From positions 186,001 through 250,000 of the forward strand of contig BQFW01000005.1 of NCBI GenBank assembly GCA_020891255.1: a stretch of 64,000 bases of DNA, read 5' to 3'. Numbering within the stretch: position 1 is the stretch's first letter; the number at the start of each line of letters is the position of its first letter. This document shows, one piece after another, positions 1 through 64,000 of the stretch. Both the position numbers and the translations under genes were made by a program. Below the pieces are notes generated by a model. It did not search any database. It saw nothing but the letters and a program-made list of their open reading frames with translations, and was not told where the DNA came from. The stretch comes from Entomortierella parvispora E1425. Lineage: Eukaryota > Fungi > Mortierellomycota.

Positions 1-1102
1 CAGCAGACTGGTGTGTACTTTTAGCTATTTTGATGGGTTGGATTAGCGTACGACGCGGTGAGCCATGGCTGGTGGTTCTTTTTTTTACCGGTGCCTATGA
101 TATGACAACGACCAAGTTGGATTCTGGTTTGTTCATAAGACGCTTGCTATACACAGATTTCCCCATATTTTATATGCGGATGCTGCCCAGTTTGTCTTTA
201 ACGTTGGTTAAGAGGGCTTCTTCCAGTGCCATACTGATGTGACAATGGTGGATGTGTCAATGAAGGACATGATATTAACCCCCTTTCAACACTCCTCTTT
301 TCTTGTGTGAACAATATACAAATATACTTTGCTCCCACAACTATCCGCTGGCCGAGATGTGTCTTGTCTTCGACGCCAGTTTTTTGATCATTGCCTTTGG
401 ACTGAGTACGAGGTATAGTAATAAAAAATAAAGAACGCCCCATCAAAAAATGAAAATGCCTGCCCTCGCCGGTTTTTGACTTCGAGGAATGATGATGATC
501 ACAAATATGGCCATCCTCTTGTTCTGGTTTTGGCCCCACTGAATGGAAGAATATTGATAGTAATCAGAGAGGGGCTTTGCCATCCGCACTCAGAAACGAA
601 TGGTGAGGCATTGAAAAGCAAGAAGTCGTCGCCGTATTTGGATGTGCCTGGACTTTGACGACAGACCTCGCGTTTCACTTCAGACCAACGCGAAAGGCAA
701 CGCTTCGTCAGCCCTCTTGATTCTCCCGCATCCCGGCTTTTGTCCTCAACTGTCTTTCATGCCCATTGCCGATGTTGCCGATAATTTTCTTGGGAAACGT
801 CTTTCTTTATGATTGTGGGCAAATGAGCTTGTGCGAAAGAATACAAGTACCTTTCCACTCTGGTCGCGCTCTTCCCAAAACGCGATTTGCAAAAAAACCT
901 TTTTTTTTTTGTTTTTTTGGGAGACTTTGCATTAAAAAAAGCTGTGAGAAGGAAGAGCAGGGAGGGGATGTTCTAAACAGTTTCTACAGCTGAACAATCA
1001 GGGTAAAAGTTCAAGGTTATCTCACCAAAGGAGAACGAAGACTGTTTTACGCTCTTTGTGCAAATTGCCATGACCGCCATGACGGGACATGTAATTACGC
1101 CA

Positions 1103-1172
1103 GGAAATAACGCAAATGATGGGAAATAACGTAATTTTGCACGGAAATAACGAATTTTGCTTGGAAATAACG
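1103..1172. repeat. 4x GGAAATAACG decamer at 19-21 bp spacing
   Basis: Exact copies start at 1103, 1122, 1143 and 1163, upstream of tRNA-Asp. Confidence 0.85.
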
Positions 1173-1225
1173 ATCTGGATCTTCTGGATCTTCTAGCGCC
1201 GACAATGTCTACCGATATCTGAACA

Positions 1226-1297
1226 TCCCCGATAGTATAGTGGTGAGTATCTCCGCCTGTCACGCGGAAGACCCGGGTTCAATTCCCGGTCGAGGAG
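1226..1297 (+). tRNA. tRNA-Asp (anticodon GTC), intronless
   Basis: Cloverleaf TCCCCGATAGTATAGTGGTGAGTATCTCCGC-CTGTCAC-GCGGAAGACCCGGGTTCAATTCCCGGTCGAGGAG; A/B boxes; T-run Pol III terminator immediately after; one C4:A69 mismatch in the acceptor stem. Confidence 0.95.
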
Positions 1298-2075
1298 CTT
1301 CTTTTTGTTTTTTTGGAGGCCAGTTCTAGGGTCTTGGGATCCAAGGTGGAAGGGAACTCTCAACTTCACTTTTGAGTGAGGTTTGCAGGCAAACGTTGGA
1401 TTCATTTTCCTTTTTGGCCTCTTGTTTAAACGCGAAGAGGTCTTTGGACCAATGAATGGAGAGGGCTGAGGCTGATGGATAAACGTTTTCGCGCAAGAGA
1501 TAAATCAAGTTCAAAGTTGGGCAAAGTCGAGAGTCCTTCACATATGATTTGAGCAATTGATCTCTGGAAATGGAAATAAACTCGCTGGGTCTGGGCGTGC
1601 AGCTGGATCTTTGCGACTTTGGACAGACGACACGAAACATGCGGTAGTGCAGTTGTGCTGCAGTAAAATTATCGTCATTGCATTGAAGTATATGTCATGA
1701 ATAGCGCAGCAGCACCTGCCGTAGGGCTTTGGCGAGTTTGATAAGAAGAAGAAGACAAAGATGGACGAACGAACATGTATTGGTGAAAGAAGGAGCAGAG
1801 CAGGCAGGACATGACAGGGGTGAGTGCGTGCGATGTGCGTGTGCGCTCAATTGGTCTCGACAGCTTCGTCACCGATCACTTAAAAAAATAATTCGATCTG
1901 GTAGAACAGAGCAGGAAAATCATTTCAGCCCTTGCTTGCCTTCCGAAGCTTTGTTCTTCACCTCTTCTCTCTTCTCTTCTCTTTTCTCTTTCCTCCATTC
2001 ATTCATTCTCCCCGCCCTCTCATTCATCGCATCTCTTCCCTCTCACTCCTGGTTCATTAGCAAACCCAGCAGCCA

Positions 2076-4068
2076 ATGACTTCCGACGCAACTCACGAAG
2101 GCGTGCATCTCGTCATCCTCCACCACGGACTGTGGGGCAATGTCAACCACGTTCGTTTCATTGCTGAGCAATTCAAACAACGACTCGGCGATCGTATCCT
2201 TGTCGTAAGTGACCCACAGATACACTCTTCGCTCTCTGTTCTCCTCCTCCTCCTCCCCCTCCGCCTCAGTGTTGGAGGTACAGACTAGAACCCTGCGTCT
2301 TGCTTACTTGTGTTTCATGCATCTCATAGTACCGCGCACAAGCGAATGAGTCTGCGCTCACGTATGACGGTGTCGATATTTGTGGCCAGCGTCTCGTGCA
2401 AGAGATCCACAGCGTGATCAAGGTCATCGAGGCAGGCGGAAATATCGAAGAAATGAAGGGACAAAAGCACAAGTCTAAAAAATCAAAAAAGGATCAGTCA
2501 ACAGCCACAGCACCCACAAAGACCACGGACCAGGAATCACTTGCTTCAGGAGCAGCGTCGACCACCTCCTCCACAGCCTCGACCACGAGAACGAAAAAAG
2601 TCACCCAGTTCTCGTTTCTGGGATACTCGCTTGGAGGATTGATTGGACGGTTTGCGATGGGTATCTTGGAGCTCGAGGGCTTTTTTGAAAAGGTCAAGCC
2701 CATGTACTTTGTCACGATGGCGACCCCTCATCTCGGTATCCGAAAGCCACCAAAGACGACCTGGTCCAAGGTCTTTAACTTTCTCAGCTCGAGGATGCTG
2801 AGCCGATCAGGTACTGCGATGTTTTCCTTGTTCAATGACCACCTTGGAGATCTTTTGGTGACAAACTGAAAAACTGGCCTTCATTTTTTTTTTTTTTTTT
2901 TTTACTGACACCTGTCATTTTTCCAATTGTTTAGGTGAACAAATGCAATTAATCGACGATTACATTGGAGGGAAACCAGTGTTGCTCGTCATGTCCGACC
3001 CTGCAGGCATCTTTGTTCAAGCGTTGGCAAAGTTCAAGAGACGAGCGATTTACTGCAATGTGGCTAATGACCGTTCAGTACCTTTCTGGACCGCCAGTTT
3101 CTCGGACGCTGATCCGTTCACCGAGCTGGAAACCGTGGAAATGTAAGAGTTTGTTGACATAGGATCATGCCAACGTTTGCTGTTTTTTCACTAATGTGTT
3201 TTTTTTTCTTTCTCTGCTTCTCGGAACAAATAGTCAATACAGCTCGGGCTACTCTTCTTTGATCGAGTCCTTTGAGCCTCAAGGAATTGAAGAGTTGTCA
3301 CGAAAGAGAGAGGCTCAGCTGAAGGAATTGGAGTCTCTTTCGTTTTCTGAACGGACATCCCTCAGACTGAAGGCGATCCCATGGAGACGCTATGCGTTCT
3401 TTGGAATTCTGGGACCTATCCTGATCCCTGTTTGGATTGTCATTGCGACCTCGACCATTTCAGTGCAGGGATACAACTCAAGGAGGAGAACCAAGCCTAT
3501 GGTCGACACTAACCCAGAGTTGGATCGCGTTCGTGATGAGGCTTTGGGCACAAAGAGTTCAGACACTGTCCCTCCCTCTCCCTCTAGGCACCGTCGACTT
3601 TCGCTTCAAAGGACCGTGTCGCACACTAACAACGACAAGAGCAAGACCACAACCCATATCACGACCTTCCAAAACGATACCCAATCCGATTCATCGGTCA
3701 CTTTGACGATCAACGAACCGACACCTGCACACGCAAAACAAAGCTCTTCCACCTCTCCCCAGTCTTCTGCTTTGTCAGAGTCGACGGTTGAAACTGTAAC
3801 TGGAGGCGTGTCCGAGGAGGACCAGGCACCTATTTCATACTCGTTCCCTCATTTGAAGCAGCTCCAGCCTCTGGGATTGTTGCCAGTTCAAGTCGAGATC
3901 TCGAGGAACTTGAACACTCTGGACTGGAAGAAGAACATTATCCACATCGAGGCTATGAATGCGCACGCGTCCATTGTCGTTCGTGAGAACCGGTTCTCGA
4001 ACGATGGTGGCATTGCTGCTGTTCAACACGCCGTCGACATGTTTAAAGATGATGGCGAGGACGAGTAA
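2076..4068 (+). CDS. DUF676 putative serine esterase/lipase (ROG1-like), 4 exons
   Basis: Exons ~2076-2204, 2330-2810, 2935-3142, 3234-4068 with GT..AG introns in frame; motifs LVILHHGLWGN, TYDGVDICGQRL, GYSLGG nucleophile elbow, TMATPHLG, NVANDRSVPFWT, C-terminal HASIVVR. Confidence 0.92.
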
Positions 4069-4710
4069 AGACAAAGTACAGTACATAGAACTTTACCAAT
4101 TTTTGCAAGAAAAAAAAAGTCCCTCTTCCCCTCTCCCCCATACCAAAACTTGCTGTTGTGTTCTTGTGTTCCTTCCGTTCAATGCAAACCATCACTTGTC
4201 CCCAATATTTCTTAGTCATAGATAATGTGCCTTTATGAAAGAAAAGACCAATCCAAAAAGAACGATGTCCTGGTCATTGCGCGCTCTGACTTTGTTTGTT
4301 GTCAAGATTTTCCAAGGGGGCTAGATCGGGCCGGCCCGATGCACATCAATTTCATTACCCAGCATTTGTCATCCAGCTAAATCGTCCTTTCCACTTTCCT
4401 CTCTACCTTTTGCAGGATGAACATGCTCCTCTCTTTGATATTCACATGAGCTAAAACCGACTTTTTGAACTGTTTTTTTTGGGGAAAGTTGAACATCAAG
4501 CCTCCAGGCACAGAGATCTCTCAAGGATCCATCCGAGTAATGAAAAATGCTTGTTTTTTATTTGGGTATTTTACAACGCTCTCTTTGATGAATGAGGGAG
4601 CTGAGAAGAGAAGAGAGGAGAGCCGTATGGTGCAAAGGGTGCATCAACAAACGCAATCAGGTTTTGTTTTTGTGTTTGTTTTGTGTTTTTGAGTTTTTCT
4701 TGCTGCTTTT

Positions 4711-5600
4711 TTAGAATCCAAGAGCCTCGTTGATCAACAAGACCTGAATGCGGTCAGGGTTGAAGGGGTTGGCCTGACGGATGACCTCGTAGTGGGTCAA
4801 GCTGGAGCCGGGGGCCTTGAAGACCTCACGGGAGTAAGCGCTGGAGACGGGCAAGCACCACTCGAGGGTTCTCTTGTAAGCCTCGGCCTCATCCTTGACA
4901 ATCTTGTTGGCACCGACGACGACAATGACGTTCTTGGCGCCGAAGGCCACACCGCCGACCTTGGATCCCGAAAGATCACCATGGGCCATCTCTCCGTTCT
5001 CGGTCACGGCGCACATGGAGGTGAGGAAGTAGTCGACAGTGGTACCGATGGTGCGGCGGAGCTCGGCCTGCTTGGCAGGGTCCTTCTCGGCCAAGATGGT
5101 GCTACGGACATTGTCGTAAGGGTGCTCGCCCATCAAGTAGTTGATGAATCCAACCTCCTCCAAAGTGGTGCTGTGGGCAACGTTGACAGAGACGCCCTAT
5201 TTTAGAATAAGCAACAGATCGAGAGTCAAGAAAGAGTCAGTATCGACAGATTCGTATAGATCCCAAAAAAAAAAAAGAGATCGCCGGGCTTAGCCAAAAA
5301 AAAAAAAAAAGACCAACTCCTGGGAAAGAGAAATTGAAGTGTGTGCATAGGATAATTAGGGCGGAATGGATAACGTACATCGGGGATAAGAGTCTTCAAA
5401 GTCTGGAAAGCCTCGTCCCTGTTCTGGGCAACGGTGACCTTGAAGCCCTTGGCCTCAAGACCGGCCTTGGCGGCCTCGAAGCGCTCAGCGCTGACAGCCT
5501 TGGAGTAGGCAGCATCCTTGAAGTGGGCAATCTGCTCGTCGACCTTGACAAGGGCGTCAAAGTTGGTGTTGGCGAAGGTGTTCTCGGGGCGGGTGGACAT
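4711..5600 (-). CDS. LUD-domain (lactate utilization/YkgG-like) protein, 2 exons
   Basis: Exon 1 5600-5379, intron 5378-5197 (GTACGT..ATAG), exon 2 5196-4711; motifs YFLTSMCAVTENGEMAHGDLSGSKVGGVAFGAKNVIVVVGANKIV typical of bacterial LUD proteins; strongly biased, C-ending codon usage. Confidence 0.85.
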
Positions 5601-6444
5601 TGTGTGAGAGTGAGTGATAGAGAAAATAGAAAGAGAGAGAGAGAGAGAGAGGATGAAGATGAAGATGAAGAAAAGAAAAAAGGGACGGAAGTATGAAGAG
5701 CCAGGCGATATTTATACGGGTGATACGGATCGATCAGATTACTCCTTCTCCAGAAAAAAGGGACGATGGAAGCCAGAGATAGATCGAAGGCAGAAGAAAA
5801 AGAGAAACTTTGTGATAAAGGATTACCCTGTGTGTCCGCACCACTCACCTCCCTGCTCTGTGCATGTCTCAGTCGCTGTGATCATTTAGCCTTTGGGGAT
5901 CTGTCAGCAATGGCGGAATTCAACCTGCCTGGCCCACTTTGCGGTTTGCTGCCTCTGAATCTGAAAATGCCTGGGTGGCTTGAATCGGTGGCTTGTCAGC
6001 CCCTGTTCTTGCTCTTTTCGTCTTCCTCGCATCCAGTTGGACGAACTTTCCGTAAGCAATGACTCTCTGGTCTTCAAATTGCTCTGGCTGGCCAACTTTG
6101 CAGTCGGAAACCTGTCTGTAACTCCAGCAACTGACGTTATCTTGGCCAAAGAAGGTGTCAACTCTCCTGGGGGACAGCAACAAACAAAAAAAAAAAAAAA
6201 AACGTCCTTCCTCTGGCAGATCTCATAAGTGTCCCTCGTCCTTGCCACCAAAATTGTGCAGCAGGCGCGTGCATATGAAAAAAAAAAAAAAAAAAAAAAA
6301 ATCGTTTGGTCTCACTCGTGGATGGACCGAGTGGCTGTAATGGATGCGATGGCCGAGTTGAGCCTCCCTTCTTCCTCTCATAAAACACACTCCCTCTCCC
6401 TCACTTGCTCAGACCCATACATACAACCCAAACACAGCCGCACC

Positions 6445-8039
6445 ATGAAGATACCTTTGCTCTCACTATATCTCTCGATCCTGGCGATCTGTCATCATGT
6501 CGCGGACGCAAACTTTTTTGGTCACCCTGTCGCCGCACCCCCTTCCACCTCCTCAACTGTGAGCGCGCGTGAGCTCTCTGTCTGTGGATCGCACCACATG
6601 CCATGCCCTGCCGCCGAGCCTTGCTGCAACAGTACGATATTGTCATCTTTGTTCGCGCTGCAAAAACGTGTCTGATTGCTGACAAAAGAAAGAAAAAGAG
6701 CTTACATATTACTCTATTTTGTCCTTAGATGGAACCTGCCGCGCAACGTCGATGGAGGCATGCCCAATCTCGTTAGGATGCGACCCTAAACATTCATATC
6801 TGGAAGGCGGATGCTTTCCGTTGCCTGCTTGCAAAAACATCAAGGATTCGTTCAAACTTCCTGGTCTCCTGATCCCCAAACACAGCTTCAATGGAGACCC
6901 CAACACAGCACATTGGACCTCGGATTTCCATCATGTAGCGCCCTATGCCAAGGTCGACTCTAAGAACCATAAACTGTTGCTTCGCACGCGCAGGTGAGTC
7001 AAATCAGGACTATGCGGTGGAAGAGTATAATACATGGAGCGAAAAAAATATTTTAAAAAAGTCGCCCATTTTGGTCTCATCATTGGTTTTTTTTAAACAT
7101 CATTGTTTCGTCGCGCTGCGTGGTTATAGGGACATGGTCAGAACTCAGAGTGGAGGAGGATTTGGCGCTACAGTGTCATCGACCCGCTGGAACAAGTACG
7201 GGACCTTTACGGCAAAGTTCAAATCTGGATGTTCAGGTCCTGGCATCGTTACGGCTTTCTTGCTCTCGAACCCTGCGCTTGGAGAGGAAATCTCGTTCGA
7301 GATCACCGGACACGATCCCAACAAGATCATCACCAACTACTACCATCGGGTGATACATCACCACGACGAAGGACATGGCCGACACCATTCACAGTTGATC
7401 CCACATGAAGAGACTTTTCAAATCAAAAAGGACACGTCGACTCATGAATTGGTTTACAAGATCGAGTGGACAGAGTCCATGATCCGTTGGTCCGTTGACG
7501 GTAAAGTCCTTCGCACAGTGCGTTCCAAAGATCCTGCCGCTCATTCGGAAGGAGGTCTGCCTGAGAACGCGATGCAACTGCAGCTCACCGTTTGGGACGC
7601 TGGCTATGCTCCAGAAACCCAATCCTGGGCCGGTGGTGAGACTGACTACGGAGAGGACAACATGAAAGAATATGTCGCCACCGTGGACTCTGTCGAGATT
7701 AAGTGTCAGGATCAAAGAGAGGGCCAAAAGCCCTGGCCTGGACCCGAGGCTCTGAAGCGACTCAAGAAGGCAGAGGCCGAAGCCGCCGCAAGAGCCAAGC
7801 GGTACCAAAAGTACAACAAGAAACACGGCGGTGGCGGCAGCGGTCAATCCCATGGAGGTTTGTTCTCGAGCACGGCCCACTTTTTCGAAATCGCCATCCT
7901 GTCCTTGATCAAGTGGAGCTGTGTCTTGCTGGCCTTGGTTTGTGGCGCCGCTTATTTTGCTGAACCTAAAACGAAAACCACGGCCAGCCGTCCAGCCGCG
8001 TCCTCCTCTTCGCGCCAAAACCTTGATCTCCAAACGTAG
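6445..8039 (+). CDS. Secreted/membrane GH16 glycoside hydrolase, Crh/Utr2-like chitin transglycosylase family, with Cys-rich N-terminal module
   Basis: Signal peptide MKIPLLSLYLSILAIC; Cys-rich CGS..CP...PCC..GTC module; exons 6445-6631, 6729-6993, 7130-8039; GH16 motifs YGTFTAKFK, GIVTAF, YKIEWT..IRWSVDGK..RT, P...MQLQLTVWDAG, WAGG; C-terminal hydrophobic helix. Confidence 0.88.
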
Positions 8040-8200
8040 ATCTGAAAGGCTGCACTTCTGCTTCTACAGTAGCCACTTTTATCACATCAATTCAAATAGC
8101 CTAATACAAACACTGGTTCATTACTTTATTCGCGATTTCTGTCTACGTTTAATGGTGAAGACAGCAAAGAGTTGAAAAAAGGGGGGTAACCTGTTCTTGA

Positions 8201-9167
8201 TTAATGAATTTCGTCATAGCTTGGTGGCAGATCTGAAGGGGCAGCCTGTGGAAGTGGCTGAGGGGGTGCAGGCGCTGTGGCAGGAGTGACTTCTGTTGGT
8301 TGAGTGGTAGGCTGAGCTGGTGAAGGACGGGGTTCGGAGGGACGAGGGGCCGAGGAGGAGGTTGTAGGGGTTGGTTCATGAGTAACATCCGTCGACACAG
8401 ATGACGTTGGGATAGGTGCTGCTGGAGGATTGTACACTGGCAACTGCTCCAAATGCTGTGGGGCGGCACCATCCAATTCTATTTCGAAAAAGGCCAGAAA
8501 TCATTCAAGGCATGAGTAATTAACCGGTAGATGCCTGGGATGCAAACAGCCAATTGTTCAGCCTTACCTTGTCGGCGCTCACGGAGTGATCGGTACTGAG
8601 AGTCGAACTCGTGTATGCCTACGATAGCAAGTGAAGATTAGAACAAGATCATGAGGCAGTTTTTTTGTTTCTTTTCAAGAAATGACGACTGTGACGCCCA
8701 TAAAACGACCAAGCGTACTTCCTGACGTGAACGTGATTGCAAGTCTTGCTGGTTGACTCAATCCTCCACCGGCAACGGGCATGACGATTGATTTGAAGAC
8801 TGAAGGCGAGAACCAAGGCTGGACCAGCTTGCTATCCTGGATGTTGCTGATGGGCAAAGAGGCGGACGTGAAATGGCGGTTGGGTTGTTCGCACAAGTAG
8901 ACAACCCGCTGGTTCGTCAACAGGAGTGTACCACTCTTGGAGTTGTAAGAAGACCTAATGCATAGAGAGGCAGTATGTTTTAGTACTTTTGAGTGAAAAA
9001 CGGACAGATGAATAGGTCAACCCTGCGTCATACCCAGCTCCGGGATAACCTCCATTGGAAGAGTCGAGTTCGAAGCGAACGCCGTCTTGGCGGTAAAACG
9101 TGGTTTCGTTTTCCAAAGGGACAATGTCCTTGCCATCAGCCGTGAGCATGACCCAGTTGACAGACAT
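8201..9167 (-). CDS. WBP2: WW-domain-binding protein 2 (WBP2)-like GRAM/PH-fold protein with PPxY tail, multi-exon
   Basis: N-term MSVNWVML; LTNQRVVY, S(L)PISNI, VQPWFSP, VMPVAGGGL, ITFTSG; Pro-rich tail ending LPPSYDEIH. Confidence 0.8.
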
Positions 9168-9405
9168 GTTGAGAGAATGAGGATGGATGGGTTGAGGTAG
9201 GTCTAAGAGAATGATTTTTTGCATGCATGCATGCTGCAGCACCACTTGCCCACGTTGAAAAAAAGTCGACCCAGTCACATGTTGGTGGCGCAAAACTTGT
9301 ATTCATTTTCTACGATCTATGTGAGAGGATTACCCTTTCAACTAAAAGCTCTATTGCCTGGGGGTGCTGAAGAAAGAAGTCAAGACTTGCTGCCAATAGT
9401 CTTTA

Positions 9406-9966
9406 TCAACTTGAATCATCTTCATCTTCAGTGTGTGAAAGCGTGAAACGTCCCAGAAACGACTCTGCGGTCTCGTCTTCACTATCGGATACTGGACTGC
9501 CAGACCTAGCCTGGTCTCTTGATGACCCATTGTACCCCGAGTCTGTATCCCGCTCCCGCTTATCCTCTCTGATACTTTCTTCTTCGTCCTCCATATCTGG
9601 GAACCACAGATTGGGTCCGTACGAGATGCAGAGCTCTTCTCCTTCCTCAATGTCTCGTAGAGCGCTGTATCGGATGAGTTTGTTGACAAAATCTCTTTGG
9701 AATCCTACGTTGGGCTTGTTGGAATGGTTGAACATGCTTCCAAGTCCCATGGCGAGAGCCATACCGCCTTGCCACCGGTAGGTGTAGTGATCCAATTGAG
9801 TGTATTGTCCATGTGCCGTATACTCGTCCGTCGGGAACAGGAGGATGGGCGAGATATCAATGACAGTCCGGGCAGGGATCTGGAGACGAGTTACAACACC
9901 ACGGCCTTTGAGGCCGCAATCTTGAATGACCAATGAGGCCTGATTGAATAGAGGGATAGGATCCAT
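9406..9966 (-). CDS. Small SET-domain lysine methyltransferase (Set7-like)
   Basis: KGRGV, ALAMGLGSMFNHSNKPNV, ALRDIEEGEELCISYG motifs; acidic tail; start codon not certain. Confidence 0.88.
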   Translation of the reverse strand: MDPIPLFNQASLVIQDCGLKGRGVVTRLQIPARTVIDISPILLFPTDEYTAHGQYTQLDHYTYRWQGGMALAMGLGSMFNHSNKPNVGFQRDFVNKLIRYSALRDIEEGEELCISYGPNLWFPDMEDEEESIREDKRERDTDSGYNGSSRDQARSGSPVSDSEDETAESFLGRFTLSHTEDEDDSS

Positions 9967-10669
9967 GTGCTAAACCGAGGGAGAAGGAAAAAAACATACA
10001 ATTCAGGCAAGTATCGAACTCCTCGTGGGGTGTCAGGGCCTGGGGGAGTGACCGGGATCGATAACTGTCTGAGGGGGCTGTAGTCTATCTCCGGTCCGAG
10101 GGAAAGTTCCTGGGGTTCCTGGAGGTAGTTGCGGGATGAAAAAAAGGGGAGATTGAGGAAGGGGGGTCGAGAATGATTGCCAATGGGCGCAGTGATTTCT
10201 GAATGAATAATGCGAGTGATCTGAATGGCAAAGGCCAAATTGTTTGCTTACGGGGCCCATATTTCCTGTTGTCGCGTCAGATGCACCATCCGTCAGTGGG
10301 AACAGCAGGGCTGCAACACCTATCCAACCCTTTCTGTCCCGCGCTATCCAGGAAAGAGGGCGAATCTGTGCCTCTATTTGTCTTTACGCAAGGCTACCGT
10401 TTTCACAACGCTTGCCAGGGGTCCATCCCGCTTCCCGCCAAGAATCGTGGCTGTGTCTCGCCAATTGCGGCAAAGATGGAGAAGCGAAAGCCTCGTCAGA
10501 GGAGTTTCTTAGGGATGCCTTCAGCTTTATAAGTTCTGGGGGTGAACCTCGGTGCTTGTCTTGCATTCCAACTTGAACATTCGAAAAAATCAAAGATATA
10601 GCTGCAACAACCACTCTCCCCGACCTTTTTTGTTTATTGTAATTCATCAGCCTTAATAACAGCAACAGC

Positions 10670-11336
10670 ATGAAGTTCATTTCTACTCTCACGATCGCAC
10701 TCTCGATCACCCTTTCCGTTGTGCAAGCACAGACCTTGGTGTTCAGGTGAATAATATGTTGATCCAAACGGATTGTTTCCATCCGTGACACATCAGTCTT
10801 CATGCAAAACAAAAAGAGGCAAGAACTTTTTGTCTCTCAGCTCTAACCTTCTCATTTCATCCTTTCATGCAACACATATATGTCGTGCTTAAAGTCGACC
10901 AGCTGCAGGCGCCATGTGGGTTGCAGGCAGCGACGAGACTCTGGTCTGGACCGGTGACTGTTCCCACCTTGGCGTACTGTCGCATGTCGTGCCCTTGCAG
11001 CTCTATGACAATGGCTTCCCAGACAACTCGAAAGATCTAGGCCATCTCGATTGTTCGAGCAACACCACGACCTCAAAGCAGATCAAGATCCCTGCTAATG
11101 TCGGCACCGGATCCGCCTATTCAATTCGAGCCCTGACCCTTCCTGAAGTGTCCTCTAGCGATACATTCCAGATTGATGCACCTAATCCCTCGAATTCAGC
11201 CTCGTCCTCCCCCTCCCCCTCGTCTTTGCCTTCGACAGGGACCAAGGCGAACGAGGGAGGGCATGTCGAGATCTTTCTGGTTACTCAAATAGTCTCTGCA
11301 GGCGCTGTATTGTGCGCTGTTCTCTTGACTTTCTGA
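10670..11336 (+). CDS. Secreted Ser/Thr-rich, probably GPI-anchored protein (Kre9/Knh1 N-terminal-like fold), 2 exons
   Basis: Signal peptide MKFISTLTIALSITLSVVQA in exon 10670-10746; intron 10747-10894 (GTGAAT..CTAAC..AAAG); exon 2 in frame (FSRPAAGAMWVAGSDETLVW..GSAYSIR..SSDTFQI), Ser/Pro linker, hydrophobic C-terminus. Confidence 0.8.
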
Positions 11337-13488
11337 GATTGAATTGAATTTGCTATCTTTGTGTCCTGTGCTCCACCCCACAGAAATAAAAAACTTGCCT
11401 CCAAACAGAGTCGTGTGAGTATCCTTGTCTTGCAGAGGTACATGCGTTCCTCTTAGGAAACTCTACGCAAAGGATGGAGGTCCTCTAGAGAAGATGATGA
11501 TGGTAAAAAACAAAAGGAAGAGAGGTCATTGCTAGAAAAAAAGCACGAAGAAAAGAAGAAAGGATGATGATTGACTTTTTTTTTTTTGATTTGGGTGCTC
11601 TCGGATTCACTGTTTGGGCCACGTTTGGGTGACATGGCTTTGTCGATATTATAAGAGCACGAGCGACTCGCCGTTTCTAGCTCCCAGATGGTCTACTGCT
11701 GGATAGCTCAACACCACCACCATGGGCAGGGAATGAGAAAAAAAAAGAAAAAAACAACAACAAATAAACAAACAAAAACGATCCTGCAGCACTACATCGT
11801 ATCCCTCCGTTTTTTTTTTCCTTCTAGATGATTTCGTGTTTTTGGAAATGGCTCACAGGATAGATCCCTTTTGTCGTTTGAAGTCGAACTTGGGCCTTGA
11901 GTTTCCGTTCTCAATGGGCGTTGATCACGCCCAAGAAGAGCAACGGGTTCATCATGCAACCAACGGCCAGGTACCAACGACTCAAACGAAAAAAAAAGGG
12001 TTGACTTGTCAAACAGAAAGCACTGAGCTGAGAGTGCATGGGGCTCTTTGGGGGGTTCGATGCGAGACGTTTTAAGGGGGAGGTGCAAGGGGGTGGTGGT
12101 GGGGGGTGTCGATGGAGATGGTGATCAGTGCCCCAAGCTTGTGCCTTGACAGTTGAGAGATTGCAATTGAAGGCTGGTGTGGTTGCTATTGTTGATCTTG
12201 TGCAGATAGACATGGTCGGTAGGCAGGCAGGCAGGCAGGCAGGTAGACGAGTACATGCATTTGGCTCTGCGGCAAGAACCAAAACAGAGAGCGAAACAAG
12301 AGGGGGAGAAAAAAGGAATGAACAGAAAAACAAGAACGTTTGGATGCCTATCCGATCAGGATGGACGTATGAACCATCACGACAGAGGGGGGTGCGAAGT
12401 GAAGGAGAGGAGGAGGGGAACCAAAAAAAAAAAAAAGAGTGAGTGCAATTGAGTTGCGGTCAAAGGGGGGGAAAAAAAGTGCTCTCGTTCAGCTCTCTGA
12501 GTTCTTGATCTCTTTTGTTCTCATCCGTCCATCCATCGGCGGTCGGACTGCGAGAGCTGGAGGTGGGATGGAGGCCAGAAAGAAAGAAAGAAAGCAAGGA
12601 GCAAGGAAGGCACAGGCTCCACCGAAACCAGGACAGGACGTTTTGTTTGTTCAGACACAGAACCCAGGACCATGGCCAGGTCGGCAGCATGTGGTGGGTG
12701 TCTGTTTGTTCTGTCCGTTGGTCGGACAGTTTGCCATGGGTTGTTGTTTGTTGTGTTGCACCCACCACCAGCACCAGGGTGAAGGGAATGAATACGAATG
12801 AGCTACGGATGGACGTGTGTTTTTATTGCGATAATTGCGATAATTGAATGAAGAGAGTCGAGTCGACGGATGGACAAAGGGACAATACACACGGCGACGG
12901 TGCGGCAACAACAACAACAGCTGCGAATGCTCTCTTTCTCTCTTCTCTCTTCTCTCTTCTCTTCGCCCCCATCCTTTCTCTTTGTTCGCTCTCTTTCTCT
13001 TTCTCTTTCTCTCTTCTCTCTTCTCTTCTCTCTGCTCACCTTCACTTTTCACTCTGTCCTTTCCTTTCCTTTCCTTGGCCTCCTTTCTTTCGTCTTCTCT
13101 TTTCTTCTTCCTCTTCTTTTTGTCACATCATCCTTCTCTCTTTCGCTTTTTAATTCATTCCATTCAATCATTCATTCATTTCATCCTTCTCCCATCCATT
13201 GTTCAATCTTTTTTCTTTCCCTCCCTCCCTCCCTCCTTCCTCTCTCCCTCTCCGTCTCTCATTCTCCCTCTCTCCTCTCATTCTCCCTCCCCCTCCGCGC
13301 ACCAGCTACTCCTGAGGCAACTCTGCACCAACGCACGCGCCATCTTCTCCCGCTCCTCCCGGTCCTGACACGACTCTAATCCATCGCCCTCTTATCATCC
13401 CACCCCACCTCCAGCACATACCCACATCCTCGCTTTTGCACATCAGTCCAATCACCCTTCTTCTTATCCGTGCCTACTCTTCATCATC

Positions 13489-15371
13489 ATGAACGCTGAC
13501 CTGGCCGAGCGCGTCGCCAATGCGCGAAAGGAGGCCGAGTTTTTAAAGGACAAGATTCGCGAAACAAAGTCTGCCCTGAATGACGCCTCTTGTAAGTAAT
13601 CCGACCATTGTCTGCCTGCCCGTTTTCCTCCATTGACCGCAAACATATCCACATCCACATACCCAAACATACATACTCTCTCTCCCGCGGACCAACATTG
13701 AACATGAAAAAAAGAAAAAATTCACCATTGCACTCGCTGACTGACGCTCTCAAAAAAACCTATTCAACCTCCTCCCTCCGCTGATGGACCCATACCATTC
13801 ACATATACTCCACATTCAAACAACGGGATCGACCATCTCCAGTAAAGAACATGTCCGCGGAGCTAGAGCCGGTGACGCGTATCGGAATGCGCGTCCGCCG
13901 AGTGCTCAAAGGCCATCTGGCAAAGATCTACTCCATGCATTGGTCCATGGACAAGCGTCACCTGGTCTCGGCCTCTCAGGATGGCAAGTTGATTGTCTGG
14001 GATGCTTACACAACCAACAAGGTCTATGCTATCCCCTTGCGGTCGTCCTGGGTCATGACCTGTGCCTATGCACCCTCGGGAAATCTTGTAGCCTGCGGTG
14101 GTCTCGATAACATGTGCTCCATCTATAACCTTCGGTCAAGGGAGGGCACGATCAAAGTCTCAAGAGAATTGAGTGCACATTCTGGATACCTGTCCTGCTG
14201 TCGATTCCTGAACGACCGACAAATCTTGACCTCGAGTGGTGACATGAGCTGTATGCTCTGGGACGTAGATATGGGCACAAAGCTCATGGAGTTCAACGAT
14301 CACACAGGCGATGTGATGGGGTACAGTACCAAATTGGCTTCAATATATGACAAAGGAGCGGATGGCTTATGAGGAAACAATCAAAAAGGACGGCGGGAAG
14401 AGCACAAGGGCGTACAAGGAGGACAGGACGCGATCGGGAATGGAGGGAACACTGTCAACTTGTTTTTGAAAGACTCGACCTTGCACCAAAGAGTGCTTAC
14501 CTAAAGCGCACAAAGAAAAAGAGAGGCAGAAAGCACAATGGATACGGGAAGAGCTCTTTCGCACGACGTTTGGTTCGTGGCTATAGGCCCGTCTTGTCCT
14601 CGGATGTCCTTTTTAACACAAGTTATATCATGATCTGCACTCTCTAGTTTGTCTATATCCCCTGACCAGCGACTCTTTGTCTCTGGTGCCTGCGATGCCA
14701 CCACCAAAGTCTGGGATATTCGATCCGGTCGCTGTGTCCAGACATTTACAGGACACGAATCCGATATCAATGCAGTGCAGTAAGTTGTCTAGAATGTTGT
14801 GTCTTTGACATTTTGACTGCATCCTTCTTGTTGTTGGTACTGATGTACCCATGGTTTGTTTTTTTTTCGTGTCTAGGTTCTTCCCCAGCGGCGATGCTTT
14901 TGCGACTGGCTCGGATGATGCGTCGTGCCGCCTCTTTGATCTTCGTGCTGACCGGGAAATGAACATTTACACCCACGACAACATTCTCTGTGGTATCACC
15001 TCGGTTGCCTTCTCGATCTCTGGTCGTCTTCTTTTCTCTGGCCACGACGATTACAACTGTAACGTCTGGGATGTGCTCCGCGCTGAGCGTGTGGGTGTTT
15101 TGATGGGTCACGATAACCGTGTCAGTTGTTTGGGTGTGGCCAGCGACGGTATGGCCATGGTGACCGGCAGTTGGGACGCCACATTGAAGGTATGTAAAAT
15201 TCGACACAAAAGCGACCATTGCGAACGGTACCGAGTCATCTCAGCCTTCTTACTGACTGTGGTCTATCTCATTCTTTTGTTTTATGCTTGCACTATCCAC
15301 CTATCATCCACCACATCAAATCGATCAACCTTTGACAACATCGGACCTTTTATCAACAGGTCTGGTCTTGA
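13489..15371 (+). CDS. GPB1: Heterotrimeric G-protein beta subunit, 5 exons
   Basis: N-terminal coiled coil; [45 protein letters not shown]40 repeats, [35 protein letters not shown]|VWS*. Confidence 0.98.
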
Positions 15372-16033
15372 ACAAGTTGTTGAAAAAGAGGTCGATGCAG
15401 CAAGGATTCTTGTGTCAGACCTCTGACCGTCCATGGTCCAGAGACGCTCGTCCCACCCGACAAACAGCAAGCCAATAGCCAGGCCAACCCAGCCTTCTCT
15501 TCTCTATATTCCCCCCATTGTCCCCTGTAGTTCTAATTTTTGTTCGATGCCCACCAATAAATATTTCATATCCTCCCTCGTTCACTTTACAAGGGCAGTA
15601 GACATGGTCGTCTTTCCCCAACAAAGACACGTGCTCCACACGAATGTGTCAGCATACTGTGCACCCATGCGACCTACTACCAAAAAGGCGATGACAAGAA
15701 AGAACGAAACGGTGCCCTTGCCTAGCGCGCTGTGCGCGTCATGTCCATGGCGAACAAAATTTCCTTCCTGTGAAACATTTTTTTTTCTTTCAAAAAAGGC
15801 ACCCGTTCTTTTTTTTTTTTTTATCTTTTCTCTTCTCCTTCACTCAACACTTGCATTCAATCCATTGGCCTCAGTCCTCTTGCGTCATTGACATTCCATC
15901 TCGCTCATCACTCGTTCAGTCCCCTCCCAGCATCTCCCTCTTCCATCCATTTCAACTTCCCCCTCTTTGGGACTGAACAACCTCCCCAAAATCATTACGC
16001 CGTCAGTGCGTCAACTCAAAAAAAGCAAAGCCC

Positions 16034-19000
16034 ATGGCCACCAGTTCAAAACCCAAAAGGTCGAGTGCCAAGAAGGCATCTGCTCATGGCCAACATCAGC
16101 ATCATCACGAGACATCCCATTCCGACTTTAGCAGCGCATCCTCACGGGCAGCCAGCCCGATTCATTCGCAGGAGCAGGACCAAGCTCACATTCATGAATT
16201 TGACCAAAAGTTTGTCAATGAGGATCACATGGATGCCTTCCGCCAGGCCCTTGCCGACAGTGTCCTGAGCGAGTCTTCTGCAGAGCTCATTTCGGCCGTG
16301 ACAGACTTTGTGCCGATCCAGCAGACGCCCTCGAAGCGTCCTCGGCACAGGTCCCCCAAAAAGTACAACGGGTACAGCTACACCCTGCTGCGTGTGCCCC
16401 TCATGGTAACGATGACAGCAAGAAGGGGCAAAGGGCTTGACCTCTTAAAATGACACACGACCCCATCGTTTTTTTCTATTCTATTCGGTGATTTCCTTTT
16501 TTTGTACAACGGCTAACCTGCATGTCCATCCTTCCCCACCGTAGACGCTGATCTTCAGCATCATTGCCATCGAGATGTGGATGTATATCTGTGTCCGCCA
16601 GATCGTCAACATCTGGGAGTACTTTGTCACTTGGCAAGTGTTTCCTCTTTGCATCCCCCCAAAATAAGCTTTCTGTCCCTCTAATTGTGATTATGAAGAA
16701 TGATGCACCCCTTGAGCCCACGGATCAAACTCTCGACTGACATGACCTTGATTCTCGTTATAGGCGCGGTCGTCGGAATCAGCTACGAAAGGATCTCAGG
16801 AGTGCTTCCACCTATGGAGAGTGGAAAGCTGCTGCTCAAAAACTCGACACTTACATGAAGAAGGATGACTGGAAAAACGACCCCGACTTTGGTTACTATG
16901 ACTATCACCTCCTGTCCAAGGTCAACAGGAACCTGCATATGGCACGAGAAGCCAACCGAATCGAGGAGTTGAAGGATCATCTTCAAGGAGTGGTCAAATC
17001 TAACTTTGGCGGCGTCGAGAACGCTCGTCTGTACTCACAGACATACCACGGAACGAAAAAGCCCATCGAGGACTATGTGATCGAAGGTACACATTTGCAT
17101 ATCAAATCATGTTTCTTCAAAACAGGCGTAATGCAATGACTTGCCCTCTCTAACTTTACATCCTACTTTTATCACAATTTTAGTAACGGCGTCTATGGAA
17201 GCCGTCACTGCGTCTCAGTCCTTGACGGACGAAGAAAAACGATCGTTCCTCAAGAGCATCTACAAAAACTATGGAAGGACAGCGCTTTGTCTCTCTGGAG
17301 GAGCAGGATTTGGCTACTATCACCTTGGTGTTGTAAGGGCGCTTCTTCAGGCAGGCGTGTTGCCGACAGTTATTACGGGAACGAGTGCTGGAGCTTTGTT
17401 GGGTATGGATAGTGCATCAGCGGTCTGGAATTTTCGTGGAGCAGCTCCGTTTCAAATTACTAATTTTTTCGCATGTGCTCTTGCTCTCAATTATACTACC
17501 GCCCGTTTGGCAACCCCACATTGCCGTTCACTTCATTGATTACCGACTATAGCCGCATTGGTTTGCTGTCGTACTGACGATGAACTCCACGAGGTGCTGG
17601 TTCCTGAGTTGGCGCACAAGTTTACAGCATGTGCCGACAGCATCTTTGTAAGTGATTTTTTTCTCCGTCTGATTTCTTGAAATATGTATAGCAGAGTAGT
17701 CATGACTAATCCTTTCCTTCAATCAATCTAGACGTGGTTGCCTCGCGTTATCAAACAAGGATCGCGATTCGATGCCGAAGACTGGGCGAGAAAGGCGCAG
17801 TGGATTACCAAAGGAAGTTTGACCTTCTTGGAGGCTTATGAACGGACAGGCAGGATTCTCAACATCTCGGTCATCCCATACGATCCCCATTCGCCACCAA
17901 AACTGCTAAACTATCTTACAACGCCAGACTGTGTCGTCTGGTCTGCCGTCATTGCCAGTGCTGCTATCCCAGGCATCTTGAACCCTGTCGTGCTGATGCG
18001 CAAACGACTTGATGGGTCGTTGGTACCCTTTAGCTATGGCGGCAGAGGCTTTAAGGATGGTTCACTTCGCGCAGATATTCCACTTCAGGTATGAACGCAC
18101 CCAACTTTATTCTTTCTATGGCTTTACATACAAGGCTTGGAAGAGTTGACCAACCGTTTACGTTATTACTTTACAAACAGGCATTGCACACGCACTTCAA
18201 TGTCAACTACACGATTGTGTCGCAGGTCAACCCGCACGTCCACCTGTTCTTTTACGCAGCCCGAGGAAGTATCGGAAGACCCGTGAGCCATCTCTCTGGC
18301 GAAGGTTGGCGAGGAGGATTCTTGGCTGCCTCAATTGAACAGTTCTTGAAACTGGATCTGTCCAAGTGGCTGAAGGTGCTCAGAGATCTGGAGCTACTTC
18401 CCAAATTTATGAACCAGGATTGGTCTTGGATCTGGCTGCAGAAGTTTGATGGTCATGTCACTATCCTGGTAAGAAAACCTATCTTTACCCCGCTGGCTTC
18501 GTTGGCTTTCATATGAAAGACAAAAATTTCCCAAGTTTATTTACTCCCCCATTTGGTCTCGGATTTTGTTCTCTATATAGCCAAAGTCGGGATTTTCAGA
18601 CTGGTTTCATCTCCTGGCCGACCCTGATGAGAATCGATTGAACCACTGCCTCACCGTTGGAGAACGACAGACATACCCAAAGTTGCACATGATCGCGAAT
18701 CGGATGAAGATTGAGCAGACGATTGCTCGATGCCGAAGCGAGATCAAGGAACGTCTAGATCAAAAGGCGCATGGCGGTAGTTTACGAAGAGTTGGAAGCT
18801 TCAACTTGCTCTCGGAGGATAGTGAGAATACAGTGAACGCTCGACTGCGCGCGTTTGGAGATGCCTACAACACCCGTGAAGCGAACGGTGTCATGGGATC
18901 AGAACCCAAGAGACGCACCAAACGCGTGGCTTCTTGGCCCGGACTGCGACACGCCCTCGGTCGGGGATTGGTTGGCGATTACAGCGTGGCCAAGAACAAA

Positions 19001-19159
19001 GACAATATCCGGATGGCCCATGAGGATGATGACGACGACAACAACGACGGCGATGATGACGACGACGAGTTTCGGGGCAGATACAGGGACGAGGGCGAGT
19101 ATGAAGATGAGGGCATGGGTCTAGAAGATCCTGAAGAAAGATCCATGTTTGCAAGTTAA
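16034..19159 (+). CDS. Patatin-like phospholipase / triacylglycerol lipase (TGL3/4-like, DUF3336 + patatin), multi-exon
   Basis: WKNDP..GYYD, LYSQTYHGTKK.IEDY, YGRTALCLSGGAGFGYYHLGVVRAL, GTSAG, LTFLEAYERTGRILNISV, FKDGSLRADIP, NYTIVSQVNPH. Confidence 0.95.
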
Positions 19160-19511
19160 ACTGGCTCTCTCCATACTCATCGCGCTACGCACTTTGAAAC
19201 AACCTATACCAATAAAAAAAAAAGGATCATCCCAATGGCTGTAGTGAACTGTCACCCATGGCAATGGAGTAGAGGCGGAGGAAGAGTGCAAGGCAAGGAA
19301 GTGGTGTAAAACTTTCCGCTCCTATCACACAAGCAGTACCTCTCATTACAGCGTCTTTGTCATAGAGATTTGATTCGTAAGTCAATATCTGCAGTCTCCT
19401 GGCCTTTGATCGTTCAACTCATCTCAGAATCCCTTTTTTCCAAGGAAAGGGACTGCATCCTCGACAAAGCCACAACTGCGACTTCTCCAAAGCTTCTTTG
19501 TGAGTGCAGGG

Positions 19512-19625
19512 CAAGGATTTGCTTTCAAGAACCAAGGACTCGATAACCGTAGTCTCAGGATACTGCTGAAAGATGATGATAACTACACGCGCAAGTATAT
19601 CCAATGATCTATGGTGGTTCTCTTG
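19512..19625 (-). repeat. Dispersed repeat / decayed gene relic, copy 1
   Basis: Aligns by eye with 22127-22243 (same orientation) and, including its flank from 19501, with 39025-39086 (inverted): shared CAAGGATTTG(C/T)TTTCAAGAACCAAG..AGTC(T/C)CAGGATACTGC.GAAAGA..ATCCAATG..TGGTTCTCTTG. Confidence 0.75.
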
Positions 19626-20267
19626 TGATCTTCATGGGCTGAGTTGCAGTAAAATGAGGAGATGTGTGGGGATGGGGCACTGCGAAAGTGGGTGCTCCTG
19701 CAAAAGTTGAAGTGTCACGATTGAGTCTCGAACGGCCCGATGTATCGTTGAGAACTACGAGGGTTAGATAACAAAGTCCCGGAGGAAAGAAGGCTGTACA
19801 TCTTGAGCTATCGGTCAATCGCACTCGACATCTGACCCTTTGCAAGGTAAAAGACGCCTTCACTGGATACTCTTAGGCAATGAAGAGTTGAGCCAGGAAA
19901 CCAAGCAGCTTGATCCGTCAATGGTTCAAAAAAAAAAAAAAAAAAAAGTTCCATCCGAAGATTTTTCCAGTGGAAGTTTGACGCGCTTGAGAAGTTCCTT
20001 GTTCTTGATCATCTACTAAAAAAATGGGGCCTTGAGAAGCTCTTTGTTCTTGATCATCTACTTCATTCAGGGATCCATATCCAAGAGTATAAGCGATGTG
20101 AACTCAAGGAGCTCCTTTGAATCCTGGCCTCCCCTTCGTTTTGCGTCAAGCCAAGCCTTCGACTTTGAATCACTTATTTAACTCTGTGTCCATTTCACAT
20201 CTTTCTACCCAATTCAGTCAAGCTCCACAACTGCCTCTACCACCACTCCAACCTCCAGCACCACACA

Positions 20268-22053
20268 ATGAAGTTCCAATATCTCATCGCCTTTGTTGCT
20301 CTCTTAGGCTTTGCCTTTGCTGCCCCAGCGTAAGTAGGCATCCATTCTGAACAGCAGCGTCAGGGTGTCGTCTGCCGGCATCTTTGTCATATACATGTCT
20401 GACCCTCTCCATTGGCTTTTTTCATTTTGCTTCATCAGGCCGTAAGTTCAAGAATGCAGTTGCCGCAATGTGCAACATCTATATCTATAATCCATTTACA
20501 TGATTTCCACAAAGATCACATCTAACATGGTTTTCTTTCTCTCTTTTTCGGCATCTCTGCTCTGTGACAATCAGTGGGTAGGTTGAATCCTTTGCCTCTC
20601 CTCGAGGACAAAAAAAGTATAGTGGTGAGATCGACAACAACGACAACAACGGAGAAACTAACCCCATGTCATTCTCTTTAGCTTAATTAGCGGGTAAGTC
20701 GCATCTACGAACTAGTGCTCCAGGGCAATACCAGAGACACAGCTACAGCAGTACCGAAACTAACCCTGAGCCATTTTCCTCTGATTCTGGCTTATCTCCA
20801 TTAGCGAGTAAGTTGAATCTACGGACTTTTATTCGAAGACAATGACAGAGATGCAGCTGCAGCAATACCAGAACTAACCCTGATCTATTCTCCTCTGTTT
20901 CTGGCTTATCTCCATCAGCCCGTAAGTTGAATCCACGAACTTGTGCTTGAGGATAGCGACAGAGACGCAGCTGAAACAACAAAGAAACTAACCTTGAGCC
21001 CTTCTCCTATTCCTTGGCCACCTCATTAGCGAGTAAGTTGAATCTACGGACTTGTATTCGAAGACAATGACAGAGATACCGAAACTAACCCTGAGCCATT
21101 CTCCTCTGATTCTGGCTTATCTCCATCAGCCTGTAAGTTGAATCTACGGACTTTTCTTCGAAAACAATGACACAGACGCAGCTGCAGGAATACCAGAACT
21201 AACCCTGATCTATTCTCCTCTGTTTCTGGCTTATCTCCATCAGCCCGTAAGTTGAATCCACGAACTTTTGCTCGAGGACAGCGACAGAGACGCAGCTGAA
21301 ACAACAAAGAAACTAACCTTGAGCCCTTTTCCTGTTTCTTGGTCACCTCCATTAGCAAGTAAGTTGAATCTACGGACTTGTACTCGAAGACAATGACAGA
21401 GACTCTGCTGCTGCGGCAATACCGACACTAACACTGAGTCATTCTCCTTTGTTTCTGGCTTATCTCCATCAGCCAGTAAGTTGAATCTACGAACCTGCGC
21501 TTGAGGACAATGTCAGAGGCGTAGCTGTTGCTGCTGCGGCAATACCGACACTAACACTGAGCCATTCTCCTTTGTTTCTGGCTTATCTCCATCAGCCAGT
21601 AAGTTGAATCTACGAACCTGTGCTTGAGGACAATATCAGAGGCGTAGCTGTTAACCCCGGTCCTTGTCCCCCGATGTTTCTGCTCACCTCAATTAGTATG
21701 TAAGTCAAACCTATAGCCTTTCATCTGCTTCAAGGACGCGACAGTTGAGGAGACTGTGGTCAACATGGTTAATTATCTCAGGCTGTGAAGCCATATCTAC
21801 CTGTTTGGCCTAATCGCTGATCATTCTCCTATTGGCGTCTTCGCTTGGTCTAGGCATGTAAGTTGACCGGAGGAAAGCGCTTCTGGTTCAAATAACATTC
21901 TGTGTGCGAATCTTCTCTCACCCACCTCACTGCCATCGCTGTATTTCCACTCCATTAGCCTGTAAGTCCTTGTTGGTTTATTAAGTACCAAAACCAAAGA
22001 ATGTTTTAGTTCCTTGTTAACGCCTTACCTTTTCCCATCAGCCTCCACCATAG
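20268..22053 (+). CDS. Micro-exon gene encoding a 38-aa secreted peptide precursor MKFQYLIAFVALLGFAFAAPAPGGDPDLPNHHMHPPPP
   Basis: Exons: 20268-20329; 20439-41 GCC; 20575-77 TGG; 20691-93 CGG; 20805-07 CGA; 20919-21 CCC; 21030-32 CGA; 21130-32 CCT; 21244-46 CCC; 21356-58 CAA; 21473-75 CCA; 21596-98 CCA; 21697-99 TAT; 21854-57 GCAT; 21959-61 CCT; 22042-53 CCTCCACCATAG. Each internal exon is flanked by YAG and GTAAGT (one GTAGGT). Most upstream introns have a CTAAC branch site, the rest CTGAC/TTAAC/CTAAT-like variants. The joined 117 nt form an uninterrupted ORF with a signal peptide. Confidence 0.8.
20578..21696 (+). repeat. Tandem array of ~100-123 bp intron+micro-exon units with a 325-bp higher-order duplication
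   Basis: Unit consensus GTAAGTTGAATCTACG(G/A)ACTT..GA(A/G)GACAATGACAGAGA..GCAGCTG..AACTAACC(C/T)TGAG..TTCTCCT..TTTCTGGCTTATCTCCATYAG-NNN; 20808-21029 closely matches 21133-21355. Confidence 0.95.
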
Positions 22054-22126
22054 TCAGACTAAGATGTTCACCTGGCCCACGATTAGGGCTGAAATCCTTT
22101 CGTCGAAACTTTCTCACGAATGCCAT

Positions 22127-22243
22127 CAAGGATTTGTTTTCAAGAACCAAGCGATCTGCAGTGACTATAGTCCCAGGATACTGCAGAAAGACGATAAACA
22201 CGCTTGCACACACATCCAATGTTTCCACGCCTTGGTTCTCTTG
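22127..22243 (-). repeat. Dispersed repeat / decayed gene relic, copy 2
   Basis: Homologous to 19512-19625; ORF-track peptides LDILARVVIIIFQQYPETTVIESLVLESKSL vs LDVCASVFIVFLQYPGTIVTADRLVLENKSL. Confidence 0.75.
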
Positions 22244-22360
22244 AGGCGGTTGTGTACCAAGCGTTGATCTGACGCATCACAGTCGTCTTCTAAGCTCTTT
22301 TCAACACGTTGTATGCCTTGAGAAAAAGAGTGGAGGGTGACAAAGAAAGAAGCCAACCCA

Positions 22361-22400
22361 TCCAATGAAGGGAGCAGGAATCCAATGAAGGGAGCAGGAA
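22361..22400. repeat. 20-bp exact tandem duplication TCCAATGAAGGGAGCAGGAA x2 (contains CCAAT)
   Basis: Seen directly, upstream of the PA-RING gene. Confidence 0.85.
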
Positions 22401-22534
22401 GGAGAGGCCCCTCTAATTGCTGTCAAAGTGAAGGAGCTGGGATTCGGCCCCATTCGCCGACTGCCACGCGATTTTTTGGGACTGGAACGTGACATCTAAT
22501 TTTTTTGACCTTTTTTTCCATGCAGCCTTCGCCC

Positions 22535-22586
22535 ATTCGTTCGTTCGTTCATTCGTTCGTTCGTTCGTTCGTTCATTCATTCATTC
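22535..22586. repeat. (TTCG/TTCA)n microsatellite
   Basis: Seen directly, upstream of the PA-RING start codon. Confidence 0.85.
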
Positions 22587-22670
22587 TTCTGGATACTCTC
22601 GCTTCTCTTTCTCGTCCGCAACCTCCTAGCCAACCCTTCCATTAACCACCATTCAACACACCAAGCAAGC

Positions 22671-24221
22671 ATGGCTTTTCGAGGAGCTACTTTCCTGCTC
22701 TTTGTCAACTGGCTATGCATCGTCATGTGGCTGACTTCGACCATGGAATCATCAGAGTCGACCGTCACTGTCATCGTAAGGTTAAACATGCTTCTTGTTG
22801 TCTCCTTCTCTTCCTCATGTATCGCATCGCGTCTAACCCATGTCTACTCCCATGTCTTGCAGGCCACCAACGACACCTATATCACCCGCACAGCCGGTTT
22901 TGGTCCGCGGATTCCAGAGGAGGGTCTCCTTTTGAACGTTATTGCCGTTGAATCTCTTGACCCAACAGAGGAAACAACGGCCTGTCATGGACCTATTCCA
23001 GCCCCTAAAGACAAGTATAACCCTTGGGTTGCCCTAGTGGAGCGCGGAGGAGAATGTACCTTTGCTCAAAAGGTCCGCAACATGCAACAGTCCGGAGCAC
23101 AAGCAGTGATTGTAGGCGACAACCAAAAGAATGGACTGGTCACGATGTATGCACGAGGTAAGTGAACATGAAACAATGAGAAAAAAACCATTTCAACAGT
23201 TGTTGGTGCGACTCTGGCCTGCGTGCGACACATGGATATAGAGGGATATGGCACCATGGCAAAAATAGTAATGGCTAATTCTCTCTTTTCTTCCTCTTCT
23301 AGAAGACACATCGGATATCACCGTTCCATCCGTGTTCATCACTCAGAACCACTACCGTGAGCTGCAGTACTTTAGCATGGATCTCGGCCAAGGATTTGCC
23401 GTCTTGTTGATGCCTGACGAGGAGGATTGGTAAGCCTTCAAAAAACACCCAAGGAAATTGAATGCGGACCAACTTGATCAGAGAAAGTAACCCCTTTTTT
23501 TTTAATGAATATTAGGCCGATTCTGGACGCAGTCATGTTTGTGATCTTGTCGCCAGCATTTGCAGTTCTGTTCATGTTTTTCCTCTGGAAGATGCGGGAA
23601 CGTCGACAGCGATTGGCAGATCTGGCTCCACCAGAGGTCGTGAGCAACTTGCCTGTTAAAGTCTTTTTCAAGTCCAAGGTCGAGGATAATGACGCAATCG
23701 AATGCGTGATCTGTCTGGAGGAGTACGTGGATGAAGACGAGCTCAGGATATTGCCCTGCAAACATGAATATCATGTGGCATGCATTGACAAGTGGCTGAT
23801 TACACGCAAAAAGTTTGTAAGTATACCTGGAAGAAGGACATAATGACGAATCAGGCCAACGGGAAATGTTTTTAAACTTCTATATTTTTTGTTTTTGTGT
23901 GGTAATTCTTAGTGCCCAACATGCAAGCGGGACATCTGTGCTCCATCAGAGACTACACCACTCCTGGGATCAGGAATGCAACCAGATTACGCATCAGGAA
24001 GCAGCAGCAATGGAAACACGAGTGCGAGCGCCAACTCTTTTAGTAGCACAGCCTCATTAGCCTCACCCACATTGGCATCTACAGGAGCAGCATCAGAGCA
24101 GGACGATCGGCCATCTGAAGTGATTATCCCCGTGTCTGAGCATCCAGTGGCAGAAGAACCTACAGCGGAACGGCCCTCCTCAAGCACTGAGGAGGAGAGT
24201 CATGTTCTGAACAGGGTATGA
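22671..24221 (+). CDS. PA-domain transmembrane RING-H2 E3 ubiquitin ligase (RNF13/RNF167/RMR-like), multi-exon
   Basis: N-terminal hydrophobic signal; RTAGFGPRIP; VALVERGGECTFAQKVRNMQQSGAQAVIVGDN; DITVPSVFI; TM helix; RING-H2 CVICLEEY..ELRILPCKHEYHVACIDKWL..CPTCK. Confidence 0.93.
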
Positions 24222-24664
24222 TCAAACATTGTGATTTCACTAAATAAATAACTAGAACTTCTAATTTATCGTCGGCGACAAGTCATTGCAGAATGCCTGG
24301 CGTGCAAGAAATAGCGAAATAGTTGAATGACGACTTGCTAGGGATGGTAACATGTGGCTCCTGTGATTCCGGATTGCTTCTCTCTCTTTTAGTTGTGGAA
24401 ACGGCCCATCCCAGTCCAGCAACATCCAGCGTATGAAAGAACTAGAAAAGTGAACTTAGAGACCCTTGTACAAGGTGGATTGTGTGGATATCAATTGCTG
24501 CCGATATCTATCCACACTTGCATGCGCCTTTGTTCTAATGATTCCCCTTTTTTCTCTTCCTTTTTTTCCTTTTCTTGTTAGATCTTATCCGATCCCCGCC
24601 ATTCTCTCTCCGTCTTTGCTGAACCTTTCTATTTCTTCAAATGAACATATAGACTCGATAGGAA

Positions 24665-25939
24665 ATGAAGAGCTCGGTCCTCTGTACAAGCAAGCCTAGC
24701 ACGCGCACAGACAATCTTGCAGATGGTCTCATCTTCAGGAACATAGACATGCTGGAAGACTCCATCCTGATATCCGAATTATCTTCATCATCTCAACCTC
24801 AAATTTCTTCGCCCAGGCTTCTCTATGTTTTGTATTCGACCTCTGCAGCACCGCCATCATCGACAACCGGGGCGATCGATTCAGAACCGAGTCTGGGTGC
24901 GACAGGAAGAATCGTGAGCATTGTCGTCTTGGCCACATTGCTTTTCCTGTGTTGCACTGGAGTGGCAAGCTACTTTCGCTGGCGGCAACAAACTCGATTC
25001 TACAAGGAGAAAGGACAGGTGCTCCGGATCTGGAATAACAACCAGTCCAGGAGGGAACCATCGCCACCGACCCCAACATCTTCCACTGTCAGCGAGCTGG
25101 ACAGCAGTAAGTGTTCAGGACTCGGGCCAAGCATCAAGGCAACAACCTCCAGCATCGCGGTTGATGCTCATCTTCGTACGCAGGGCTTCAAGATGAAATT
25201 AATGACAACTTCTTGGCCAACCTGGAGGTCTCCTCGCCCATTCACCACCTCCTCTGCAGCTGCCACAGTACCTCCAGTTGCAGTTACATTCAACAAACAT
25301 GCCGTCGCTACGGCCTCAGACCCTCCAGCAGCACCCAGTACCTTTGCCTTGGCCGGGTATGTGCCCGATCCCGTCGTTGGCGCCTATATGGACAACGCAC
25401 GAAGGCAATACGCAGCCCATCTCGCCAAGACCGGGAACTACCCTCCTCATTACCTGAACCCCATCACGGCACCCAACCTCCTCGCGCCCACCGTCCCGGC
25501 CTCTCTCCCTTCCTTCACTCGACAAGACTCTGATGTCTTTTCCTCCTCCTCGATCGCCTCCAGGACTTTGAGAAAGAAACCAAGGAGCATTTGGGAACGA
25601 GCCTCGGATCGGTTCTCCAACCGCCATGCTCGCTCAGTGGGTCGTTCGCGCGTATCCAAGAACCATGTCTCTCGCTTCTTTCAAGAGAATGCCCGCCCAC
25701 ATTCGCACCCTCTTTACGCACCCCGATATGATAGCGATGATGAGGACGGAGAGGAAGAGGACTTGGATGAGGAAGAGGGGGGCTGTGCGCCAGCTGGACA
25801 AGATAAGGAAGGAAGGGCGTATAGACACCCGAATGACTTTATGGTCCGAACACCCATGACGGTCCAGGAGGCTCAGGCTGCAGCAGCCAGGATCATGGCA
25901 ATGGGGGAGGAGAGGAAAAGAAAGATGGGGGTGTCATAG
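24665..25939 (+). CDS. Hypothetical single-pass membrane protein (Ser/Pro-rich)
   Basis: 424-aa ORF with one TM segment (IVSIVVLATLLFLCCTGVASYF) followed by basic residues; 5' end uncertain. Confidence 0.65.
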   Translation: MKSSVLCTSKPSTRTDNLADGLIFRNIDMLEDSILISELSSSSQPQISSPRLLYVLYSTSAAPPSSTTGAIDSEPSLGATGRIVSIVVLATLLFLCCTGVASYFRWRQQTRFYKEKGQVLRIWNNNQSRREPSPPTPTSSTVSELDSSKCSGLGPSIKATTSSIAVDAHLRTQGFKMKLMTTSWPTWRSPRPFTTSSAAATVPPVAVTFNKHAVATASDPPAAPSTFALAGYVPDPVVGAYMDNARRQYAAHLAKTGNYPPHYLNPITAPNLLAPTVPASLPSFTRQDSDVFSSSSIASRTLRKKPRSIWERASDRFSNRHARSVGRSRVSKNHVSRFFQENARPHSHPLYAPRYDSDDEDGEEEDLDEEEGGCAPAGQDKEGRAYRHPNDFMVRTPMTVQEAQAAAARIMAMGEERKRKMGVS

Positions 25940-26319
25940 TCGTATCTGAGGATGCCACTGTCACCAAGACCCGCCGACACCAGCTGCAGGATCAGCTCAG
26001 ATAGCGGAAGTACTGGTCCCTCCACATCCTGGCATCCCATTCCAGAGCACGCATGACGGTCATGACGTTTTAAAAAGAATATAGAGAGGATGCCTCTGTT
26101 TATTTGCATGAAGTGGAAATATTACTGATAATGAATGTGTTATGTCGTAGAAAAGTGGTCCAAGACCATTCTTTCCTTTGTTTTGTTTTTGTTCCTGTGG
26201 ATGAGATGGGTATTATCCTGAGACGCCTTTTTTTGTTCCATTGAAGCTCGAAGGCAGCGTATCCAGAATGTAATATGTGTTCTTGTTCCTTTTTTTTTCC
26301 CAGATCCAGAAAAGCAGCT

Positions 26320-27888
26320 TTATGGTGAGGCCTTGCCGACCTTGTTGGCCTCAAGATCAGCGCCAACGCCCTCTTCCTCGTCCAGATCCTGCTGGGTCAT
26401 GGGGATATAGGTGGGCTTGTTGGCGGGTGCAGCCTGCATCTCCTTGTCCTTGGCATAGGTGTAAAGAGCGCCTCCACTGAGAATCAAGACAATACCGAAA
26501 AGACGACCGGCTGTGATCACATCGTTGAACGCAAAGTATCCGAGAAGAGTTTGGAGACTACGAGAGGCCAAAGGTAAAATAGAGATGGGCTTTAGCAAAA
26601 AAATAGAAATCCAATCCCGCAGCCTTTTCCCTTTTCATTGCATGCTGGCGTAAAAAAATACAAAAAAAGCTTACACTCCGCGAACAGCTCCCGAAATCAT
26701 ATGGGTGGTGGGCGACGTCTTTGAGATCTGCATGAATCCAGCCAAGTTGACCAAGAAACCAAAGATACCGGTCACGAAGGCAGCGATGAGGAAAGGGTGG
26801 AACGAGGCAAAGCCCTCCATATCGAGATCGTACGCGATCTGCGCACTCTCGCCGCTCAAAAAGATAATGGGAGTGGTTGCCATCAAGGACAGAACGTTGT
26901 TGTAGTAGACGAGGTCGATCGAAGAGTGGTTCACAGCGGGCAAGGAACGCTTGATAACGATTGCGTGCAATGAGGTGGTGACGGACGAGACAATGCCAAA
27001 GAAGACTCCGATCTTGGATACATTGATCTCCGAGGTGACTCCTGTGTAGAATCCGCAAAAGACGGTGAAGCACGCAATGATGACCAAGAGAGAAGAGGGC
27101 TGGCGCAACAACACATAGGCAAAGATCACGGTGAAAGGCAAGACCAATCCTCGAGCAATCTAGAGAGAGAAGAGAGAAAACGGCGCCGTCGGGAAAAGAG
27201 TAAAGATAAAATTAGGTTTTGTTCTTCTTTTTGGCTTTTTACTCTCTGATCAGGACCCGCGCTGGAGGTGCGGTGGAAGTAGCCCTGTCCTTTCCTTTTG
27301 GCCCCCTCGCCCTCCCTGCCTTCATTTGCTGACTACCATTGGGCGCAAACGAAATAAAGAGAGCAATTTCTTCCCTTGCTCGGATCGGGAATACAGACGC
27401 AAACAACATACCTGGTAGAACGAAGTGTCCACATAGACCAGGCACAGGGTGTTGACACCGAGTCCGAGGACGTTGATGGCAATCAACGGCACCAAGGCCC
27501 TGGCGACCTCAAACTGGATCTTTGGCATGGTCAACAGTCCAGTCATGTGGGTGACTCTGAGCAGCAACACTGCGATCAGCATCTGCAGCCAGAGTAGAGT
27601 CCAGGAAAGCGGTTTCGTATTCAGGGCCCACTATTGGATTGGATTCCCACCGATTGAAGAGAAAGAAGCAAAGAAAAAGAACCAAGAAATCGGTGTCAGC
27701 CAGTCAGAAACAGCCGTGGAGGGGTAAGAGAACAGAGATCAGATGAGTCGAAGAAATAAAATAGAAGTGGGGCATTCCAAATGTACCTTGTTGACGCTGA
27801 CCATGACCAATGCAGTGAGCATGTAAAAGCCGACAGTGAGAATCACTGTCTGGCGCTCGGTGAGGCCATACTTGTTAGGGGCTGACAT
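26320..27888 (-). CDS. Nucleotide-sugar transporter (TPT family), GDP-fucose transporter (SLC35C1)-like, multi-exon
   Basis: VMVSVNK, NTLCLVYVDTSFYQ|IARGLVLPFTV, LVYYNNVLS, GFMQISKTSPTTHMISGAVRG; about 10 hydrophobic segments. Confidence 0.88.
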
Positions 27889-28349
27889 TGTCCTTGTGAA
27901 GATGGATGAAAGAAAAGAGGAAAAAAGAGGTTGGGAGTGACAGACAGCAAGCAACAAAAAGAAAAAGAGGGGGCGTCAAAGAGAGGGGGTCGTCAAAGAG
28001 GTAGCTGGCCGAGGAACGCAAGGTTGCTGGACTAGGGGGCGGAAGGGGATCACTGGGATGGAAGGAATGATGAAAGAGAAGAAAAGAAAAAGAGATGAAC
28101 GAGGGGATGAATGAATGAGGAAATGATGGTCAAATGGACAGTGGGTCCAGCTGAGCCCAAAGGGTGCTTCCAGGGCCAATTGAGCCAGGGGTGATTTACG
28201 GCAACATTACGAACGAGAGCACTCTTGTCTATTCTCGGATTCGAGTCTGTCTGTTTATCGACTATATAGTGCGGTTGGTGGTGTGTTGTCCGTCGTCTAT
28301 CTAATTAGCAATATCTTCCCCCTTTAATGAACATAGACCCACTCAAGCT

Positions 28350-31300
28350 TCACCGCCAGCACTCTACTCGTCGACGGATCACCTCCTTGGCCTCGGCAAC
28401 CCCGAGGTGCGTGACCCCAATCTCCTCCAGTCGACGCTGGACTTCCTCCGCCGCCAGATCTTCGTCAAACACCACCGCCATGATCTGCGCGAGCGTCCTC
28501 TTCACGTAGTTGGTCTTGTCTACCCCTTTATCCTGCACCGCTGGTGGAGAGTTGGCCTTTGCACTCTGAAGGGACAGAAGGATGGCTGCATCTCGGAGTT
28601 TGCGATGATAGTTCTCTGGTCGTTTGATCCACTTGCGTCCAGCCCCTAGCAGTCCGATTCGCACATCCCTCGCCAGTTGAAGTCCGCCCAATTCCGAGAA
28701 CGAGTTCTTCATGATGGTCTTTTGCCAGATAAAGTCCTGAATCTCCAGCGAAATCTGTTTGTACAGGGCCGTAAACTGCCTTGTTGGCAAGGCCGACTGT
28801 AGGAACTCGAATGAATGAGATAGTATCCTAAGGGGCTGGTACAGCTCTGGCGACACATCATCGTTCTCAGTCGAGGACGGATGATACTCGTTCAGCTGGG
28901 GCGACTGGGGTGAATGAGGCGACTGAGGCGCCGAGAATTCAATTTGTGGCCAGGAGCGTCTACAAAAAAAAAAAAAAAAAAAAAAAAGTCATTTGATAGG
29001 TTAGTCCATTTGTCTGCCTTCTATGATTGACAATATACATAGCGTTCTTTGCCTTTTCCCTTCAGACTTACAATGAAACGTATGGTTTCATACTGCCAAA
29101 CACATCCTTTGTGACACTCTTGACGATCAATTCCTGGATGCGCTTGGACAGCTGGCTAAAACCACGAATAGAATCGTCAAATATCGTTCCTTGCTCGTCC
29201 AGTCGCTTCACAGGTGCAATATCCTCATCCGATTCTTCGTTCTCAGACAGCATTGGGTTGGTGATCTTCTTTGTCCGCTCTGAAATTTCCTTGTAGAGCT
29301 CCAAGAAAAACTAGGAAATTGCAGGTCATGCTGTGAATCAATACCATGATCGTAACTTCTATATCGACAGCCTTTTTCACATGTGCACATACCACATCTT
29401 CACCCCAATCTTTGAGGGTAGAGCTGATGTACTCAGCGCTGGCCATCCACTGACAAAGGTTCCGAAGACCTTCAATGCCCATAGTGCTGAGCTCATCAGG
29501 AGTGGCTGAGCCTGGCAGCACTCTTACAAACGAATAGGTCAAAGACTCGAAGTGATCGACAAGGTCTCGAATATGTCTGTGGTATGATATCAAAATGTCC
29601 AGTTGGATATCCAGTAGGAATGTTCTGTGCTCGAGGACTGGTAATGGTCGGTAACGCTCAGTAATAATTTCCAGCAAATCCATGACCTTTTCGGCGGATT
29701 TTGTAGGGATGATAACTCCCTTCTCGCCTAGGTCCTCGTAGGCTGGTTTCCATGCATCGGCATCTTCTACAATTTGGGTATACCTGCTGACCGCGACTGT
29801 TGACAACAATGATTAGAAACAGAATATAGTCGAATACATGTCAACTCATTTCAACCAAGAGATGCCCTTACAGTCTTTCTCGACTCGAAGCCAGGTTTTA
29901 AGCCATTCTCGGTTACCAAGGAACACGTGCACGGTGCCTTGCCACTCCTTCGTCTGTCCTGGAGGCTGGTAGAGCTCCTGCTCTCTCAGAGTCCTGTCAA
30001 ATTTCAGTGTTTCGTGGATGGCATGGGACAGAATCTCAGGACTTGATAACATCGCAGGGACACTCAAGCTGATTTTCCGCTCCACAGCAGCAAGGAGAAG
30101 GCGGATAAAATCATTCTATGGTCCAGTACCAACACAGCAAAACGTTATTCCTGAGATCTGGTCAAGTTATCAAGGAATAGAAGAAGAAGGCATCTTACCT
30201 TGACGTCATACTCCTTGAATTCAGTCTCCTGCACAACTTCCTGGACAAAGTTTTGCAAGAAGGGCGAGTGATCCTTGATGAGCTCTAGAACATGCGTGAG
30301 GTACCACTCTGGCTGTTTTGGTCCGTAAGAAATAAGGACAGTTAGACCCATTGGAAAGGCGAATGTGTAATTGTTGCTTGTCGATATCCTCATATAGACA
30401 TACCTTGTCCAGTCGATTCGTCGGCCGTCTCCCTTCAAAATGATATCTGAATCTCAGAGTGAGAGGAGCGACCATGAGTGCAGTCGTTAGCAGTGGCGCA
30501 AAGGGCTTTTCTCCAGAATGGTCCAAGGGTCCATATGTTCTATTCATCAGGAATGAGTGAGGAGTCGAGTTAATAAAAAATCCAAATCCTGGATTGCCTC
30601 CAAGGGACAGCCTCAGCGTTCGCTCCTTCTTTTTTTTTTTTTTTTTGCTTACGGCTCCTGTAGCATCAAAAGCTCTTTGTATGTCTCCTCGAATTGATCC
30701 CGCTGTTCGTCCTTCAGGTCTGTTGACTTTGCAATAGGTTTTGGCCAGCCGATCGCATCAATTGAAGCTTGGAATTTCCTAAAGAATAGGATAGCATATG
30801 TAAGTACAAACTAAGGTCACTGCACTGCCTTTGACAAGCCGCTCTCACTCACAGGGACAAAGAGGACTTGAACTCCTTCAGCAGTCCATCCACGCTGGCA
30901 GTCAAAAACTGCTCCAGTTTGGTATCGTGTTGGTGAACCGCTCCACAGACACTCTTAGATAACTCAACCAGTGACTCGTAAGGCACAAGGGCCTCTTTGG
31001 CCGAGGACTGAAGTTGGTCTTTGCATTGTGATCTAATCCAAGGCAAAATCAAATTTCTCGGTCAGTCAGATCCTGCACATACGACGAGTAACCTACAGCT
31101 GTCATTCCTCTACGTCCAACTTACATCATTTTTTGGGTCTGGGTAACAATCGCAATGTAGCGCTTTGCATCCTCGAGAGCTTGGATTTTGGCCTGCAAGC
31201 CGCTGAGTTCTTCGATGAGCGACCGTTGGTTCCTGTTCTTTCCCAAGGCGAATGTCTCTGAGTTCTCTATTTGCTCCTCAAGATCCAATGAGGACGACTC

Positions 31301-31725
31301 CAGATTTCCCAGGCTCTCGAGGGATGCCTTCGATGTAGCCTGTGCCTGCCTTAGAACCTGGGCGGTCTTTATCCTACTTGCATCCAACTATTGATGAAAA
31401 AAGGCGTGTATCAGCTTTGATGTCTATCATTCTTTCTCATCTTTGATCCATAAACTGTACGCTGTGCAGGTCGATGCATTGCGCCCATTGAAGGACAAAC
31501 TACCTGCTTCCTCAGCTCCTCGCCGGCGACGGTTTGTTCCTGTAGAATGTCCTTGATCTTGACCAGGTCCTCGCGCGACTTGAAGCGCGCGTCAAAGAAG
31601 TCGGTCACGTCCTCGTCGACATTATTCGTCTCGTCAAAGACGACGACATTACTGGAATGAGCGGGCCGTGACTGGAATGATTCCTGGTCCGAGGATGGCG
31701 GTAGAGGCGGATGGATGGAGGTCAT
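28350..31725 (-). CDS. TIP20: RINT1/TIP20 family vesicle-tethering subunit, multi-exon
   Basis: N-terminal coiled coil; PEWYLTH, HAIHETLKFD, WLK.EKD, KSAEKVMDLLEIITERYRPLP, FLLDIQLDIL..YH, YISSTLKDWGED, FSELGGLQLARDV. Confidence 0.92.
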
Positions 31726-31996
31726 GCCTGAACGGATGTGTTGTTACTGTGGTGCTCCTGAGGATGAAGAACGATGCACTCGATGCGTTACATGAAGAGC
31801 GCGTGACTGCCCTCTTTCCTCTTTTTGACTGTCTCACATGGCCATGTGCATGTTTGTTCATGCATGCATGTACCTTTCCCTCTCATTCCCTGCCTGCATA
31901 CCTCCTTCACTCCCACTTCTGGCTGCCCCCCATCCTCTCTCCCTTTCTTTTCTTCTCTGGTACGCAAAATAATACCCCACTGCCTCTTCTGCTACA

Positions 31997-34900
31997 ATGT
32001 CCTCGGCCGCTGCTAGGTCACTCGCGCAGGACATGCTTCTGGCTATCCGCGACCAGCACCTCTCTGATATAACCGTCGTCGCGTTTGGACAGACGTTCCA
32101 CCTGCACCGGCTCATCCTCCTGCGGTCTGGCTACTTTCGTTCGCTCATCCTTGGTCAGGGCGACTGGATCGAAAAGTCGCGCCAGGCCGTCACCCTCCAG
32201 TTCGACGACCCCTATGTGAACCTGGAGGCGTTTCAGCGCATCATCCATTGGCTCTATGGAACAGACTGCCACTACATCGAAGGCGACGCACCGATCCTAT
32301 TCAGAACTTCTGCGGCGCCAGGGACCGGCCATATTGGGTCTCATGCTCTAGCTAGAAGCGCCTCCTCTCAATACCATGCCCAATCTGGATCGAGCTCCAT
32401 GGACAATGGTCGACTAGGCCTTGGCCTGCATCGCGACGCAGGAGCTACCCCCTCCTATTCTGAAAAGATGCCGTCCATGGGCATAATCTTCCGTCGTTAC
32501 GATAACATTATGTTGGACCCCTCAGACAAAGTGGATGCTCTCCTGATCTCCATGTATGCCGCAGCTTCCTATCTCAACATAGGAGCCCTCATGGACGAAC
32601 TTTGCAGCGATATCTCGCGCCGTATCCGGGACTGTCGCGGACTGATCCACTATATGGAGTATGCCTGGCGTTTGAACAACGGACGCGCCTGGGATATCAT
32701 CTTGGCTCAGTGCTTCTACACGTTCTTCTGGAATACATACAAGTCGATAGTATTGCAGGAGATGATGGTCTCGCCCGACATGCCCCTCGTTGGACTGATC
32801 AAAGTTCTCGTGTCAGAATCCCTCTATGTGCCGAACGAGTATGAGCGCTATACCCTGGCCAAACGTATTATGCTCCGCCGCCTAGGATTAGAGACGGAAA
32901 AGTTGATGAACTGGGTCTATGATTACCATGATCAGGACTGGTTCATGATTTTGAAGGATCTGGATGACAACGGGACATGGTCGTACGAATTGAGCGCGGA
33001 TACATTCCTCAATGACCTCCAGGATTGGGAGTCGACCTCCACGACAGAATACGAAGACGCAGTCGACACGGATCACGAATGGCATCCGACTGCAAAGGAG
33101 CTACGACGAAAGAGCTCTCAGGCTAGTACTGCCCTGCTCTTTGAGGAATTCAGGTCAGCCACACTAACGGCAGAGACCTCTTCAACAGCACCTGTACATA
33201 AGAAAAAGAGTTCGGCTGATCTGAGGGAGGTGACACCGCCAGATGTCGGTGACACAGAAAAGAAAACGTCGCCTCTTTCACCGACTCTGGGAACGCCCAT
33301 CTCATCGCCTGCTCTGTCATCCCTGTCCATCTCTTCGGATACCTTGCCTCGACACCAAGTTCGAGAACTGCTGATCCTCATGTATGTTCTCCACCACAGC
33401 ATCAACTACACCCACATGTCGTTTGACCACCTGCACCAGGTGTTGACAGATGGCCTTGTCTTGCCCTCGAGAATCAAGGATGCATTCTGGAGACAGCATC
33501 TGCTGAGGCGCATTGCAACCAGCACCTCACCCAATCTGCCCTATTTGACTGCTCCTTCGGAGCCGGTCTATGGTCGCTATCACGGAGCCGATCCTACTCA
33601 CCGAGAACGTAGAACACCTATCACGTCTGCAACATCCCGCGCCAAGATGACTGCGGGATCGACCCGGGCTTCACCTCTGACCTCCAGCTCTTTGCCAGTA
33701 AACTCTCATGGCCTGCTTCCCATCCGCTTCAGCACATCGCTGTATATGAGTCGCCAGGATCTCATGACAGATGGCAAGCACTTTACAAACTCGACCTTCT
33801 ATGGGGGCAGTTGGTGGAGCATTCAAGTTGGAAACAACCTCAATGCAGATGGTAAAGTTGGCGTGTTTTTGAGCTCTGCTTTGGTACCCCGTGTTGTACC
33901 AAATAGCGGTGGCGGGCGCGGAGGTGGAGGAAGAACCCTCGGCGGGTCGTCTATTTCGCGGTCAGGAAGCACTGGACTCTTTTCAGCACTTGCGTCTTCA
34001 GCTGCAGGCAATAACACCACGTCGGCCGCCAGTCGACCGCCCCGGGGCTCAATCAGTAGCATGCAGCATATGGCACACAGTACTTCGGAGAATGGAGGAA
34101 GTGGCGAGTGTTCAAGTGCCTACAGTCGGGCACGCGATCTCAACATCAGCTATCGGATCTACATGACCTCGAATGTACCAGAACCACCAGAGTACTTTGC
34201 GGCTGTATCCTCGAGGCGACTAGAGGAGATCCGCGGGAGCGATTACAATCAGCATCCAGCGCCGCCTCATCCCTCAGGTGTGGCAGAGATCCCCCGTCCG
34301 CACTCAGCAGCCGGCCATGGCTATGGACACGCCTCTTTCTCATCTTCACCCGATCTAGGATTGACAAGCCCTATGAATCGCTCGTCGCAAATGATATCTT
34401 CCGAGGATGGAATGATCTGCAACGATGTATTCAAGCCGACGGAAGGATGGGGGTACAAGGAGTCTGTCTACTTGACACGCGTAGCCAAGAGAGTGAGGGA
34501 CCAACCACCGAGAACGAGAACTCATTCAGCAACCGGACCGCCTCCAAGAACAACAACGGCTCAAGTGCCTGGCGGGCAGAGTCATCCTCCTCTCAATCCA
34601 CTTCACCAACATCCGCCCCAGCAGCAGCAACAGCAGCAACAGCAGCCACCAAATCATCCCCCACAGCAGCAGCAGCAGCAGCAGCAGCAGGCGCCTCCAC
34701 AAGCACAGCAACCATTCCAGCCGCAGCCGCATCACTTTCCTCAGCTTCACAATCCTCAGCAACAACAGCAACAGCAACAACCTGCCCCAGGAAATCTTGG
34801 CCACCACCAAGGTGCCGGCGCTCACCATCAGGCACCTGCAGCGGCTGCAGGACCTCCAGCAGCCCATGCCCAAGGTGGCCCTGGCCATCCCATGAGTCAG

Positions 34901-35056
34901 TCCTATCCAGCCGTCTCCTCAATTGGGAATAGCTCATCTTCGGAAGGAGCATCCCTGGGCCATGATGAGACAGAGGATGATGGTCTGTGGATCCACTTTG
35001 TTGTTAAAGTCGGATGGTCAGACCGCAAGAGTCCAGCAGACAAAGCGACAAGCTAA
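31997..35056 (+). CDS. BTB/POZ-domain protein (1019 aa, single exon) with polyQ low-complexity C-terminal half
   Basis: SDITVVAFGQTFHLHRLILLRSGYFRSL..FDDPYV..EAF..II.WLYG BTB signature; YVPNEYERY; long uninterrupted ORF. Confidence 0.9.
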   Translation: MSSAAARSLAQDMLLAIRDQHLSDITVVAFGQTFHLHRLILLRSGYFRSLILGQGDWIEKSRQAVTLQFDDPYVNLEAFQRIIHWLYGTDCHYIEGDAPILFRTSAAPGTGHIGSHALARSASSQYHAQSGSSSMDNGRLGLGLHRDAGATPSYSEKMPSMGIIFRRYDNIMLDPSDKVDALLISMYAAASYLNIGALMDELCSDISRRIRDCRGLIHYMEYAWRLNNGRAWDIILAQCFYTFFWNTYKSIVLQEMMVSPDMPLVGLIKVLVSESLYVPNEYERYTLAKRIMLRRLGLETEKLMNWVYDYHDQDWFMILKDLDDNGTWSYELSADTFLNDLQDWESTSTTEYEDAVDTDHEWHPTAKELRRKSSQASTALLFEEFRSATLTAETSSTAPVHKKKSSADLREVTPPDVGDTEKKTSPLSPTLGTPISSPALSSLSISSDTLPRHQVRELLILMYVLHHSINYTHMSFDHLHQVLTDGLVLPSRIKDAFWRQHLLRRIATSTSPNLPYLTAPSEPVYGRYHGADPTHRERRTPITSATSRAKMTAGSTRASPLTSSSLPVNSHGLLPIRFSTSLYMSRQDLMTDGKHFTNSTFYGGSWWSIQVGNNLNADGKVGVFLSSALVPRVVPNSGGGRGGGGRTLGGSSISRSGSTGLFSALASSAAGNNTTSAASRPPRGSISSMQHMAHSTSENGGSGECSSAYSRARDLNISYRIYMTSNVPEPPEYFAAVSSRRLEEIRGSDYNQHPAPPHPSGVAEIPRPHSAAGHGYGHASFSSSPDLGLTSPMNRSSQMISSEDGMICNDVFKPTEGWGYKESVYLTRVAKRVRDQPPRTRTHSATGPPPRTTTAQVPGGQSHPPLNPLHQHPPQQQQQQQQQPPNHPPQQQQQQQQQAPPQAQQPFQPQPHHFPQLHNPQQQQQQQQPAPGNLGHHQGAGAHHQAPAAAAGPPAAHAQGGPGHPMSQSYPAVSSIGNSSSSEGASLGHDETEDDGLWIHFVVKVGWSDRKSPADKATS

Positions 35057-35095
35057 AGAAATAAATTTTCGTTTATATAAAGACGAACGACTTTT

Positions 35096-35389
35096 CTAGC
35101 GCGCCTCACATGCAACGGGAGGGACCAAAGGCGGTTGGAACGGTAGCTCCTCATGGTCAGGCACTTCTTGTTCTTCATCCGAACTATCGGTCTCTGGACC
35201 AGAGGACCCTTCTTTTTTCTCCTTTTTGGTTTTCTTGGGCTTGAGTTCCTTGAGGACGGTCCTAGGCTTCAAATCGCCACAGCCCCTGTAGAGACCGTTC
35301 GGGTTCTCAATCTCAAGGTCAGGGTAGCGTTTTAGCTGGCCATGGTTCGAGCGAGTGATATTGCGTGAGTTCCTGATCATTGTCGCCAT
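35096..35389 (-). CDS. Hypothetical 97-aa protein (basic then acidic tract)
   Basis: ATG-initiated ORF with coding-like codon use, CT-rich leader upstream; no family recognised. Confidence 0.5.
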   Translation of the reverse strand: MATMIRNSRNITRSNHGQLKRYPDLEIENPNGLYRGCGDLKPRTVLKELKPKKTKKEKKEGSSGPETDSSDEEQEVPDHEELPFQPPLVPPVACEAR

Positions 35390-36043
35390 GTCGAGAAAAG
35401 TGAAAGGGGAGGAGCGTTGGGAAAAAGTAGATCAAGCGCGAAAGAGAAGAGCAGAAAAGAAGGGGAGGAGCTTTAATTCACTCAATTCACGAACGATGAC
35501 GCCCTTGTCCTCGAAAGAGAAGAGCGGGAAAGGGGTGAGGGTAGGAGAGAAGAGGAGATGGCAGGAGGGACAACGCACCCTCGTCCTTGGCAATGGCAGC
35601 GTCTCATGCAGTTGCAAGATAGGCAAAGCAAGTTCTTTTTTTTCCCAAACTCCCAGATGCGCAACGACGCCTCGTGGTGGATGGAAGGTGACACAGAGAG
35701 AACTGGTCCTGGATATCTCCCCTTCCCTCCATGACGCGTGGACTACGTCGTCCCCTCGTTCATCCTAGGCTCCTTTTTTTTCAGATCCCAGGTTGACCGA
35801 GCTCTCGTCATCAATCCTAGTCTCCCCTATTTTTGCATTTTGAGAAACCAGAAGGGAAAAGAGACGCCAAAGAGCGGGAGCTGGTGGCACATGGTCCGTG
35901 TCCCATTCGACCCGCGTGTCTCAAGGACAGACAAATGAAATGGAGTCCATGCGTGACCTTTTTTTTTTGGTCTCTCTTTTACCATATAATCCTCCCTTCC
36001 ATTGTTTACTGCTGTTTACCTTTACCCACGCCTCCATCCCCGT

Positions 36044-36102
36044 CTCATCCATATCCACATCCATATCCATATCCACATCTGCATCCACGTCCACGTCCAC
36101 AT
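36044..36102. repeat. Hexamer repeat (ATCCAC/ATCCAT/GTCCAC)n
   Basis: Seen directly, immediately upstream of the ATG at 36104. Confidence 0.8.
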
Positions 36103-36103
36103 C

Positions 36104-36564
36104 ATGAACAGCAATCACAAGAACAAGAGCCCCTCCAAGCAGGACAGCCGTCCAGTCATGGTCCACTCGACCCACTCCAACATGGAGACCTTTGACCAGG
36201 TCACACGCGAACAGGAAGCCGGAATCAGATCGTCCAATGTAGAGACCATGGCCACTACCCAGTCCACCACTGGCAGCTCTTCTTCTCGCCGTCAGCAGGA
36301 CCAGCAACGTCAGCTTCAGGAGGCCAACACTGGTATCCAGCTCGACAGAGATGTTCAACAGAGCCGTCGCATCGTCAATGATGCCTCCAAGGTAGCTCAG
36401 ATCACCTCGGCCTTTTGTCGCTTTACTTTTTGTGTACGAGTCCGAAAAGACCCAAGTCGCTAACGCTGTGCGCACCATCCACTTTTTGTTTTCCTACTTA
36501 GCCCCAGGGAGATAGTCGCTCGTGGAAGGGAGACAACCCCAACGAGCTGCCCTATGTCGAGTAA
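36104..36564 (+). CDS. Hypothetical small hydrophilic protein, 2 exons
   Basis: MNSNHKNK..VNDASK|gtagct..cttag|PQGDSRSWKGDNPNELPYVE*; phase-0 intron ~36392-36501. Confidence 0.55.
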
Positions 36565-36772
36565 CATGTTATCGACAGGATGAAAAACAACGGACCTATA
36601 CATCGAACCCTGTAAATATCTTTGGTTCACTTCATTAAACCACACAACAAGAACTCAGTTGTAATTTGAGGAGCCATTGTTTGCTGCCATGTCTTGATGG
36701 TCATGGTGAAAGTGGATGCACAGGTTATGTAGAAAGATGTGATATTATGGATGCTCGAGTCATTGGTGGTAT

Positions 36773-37624
36773 CTAGTTGGATCCGTTGGGGGCGTTGATA
36801 GGCTTGGGTGCAGAGGAAACTACTCGTATTCAAAAAGGTATAATGGATCGTCAACAATCTGCATTTTTCTTTACAATGCAAATATTGAGCGAGAGGAAGG
36901 ACTGATCGATTACCTTTTGGTGCCCGCTCATACGCGTTGACAGTCTTCTTTTTCGACTTTTTGGGCTTATGGTGGTGATGGTGGTGGTTCGGATCGCCAG
37001 CGTGCTCACATGCGCCGTCCTTGTCATCTCCGTCAGCAGCATCCCGCTTCTCCTTGCCTTTGCCGTTTCCTCGGCCTCCAAATGAGACGGGTCCACCATC
37101 CGATTCTGATCCAGAAGAGTCCGAGTCTGAAGACGACTCATCCGAGCTCTCGCCAAACTCTCTTTGTTTCTTGAAGATGCAGCAGACTGTAAGAGTGAAA
37201 GAATGAAAGGAGGAACCACAGCACGTTAGGAATGGATCGGGTACTAAATGAAATTAGTCTCAAAATGACGAGAGGGAAGAAGCTTACTCTTGGATTTTTT
37301 CTTGTTCATATGTTCGTTGTCAATGACATTGTCATCCCATTGGACTCGCCGCTCCTGTGTGTTGTCGGGCTCTCCAGTGAGATCCAGGATACCCTGGTGT
37401 GGGCCCTCTTCAATCGTCTCTGTAGGGTCCAAAATCATAGTCCTTGAACCGTGTGTTGCTGGACGGCGACCAGAACCGGCGACACGGGCACGACTTCCCG
37501 CACCTGCGCCAGCGCGGACGGGAATGTCTGAATCATTGTCACTACCGCTCCCTCTGTTCACGATGGCAACTGTGGTCGCTGCGGTGTTGGTAAAGCGAGA
37601 GGTGCCGTGGATAGTAGGCGCCAT
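36773..37624 (-). CDS. YPI1: Protein phosphatase 1 regulator Ypi1 / inhibitor-3 (PPP1R11-like), 3 exons
   Basis: RRVQWDDNVIDNEHMNKKKSK|ICCIFKK RVxW motif, acidic Ser tract, NAYERAPK; last exon inferred. Confidence 0.93.
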
Positions 37625-38075
37625 GGCTGGGAGTCGAAGGGAAGAAGAAGAGGTTGACAGATCGGTAATGAGCGGTGCTTGGAAGGTGCTCTGTTATTTT
37701 GATGCCTGAAATGAAGGCAGAGAGGGCCAAGAGATGGATGAGGGTCAATGAATGAAAATGGATGGACAAAGAAGAGACAGAAGAAGAAGAAGGATGCTGA
37801 TGACTGAGCAATGGATGCATGCCCTTTTTTTTTTTCATTGCATGCATGCAGAGGTCACGGGATAAACAGTCACGGATTTTTTTTCAGGTTCTCCGTCCTC
37901 TTCTGCCGCGCTTTGAGCTCGAACGCGCTTCCTCCTTTCATCATCCTCCACATCCAACCACCAAAAAGCGTCATCATTGCCAGTTGCTCTCACAGGAAAA
38001 CAACCAGGAGCAGGAACAAGCAGAAACAAGAATTGCATTGGAGCAGGACACAGATCTAGGAAGGAATTACACATC

Positions 38076-38836
38076 ATGATCTTCTCCATCTACATCATCA
38101 ACAAGGCTGGCGGTCTCGTATACAACAAGGACTATTCCGAGGGTCTCTCGAAGCTGACCTCAAACGAGTACCTTGTTCTTGCCGGAACCTTCCATGGGTA
38201 TGAACTTGTCAACTAGAGCTCAATGATTGCGAAGGATGACAGACCTCCCTCTAGACTTTTTTCCCCAGAGGTAGGTACCTAACCGTCTGAATCTCTGTTG
38301 TGCTGTTGTAGTGTCCACGCCATCACATCCAAGATTTCGCCAGTACCAGGATCCAGCGGCATTGAGATGCTCGAGACAGATTCATTCAGGATACATTGCT
38401 TCCAGACCCTGACAGGTACCTATACTCAGGATGTACTCTCTGGCACTTGAAATCTCTCATTTGTAGCCTCCTTCTGACTCCAAAATTTTCATCTTCGATA
38501 GGCACAAAGTTCCTCTTGGTGGCTGACCCTCAGCAACCATCGATCGACCACACAATGAAGAAAATCTATGAGACATACGCTGACTACTGTGTCAAGAACC
38601 CTTTCCAGAATCCAGAGATGCCTATTCGTTCCGAACAATTTGATGTCCATTTGCTCAAGCTTGTCAAGACCGTCGGAGGTCTTGTCCCCGCCAGCAACCC
38701 TTATATCGTCAACAGTCATTACAGCAGCGCCAATTTTAATACTAGTGGGACAGGAGGCCAACCCATGACTCCATCCAATTCGTTACCACCATCTCTTCCC
38801 AACATTGCGTCCTCTGGACTTGGTCTTGGTGCCTGA
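38076..38836 (+). CDS. TRS23: TRAPP complex subunit Trs23/TRAPPC4 (sybindin), 3 exons
   Basis: [31 protein letters not shown]|VHAIT, GIEMLET, CFQTLTG|[23 protein letters not shown]. Confidence 0.97.
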
Positions 38837-39024
38837 TAGGACATGGGTGCCCACCTACCAAGAATAAACAATATATCACCCACTTTCTGGAATGGATTGC
38901 ACGATATTGCTTGCAGATATACATTGCCAATTCCTATGGACGAACATGTTGTCAGCTTCATTGGTTTTGTTGTCCAAATAATAACATAAAAAAAATTCAT
39001 TAGAAGGAGAAATGACCGCACATC

Positions 39025-40103
39025 CCTTGGTTTTTTAAAACAAATCCTTGCCTGCACTCACGAGAGAGTTCCGACAAAAGGATTTCCGACCCCAAGTGAG
39101 TGCCTGGCATGGCAAACACGACTCGAAAATCTACTATGGGCGTCTCGGAAGAAAAAAAAAGTAAGTTAGTACAAAGTTGCCTCTCGGCTCCTATAACCTC
39201 TATCTCCAGCAATAACTTACAGACAAATGGGATGGAATGGCCGATTTGGACAGGAGATCAAAGGTCGAGGGGATTTTAGCGCAAGAATGTTTCTTTGACA
39301 GGTTGTGGCCACCCCTCTGCAAATCAAAATCGTGGCCATGGTTCGAACTTAGTGTCCATAGAGCAAAATGAACCTCTCACCCGGGGGGGAGGGGGGGGGG
39401 GTCTGCTCTTTCTCTCTCTACCTCTCTGGTTCTCCATCAGAGGCCAGATGGATTCGGTAGCAATGCCCGAGATGTAGGAAGAGAAGGACAATTCAAAGTT
39501 GGACTCTGGGAAAGCTATATTTATTTTCATATCTTTGAGCTCGCCGCTGTAAGTGCCGTCTGCTCTCTCTGGCTTTTCTGCTCCTCTATTTTCTCTCTTC
39601 AGATTGAGTAAAGAGAACACTGAGGTAGTTCATAGGAATAGGGGCGCTCTAATAAAGGCCGGGAATTGAGGTGACACGATGTTGATGGAGATCAAGATTC
39701 AGGCAGTCGTTTGCTGGATAGGACTTGTGGTGCTGAGTTGACGGAGCTTGGCCTTGAGGCATTGGTAAACTCGTTTGTCTGCCTAGTTTTTGGGCTGATC
39801 CGTGCGCTACCAACTTTCACTGCCCACGCCCATACCCATTCAACCATAATCCGCCTGGTAGAGCCTGTTTTTGACAGGGATGTTCCAGGGCAGACTGGGC
39901 ACTCTGATCGCGTGTGGTTGCTGCTGAGTTCGATTTTTCTGCACAACCGGCGTGCTTTTGAATTCAAACCTGAATTAGGGAGAGGTCCCGTGGATAGACA
40001 GAGACGTGGATCCAGGGTCAGATCACAGTGCACCTCCAAGAGCGGCCGTTGTCCTGAGTTGACTCCAATCCCAGAACAACCAAGGTCATTTCATGGGAGT
40101 TAG
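39025..40103 (+). pseudogene. Decayed gene relic (copy 3 of the dispersed repeat at its 5' end), possibly PD-(D/E)XK nuclease-like
   Basis: 39025-39086 is an inverted copy of the 19.5/22.1 kb repeat; intron-like GTAAGT..CAG segments (~39161-39221, ~39552-39602); many in-frame stops; 3' ORF has a GHSD..AFEFK pattern. Confidence 0.35.
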
Positions 40104-40241
40104 CAGACTTGTCCTGTTTAACCCGGCAGTTATACGGAACTCGAGCAGAACAGGGCCTCTCGGACCAACACACAGGTCGATGTATATGGGCTCGCTCACT
40201 CACTCGTGGGTCTTTGCCCGGTCGCATGGATGCAATGGTCA

Positions 40242-40320
40242 GACCTGTTCCAGGTGCCATGTCTGGTCTGAGCATTGACCTGTTCCAGGTGCCATGTCTG
40301 GTCTGAGCATTGACCTGTTC
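40242..40320. repeat. 35-bp tandem repeat GACCTGTTCCAGGTGCCATGTCTGGTCTGAGCATT x2.3, with inverted partial copies to ~40357
   Basis: Exact units 40242-40276 and 40277-40311, partial to 40320; ATGCTCAGACCA at ~40346-40357 is the reverse complement of part of the unit. Confidence 0.85.
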
Positions 40321-43013
40321 TGGTGAATGGGTGAATGCTCAAACCATGCTCAGACCAATGCGACCTTGCGTTTCCCCCCGACGCTCGCACGCGCCACACA
40401 CACGCGCACGCGCTCGCACCATGGCCCCAAGCCACCTGCTCCATGCTTTTTTTTTGCCTTTTGACTGTTTTTGCACCTCGATTGAAATCATTTTACCAAA
40501 TTACACCCTGGTACCGCAAATGTCGTTTGGCCGCAGAACACCCATATAAATACATAAGAGGAGACATAGAAAGGTAACAGATGGTGAAAAAGGACTCGGT
40601 GGGGGAGGCTGTATCAGCCAGGCCTGAGTGATCAGCGGGCGCAACATCGATGTCTACCGGGACGCCGGTAGTCTGCCTTTCTTTTGTTTTGCACGGCAAG
40701 GGTCCCTTTTTTGTGCGTTTGTGGCCCCTGCGGAGTGGAGTGGAGTGGTGGCCAGGAGGGAGGGACCAGGCTCAAGGACCATCCATCGTTGGCATCCCTA
40801 CTGTCTCTTGTCTGCATTTGCATGTCGCTCCTCATTGTTCGTTGTCCCTCTCATGCATCCCTGTCCCTCGCATGCATTCCTGTCCTCATGTATCCCAGTC
40901 CCTCTCATGCATTCCATTCTTGTCCAACTCGAGTCTCCGTCTCCTCTTGCCCTGGTCCTCGCCACCAATCCAATCTGACCACTGCTGAAATCGACTCTTT
41001 ACGCTGGCCTCCGACTTCTGTGCCTTCTTGTACCTGGACCATCGTGGCACCTGATGATATTACGACAATTCGGACCGGACATCCAAGTGGCTGGTCTGTG
41101 CTCATGTCCATCTGGTCCTCGAGCGAGACTTGAGAGCCTGAACAATGAAGTCTACCTACTCCAACATACCGTTTCAAAGTCTACGCGGGCCGTCGGGTTG
41201 CCCTTCGCCATCAACACTCGCAGGATGATGCTGTCACTCTTCAAGGACCAGGTATGAGGCCTTTATCGGGAGACTGATGCTTTGCGAACCTGGTTCCCCT
41301 GCAGCAATGACCTCCTTGTTGGGAAAGCTCAGACAACAGCAGCACCTTTGGTCCCTCCGACGCGTTTACAGGCTCGGTCGTTCTTGTCTTCAAGGACACC
41401 ATCCTTGCTTTCGGGCCTAGCGGGACCTGGTCAGTAGAGGTCTTCACAGCCACATCAAAAGTTTTCGCCTTTCCAACAGCCGGGAGTTCCTCTTTTCAAG
41501 GATACGAGCGACAGGATTTGGGAACAAAGGGGAAACACCGATCTTTCAGTTTTCTGGAACTGAATATAATCTCGTGGGCGATCTGGGCTTTGGACATCAG
41601 AGGCAAAGGAAAGGGCAAGGCGGTTGAGATCGACAACCACCTTGCCCAACGTGGACGAAGTCTGGGGCACACGTTCATCCTCCAAATGCACACTTATGAA
41701 AGTGTCCTTCTTTGGCGACAGGAGCCTGGATCACGGCAGCGTCATACATTCCAAGAACAAGGGCAGAAACAGCGTCGTCGCCATTCAAGGCAGGTGAGCC
41801 TGCCATGGCCCATCAAATCAACAGCCCCTCATTCCAGCATGCCAGAAGAATCTCCGTCGCTAAGCGAACTACTCGAGCGACGAAGAAAAAAAAGAGTAAC
41901 GAAGACGAAAACGAGAGCGAGAACTGGCGGCTCGAGGAGGAGATACTCCAGGAGCTAGAACAATAACCTCATCAGGGACAATAGCAACGGGCCATACTCC
42001 AATAAAATGCAGTTTGTTTTCTCTTTCATGCAAGCCGCGCCTGAGTTTCGGGGGTATCATCATAGACACAGGATAGGATGACAAAGGGGGGATGAGACAG
42101 CGAATATTTGGGTTACCCATCAATATACCTTTGGTCTCTTGGCTTTTGCTTTGGAGGTTCGCCAGGACCTTGCTTCCATGGTCTGCTCGGATTCCGTTTC
42201 GGTGTGTGCCGTTGTAGGCTTGCATGCCATGTTCTTGGTGGCACCAGAAGATCAGCTGAGAGCAGAAGGAAGACCCACCCGCCATCCCTAACATCCCCCG
42301 CCCTAGCCAAACTGCTCTCGCATTATCATGGCCACCAGATCAAGATGACCTGGCAGCCGCCCAGAGCACCTATCCAAAAGGATTCAAAGGTGAGCAATCC
42401 ACAATGTCCAGCCAGTTGTCAATAGTCATATAATTGTTTGAAGCAATGTTGTTTTTTCTCCACTCAAATCCCGCAATCATAGATATGGACCATGTTGCAC
42501 TTCCTGTTGCCAGGATTGACATAGGTATTTGTTGAAGAGAAAGTCTAGAGGAGCTTCGCCTGCTTCCTGTCATAGACCAAAAGAAACAGATGAAGATCCA
42601 CAACTCGAAGCCCGTCCTTCGAAATCAGCAACAAAAAAAAAAAAAAAAAAAAAGATGACACAGAGGTTGCTGGCTTTCTAGAGCACGCTCTTCCTATCCC
42701 CGAGGGAAGAGCGCATCACGATCTTGGGGGGTAAAGACCAAGTTTCACTTCCCAAACTCTCGGGCGGAAAGATGTGAGTCTCGAAAGTTACCTTGATAGA
42801 ACAAAGAGCTCAAAGCAGATCGGACCTTCCAAGGATTTGAAAAAAGGACAGAGAAAAGGAGAACGAGGTCTTTGCGTGTCTGGATTTCTCGCGTAGGCAC
42901 TCCCATGCATTTGTGTCCCCTTTTTATTTGAGGAGCTGGGGCGACACCAGCGCGACAGATGCCAGAACGTTTGAGGGAAAAAAAAGGAAGGTCCCCCCAA
43001 GGTCGGTGGAAAA

Positions 43014-43040
43014 CTAACCAACGACTGAGTCGTTGGTTAG
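43014..43040. repeat. Perfect 13-bp inverted repeat with 1-nt spacer (CTAACCAACGACT-G-AGTCGTTGGTTAG)
   Basis: Seen directly; ~65 bp downstream of the tRNA-Lys 3' end. Confidence 0.9.
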
Positions 43041-43106
43041 ATTCTTCGCACTTCAAGACTCTCTCAAGGAGCAGACACAAAAAAAAAAAAGAAAAAAAAA
43101 TAGTAG

Positions 43107-43179
43107 CGCCCAACGCGGGGGTCGAACCCGCAACTTTCAGATTAAAAGTCTGACACTCTACCGATTGAGTTAGCCGGGC
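43107..43179 (-). tRNA. tRNA-Lys (anticodon TTT), intronless
   Basis: GCCCGGCTAACTCAATCGGTAGAGTGTCAGA-CTTTTAA-TCTGAAAGTTGCGGGTTCGACCCCCGCGTTGGGCG cloverleaf; T-run terminator follows. Confidence 0.96.
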
Positions 43180-43237
43180 TTCAAGCGTGATTTCAAGTGA
43201 GTCATTGGCAGTGTTCAACTGAGGGCATTTAATTTAA

Positions 43238-43262
43238 ATCACGTGATCATCATTTCACGTGA
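43238..43262. promoter_or_regulatory. Two TCACGTGA E-box palindromes 16 bp apart in AT-rich DNA upstream of tRNA-Lys
   Basis: ATCACGTGAT at 43238-43247 and TCACGTGA at 43255-43262; function inferred only. Confidence 0.4.
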
Positions 43263-43563
43263 TAAATAATTAAGGGTATATTTTCCTTTTTTTACGCGCC
43301 ATTTTTTTTTTTTTTTTTTTTTGGCGGATGGGTATTTGGCGTAGAGGGGGTGTTGGGCTGAGTTGCGGGCAGAGGACGACAGCTTTTCTCCACCTACGTT
43401 CCCATCAGGGGAAAGGTTACGAAGATCCTTGGTTCTTACAATGGGGATATGGGGATATGGGGATATGGGGACATCCAAAGTTTTTTTTTTTTTTTTTTTT
43501 TTTTTTTTGGTGCATATGGGGGCAAACAAACAAACAATAGACGTGTCTTCAGCCGCCAAAGAA

Positions 43564-44409
43564 TTACCAATAGATCACCATCCAGAGCAATAACTCAAGG
43601 GCGACGAACAAAAGAGTTTTCAAGTAAGGAAGCAAGTAATAGAGTAAGAGTAATGGTACAAGGATGATCAAAACCAGAAAGCCGAGCAAAAGATCATACT
43701 GGAAGAGACCATATTTCGAGGCAGGGATGCCCTCCAAATTGTGGCAAGTTCTCAACTGCCAGGTTTGATGATGGTGTGTCAATCCCTCGGGCCTCAGACA
43801 AGGCTTGAGACCGTCGTAGTTATAGCCTTCGTCGCCCTGGGACGCTCCCACAAAGGTGCTCAACACCATGGTCGTCTTGTTACCAGATCCTGTGCTTTTC
43901 GCGGTAGTGCTGCTGGCACTTCTTATCGGACCACCATCAGAAACGCAACGTGGAACAGCGATATGCCCAGTGGCCGTTACCTCCCACACTGTCAAGTCTT
44001 TGTGAAAAACAGGACAAGTGGATAAAACCCAAGATTGAGTCTCGTCTTCTGGCCGGTTCGGAGGGTGCGCCAAATATTGGTTAGTCTCATAATCCTGAAT
44101 CGAGAATAAGCGATTCTGTCCGTTAGGTGAGCCTCCCAGATGCTTGAACTTCCACGGTCTTTCTCTTGAGAAAAAACCTCGATTTTCAATCGTCACATCG
44201 CTCTTCTTCCATTGCCGATCCTGGACGAGGCAGAGCTGTCTGGCGGATTGAAATTTCGTCTTCAACTCGATCGTGTAAAGAATAAATAGGATAGGCTGGT
44301 CCTTTGGGTCGAGAAAGCGCAGTCCCTCTTCATGCGGCCGTGGTGGCTGAAGGTCGACATGGGCGCTTGACGTTTTCAACTTTGGAGTGAGATGTTTTGA
44401 CAAAGTCAT
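43564..44409 (-). CDS. Intronless hypothetical protein (~281 aa), beta-trefoil/ricin-B-like W repeats with C-terminal TM anchor (paralog A)
   Basis: ATG at 44409; RPWKF, YLAH, TVWEV, QTWQL motifs; hydrophobic C-terminus; clear similarity to the neighbour at 44733-45565. Confidence 0.7.
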   Translation of the reverse strand: MTLSKHLTPKLKTSSAHVDLQPPRPHEEGLRFLDPKDQPILFILYTIELKTKFQSARQLCLVQDRQWKKSDVTIENRGFFSRERPWKFKHLGGSPNGQNRLFSIQDYETNQYLAHPPNRPEDETQSWVLSTCPVFHKDLTVWEVTATGHIAVPRCVSDGGPIRSASSTTAKSTGSGNKTTMVLSTFVGASQGDEGYNYDGLKPCLRPEGLTHHHQTWQLRTCHNLEGIPASKYGLFQYDLLLGFLVLIILVPLLLLYYLLPYLKTLLFVALELLLWMVIYW

Positions 44410-44732
44410 AAGGACCGAGGGTTGAAAACAGCAGATTTCAAGCAGTGCTAGTTTTGAAGACAAGGGAGGACATGGAAGAGAAGCAAAAGGAAACGGGAAA
44501 GAGGGGGAGGGCAAATAAGAAAAATTGTTGGCCTCCCCTCCTTTTTTTATTATGTATTGGGTGGGGTTGCCACGGACTTTGCGACCAAACCCCTGTGAGC
44601 ACTTTCGGCTTGGCCAAGAGGTGGCGAGGGGCACAGCAGCAGCAGCCTTCGAAAACAAAAACGAACAGTTTCCAGATCATTGTTTCCCAGGGTTGGCAAT
44701 ACTTTGCAAAGGCCCACCGAAATATCAGAACA

Positions 44733-45565
44733 TCAAGAACATGCACCCATCAAGAACACGCACCCTACGATCCCATACCAAGCTGCATATAATATCAGGA
44801 TATGATAGATATGATCCCAGATAAAGTAACCAAGGATCGCGAGTGCGCCAGAATAAAACAACGCGAGGGTGACCAACAAGCGTAGAACCACGTCAAACCA
44901 AGTGGCACGGGGACGGAGGAAAATTTTTTCCTTCCAAAAAATCTCTTCATTCCATGCAGATGCTGGCGTCAGTCGCCAGCCTCGATACTGATCATGAGAT
45001 TGCGCCGAGCATGCAAAAGGACCCAAGGTAGAGGTGAGAGTCTTATTCTTTGACTCTTCCAAGTATGAAAAGAGGCCGACCGTTTCCTCCATTCCTGTTG
45101 GAAAGTCAGAAGAGTAGGAGGGGACCACAATCTCATACGCTTCCACGTTTGCCCCTGACACACCCAAAGGCCGCAGTTCCCATGCGATATGATCTTCGTG
45201 GTCAAGAAGCGTCATGAACGCTTTCCAAGAGTTGGGCTTGTTCGCGGACTCGTTCCGCGAATGGGCAAGGTAATGACCATCGGCCTTGAAAGAGACCCTT
45301 GTGAAAGAACGTCCATGGGGTCCTTTCCCTGCTCCAAGACCTTTACATCCCATGCAGTTCCATGGTCCGACCGTTCACGTACTCGGATGCCAATATCCTC
45401 CTGTCCCCAGGTCCTCTTCTTGGCGAGGCGGAGTTCCTGCTTAGTTTCCATGGTCGTGCCAATATGGACATGGATGAAATAATTGCCATTCTTAATCTCG
45501 ACATCTCTGTCGATATCGCTGTAGTCGAAGCCAGAGGTAGATCTCTGGAATACATCGTAGTCCAT
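44733..45565 (-). CDS. Intronless hypothetical protein (~277 aa if -1 frameshifted at 45323-45329), paralog B; frameshifted gene or pseudogene
   Basis: Frame 1 MDYDVF..TAWDVKVLEQGK continues in the -1 frame as GPHGRSF..YLAHSRNESANKPNSWKAFMTLLDHEDHIAWEL, which aligns without gaps to YLAHPPNRPEDETQSWVLSTCPVFHKDLTVWEV of paralog A; C-terminal TM segments. Confidence 0.65.
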
Positions 45566-45893
45566 CGTGATTCGTAGTCCAGGCAAAACAACAGAGATCA
45601 GAGAGAGAGAGGGGGAGAGTGAGGAGAAGAAAAAAAAAGAAGCTTGGCTTGTTCCCACTCATTGCATGATTCTGTGAGCTCAGTATGGAGCACAGTGCCA
45701 CAAATTAGCAGTGTGGTTCAGCACAGAGGGCAACAATACATCATGCAGCCGCCACATTGAACAACACAGCTCCATTTTTTTTGTTTACGCAATTGAATCG
45801 ACTATCTACATGAAATAAAAAAGGCACTACATGATACAACTATTCAGTCAATGAGCGACCATGGACTGAAGAGATAGAGATGAAAAACAGAGA

Positions 45894-48800
45894 CTACCAT
45901 CTCAACTCGCCCGAGATCAGTCTCAAGATAATATACGCCACACTGCCAATGAACCTAAACGCCGACAGGAACGCGACCGACCACAGCACAAAGGCCAAGT
46001 AACCCTGCGACCTGCTGATGTACGCCTCTGATTTGCTGGCTCCGTCGTATGACACCACACTGACCAACAGCGCGTTTGTCGCACACCACAGCACCACCAG
46101 ACGACTCCTGAAGGCCTTGTAGTAATCCTCTTGCTTGGTTTTGGCGTCCCGCTTCTGTTTCACTTCCACAGTCTTGTCCAGCAACGAATCCAGGGCCAGT
46201 TGGTAGTTTTCGTTGATGTCCTTCTCTTCTGTTGGTACTGCCACCGTCACTTCTGCTGTCTTGGCATCCGACGTCGACTTTACTGCGCCCAAGTCCATCT
46301 TTTCGATTGTGTCTCCCTTGGTTCCCCAACTAACATCGTGCGTGTTACAGAACGCGTACACATTCAATACGTTCACATAACTAGAGAAATAAAAAAAAAA
46401 GTGGAACCACATTAGGAAACTCGCTCATGGAAACGGGTATCAATTGAACTCCTGTGGTCGCAATAGTGATCATTACCTTGGCATCATGCAAAGATACTGG
46501 ACAAAGCTGGTGACCATATGCCAGGGGTCGAGGTAGATGATGGATCCGAAGAGATAAAGTCCATAAGTCGAAGCCAACGAAAGAATAACGTTCCTGAAGG
46601 TCGAGTCTTCCAAGATGGCCGATAAACTTGTTGCTCCATTGTCAATTGCATGTTGGATTCCGAGCTTGGTCATCCAGATTGCCGCAAAAGTCATGTAGAT
46701 CATCAAGAAGGCAAAGAAGATCATGGCACCCGTATACATGATTCGAGATCTAATTGGTTATCAGAGTCAGAGAATAAGAAACCTCACTTTTGATCCGCCG
46801 ACATGAACTCCCCAGGCACTGCTCAAGGTCGCTGACTTACCCTGTAGGTCGGTTACCTAAACTGAGTACAAACATGCAAATGACGAGGAACTGGTACAGG
46901 TACTGCAGGATAACGAACAACACCTTGGCGACATCGTTGTTTCCGAACGGACTGGTCTCAGGGTCCGTCAATGCATTGGCGAGAATATAAAAGGTGAGGT
47001 AAATGTTGGCCTATGATAAAATATGAACCGAAGGATTGTCAGTATTTTTCATCTCCAAAGAGTTTTCCAAAAAAAAAAAAAAAAAAAAAAAAAAAAGACC
47101 CGGCTCTTCTACTTACAATAGCAAACCAACTGAACAAGAGACTCAGCACATTGTAAACGAGCTGCAGATGGAAGAGCACCTTTCTCCACATTGCATGGTC
47201 ACTCTTGTAGATCTTGCCGAAATGGAAAACTGAGAAGAGCGCCACAAAGAACGTTCCGTTCAACCATCGACGACGTTGACTGATCAATTCCGGTACCGTA
47301 TCTGGAACATCTGTCTCTGCCCATGCAGCCTTGACATAGCGTAGCGTCCATGCATAGTTGCGCTTGGCCACCAGTTCGAAACACAGAATACGATCTTCAG
47401 CAAGGTACATGTTGGCGTCAAAGATTCCAGAGTCTGCTGATGGTTTCTCTCCTTTGAAGTAACTGATAAGAGGTCCCTCATTAGGTGTCTCTGGCGCTGT
47501 CAATAGAGCGCGGTACCTGTAGGCCGAGAAGGCTCCTGGAAGTACCGAAATATATCCAATGACTGACTCCAATGGCTTGTCCAGAATATTGTTCTGTATG
47601 TTTTGCAGTAAAAAGAATCCTTGGCATTAGACCTAGTGAAAATAATACGACAGCCCTCCCTTGCTAACCGAACATTGACACCAAAGACCCAAAGAAAAAG
47701 GAAAATAAAAATAGCCCAAACGCATTTCGTTACCATCTTGTACTCAAAGTTCTGTGCCGCCACCAACGGATTCAGCAAATTCTTGGCAGCAGCTCCCTTG
47801 ACGGGCTTGATTTCACCACACGCTCCAGCTACATTCGAGTTCAGGTCAAAGACCTTCCAGAGCTGATAGATGGAGGTGGGTCCTGGTCTCGTTCCCACAT
47901 CCAGCAAGACACAGACACGCGGGTTGATGACGGGTCCGAAAGCGTTGAAGAACCAGCGATGCGAATTCAACTTCTTTGCGTTTTGCTCCTTTAGACAGAA
48001 CATGATCTGGACTGGAGCATAGTCGCTCGACTTTGACTCGACAATCTTCATTTGAGGGTCGATCGTCACCTGTGTCGTGTACTATTAAAAGAAGAGGTGA
48101 GTGACCAGAACAAAAAGAGGAAGGGTGATGTCAGTGACCTGATGGCTTTGCTCCCCATGCGACTCCTGGATGCACCTTTGTTCTCTTTTTCCCTTTTTTT
48201 TTTCTCTTTTCATTCTCTTGGAGTGATTTCAGGGGTGTAGGGGGAAGGAACTGAATGGGCAGACGGACAATACCTCATAGATGTGGGCCTGCACTGGCTT
48301 ATCATTGACTTCGCGCTTGGCGATACCTTCCTGATAGACACCCATGGCCGCCAGGTAGTTGTAGACCTTTTCGTTACACTTTTTGCGTCCGTCGGCCACG
48401 ATGCAGACCACGACCTTTTCCCAGGATCCTTCGCCCCACGTCTTTGAGTTTGTCCTGGAGACCAGATGCCTGATATTCTTGATGATGGCATGCATTGTCT
48501 CTGCAAACAAGATCTCGTCCTCGTTGTACATGGTCACGACAATAAACAGCTCCGTTTCTCGGTTCCACATGGCCGGTCGTAGTGTGTAGTTTTCGTTCTT
48601 GAAATCGTCCGGGTCGCAGGTGACGGCGGTGTATCTCATAAACTCCCACTCTTCGCCATCCTGTTGCTTTTGGTGCTGGAGGTAGTGTGTGGGGACAGGG
48701 GACATCAGCACCAGGTTGCCATCCGTGAGTTGAACGTTCTTCTTGGTCTTGTAACGGCGTTCCTGGCGTTCGGGGACCTCGCCGACGTGGCGCGGGGCCA

Positions 48801-48921
48801 AGAACGGGGTGTCTGATGATGCTTGGTATCTGTGCTGCTGGTAGGCCGAGGCGCGGCCCAGAGTGGGCGTTGTCTCTGGTCCAGGGTAGTTGAAGTCCTG
48901 GAGTTGTACGTAGTGGGCCAT
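45894..48921 (-). CDS. CHS: Chitin synthase, division 1 (class I/II-like), multi-exon
   Basis: [106 protein letters not shown]. Confidence 0.97.
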
Positions 48922-49106
48922 GTCGGAAAGAAGGGCCTATTTCTCCTGAGGTATATGTGCAAGGGTATGAACAGCGGAGGGAGTTTGATCCTTTTGGGTG
49001 ATTGCTTAAATGTCTTGGTCACGTCAATGACGCGCGGATGAGTCTCGACGGGTAGTTGGTGGGGATTAGAATGAATGAATGAATGAACGAATGGACAGAT
49101 GAGAAG

Positions 49107-49151
49107 GAAGAAGAAGAAGAAGAAGAAGAAGAAGAAGAAGAAGAAGAAGAA
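49107..49151. repeat. (GAA)15 microsatellite in the chitin synthase 5' region
   Basis: Seen directly. Confidence 0.9.
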
Positions 49152-49943
49152 AAGAAAAGAGAAAAGGTGGAGTGGTGTGGTGTTTGTTTCCAGGGGGAGA
49201 GGAATGAGAGAAAAAAAAAAAAGGTTCCCGGTTGGGATGGAGTGGGTTCTTTTCTTTTCTTTTTTTTTTTCTCTTTTTTTCTCTTTTCTCTTTTTTTTAT
49301 AGAAACGGCTATGTATGTAAGCCTCCTGCCACAGCACACGGACCCTGCTCGCTCGACTTTCTACTTTCTTGACAGGGCGACAAGTCGCTTCGCTTCCTTC
49401 TTTCACGAAGGAGCGCAAAGAAAAGGGTTCCTTCAGCTGGCGTCATCTTCTGTCCCAGGCAGCACCGTGCCAAGACAAGGGAAGCAAAAAGAGTCCGAGA
49501 GACAGCTCCAGCCAGCCTAGCCTTGCCCTCTGTCCTCTTCAAGACCCAAAGCACCGATTGATCCAGGCGGGAGAAAGATGAGGGGAGAATCCTCCTCCCA
49601 AGAGCGGACTTTTTTCAATTTTTTTTTTATACCGCGAACTTTGTTGTGATCCTGCACAGCCCACGTCTGCCCTTTTGGACCTCTATTTCTGGAGCACCGC
49701 CCTGTTTGTCATGTGCAATGAAGTCACCTTCGCCATGGCAATGCTTATATCCTACACGTCGTGTGCATGTGTTTTTTATTAACGAGTATTAACGACCACT
49801 AGTTCGGATAGGCTGGGCATTCATGGCAAATTCGAGAGCTACATAGTCGGTAGAACCACGGAGCAGGGACAGACAAAAAGAAGCGGTGGAGATCCTTGCG
49901 ATTTAGTGGCAAGATCTACGCAAACATCTCCAGAGCCATGATC

Positions 49944-51879
49944 TTAGGGTGCTGTAGTTGATTCCGTACCTTCCTCCACGGTTGTGCGACGGGTATTTGT
50001 GGTCGCTGGCTCTTCCACAGACGTAGTGTTGTAAGGTCTGCTAGGCAGTGGGGGTGTGCGGGCACCATCCAGGGGTGGGGTAACACGGTTGCGGGCTATA
50101 GAAAGGATGCAAAAGAAAAGGATTGGATTAGCCACACGCCTCTATAGAGATGTCAGGACAGGCAAATTTTAAAAGAAAAAAGGTATCCTTACCAAGGGGC
50201 TCATCGTCATCCAAGTTGGATCCGAATCGAATGGGTTCACGGTTACGGTCAACGTTGTTGGACTCCCACTGTTCGTTGTTGGGGTGGGATCTAACATAGA
50301 AATGAATAGAAATACCATGTTAATAGACTTGTCCAAAAAAAAGGCCTCTTTTCCTGTGTCCAACAGCGCCTCGGTATCTCTTCTCACCTGTATCCATCAT
50401 CGTAATGAGCCTGGTTGTTCATGTTGTTCTGTCTTTGAGCGGCAGACTCAGCTCTGGAAGCCTTGAACTGGTTGTACCATTCCGTCACCTTTTTCTTGGT
50501 GGCTGATCAAGTATGAAAAGGAAGAAAAAAAAAAGGTCGGTCCTTTGTTCTCCCAGTACGGCGCGTGCATTCCAAATCCACATCTAACCCGCACTTACTG
50601 TCTGCGGCAACGTTGAATCGCTCCTTGATCTTGGGCAATTCCTCTACACAACAGAATGACAAGAAAGGTGCAATTGGTTAATATTGAGTGACCTGTTGAC
50701 GCGAGTTTCTCATCCAGTGTCGTGTCTTTTCAGCTTCATTTACCATCCATGAGCTCCTTGAACTCTGTCGCGAAGGAGGGACCCTCGTCCTGTGGTTGTT
50801 GCTGCTGCTGTCCACGGATATTCTGTCTATCCCGAGCTAAGATAAGGATCCAAAAGTGAGGCCAAAGAAGAAAAAAAAAAAAAAGAGTTAAGAACAGGGT
50901 CCTGAGAATGACGATGTGAAAAAGTTATGACGCAAGATCCCAGAAAAAAAACGCTCTTCCTAGCACCATGCTGAGAACCAAAAAAAAAGGTCCAGAAAAT
51001 GAGAACCCATTGTCATTCATATATCCCATGATTACCTCTGTATTCGTCCATGGCGGCCAAAGTGCGCGCAAAGTCTTCGTCTGCTCGCAACTGCTGCTCC
51101 GGGGTCGAGGTTGAAGCCAACAGAATGGGCTATTCGGAAGAACATTTTCAAATGAAAGCGTCACGCGTTAGAGTTTAGGCAGATAACAAAAATCGTTTGA
51201 GGACAAACTGGCCCTGGGAAAACGCAAATGGCAAACGTACATCAATCTCATGAGGTTGTCCTCCCAGGTTCATGTTTGCGACACCTTGTGACAATCCGTC
51301 CGACCCCTGACGACGTGGCAATGCTGGGGCACCTCCTTGGTTCAACCGCGCGGCTGCGGGTGCTGTTGCAGGGACAGGCGTGGGTGCAGGTGGAGGAGGA
51401 ACAGCAGGACTCTCGGCTTGGAATTCAGGGTCCGAGATTTCCAACAATGCATTGATGCTGGCCTCGACATTCCCGCGATGACTCTCAAGCACAAACTCGC
51501 AGACCTCCTTCTCGACTGTGGGAAAGGCTTCAGTCAAAATAGCCAGCTTGGCTTCTCTCTCAGACTGTCCTGCTGGAACAGGGGCGGCGGTAGGTGCAGG
51601 CGCGGTTGCAGTTGCAGTTGTGGTGGGGGCAACGGTGGTGGCGACAGGGGCGGCAGCCGTTGTAGGGACAGCAGGGTGAACCTCCAGGTCGTCCTCATCC
51701 TCGTCGTCGTCAAAGATGTTGTTGGTTTCTTGGGGTGACTTTGGCTTGGCGGTTGTCGTGGTCGTAGTGGTCGTAGTGGTAGCCTCCGTGGTGGTTTCAA
51801 CGGGCTCGTCCTCCAAAGCTGTCAAGTCGGAGACCGTGGGGTCTGCCTCTGGAGTCTTGTCCTTATCTGCGGATGACAT
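49944..51879 (-). CDS. CUE-domain ubiquitin-binding protein (Cue5-like), ~7 exons
   Basis: LAILTEAFPTVEKEVCEFVLESHRGNVEASINALLEISDP CUE domain; QLRADEDFARTLA; ELPKIKERF..TKKKVTEWY. Confidence 0.85.
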
Positions 51880-52076
51880 AGTCGTAAGTTCTGTTATGGG
51901 TGAAGGAAGGGAGGGTGGAGGGTATCGGGATGGAAAGATGGCGGGAAAAAGAAGGATTCTTTTCATTTTTTTATCGCGACAGGCAAAGCGCAAAAAAAAG
52001 AGCAGTCCTTCTTCCTTGGCAATGATGTCTGGGCTTTTTTTTCCGTTTATTTCTTTATCCAGGCCCCATGATTCAA

Positions 52077-53994
52077 TTACATAACACGACGAGCACCGGG
52101 GCGGGCGGGCTTGCTGAAGCCGCGTGGACTGTTGGTGCCTGTGCTGCTGCCGAACGCTGACTGGGTGGCTGGGTGCAACTCCTCCAAGATGAACGACTCT
52201 GTCAAGTCTGACACGTCCGTCGTTTCCAGCTTCTTGTCCACCTTCAATCCCGCGTCGTTCTTGGCTGCCTCCAACACTCCAGCGCGGCAGGAAGAGTACA
52301 ACATGCGCTCGCGGATCTTGGATTTGCTTGGGCAGGTGTACATAAAGACTATAGATTCAAAATGGGAGAGAAGGTATTTAGCCAGGGTTAGAAAAACAGC
52401 GGGTAGAGTGCTCCAACTCGTCATCACCCTGCAATATTGGCTTACCAAGAGAGTCATGGGAGGTGCCCTTGTGCGTGTGTTCATAGGCGAAAAAGGTGAA
52501 GCGAGGAGACTCCTCGGAAATCTTTTTGTGAACCTGAGAGGCGTCAATCTTGGCCTCCTCCGCGAGCTCGATCTGCTCATTTTCGGCATCAATCAAAAGG
52601 TTGACAAAGTTGACAGTTCTCTCGCGCTTGACAGGGCCCTCGGGCTCTTCCTCCACTGGGGTAACCTCTTCGACCTCGGTCTCCTCAACAGTCTCCTCGA
52701 CCTTGACTTCCTCTTCTTCCTTGGGCACAGCAACCTTCTTGACCTCGACAGTCTCGTCATCATCCCACTCATCCTCCTCGACGTTGGCTTCCGTGGTACG
52801 CTTCTTGGGCTCTTCTTCATCCGTGTCAGTCTTTCCAGCAGAGATCACAGGGGAGGCGGGAAGAGGGGTTGAAGCAGGACTCGTAAACTTCTTAGGAAGA
52901 GCGGAGGCAACAGCGACGACCCTGGGATTGGCAGCAGCAACAGAGGTGACCTCGGCTTGCAACTTCTTGAGCGCTGCCACAGCCTTCTCTGTCAGGGGGA
53001 AGCTCATACCGGGCGCATGCGACTTTCTGTGGGCACCTCCCTTCATGTTCTCAATCATGATCTTTTCATTCGCAGCAATCTCGGCCAATTGACGCTCACG
53101 CTCCGTCAATGGCTTGGGGGCCGACAAACTTGCTCTGTGCTTCTTGTATCCATCCAGAGTAAACTCGTTCTAAATTTAAGATAGTCCGGGTGAAAGTCAA
53201 TAAAAGAGTCCATTGATCCATCGATATCCTCTTGTACTTTCTGTCTGCGATCATCGTCAACATCGACTCCGGGGGGAGAGAGAATCCTTTCCGTACCATA
53301 TGAGTTCCGTAGATCGAATCCTTGATGTAAGAATCGCCCAAGTCCCTTGTCAAACTGGCACGTGTAGCAGCGTAGATCATCTTTTGACGGATGGGTGCCA
53401 CATCCGGGACATAGCACAGGAAAAGCCAGTCGGAGGCAGACTTGCTGCTATCCAGACGAACCAAAAAGTAGGCGGGTTGCTTCTCGGTCATGTTGGTATG
53501 CACAGTTCCAAAGTCTAGAAGACAAGCAAGAGTTTCAGATCCAAAGCCCTCTATCGATAGTGCTTGATGTAGATCAAAGAAGAGAATCTACCTTCTTCAA
53601 AGTCGCCCTTGATGTCAAAGGTGCCATCCTCCTCCAGAGACTCGTTGATGATCGACACTTTGACGATACGGACGCGGCTGTCCGCGGCTGTGGCCTGTCT
53701 CCAAGCGGCCGCGAGCTTGGGCGAGACTAGATTATTTGCGGGTAAAAAAGAAAAGTTGAGTAGGGGTTCGATACGACATTGGTCACCGCAGTAAAGGGAC
53801 CCAAAAGCAAAGGCGCATTTGTACCTTTGATTCCAGTCTGGTTCGACACTGATGAAGGAATTGTGGAAGGAGAATGAATTGAGCAAGGGTAGGGTTTGTG
53901 GTCTAGTTAGTGGCGCATTCTTCTTCCATTGGCTGGTCTGGTCCTTAGCACTGTTTCATTCTAAACGTGTCTGGTATCCTCGGCGCCATTTACT
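52077..53994 (-). CDS. TWF1: Twinfilin (two ADF-H domains + capping-protein-binding tail), multi-exon, ATG split by the first intron
   Basis: MSNQTGIK|V start; QPAYFLVRLD, YVPDVAPIRQKMIYAATRASL, SFPL, NFVNLLID..E.I.L, PRFTFF, YTCPSKSKIRERMLYSS, FSKPARPG tail. Confidence 0.95.
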
Positions 53995-54279
53995 TTATAA
54001 GGGGTGGTTGTCAGGAAAGGGGGCGATGGGAGATTGAATGAATGAATGAAAAGGAGAAGTAGCAAGAAGAAGAAGAAGAAGAAGAAGAGACATGAGCAAA
54101 GCCCTTGGGTCATCTCTTCAGGGCATGCGTGACTTCAGGAACAGCCAGAAAAACGTCACACGGACACTGGACTGGACGTGATCAAATTGGTGGCGCGCCA
54201 CTGTCCCGTTGTCGATTCTCTGTTGTTGCAGCTGTGGGGCAATCATTGACAACTATTTTCTATTTTCGACAGCAGCTTG

Positions 54280-56240
54280 AGGACCAGGTCGAACTCAAGA
54301 TCCCGCCGTTACTGGAGACCTTTCTTCGAGACGCTTTGTCAATATGTTGACGCACAGGAGGTCGTCAACGAGCCGTCCATCGAAATCATCATACTAGACG
54401 AGCACATTCAGACCATCACCAGAACAAAAAGGCTACTAGATCGAAATCAGTCAACAGACAGGCATACAAAGTATCCCGGCTCCTCTTCCTGTTCTTAACA
54501 ACTACTATCTAGTCAATGTAGATTTCAATACTCTTTTTGTCGGCCGTTATTTTTGCCTCATTGGAGAGATCCCGGGCTTATAACTTGGGAATGGGGATGC
54601 CATTCGAGCAACGACCAAAGGAGAGACTCGTCAAGATGTTGGGATCCGGGAAGGAGATTGTGGCTCGAGTATCACCCCTCAATACCCGTAGAGTTCATTC
54701 AATCCAGTCGCCATGTCTGCTGTATAACCAAAATGTCAAATCTCGCTGCAGAAAATCGCTGGCCACCTATGCCATCTTCTTCAGGCGTGCCAAGTCAAGT
54801 CGACAATAAGTGGGAGTCCACTCTCTGCAATCCAATACTTCCGACAAGAATGTTATCAGCTACTGCCGTCAGCAACCATTCACCAACAGTTACGGGATTG
54901 TCTGAGGCCAGAAGATGTATTCTTCGATTCGACTACAAGCAAGTCCGCACGTTTTATTCAAGTCAGCCGATTTCGCCAAGCACAAGGTTGAAAGTGCAAA
55001 CATCATTTCTATCTGAGCCGCAGATCACTCGTTGTTGAGAGTTGGCCCTCGCCTTCAACACCACGTTTTCAAGAGGTGGCGCCAATCAACATGGACACGC
55101 GCGTTCTTGGTCCCCGTCAAGATGGCTTGCGATCTTGTCGTACTGACCACACCAGTTATCCCCATGAATCGGCGATTGATCCTGAAGCCTGTGGTGCAAC
55201 TTGAAGAGGCTGGCCCGAAGGATTCCACGACCTGTTCCATACAAGCCAAATGTGTTGACCAAAGCACTTGAAACGAATGTGCATTCGCTTCCACGACGTC
55301 CAAGTCAACGCATTCCCATCCCGACGTGCGATGGTCGCTTCTTTTCTTGAGAAAAAAGCAAGCCAGGGTCCCTAAAGCAAAGGGACTCTATCGTCCAGGT
55401 GGCATCGGAAAAAGCCGATACGTTTAAAAGCGTGCGCACCTGTAGTCCACTGCCATGCGCGTCGTCTCCACAATCTCGAATGGTGGCTATGAAAATGACC
55501 GCGACTCTGATCCGGAAACACCTCTGATCGTCAATAGACGGGTATTCACCAGGAGCACGACAGGACACCAAAGTGCGACTTTGACGCGAAACCTTTACCC
55601 TCTCCGACCATCCACATGTCTCTGAATCCCATTGCCGAGTTTCGAGATGAGAAGAGGGCTCGACCTGCAAGGGCATCCCCGATTTTCCACTGGGTCGAGT
55701 CTGTTGAGTGTTGTTCTACAAACAGAACAAAGAACAAATCAAATCCGTTTTGCATTGTTGGTCCACCGGATGGTTCAGACTCCAACTTATGGAATGAAGT
55801 CATTGACCTCATTTCCTCCAAATGTGTACAGGTATCAATCTGTGTCTCAACACCCAAAATATCAAAAGATGCCCAAAGGAACTTGTAACCGGCGTTCAAA
55901 AAATCGCGACGATGTGGATCGGAAGCCTTGGAAGACCTCGGGAACCCCCCGCCTCCATCTTGCAGTTCTACAATCGTCTGGAATCGAGCTTGAGATGTGG
56001 CAGACTCATTCCAATGGCCGAGATTATCGCCTCAAGGGTCCTCATTCTCGAAAAAAAGGGCATGATGGGCGCTGCTCGCCGGTGACCTTCAGTGGAGGAA
56101 TATCTGCTACAGGCTCCAGTTCCACATCTGAGCCTCTTCATTTTCTTACCGAGGAAAGCCTTCATGGGACGAAGGATAGTACACAAGTAGGACGACATTC
56201 GCATTGTAATTCCTCTCACGGACTACAAGGTCATATTTGA
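54280..56240 (+). pseudogene. Decayed coding-like accessory tract of unknown family
   Basis: Several overlapping 60-200 aa ORF fragments on both strands with coding-like composition, no intact gene model and no recognisable motif. Confidence 0.25.
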
Positions 56241-56646
56241 CTCATAACCCGTCCATAATGTTTGGAGCCTTGTTTGAGATGCATGTGGTCCATCAAACAT
56301 GCTTTGAGCATGGATTGATATTTGCGAATCGATGTCATGTGGAGTATTGTCATGAAACGATCGACCGCACTCGAGATTTAGTAATAAAGATCGATATATT
56401 GGGAATATCATCATCATGGTTGAGGGCATGTGCGAACCATCGAAACAACCCATGTTGGCCCTTGAGATCGACTTGCCTGCGCTCATCTGGCAAAAAAAAG
56501 ACCTTCTTTCGGTCCTCATGAGCAGCCAATCACCCAAAGTGCCCTCTCGGTCGGTGTTGACTCCCGACTTTCCAAATGTTGGCCAGATACTCTCTTTTTT
56601 TGTTTGTTTTTGTTTATTTTTATTTTTTTTCTCTAGATGGTCAAAC

Positions 56647-59310
56647 TCAACGTCGACCACCAAGTTCTCTAGGAGGCACTGTCGACGCCGTCGTCGTCGT
56701 CGTCGCAGACCTATCCTCCTGTCCAAAGGAGCCCACCAAGCTCCTCTCATCGTCCTCATCCACGCCTTCGTCACAGCTCTGACGCTCATCCGTGAAAAGG
56801 AACTCCTGACTATCGCACGTCTCCTCATCCTCCAAGGCGCTTCCACAGGGGGCGAGCAGATCGTTGCGGGCCTGACATTTGGCCACTTCCGAGACCCAAT
56901 CCGTCTTGACAATCACGCCAATCTCACCTACGCCCACCATCCAGAGCGCCACACAGAGGGACGCCCACAGGCCCTCCAGACCCCAATGGCACCGGAAGGC
57001 CAAAAGGTAGCCGAGCGGGAACGCCACAACGTAGTACGCAATCAGGTTCAGGTACGCGCCCAAATGCTGCAATCCAACGCCGCGCAACACACCTCCTCCC
57101 ACGCCTGCGAGACCATCACCGATCTGGAAAAACGCCACCAAGGGCAAAATCATGGCCACTGTCTTGACCACCTCCACGTCCTCGCTAAAGAGTCGACCCC
57201 ATCGGTCCTTGAGCAACAGCAACATCATCGAGTTGCCGAGTCCAAACAAAATCGCCAGCGCAATTGAGCAGCGACTCGCAATCATGGCCGTCCGAGCATC
57301 GCCCATACCAATCAAGTTGCCCACGCGGTTAGACGCCGCTATCGAGATGCCAAAGGGGATGGTATACAGCAGTCCAGACGTCTGTACTACCACAGACTGA
57401 GCGGCCAAGGACACCGTGCCCAGGTACGAGGCTGCCAACGACACGACTTCAAACGCCCACCATTCCGAGACGACCATGGCAGCGCCTGGGATCGCCAGCT
57501 TCAAGAATTCGCTCCAGCCCGTCAGAGATTTCCTGCTCCAGCCTCCCCAGCCTTGACGACCGTCCACGAATCGGATATAGAGCAACAACAGCAGCAACAT
57601 GCTCCAGTACGAGATGGACGTGGCAATGGGGGCCCCAATGTAGCCCATCCCAATGTACTTGTTCCAGACCAGTGCATAGTTCAAGACAACATTCAACGGA
57701 AACACGATCAAGAGGACATAGGTGCTAGCCTGCATGATCCCCTGTGCCTGCAGGTACTTTTTGACGCACTCAAAAATCAAGAATGCGGGTGCGCCGGGCA
57801 ACAGCCCCTTGAGGAAGATGGCTGCATGTTCTGCCAATGCAGGATCCTGTCCGAGAAGACCCGAAAAGATGTATTCAGACGAGAGCCAGATGCCTGCAAT
57901 CGGGACAAAGAGCAGCATCAGCACCAGGATGGCCCGTTGGAGATGGAGTCCGAGCGTGTGCGGATGGTGGCTCGTGTAGGACTGAGAGCAGAGCGTATCC
58001 AGAGCCGTGGCTGTCCCGAGTGAGACTGACCAACAGGTGACGGCCGCAAACATGGACGCCAGCGACGACGCAGCCAATTCTAGAAGATAGCAAAAGAAAA
58101 AAAAAACCAAAATTAGCGCTGCTGTTCGAAACCAGACAGAGTTGAAAACAATATCCCGCAGTCGAAAAAATAACGCGGAGCCCCGCATTGTCCGTTCAGA
58201 GATATCGATGGATGTGGGTGTATGGGTATAGCGGGAATTGAGATGAGAATATGGACCGTGAGACGATTTGGGGACCTGATTGTTATCTCGATTATTCAAT
58301 TGGAAGCCTGCGGCGCCCACAATTGACCACTAGGCGACCATGCGGGCGTCCGATTCAGGTCGTCAAGCTGAGAGGGCGTACTTCCAGACAAGGATGGACT
58401 AGTTTATCCTTGCTCGGAATAAAAAGAACTCTCCTCTGCCATGCTAGGTGCGGGAAAATATTGCCAAAAAAAAGAAAAAAGTGGATCGAACTCGAGAATC
58501 ATGCAATCCTACTCGTCGTTTGCATGTGCTCTCAACAAAAAACCAAACTGCAATTGAGGCCAAAGCGGGGGGAGAAATACAAGCGCATAGATACAAAGGG
58601 GAAAAAGAAAGAAAAAAAAAATCGATGCCATGATGATAGATGACGAAAAGGTACATTTGATGCACAAGAAACAGGACACAGCAGGAGTAAATGAAGAATG
58701 CAGACTCACCAATGGATCCCAGATGGCCAAGCGAGATCAAACTGGCGAGTTGGAGCGAGTTCTGCAGGACATAGGTGAGTACGACCGGGCCCGAGTACCG
58801 TAGCAGGATCTTGAATTCCTGGACAGCCACTTCTCGGACAGACAGCCGCCCTGGCTGGTGTGCATATTTATCCATTCCAGGAGTCGATGATGTGGGCCCA
58901 AAGAAGTCAGAAGACGAGTTGATGATGGTGGGTGTGGGGCTCTGCTGCAATTGCTCCTCATCCTGACCACGCGTTGCTCCGTAGGATCGGGGCTGTGGCT
59001 GGAGTAGCTGTTGTTGTTGCTGTTGTCCCCTTGGTTGCTCAGAATCAAGCAACGTGTGCAATTTACTGTAATTGTTGTTGTTGCTCCTGTTGTTGTCGTT
59101 CACGGAGGAAGCGGTCGGAGGGGAAGAGTGGTTTGTGCTTTGGTGACCAGTAGCGGTCGAGTCGACTACAGGGGCTCTGGTGATCAGGGGCGATCTTTCC
59201 GAGCGGTATCCGTGTGTCTGTGGTGATGTCTGGTCAGCGTTCGAGGTGCCTTGAGGAAAGACATGGTCAAAGGACTGTTCATTGTACGAGTGTTTTGGGA
59301 AAGACGACAT
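56647..59310 (-). CDS. MATE family efflux transporter (Erc1-like), 2 exons
   Basis: EFKILLRYSGPVVLTY, LGHLG|.ELAASSL, ALDTLCSQ, LGLHLQRA, YLQAQGIM, FLKLAIPG..EWWAFE, NRVGNLIG, FQIGDGL..GGVLRG.G; ~630-nt intron 58709-58082. Confidence 0.96.
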
Positions 59311-60158
59311 GGTCGCTCAGGTGGTGCCAAGCTTGACTCGAAAAAAGATCTCTTTAAAAGGTCAATGGCTGCGGTAGAGAAGGTGCAATGCAAACGAGGA
59401 ATGCAAATGAATGAATTAAAGAATGAGTGAATGAGGCAAATGGAGATGCAACGTGGATGATGAGGAGAGAGAACAAAGGAGAAGTGAGGGGGAGAGAGAG
59501 AGAAAGAGAAAGAGAGAAAGGAGAAAAGGAAACAGGAGAAAAAGAAGGCAGAAAGAGAGAATAAAAAAAAAAGACGCGACCGCGCCTTCGATCGTCTTTA
59601 CCCCCTTCAGCCATTGCATTGCATTTGCATGGCAGGAAAGGCACCCAAGGTGGGGACCGACCGCCGTTTTTCTCTATCTCAGTCTGAGTTTGTAGCTGGC
59701 GTTGAATTCTCCGCTGAGGAAGCAAAAGGCACAAAGGGCCAATTTGCTTCCGTCCTTTCTCTCCTCTCGTCTTCTCTCGTGTCTGTCATAGCTCATGGAC
59801 AAGTGAAGAGGACCTCTTCTTCCTTCCTTCCTTCCTTTCTTTTTTTCCTTCCTTCCTTCTTCCCGCAGACAATCGCTCCTCTTTATTTTGTCGAGTCTTC
59901 CCGCCTATGACGACCTCCATGATGTTTGTGCCATGTTCTCATTGGTCTGTGCACACAAACAATCCTACATTCGAAAAAGAGCCGTGCTGCTCACTTCAAA
60001 AGAGATCGGTGCGAGGGGGGATGAAATCGGGGGTGGGGGAACCTTTTTTTCTTGTATGGATTTATGGATGTTTGTTTTTGTAATTAGGGTGGATGTAGTA
60101 AGCAAAAAAAAATGAGAACAGAAAAAAACGAGAAAGGAAATCATGGTCCATTGTTGGA

Positions 60159-62884
60159 TCAGTTGTTCACCAGGACACCGTTAACGCTCACAGTCGGCAG
60201 CGTGGGATGGAACTCTGTCATCTCCACATCTGCCTCACCAAGACTATTTCGCTTGATGTCCATCATGGAGCCATGTCCAGGGTGGTGTCTGTCTTCCACT
60301 TCGACCACATCCTCCTCGTCATCCTCATCATCGTCGTCGTCTTCGTCCTGTTCGTGTTCATCCTCAAACGACATCAGGGTATAGTCTTCCTCGTGCGAGC
60401 TCATGCTCTCCACATCATCATTGACCAATGAATGAATTCCCATTTTGTTGTTGTTGATGCTGCTGCTGCTGTTGCTATGGCTGTTGTCGACTATCGAATG
60501 GCCGTTAACGGTCGGTGTTTCAGAATTGGATCGGGTTGGGATATCTGCTGCTTCCAGTCTGGTTCCTTTGGGTGGTCTGCCGGGTCTTCCTGGCTTCTTT
60601 TTAAGCGAGGGTGTTGCGCTATTGATACCGTTCTATACAAAGGCAAGATTAATTTTAAATTGTAAGGCTGTCTGGCGGTATGCTAGAGTCCTGTTTCAGA
60701 ACCTACCTCGTGTTGGTAATGCGACATTTCATTCAAGTATCGTTGCCTGTCCTGGATAGCAAGATCAGAGTAGATCTAATAGGAGAACATAGAATTGATC
60801 CATCGTGTCAATAATATTCTTGAACCGTTCCCCGAAACAGTCAATTGTATGTGGGTGCATCAACAGGGTGCGCCAGTCTGAGTACGCCAAAACTAAAAAA
60901 AAAAAAAAAGTGGATCATCCATCCTCCAGTGCTCGAGCCATAATCGCGCTGTCCAGTGATACTCGGCGCCATTCATATGCTGTCGAGGCGACTGTAATCT
61001 AGAGAATCCATTTCATGGGTCGATATCGCTGTAGCCTGGGTCGATTTCCTCTATCCTTTTCTCGTGTCTTGTATTATTCAGTCTGCGAGGTCCTTAGTGT
61101 TTTAGTGTACCTGTTTCTCGGTTGATGGCATGGATTTCCATTGCTGCCCCAGGAATTTGGTGAGTTCACTCTGGTTGCCTTCGTTCTTTTCTTCCCGTGC
61201 CTGCTGACGGTGCTGCTGCGAAAAGATAAAGAATGCGTTCGAGGGACGCTTTGGGGCTAAGGGATCCTTACGTCTTTTCTTGATAGCCTTCTTGCCGCTC
61301 GACGGTGAGAGCGAGGCTGCATCCACGGCCGAGGCGCTGTGTGAGTTCGAGTCCAGGACAGAGGACGCTCTTGAGGGCGGTGTTCTGGGCCGTGAGTGAC
61401 TCAAAGATGACCCAGGGACGGCCAGGGAGTTGGAAGTGGTGGTGTGATGGTGGGAACTAGAGCCAAGAGCAGAAGAGGAGTATCGAGAATGCCTCGATCG
61501 GGATCGATCAAGGCCGTGACGAGAATGTTGGTGGTGAGAGCGCGAGGAGCGGCTGCCATTCTGATCTGCATCTGAGTCCAGGTCAGAGGATGAGACTGAG
61601 GATGATGAGGACGAGGTGAGGGCAGTAGCGTTGTTGACGGGATGTTCTGTCTGGTCCAACCTGTCAAAGAGGAAGCTACGGAAGGAGAAAAAAGAAAGGT
61701 CCTGGGTGTGAATATCGAGTGTCTGATGTGAGCGTAGAGTCGAATGGGAGCAAAGGGTACCAAGTAAGGTCCTTACCTTCGCTCGACGCGCAGACGGTGA
61801 ATGTTTTTTCTTGCACGACTTAGTTTGATATTGAGCACATCGTTATCCTATTTGGGGTCAAAGGAATAACAGAGGAGAGGAGGACCGTTGTCGGTGAGTA
61901 GGAGCACAAGTGGGCGCGCATCGGGCGCCTGTCTTCAATTGAATAAGGAAAAGAGAATCACAGCCAAGACGGTAAAGAGATAAAGAGATTTCGATCCAAT
62001 CTCCAGAAATAACGACAACAGCGAAAGAGGAAAAAAAAATAATAATCACGCAGAACCATAAAGGGGCGGATCATCATCATCATCATCCTTCATCGTTCTT
62101 CCACCCCAAGGAAAACAGAAGAGAGAACCAAAAAGAAATTTCCTTTGGGACAGTCCACCGAGATAAAAATAATGGGCCAAATGGCACCCACCAACCGTCT
62201 TCAAAAATAACAGCCGACGCCGGTACATCACTCCTGCCCCCGGTTCATATGCAACCTACTGAGCCCCAGCATGCCATACTTACATCCTCAATGTCGCGTA
62301 TCCGTTTCTTGAGATCCTTGTATTTGTGTTTGTACTTGGCGTCTACTATTTGCAGGTTGAATGAAAAAGAGGGAAAAAAAAAATCAGCCAGACCCCTCGA
62401 TTTTACTCTCTGTCCTTCTTTGCAAACCTCTTTTAACATCGGTATTGACATCAACATCAATCAATGTTATGTCCAACCATCATCATCATGGTTCCACACA
62501 TACCATCGACAGCGGTGGCAGCGGTTGCAGTTGTAGCAGTTGGCGTGGTTGTTGTTATGATTGGGGTGGAAGTCTTGCCATTCTGAGAAGGGTCTGTGGC
62601 GGTGGCGATTGTGGCCACAGGGGCAGCAAGGGCAATGGGAGCAGATACAGGGGCAGATACAGGGGCAGGGGCAGGGGCAGGGGCAATGGCGAGAGACGAA
62701 AGAGATACGGACGGCTGCTTTGTCTACCAGAGAATGAGGGGAATGAAACGGCAGAATATATCAACAACCGGAGAGCGATCCAAAAAGGGCTCGTTTGAGC
62801 ATAGAAAATCAAATCTCTAGGAGAGGAAGGCCACGCTACCTTTGTCGGAGAAGAGCCGTTGACAATAGAGGACAGGGCTGACAT
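60159..62884 (-). CDS. HMG-box protein with INO80E-like coiled coil (Nhp10/Nht1-like INO80 subunit), ~7 exons
   Basis: YKHKYKDLKKRIRDIED|DNDVLNIKLSRARKNIHRLRVERS|FLFDRL coiled coil; KDPLAPKRPSNAFFIFSQQHR..LGQQWKSM..EKQ|IY.DLA..DRQRYLNEM HMG box; AT-hook-like PGRPGRPPK; acidic tail. Confidence 0.88.
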
Positions 62885-63692
62885 GGTGCCTGTTGTCTTT
62901 GTGTGTGCTTGTCTGCGGACGAACGAACGAGGTGGTCGCGTGTATGTATGTGAATGGAGAGTTGGAATGCAATGAATGAATGAATGAATGAATGAATGAA
63001 TGCGACGTGGTGGGGATTCGCGTTTCTTTTTGTTTGTTGCAGAGCGATATTATTTTCCCTTTCAGGGCTTTCGGGAAAGGTGTCGGTTGCAACGGTCGGA
63101 GGGTTGGGCGAGTTCAGGAGGGAAGAAGAAGGAATGGAGGGGAATGAATGAACAGACAGACAGACAGACAGGAATGAATGAACAAAGGAATGAATGGGGG
63201 GGATCAATGGAGGGAATAAAGGGGGAAAGAGGAAGAGCGAGAGAGAGAGAGAGAGAAAAGAGGAAAGGAAAGGGAGGGTGCTGTTGTGGTCAGTCCGTGT
63301 CGTGTCGTCGTTCTTTTGTTCGTTCGTTTGTTCCTTCGTAGGGTCAAGGGAAAGGATTCTTCTTTGTCGTCCTTTGCCTTGTGAGGAGGGGTCGAGTCGA
63401 TTGATACGATGCCCACAAAAACTCCTCCTTCTTCTTCTTGGCTCTCTCATCTCTTTCTTCTTTTCTTTCCCTCTTGGCTCGCTTTCAAATGTATTTCATT
63501 TCCCTTTTTGCTGCACCGCAAAGACAAACAAACAAAGGAGACGAGAGAATGCAAAAAGAGAAGAGTGCTCAACCATGCAACGTGGTGGTGGGTCGGTCCT
63601 TTCCTTGAGAATAGGATAGGATTGATTCTCTTTCATCCACTCCAGACAAACAGACAGGCTGAGGCTGCAATGGGCAACCACAGAAAAGTGGA

Positions 63693-63723
<31 letters not shown>

Positions 63724-64000
63724 GTTCTTTGTTGCTCTCTGCTATTTTCACTTTTCATTCTTTCATTCATTCGTTCATTCTTTCCTTCCTTCCTTCCCTT
63801 CTCTCTCTTTTTCTATTTCTGTTCCCTTTGGAATTTTGGATCCAATTTCAAAGGAAATTGATTTTCTCTCTTTCTCTCTTTTCTCTTCTCTTTCTCGCTC
63901 TGTCCGTCATCGCCTCTCCCTGCGGACTGACCTAGGGGGCCAAACCATGTGCGAGAGCTCCCTTTCTCTCCAACTCGACCCCAAGAACTCTCTTTTTCTC

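What the first reader, a model, noticed from the sequence alone, without database searches (positions are those of the whole stretch)
20268..22053. Secreted-peptide gene built from single-codon (3-nt) micro-exons
Seen: a signal-peptide exon ends GC|GTAAGT. It is followed by 14 internal sites of the form YAG-(3 or 4 nt)-GTA(A/G)GT, separated by 80-154 nt introns with branch-point-like motifs and pyrimidine tracts, and then a terminal exon. Joining them gives 117 nt with no internal stop: MKFQYLIAFVALLGFAFA|APAPGGDPDLPNHHMHPPPP*. So ~1.8 kb of DNA encodes a ~20-aa mature Pro/His-rich peptide at about one residue per exon. The intron interiors have diverged by substitutions and indels, yet every GT and AG is retained, which points to selection on splicing (inference). 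Known: Schistosoma micro-exon genes (MEGs) encode variable secreted proteins, but with larger exons. I know of no described fungal gene made almost entirely of 3-nt exons. Gene finders and short-read aligners would miss it.
Basis: partly seen in the sequence, partly recalled or inferred. Interest (0 to 1): 0.96.

Follow-up and report, generated by a model that had tools for sequence, protein, structure and literature searches.

The report
Gene of tandem introns, one-codon exons
In the soil fungus Entomortierella parvispora, a 1.8-kb stretch reads as a signal-peptide exon followed by 15 normal-looking introns separated by exons only 3-4 bases long, which would be a very unusual gene for a small secreted peptide, but the strain's one available RNA data set shows no transcript from it.

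Summary
Window 20268-22053 holds a signal-peptide-like exon, 14 sites YAG-N3/4-GTA(A/G)GT, 15 introns of 80-154 nt and a 12-nt last exon. Joined, they give a 117-nt frame for MKFQ...PPPP*. YAGNNNGTAAGT occurs 13 times in the window, 12 of them here, against 0.49 expected.

The window is E. parvispora E1425, BQFW01000005.1. Introns 3-12 are one tandemly duplicated family with a three-unit higher-order repeat. Introns 1, 2 and 13-15 no longer align but keep their splice signals.

A metagenome contig (L089) carries the same intron family, again separated by 3-nt exons. In both arrays the splice-site columns are nearly invariant, and the two variable exon letters are among the most diverse columns of the unit. 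A dead satellite would not look like this.

Against it: the strain's own RNA contigs cover both neighbouring genes but nothing across 19364-22610. No gene is annotated there. The open frame is forced by the structure, so it is not evidence of coding.

Verdict: probably a real micro-exon gene that is silent in the sampled culture (about 0.55), with splicing unproven. Unchecked scan notes report similar arrays elsewhere in this genome. My literature searches found no such gene described.

The parts
20268..20329 (+). Exon 1. ATG with A at -3 and an in-frame stop 35 codons upstream. Encodes MKFQYLIAFVALLGFAFAAPA(2 nt) and ends in phase 2 at GC|GTAAGT. It looks like a signal peptide, with a likely AFA|AP cleavage site.
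20330..20438 (+). Intron 1, 109 nt. GTAAGT ... CTGAC (36 nt from the 3' end) ... CAG. Not alignable with the repeat family.
20439..20441 (+). Micro-exon 1, GCC
20442..20574 (+). Intron 2, 133 nt. GTAAGT ... CTAAC (49) ... CAG. Not alignable with the family.
20575..20577 (+). Micro-exon 2, TGG
20578..20690 (+). Intron 3, 113 nt. GTAGGT ... CTAAC (29) ... TAG. A diverged member of the repeat family (55-65% identity).
20691..20693 (+). Micro-exon 3, CGG
20694..20804 (+). Intron 4, 111 nt, family member
20805..20807 (+). Micro-exon 4, CGA
20808..20918 (+). Intron 5, 111 nt, family member; 95% identical to intron 8
20919..20921 (+). Micro-exon 5, CCC
20922..21029 (+). Intron 6, 108 nt, subtype B; 92% identical to intron 9
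21030..21032 (+). Micro-exon 6, CGA
21033..21129 (+). Intron 7, 97 nt; 93% identical to intron 10
21130..21132 (+). Micro-exon 7, CCT
21133..21243 (+). Intron 8, 111 nt
21244..21246 (+). Micro-exon 8, CCC
21247..21355 (+). Intron 9, 109 nt, subtype B
21356..21358 (+). Micro-exon 9, CAA
21359..21472 (+). Intron 10, 114 nt
21473..21475 (+). Micro-exon 10, CCA
21476..21595 (+). Intron 11, 120 nt
21596..21598 (+). Micro-exon 11, CCA
21599..21696 (+). Intron 12, 98 nt. A diverged family member with TTAAC 42 nt from the 3' end.
21697..21699 (+). Micro-exon 12, TAT
21700..21853 (+). Intron 13, 154 nt. GTAAGT ... CTAAT (40) ... TAG. Not alignable with the family.
21854..21857 (+). Micro-exon 13, GCAT. 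The only 4-nt exon. It moves the phase from 2 to 0 and so sets the stop at 22051-22053.
21858..21958 (+). Intron 14, 101 nt. GTAAGT ... TAG. It has no clear CTRAY branch motif near its 3' end (only CTCAC-like).
21959..21961 (+). Micro-exon 14, CCT
21962..22041 (+). Intron 15, 80 nt. GTAAGT ... TTAAC (21) ... CAG.
22042..22053 (+). Last coding exon, CCT CCA CCA TAG. The 3' UTR must end before 22623, where the RNA contig of the next gene starts.
20694..21650 (+). Tandem array as called by TRF: period 114, 8.5 copies, 75% matches. One unit is one intron plus one 3-nt exon. The higher-order period is three units (introns 4-5-6, 7-8-9, 10-11-12).

Best explanation
This is a lineage-specific gene of Entomortierella parvispora (Mortierellomycotina) for a small secreted peptide. 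After the signal-peptide exon, the coding sequence is split into 14 micro-exons (13 of 3 nt, one of 4 nt) by 15 ordinary spliceosomal introns.

Inferred history: a module of one intron plus one codon was duplicated in tandem several times, including a three-module block. Each duplication added one residue. The older modules at both ends then diverged until only the splice signals remained.

Inferred mechanism: each short intron is recognised on its own (intron definition), through a perfect GTAAGT donor, a CTAAC-type branch site and a pyrimidine-rich 3' end. Neighbouring introns must be removed one after another, because the donor of one overlaps the acceptor region of the previous one. Signal-peptidase cleavage after AFA would leave the 20-residue peptide APAPGGDPDLPNHHMHPPPP, rich in Pro and His.

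The gene is silent, or nearly so, in 7-day vegetative mycelium of the endobacterium-cured strain. That is the only condition with RNA data.

Shown: the anatomy, the duplication history and the pattern of conservation. Inferred: transcription, splicing, translation and secretion.
For: - Fifteen same-strand introns have consensus signals and lengths of 80-154 nt. RNA-verified introns of the neighbouring gene are 86-145 nt with GTAAGG/GTAAGT/GTAAGC donors.
- The pattern is about 25 times more frequent than chance. It persists in five introns that have lost all similarity to the repeat family.
- Exon 1 looks like a signal peptide at roughly the 1-in-1000 level among ATG-started frames of the window.
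- L089, from a metagenome, carries the same intron family (GTAAGTTGAATC ... TCTCCATCAG), again with 3-nt exons. The junctions are 88-96% identical to ours and the interiors about 70%.
- Over the 20 aligned units, the 5' splice site is 0.99 conserved, AG 1.00 and the interior 0.69. Exon letters 2 and 3 rank 3rd and 1st of 114 columns in diversity here, and 6th and 1st of 113 in L089.
- Between higher-order repeat partners, exon letters differ at 7 of 18 positions and intron positions at 78 of 619 (Fisher p = 0.005).
- There is no Rfam match, and the introns fold no better than shuffled sequence, so nothing points to a structured intron-borne RNA.
- Isolated exons of 1-3 nt are transcript-verified in another fungus, Coprinopsis cinerea (PMC12230235).
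Against: - The strain's RNA-seq contigs (X2) show spliced joints in the neighbouring gene, so they are RNA. They have zero depth from 19364 to 22610. No contig lies on the putative 5' UTR, exon 1 or 3' UTR.
- The RNA-guided AUGUSTUS annotation has no gene between 19159 and 22671.
- The exact 38-aa product is not in a collection of 15 billion proteins.
- The open frame carries no information, because codons of the form N-N-C cannot be stops.
- The peptide is too short for a homology search, and nothing is known about its function.
- Intron 14 lacks a clear branch motif.
- No orthologous locus could be fetched.
Confidence: 0.55

Rival explanations
1. The locus is a relic. A former small gene, or a single intron with its flanking bases, expanded as a minisatellite. 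The array is no longer transcribed, or never was, and its splice signals survive only because the copies are young.
For: No RNA contig over the locus and no annotated gene. The core is a plain tandem repeat by TRF. Most hits of the generic pattern in metagenomes are ordinary satellites.
Against: Five introns are too diverged to align, yet they keep perfect GTAAGT and YAG. A related array in another organism keeps the same signals while its interiors differ by about 30%. The exon letters are the most diverse columns, set between the least diverse ones. Neutral decay does not produce that pattern.
Confidence: 0.2
2. The locus is transcribed and spliced, but the micro-exons are not all included. 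Some or all are skipped, or the array is removed stepwise as one composite intron. The products would then be a mix. These include a form lacking the 4-nt exon, or lacking all micro-exons, that reads on into a 74-codon frame at 22043-22267.
For: Thirteen of the 14 micro-exons are 3 nt, so skipping them keeps the frame. Skipping the 4-nt exon, or all micro-exons, opens a 95-109-aa product. Adjacent splice sites overlap sterically, which favours skipping.
Against: The 74-codon frame has no family match and a low recognition score. A second frame is open for 66 codons there, so long open frames are cheap in this stretch. If the micro-exons were always skipped, their letters should evolve like intron sequence, not faster.
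Confidence: 0.15
3. The introns are the functional product, not the peptide. They might yield small RNAs, stable lariats or a hosted non-coding RNA, with the tiny exons serving only as spacers, as in non-coding snoRNA host genes.
For: The intron ends are conserved beyond the minimal splice signals: GTAAGTTGAATC is 0.98 conserved over 20 units.
Against: No Rfam family matches at E <= 1. The folding z-scores are 0.1 to 1.3, no better than shuffled sequence. The interiors are the variable, indel-rich part. The array starts right after a signal-peptide-like ATG exon.
Confidence: 0.05

Closest known systems
Micro-exon genes (MEGs) of Schistosoma and tapeworms
   Same: A signal-peptide first exon is followed by a run of very short, frame-preserving exons and a short last exon. 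The products are small secreted proteins that evolve quickly. Ordinary gene finders handle these genes poorly. (Known from the literature; I did not test homology.)
   Different: MEG exons are about 6-36 nt, whereas here they are 3 nt, one codon each. Here the introns are tandem copies of one unit. The host is a fungus. No transcript has been seen.
Aphid 'bicycle' effector genes (PMC9168663, listed)
   Same: Secreted, fast-evolving proteins encoded by many micro-exons. The family is recognised by gene structure rather than by sequence.
   Different: The exons are much longer than 3 nt, the introns are not tandem copies, the host is an animal, and expression is proven.
Isolated exons of 1-3 nt (27 three-nt exons in 26 genes of Coprinopsis cinerea, PMC12230235; also RPS24 and cytohesin-1 in animals)
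   Same: They show that spliceosomes, fungal ones included, can include exons of 3 nt or fewer.
   Different: These are single micro-exons inside ordinary genes. They are not runs of 14 that make up almost the whole coding sequence.
Introner-like elements and introners (near-identical introns that multiply within a genome)
   Same: Many introns share one sequence and have strongly conserved ends. The same intron family turns up in a second locus or organism (L089).
   Different: Introners are dispersed in unrelated genes, whereas these are head-to-tail copies. The stable structures reported for fungal introner-like elements are absent here (z >= 0). No terminal inverted repeats are visible.
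Intron gain by tandem genomic duplication (Rogers model), and recursive splicing at AG|GT ratchet points
   Same: Tandem duplication creates new introns. Consecutive acceptor-donor junctions are used one after another.
   Different: In the Rogers model a duplicated exon segment becomes the intron. Here a whole intron plus one codon is duplicated. Ratchet points leave 0 nt, whereas here 3 nt stay in the mRNA.

Membership tests
Micro-exon gene (MEG-type architecture) | First exon encodes a signal peptide | tested here: met
   The sequence is MKFQYLIAFVALLGFAFA|AP. Its hydrophobic core ranks in the top 7 of 1233 ATG-started frames in the window. It is the only one that also has K/R at position 2-3 and a small-x-small motif. 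This was a heuristic check; no dedicated signal-peptide predictor was available.
Micro-exon gene (MEG-type architecture) | Most of the coding sequence lies in very short exons whose lengths are multiples of 3 | tested here: met
   Thirteen of the 14 internal exons are 3 nt and one is 4 nt. This is below the size range described for MEGs.
Micro-exon gene (MEG-type architecture) | Transcripts show the micro-exons joined | tested here: inconclusive
   The strain's RNA contigs have zero depth over 19364-22610. Contigs show presence, not absence, and only one growth condition was sampled.
Micro-exon gene (MEG-type architecture) | Sequence homology to a described MEG family | not testable with these tools
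   The 38-aa product is below the 40-aa minimum of the homology search. An exact look-up found nothing.
Introner-like element | The same intron sequence occurs in several unrelated genes of one genome | tested here: inconclusive
   Within the window the unit occurs only in this array. L089 carries the same family. Unchecked scan notes report more arrays in this genome, but I could not read them.
Introner-like element | Predicted secondary structure more stable than in ordinary introns | tested here: not met
   Six units folded with z-scores from 0.09 to 1.30.
Non-coding snoRNA/ncRNA host gene | The introns carry a recognisable structured RNA | tested here: not met
   No Rfam match at E <= 1. 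No structure signal. The interiors are the least conserved part.
Plain minisatellite | Head-to-tail copies whose columns all diverge at similar rates | tested here: not met
   It is a tandem repeat by TRF. But column diversity ranges from 0 at the splice sites to 0.69-0.73 at exon letters 2-3, against an intron mean of 0.25.

The most novel reading that the evidence does not exclude
Intron-plus-codon modules may be a general way to build and vary peptides. Tandem duplication adds one residue per module. Each 3-nt exon can be skipped without changing the frame, so one locus could give many peptide variants. Selection acts on the two informative exon letters, while unequal crossing-over keeps the introns alike. 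The metagenome scan suggests that this is not confined to one gene. It found arrays of 10-54 variable 3-nt exons in contigs of very different base composition. One such array sits in frame between a start exon and a protein-kinase exon in a very AT-rich contig that looks like it comes from an arbuscular mycorrhizal fungus (Glomeromycotina).
Probability: 0.15. Interest if true: 0.95.

Novelty: new variant of a known kind. Interest (0 to 1): 0.8.

Why it matters
If the locus is spliced as predicted, it would be the extreme case of a split gene. It would have about one intron per codon, and 93% of the transcribed gene (1669 of 1786 nt) would be intron. That would show a fungal spliceosome processing 14 consecutive 3-4-nt exons.

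It would also show a simple route by which a peptide grows one residue at a time, through duplication of an intron-plus-codon module. Such genes would be a class of small secreted peptide genes that gene finders and short-read aligners miss. The RNA-guided annotation of this genome has nothing at this locus.

Unchecked scan notes and the metagenome hits suggest many more such loci. Peptide repertoires of Mucoromycota and other eukaryotes may therefore be under-counted.

Tried and rejected
- RNA runs. Two searches listed no run labelled RNA. Run X2, labelled 'DNA?', turned out to be the strain's RNA-seq. It showed no contig on the locus.
- Homology of the product. The peptide is too short for the search, and an exact look-up was negative.
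- Orthologous locus by synteny. The intron-less 396-aa neighbour has only two close relatives, both on contigs of 3-5 kb. Those contigs keep the RING / 396-aa / TPT gene order but stop short of the array. The exhaustive representative search added nothing usable.
- Open reading frame as evidence of coding. Rejected, because the N-N-C codons of the array cannot be stops.
- A longer product through the 74-codon frame at 22043-22267. It has no family match and a low recognition score, and another frame is equally open.
- The ORF on the minus strand at 21044-21358. It has no family match and is an artefact of the repeat.
- snoRNA or other structured intron RNA. Nothing was found.
- Transposon origin. 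No terminal inverted repeats are visible. Repeated insertion with a target-site duplication would give identical spacers, not variable ones.
- The one other YAGNNNGTAAGT site in the window (50593-50604, minus strand). It is an ordinary exon end.
- Literature. Nine searches found no description of runs of 3-nt exons in fungi or elsewhere.
Full report
WHAT IS THERE. An ATG with A at -3 opens a 62-nt exon ending GC|GTAAGT. It has an in-frame stop 35 codons upstream. Fourteen sites of the form YAG-N3/4-GTA(A/G)GT follow. They define 13 exons of 3 nt, one of 4 nt (GCAT, 21854-21857) and 15 introns of 80-154 nt. The last exon is CCTCCACCATAG (22042-22053). Joined, the exons give 117 nt encoding MKFQYLIAFVALLGFAFAAPAPGGDPDLPNHHMHPPPP*.

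The pattern YAGNNNGTAAGT occurs 13 times in the 64-kb window, 12 of them here. Shuffles give 0.49 expected and at most 3. Fourteen of the window's 34 GTAAGT lie here, all on the + strand.

ORGANISM AND SURROUNDINGS. The window is Entomortierella parvispora E1425 (Mortierellomycotina), assembly GCA_020891255.1, contig BQFW01000005.1. The locus lies in a 3.5-kb gap in the annotation. A patatin-lipase gene ends at 19159 and a PA-RING gene starts at 22671. The annotation was made with AUGUSTUS using RNA-seq hints (PMC8759367).

ANATOMY OF THE INTRONS. Fourteen donors are GTAAGT and one is GTAGGT. Eleven introns have CTAAC or CTGAC 29-49 nt from the 3' end, three have weaker variants, and intron 14 has none. 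The last 30 nt are 63-77% pyrimidine. Four introns of the neighbouring PA-RING gene are verified by RNA contigs. They are 86-145 nt long with GTAAGG, GTAAGT or GTAAGC donors. The array's introns are therefore typical of this genome, or closer to consensus than typical.

HISTORY. TRF finds a 114-bp tandem array at 20694-21650. In an alignment of all 15 units, introns 3-12 form one family. Its higher-order period is three units: intron 5 matches 8 at 95%, 6 matches 9 at 92%, and 7 matches 10 at 93%. Introns 1, 2, 13, 14 and 15 align at only 32-54% with every other unit, which is no better than noise. All five still keep GTAAGT and YAG, and the exon next to each is 3-4 nt. They may be old copies or independent introns. 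Either way, retention of these signals is not what neutral decay gives.

A RELATIVE. I scanned public metagenome contigs with a generic pattern, GTAAGT-N85-115-YAG-NNN-GTAAGT taken twice. Most hits are plain satellites with the same 'exon' in every copy.

One hit, L089 (Ga0302182_10036516), carries the same intron family as the window: GTAAGTTGAATC ... TCTCCATCAG. It has at least 12 micro-exons of 3 nt with different letters. Its junction regions are 88-96% identical to ours and its interiors about 70%. The contig begins inside the array, so its first exon is unknown. Its last intron and downstream sequence are not similar to ours, so it is a homologous array but not demonstrably the orthologous locus.

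CONSERVATION PATTERN. I aligned 20 units, 10 from the window and 10 from L089. The six donor columns are 0.99 conserved, the first 12 nt 0.98, AG 1.00 and the interior 0.69. The three exon letters are 0.85, 0.50 and 0.30 conserved.

By pairwise diversity, exon letters 2 and 3 rank 3rd and 1st of 114 columns in the window array. They rank 6th and 1st of 113 in L089. Mean intron diversity is 0.25 and 0.28 respectively. Between higher-order repeat partners, exon letters differ at 7 of 18 positions and intron positions at 78 of 619 (Fisher p = 0.005). The pairs overlap in a chain, so they are not fully independent.

With phase 2 set by exon 1, these two letters are codon positions 1 and 2, so every change alters the residue. 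The conserved first letter, C, is codon position 3. This argues that the exon letters are seen by selection and the splice sites are held fixed. It is the best evidence for function that sequence alone gives.

The open frame itself is no evidence, because N-N-C codons cannot be stops.

EXON 1. There are 1233 ATG-started frames of at least 20 codons in the window. Seven are as hydrophobic over residues 5-18, and only this one also has K/R at position 2-3 and a small-x-small motif. Cleavage after AFA would leave a 20-residue Pro/His-rich peptide. The N-terminal Ala-Pro-Ala-Pro resembles dipeptidyl-aminopeptidase substrates. That, and any metal binding by HHMH, is speculation on my part.

RNA. 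No run labelled RNA was listed. Run X2, from the same sample as the genome reads, behaves as the strain's RNA-seq. Its contigs carry four GT..AG joints in the PA-RING gene and Illumina adapters at their ends. The genome paper describes such a library, made from 7-day mycelium of the endobacterium-cured strain.

X2 covers the patatin gene up to 19204 at depth 222 and the PA-RING gene from 22623 at depth about 50. Depth is zero in every bin from 19364 to 22610. No contig lies on the putative 5' UTR, exon 1 or 3' UTR, even partly. Contigs drop rare molecules and only one condition was sampled. The result therefore says 'silent or very low there', not 'never expressed'. It remains the main reason for my moderate confidence. 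The exact product is also absent from the protein collection.

ALTERNATIVES CHECKED. There is no Rfam match, and the introns fold no better than shuffled sequence (z = 0.09 to 1.30). Intron-hosted structured RNAs and the structured introner-like elements are therefore unlikely.

Skipping the 4-nt exon, or all micro-exons, reads into a 74-codon frame at 22043-22267. That frame has no family match and a low recognition score, and another frame is open for 66 codons there.

A transposon origin does not fit. No terminal inverted repeats are visible, and repeated insertion with a target-site duplication would give identical spacers, not variable ones.

KNOWN PARALLELS. Literature searches found no description of runs of 3-nt exons. 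Isolated exons of 1-3 nt are transcript-verified in the fungus Coprinopsis cinerea, with 27 three-nt exons in 26 genes (PMC12230235). The step that looks mechanically hardest is therefore possible in fungi.

The closest architectures are the micro-exon genes of schistosomes and the aphid bicycle genes. Both encode secreted proteins, and both have much longer micro-exons and unrelated introns.

OTHER LOCI. Unchecked notes of this scan report further arrays elsewhere in the same genome, with 11, 18 and 48 micro-exons among them. I could not read those pieces.

The metagenome hits include independent arrays with variable 3-nt exons in contigs of very different base composition:
- L011: 10 exons.
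- L099: 10 exons.
- L005: 17-18 exons, in frame between a start exon and a kinase exon, at 14% GC.
- L101: 13 exons.
- L118: 54 exons with 53-nt introns.
- L071: 27 exons.
- L058: 17 exons. L058 and L118 share a homologous first exon.

In most of these arrays the exon letters are again among the most diverse columns. I chose these arrays because their exons vary, so that result is biased.

VERDICT. My estimates are:
- about 0.55 for a real, correctly spliced secreted-peptide gene that is silent in the sampled culture;
- about 0.15 for a spliced locus with variable or no micro-exon inclusion;
- about 0.2 for a relic;
- about 0.05 for an intron-centred function.

Noticed in passing
L005 (WNGF01082377.1), minus strand, whole contig: A very AT-rich contig (array 14% GC). 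A start exon (MSEGNNNKDRNITNDEF) is followed by 17 GTAAGT-flanked 3-nt exons, plus one more with a GTAAAT donor. The reading frame then continues into an exon that I recognise, from memory, as the N-terminus of the expanded kinase family of arbuscular mycorrhizal fungi (Glomeromycotina) (...EWIPYNKFKNIEYFDKGGFSTIYRAIW...). The start exon and the kinase exon are in the same frame. L101, L018 and L057 look like the same kind of contig.
   Followed up: partly
L118 2781-6362 (+), L058 7194-8249 (+), L071 247-1984 (-): Arrays of 54, 17 and 27 three-nt exons separated by introns of about 53 nt, from one metagenome project (Ga0193742/Ga0193743). L118 and L058 have homologous 39-aa first exons ending ...LLYFPQIV. 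The source organism is unknown. The 54 micro-exons of L118 read without a stop in two of three phases.
   Followed up: partly
L099 1-1700 (+) and L011 whole contig (-): Two further independent intron families (GC 0.49 and 0.31). Each forms a tandem array with about 10 variable 3-nt exons. Both contigs begin inside the array, so the first exons are missing.
   Followed up: partly
window 19928-19947 and 19980-20060: A run of 20 A. Shortly after it comes a direct repeat of about 28 nt (GAGAAG(T/C)TC(C/T)TTGTTCTTGATCATCTAC), 200-300 nt upstream of the ATG. TATAAG at 20088 and TATTTA at 20175 are the only TATA-like strings upstream.
   Followed up: no
window 22360-22400 and 22536-22586: Two short tandem repeats between the putative gene and the PA-RING gene: a 20-nt unit present twice, and (TTCG) x 12.8. 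The DNA unitigs break at 22529-22592.
   Followed up: no
window 24749-25939 (+): An intron-less 396-aa gene with no Pfam family. It has only one close relative cluster among 1.84 billion representative proteins (66% identity), known from short soil-metagenome and Logan contigs that keep the RING / this gene / TPT order.
   Followed up: partly
run X2: The run listed as 'DNA?' is in effect the strain's RNA-seq. Its contigs are spliced at GT..AG and end in Illumina adapter sequence. The run label misleads searches restricted to RNA.
   Followed up: yes

Follow-up and report, generated by a model that had tools for sequence, protein, structure and literature searches.

Can a secreted peptide be encoded one codon per exon and, if so, are such minute exons shuffled by splicing into a library of peptides or joined faithfully into a single product? 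The question is raised by a locus on the + strand of Entomortierella parvispora E1425, at 20268-22053 of a 64,000-nucleotide stretch of contig BQFW01000005.1 that was analysed as a whole (hereafter the window). An earlier note on this DNA had described here an array of 3-nt micro-exons and had proposed that they behave as modular one-amino-acid cassettes, forming a possible combinatorial peptide library.

Anatomy of the gene model

The gene model was read directly from the + strand and then recomputed, and both steps bore out the coordinates of the 3-nt micro-exon array. The anatomy demonstrated in this way consists of 16 exons and 15 introns, in the order of a signal-peptide exon, twelve 3-nt exons, a 4-nt exon, one 3-nt exon and a 12-nt last exon, the internal exons being 3 nt long and symmetric in 13 of 14 cases and 4 nt long in one. 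When spliced, the coding sequence is 117 nt and the predicted product 38 amino acids (MKFQYLIAFVALLGFAFAAPAPGGDPDLPNHHMHPPPP). Exon 1 (20268-20329) is 62 nt long and comprises the ATG, the codons for MKFQYLIAFVALLGFAFAAP and two bases of the next codon, ending in phase 2 before GTAAGT. This length of 62 nt places the following introns in phase 2, as had been claimed for all introns up to the 4-nt exon. Exon 1 also contains a predicted signal peptide, recognised by eye in the sequence from the K of its n-region, its hydrophobic core and its A-F-A site, with the cleavage falling between MKFQYLIAFVALLGFAFA and AP.

Downstream of exon 1, the 3-nt exons gcc (20439-41) and tgg (20575-77) belong to a diverged edge of the array, and cgg (20691-93) is obtained via the distal acceptor of intron 3. 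The core array then runs through the 3-nt exons cga, ccc, cga, cct, ccc, caa, cca and cca, which start at 20805, 20919, 21030, 21130, 21244, 21356, 21473 and 21596, respectively, and it ends with tat (21697-21699). The 4-nt exon gcat (21854-21857) shifts the frame from phase 2 to phase 0 and is followed by the 3-nt exon cct (21959-21961), which lies between introns 14 and 15, and by the last coding exon cctccaccatag (22042-22053), read as cct cca cca tag, i.e., PPP and a stop codon at 22051-53, with the 3′ UTR next. At least 10 consecutive 3-nt exons were thereby found between tandemly duplicated canonical introns at this locus. The mature part after the signal peptide would be a Pro/His/Gly-rich, predicted secreted peptide of roughly 20 amino acids (APAPGGDPDLPNHHMHPPPP), whose N-terminal Ala-Pro dipeptides suggest trimming and whose HHMH and PPPP motifs suggest metal binding or protease resistance, as far as the letters of the peptide can indicate.

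All 15 introns are 80-154 nt long and end in YAG; 14 of them start with GTAAGT and one with GTAGGT, and a YTRAY branch motif lies 20-50 nt from the acceptor in 14 of the 15, mostly as ACTAAC at 38-42 nt. Introns 1-3 (109, 133 and 113 nt, within 20330-20690) form the diverged edge of the array, introns 4-12 (I4-I12, within 20694-21699) make up intron+3-nt-exon units of 97-120 nt, intron 13 (21700-21853) is the longest at 154 nt, and introns 14 and 15 (within 21858-22041) measure 101 nt and 80 nt; all are on the + strand. The neighbouring PA/RING gene has introns of about 85-145 nt, with the same size and signals as those of the array. The pattern YAGNNNGTRRGT gave 15 matches in the window, 13 of which were located at the array, all on the + strand, against an expectation of 2.2 per window, and a count of 15 was reached by 0 of 100 shuffles.

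Two additional options that had been listed for this array were also found in the sequence. Intron 3 carries alternative acceptors (20680-20693), of which the proximal AG at 20680-81, recorded previously as an acceptor at 20681, yields a 12-nt exon (20682-20693) that adds Leu-Ile-Ser to give a 41-aa form, and the distal AG at 20689-90 is homologous to the acceptors of the other units. From the branch point CTAAC of this intron it is about 20 nt to the proximal AG, compared with 29 nt to the distal one; the former, as the first AG past the branch point, may be the preferred acceptor, and the 41-aa form with LIS may be the real product. The second option, a weaker candidate exon GCT at 21782-84 within intron 13 (AG/GCT/GTGAAG) that would add Leu, is present with the weak donor GTGAAG, and this segment is probably a decayed unit.

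Origin of the array and selection on its units

The repeat history of the locus could be read from the units themselves. TRF returned a 114-nt period with 8.5 copies at 75% match, and alignment of the units gave clear homology among nine of them (I4-I12), flanked on either side by units that have diverged further. I5 and I8 are 95% identical, I6 and I9 93%, I10 and I11 86%, and I4 and I7 75% when a 23-nt deletion is counted. There is thus a 3-unit higher-order duplication in which I4-6 correspond to I7-9, and these identities indicate that a block of three units, and with it three residues, was duplicated in frame. The predicted peptide has grown in length by the addition of intron+codon cassettes, and the proposal of modular one-amino-acid cassettes gains support from this in-frame duplication of whole units as well as from the skipping arithmetic given below.

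Selection on the splice signals is demonstrated by a comparison of columns across the nine homologous units. The splice-signal columns, defined as the 13 positions of GTAAGT, CTAAC and AG, were invariant in 12 of 13 cases vs. 27 of 107 other intron columns (Fisher p=3.7e-6; 12 invariant columns were reached by 0 of 100000 random sets of 13 columns), and the pairwise difference among units was 1.7% in the signals vs. 23% in the remaining intron, although the units are related by descent and these statistics are therefore not fully independent. Variability within the unit is highest at exon bases 2 and 3, where 67% of pairs differ; in phase 2 it is these two bases that set the amino acid. In addition, the 40 substitutions seen across four recent duplicate pairs include none in a signal column, and GTAAGT/YAG and the frame are retained even at the diverged edges of the array, in I1-I3 and I13-I15. 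Together, these data fit a spliced, coding gene and make the indirect evidence for one good, an open frame across 18 codons being weak evidence when taken alone. The 38-aa product and its LIS and Leu isoforms had no exact match among 15 billion proteins, and a homologue search with the 41-aa isoform returned no protein sharing its words in the protein collection. Searches for sequencing runs gave DNA runs of the source sample and of one other isolate, and no RNA run.

The explanation that we favor, with a confidence a little above even, is a young, lineage-specific secreted-peptide gene that has one codon per exon, grew by tandem duplication and is spliced in an essentially constitutive manner. 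Such a gene would encode a 38-aa pre-peptide whose coding sequence past exon 1 is distributed over fourteen exons of 3-4 nt and the last exon, and the array would have grown by tandem duplication of one complete intron together with three exon bases. The information for splicing would be wholly intronic, comprising GTAAGTTGAATC at the 5′ end, ACTAAC, a pyrimidine tract and YAG, and since all of it lies in introns, the three exon bases would be free to encode any residue; the length and sequence of the peptide could then evolve via gain, loss and mutation of units. The introns would be removed one after another, because a 3′ and a 5′ site with only 3 nt between them cannot both be occupied at once, and their removal would be essentially constitutive, with in-frame skipping at most a by-product. 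Transcription of the array, the order of splicing, secretion of the peptide and its function are what we infer from sequence.

Relatives, isolate X3 and environmental arrays

The ORF downstream of the array (22671-23165) corresponds to the PA domain of an RNF13-like E3 ligase, and its best named relatives are proteins of Entomortierella, Mortierella, Linnemannia, Modicella and Gamsiella. Via this PA-domain gene the syntenic loci of four Mortierellaceae were reached, namely E. lignicola, Mortierella sp. GBA30, L. zychae and M. alpina, all of which have kept the chitin-synthase and PA/RING neighbours; in none of these four did the syntenic interval contain an array or any detectable similarity to 19100-22700. 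The downstream orphan gene is also carried by three metagenome or Logan contigs, which are too short to reach the array.

Isolate X3, which bears the same organism label, has about 13% of sampled 31-letter words in common with this DNA over the 9.9-kb stretch that was searched. Its contig with the upstream flank continues into at least 6 units at about 113-nt spacing, in which CGA at 20805-07 is replaced by ACC and CCC at 20919-21 by CGA, the acceptors show T<->C changes only and GTAAGT is retained. The X3 sequence then jumps from 21736 to sequence resembling 22437-22468, so that X3 would lack a segment of roughly 700 nt in which the last three exons lie. A shorter X3 array with other triplets is suggestive only, as the isolate is represented by short-read contigs in which misassembly or paralogy is possible. 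On an evolutionary time scale, the modularity of the cassettes appears supported by the duplication of whole units, by the different unit number in isolate X3 and by the lack of an array in the four relatives.

Metagenomes were scanned with a pattern of two consecutive GTAAGT…YAG-NNN-GTAAGT units. Many of the matches were (GTAA)n microsatellites, and only arrays with varied triplets were counted, which gave at least nine contigs with real arrays (L096, L112, L010, L004, L060, L114, L099, L063 and L077). L096 contains a homologous array with 13 micro-exons that shares GTAAGTTGAATC, the pyrimidine tract and the CAG/C blocks and is diverged in the intron interior, while L063 and L077 have 53-nt introns and belong to another lineage, the L063 contig also carrying a fungal-type amino-acid permease. 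The arrays of L112, L010, L060, L114, L099, L063 and L077 are analogous ones. What sets the array studied here apart from the environmental arrays is that it encodes a peptide of its own, contains a 4-nt exon that shifts the phase and a higher-order repeat of 3 units, and occupies a site left empty in the four relatives. The environmental contigs suggest that the one-codon-exon design extends beyond a single species. The gene is also bracketed by two + strand copies of a dispersed repeat of ~80-120 nt, one upstream (19500-19625) and one downstream in the presumed 3′ UTR (22083-22243), and the core of this repeat, TCAAGGATTTGTT, occurs downstream of the homologous array in L096 as well.

The absence of the array from four relatives and its shorter form in X3 mean that the gene could be unconstrained or decaying, and we weighed the alternative of a non-expressed or decaying satellite, seeded by one intron and the flanks of a former gene, that looks gene-like since its copies are young. 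Its lineage-specific occurrence, with neither array nor similarity at the syntenic site of the four relatives, would be expected of a satellite, as would the different structure in X3, the lack of an annotated or assembled product in protein collections and the seemingly dead unit in intron 13. However, the units have diverged down to 57-75% identity and yet their splice signals stay invariant, the edge units I1-I3 and I13-I15 keep GTAAGT/YAG and frame, the signal peptide, frame and stop codon are intact, and the same architecture is retained in L096; on these grounds we regard a satellite as unlikely.

Predicted splicing of the array and comparison with known systems

The next alternative is the library itself, i.e., a splicing-based diversifier in which 5′ and 3′ sites are interchangeable and any subset of the 3-nt exons can be skipped in frame, so that stochastic or regulated pairing of sites would yield a secreted ladder of Pro/His peptides with up to 3552 sequences. 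The arithmetic underlying this proposal proved sound. Enumeration of all 8192 skipping patterns of the thirteen 3-nt exons gave 0 premature or missing stops, in agreement with the claim that skipping is frame-safe; a stop cannot form at a junction because no exon ends in TA or TG. Many of the 2^13 patterns had been expected to give identical peptides, and the enumeration indeed returned 3552 different sequences, 25-38 aa in length. The first base is C in exons 4-12 and T in exons 3 and 13, as had been reported, and G in exon 2. The related claim, that the residue specified by an exon is independent of the exon that follows, stood for any follower beginning with C or T and failed before the G-initial 4-nt exon, where GA, AA and CA would be read as Glu, Lys and Gln in place of Asp, Asn and His, respectively. 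Most of the codons concerned are four-fold degenerate and have no need of the C-initial rule.

Apart from these stop-free peptides, a library would be in line with the identical splice sites, which mean that none is intrinsically favored, with the roughly 230-nt intron that skipping of one exon would create, still of fungal size, and with the two competing acceptors in intron 3 and the weak extra exon in intron 13. Isoforms of schistosome micro-exon genes (MEGs) vary by exon skipping. These genes offer a precedent in that they make secreted proteins from exons of 3-81 bp (PMC10526429). Against a library stands the 4-nt exon, whose inclusion is obligatory, so that accurate inclusion of a micro-exon is needed in any case: when this exon was skipped in the enumeration, the frame continued for 74 codons, and since the exon is required to reach the stop, the gene depends on faithful micro-exon inclusion. 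A long product made via skipping of the 4-nt exon was considered and rejected, given that the 74-codon tail was junk-like (recognition 1035, best score 0.78); ORFs of 46-76 aa occur in every frame of this tail region. The uniformly near-optimal signals in the introns are typical of constitutive introns, and splicing in fungi proceeds by intron definition, exon skipping being uncommon.

The run of C-initial exons, which the earlier note had taken as a sign of modularity, also speaks against a design for skipping. The shared first exon base C shows a pairwise difference of 22% vs. the 23% of the intron background, and the CAG/C consensus is found in L096 too; given this rate and this sharing, the run reflects common descent. 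Codon usage was rejected as its cause, since in five long ORFs of the window no more than 31% of third positions are C. The indirect evidence thus leans towards constitutive splicing, and it is plausible that some mis-pairing of sites occurs and hence low-level in-frame skipping, whereas we hold a true splicing library to be improbable. If it were nevertheless real, a fungus would have its own equivalent of the MEG variation of schistosomes, at single-residue resolution and with a repertoire that could also expand by unequal crossing-over of units.

A third alternative, that the introns are the product and the locus is a host gene releasing small RNAs or stable lariats in the manner of SNORD115/116, the peptide frame being incidental, appears very improbable. 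It has in its favor that snoRNA host genes are the other known case of introns repeated in tandem (PMC11608373, PMC3413130) and that the first 12-16 intron bases are conserved beyond the needs of U1 pairing. However, a search of 20100-22300 on both strands against Rfam gave no match at E<=1, six introns folded no better than shuffled sequences, i.e., without excess structure (z +0.18 to +1.30), the intron interiors are the least conserved part of the array, and such a gene would have no need of a signal peptide or an exact frame. In SNHG14, the host of SNORD115/116, dozens of tandemly duplicated intron units lie in one transcript (PMC11608373); there each intron carries a snoRNA and the exons are non-coding, whereas the introns here lack an RNA family or structure and the exons keep frame behind a signal peptide. 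An introner-like element was dismissed, since the copies lie head to tail in one gene, have normal intron size and show no excess structure. Fungal introner-like elements are near-identical spliceosomal introns that multiply within a genome (PMC3609843, PMC4457414), and the array resembles them in its near-identical intron copies; they differ from it in that their copies are scattered over unrelated genes, exceed regular introns in length and are predicted to form a stable fold. The intron start GTAAGTTGAATC, allowing up to 1 mismatch, had 9 matches in the 64-kb window, all of them within the array.

Returning to the favored reading of a constitutively spliced secreted-peptide gene, full-text literature searches found no description of tandem arrays of 3-nt, one-codon exons; tandemly repeated introns were found in these searches only in snoRNA host genes, and micro-exon genes for secreted proteins only in schistosomes. 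The MEGs of Schistosoma encode secreted products from mostly symmetric exons of 3-81 bp (PMC10526429), and the array is like them in its predicted signal-peptide first exon and its very short, mostly symmetric coding exons. In contrast, the introns of MEGs are long, reaching 5 kb, and not tandem copies, whereas the array introns are tandem copies of 80-154 nt, and MEG exons are mostly 6-36 nt instead of a run of 3-nt exons. MEGs are moreover animal genes spliced by exon definition, with isoforms documented by RNA and protein, whereas the array is known from genomic sequence, and their proteins have no sequence relation to the array peptide.

If the array is spliced as predicted, its 15 introns in a coding sequence of 117 nt would be among the highest intron densities known to us, the spliceosome would be able to process a long run of one-codon exons, and peptides could evolve one residue at a time by duplication of intron+codon units. 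Such genes escape gene callers and are read as satellites, and being invisible in this way they may cause the secreted-peptide repertoires of early-diverging fungi to be underestimated. Exons of this size have precedents. A 1-nt exon is accurately spliced in CYP621A of Fusarium (PMC12940212), which makes 3-nt exons feasible for fungal spliceosomes, another 1-nt exon is present in Arabidopsis (PMC4674806), and two 3-nt exons occur in lipS of Dactylellina haptotyla (PMC5639578). These known ultra-short exons are isolated ones in conserved enzymes, whereas at the present locus 14 in succession would make up nearly the whole mature peptide.

Conserved intron starts and array length

In the tandem array of the micro-exon gene (20808-21611), GTAAGTTGAATCTACG is conserved across the first 12-16 nt of each intron, and this conservation reaches far past the 6 nt required for U1 pairing. 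Among the array units, intron positions +7 to +16 showed 8% pairwise difference in comparison to a background of 23%. In addition, GTAAGTTGAATC is common to the array introns and to L096, a metagenome contig carrying a homologous array. The conserved intron start may be an intronic element that aids splicing beside a 3-nt exon.

The array appears to be about 6 units long in X3, a run of a second isolate under the same organism label, versus 15 in the window, as read from short-read contigs only. When window 21737-22436 was compared with these short-read contigs, position 21736 was followed directly, in an X3 contig, by sequence resembling 22437-22468; this contig seems to lack the three final exons together with the stop and the downstream repeat copy (copy B, described below).

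Similar arrays in environmental contigs

Two environmental contigs, L063 (7190-8460, plus strand) and L077 (minus strand), contain runs of 17-29 consecutive 3-nt exons between tandem 53-nt introns of the pattern GTAAGTGC…CTTAC…GACAG. These arrays belong to another lineage, and the architecture extends beyond Mortierellaceae; the L063 contig also carries a fragment of a fungal-type amino-acid permease. Among the metagenome matches listed, L112 (240-1780, plus strand), L010, L004, L060, L114 and L099 harbor further 3-nt-exon arrays, with tandem but unrelated introns of ~90-130 nt. Since the 5′ end is missing in most of these six, frame and signal peptide are unreadable in most of them.

Flanking repeats and presumed promoter

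In front of the micro-exon gene, in its presumed promoter, a TATAAG at about 20085 is closely preceded by an A run of about 19 nt (about 19930-19948) and by a 32-nt direct repeat whose two copies (19986-20017 and 20031-20062) share 94% identity and lie 45 nt apart. The gene is flanked, at a spacing of 2.6 kb, by two same-strand copies (19500-19625 and copy B, 22083-22243, both plus strand) of a dispersed ~80-120-nt repeat (75-90% identity), with a further copy at 39015-39095 (minus strand). Its core, CAAGGATTTGTTTTCAAGAACCAAG, also lies 3′ of the homologous array in L096 (1769-1781). The repeat could be a 3′-UTR element of the micro-exon gene family or a trace of the locus origin.

Spacer and downstream ORF

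The spacer between the micro-exon gene and the downstream PA/RING gene (an RNF13-like E3 ligase gene) holds a perfect 20-nt tandem duplication, two copies of ATCCAATGAAGGGAGCAGGA (22360-22399), and a (TTCG)n microsatellite (22536-22586). A 424-aa ORF at 24665-25939 (plus strand), in which no Pfam domain was found, is an orphan restricted to Mortierellaceae. Just two relatives could be detected, both metagenome/Logan proteins at 56-62% identity, and these adjoin a RING gene too.
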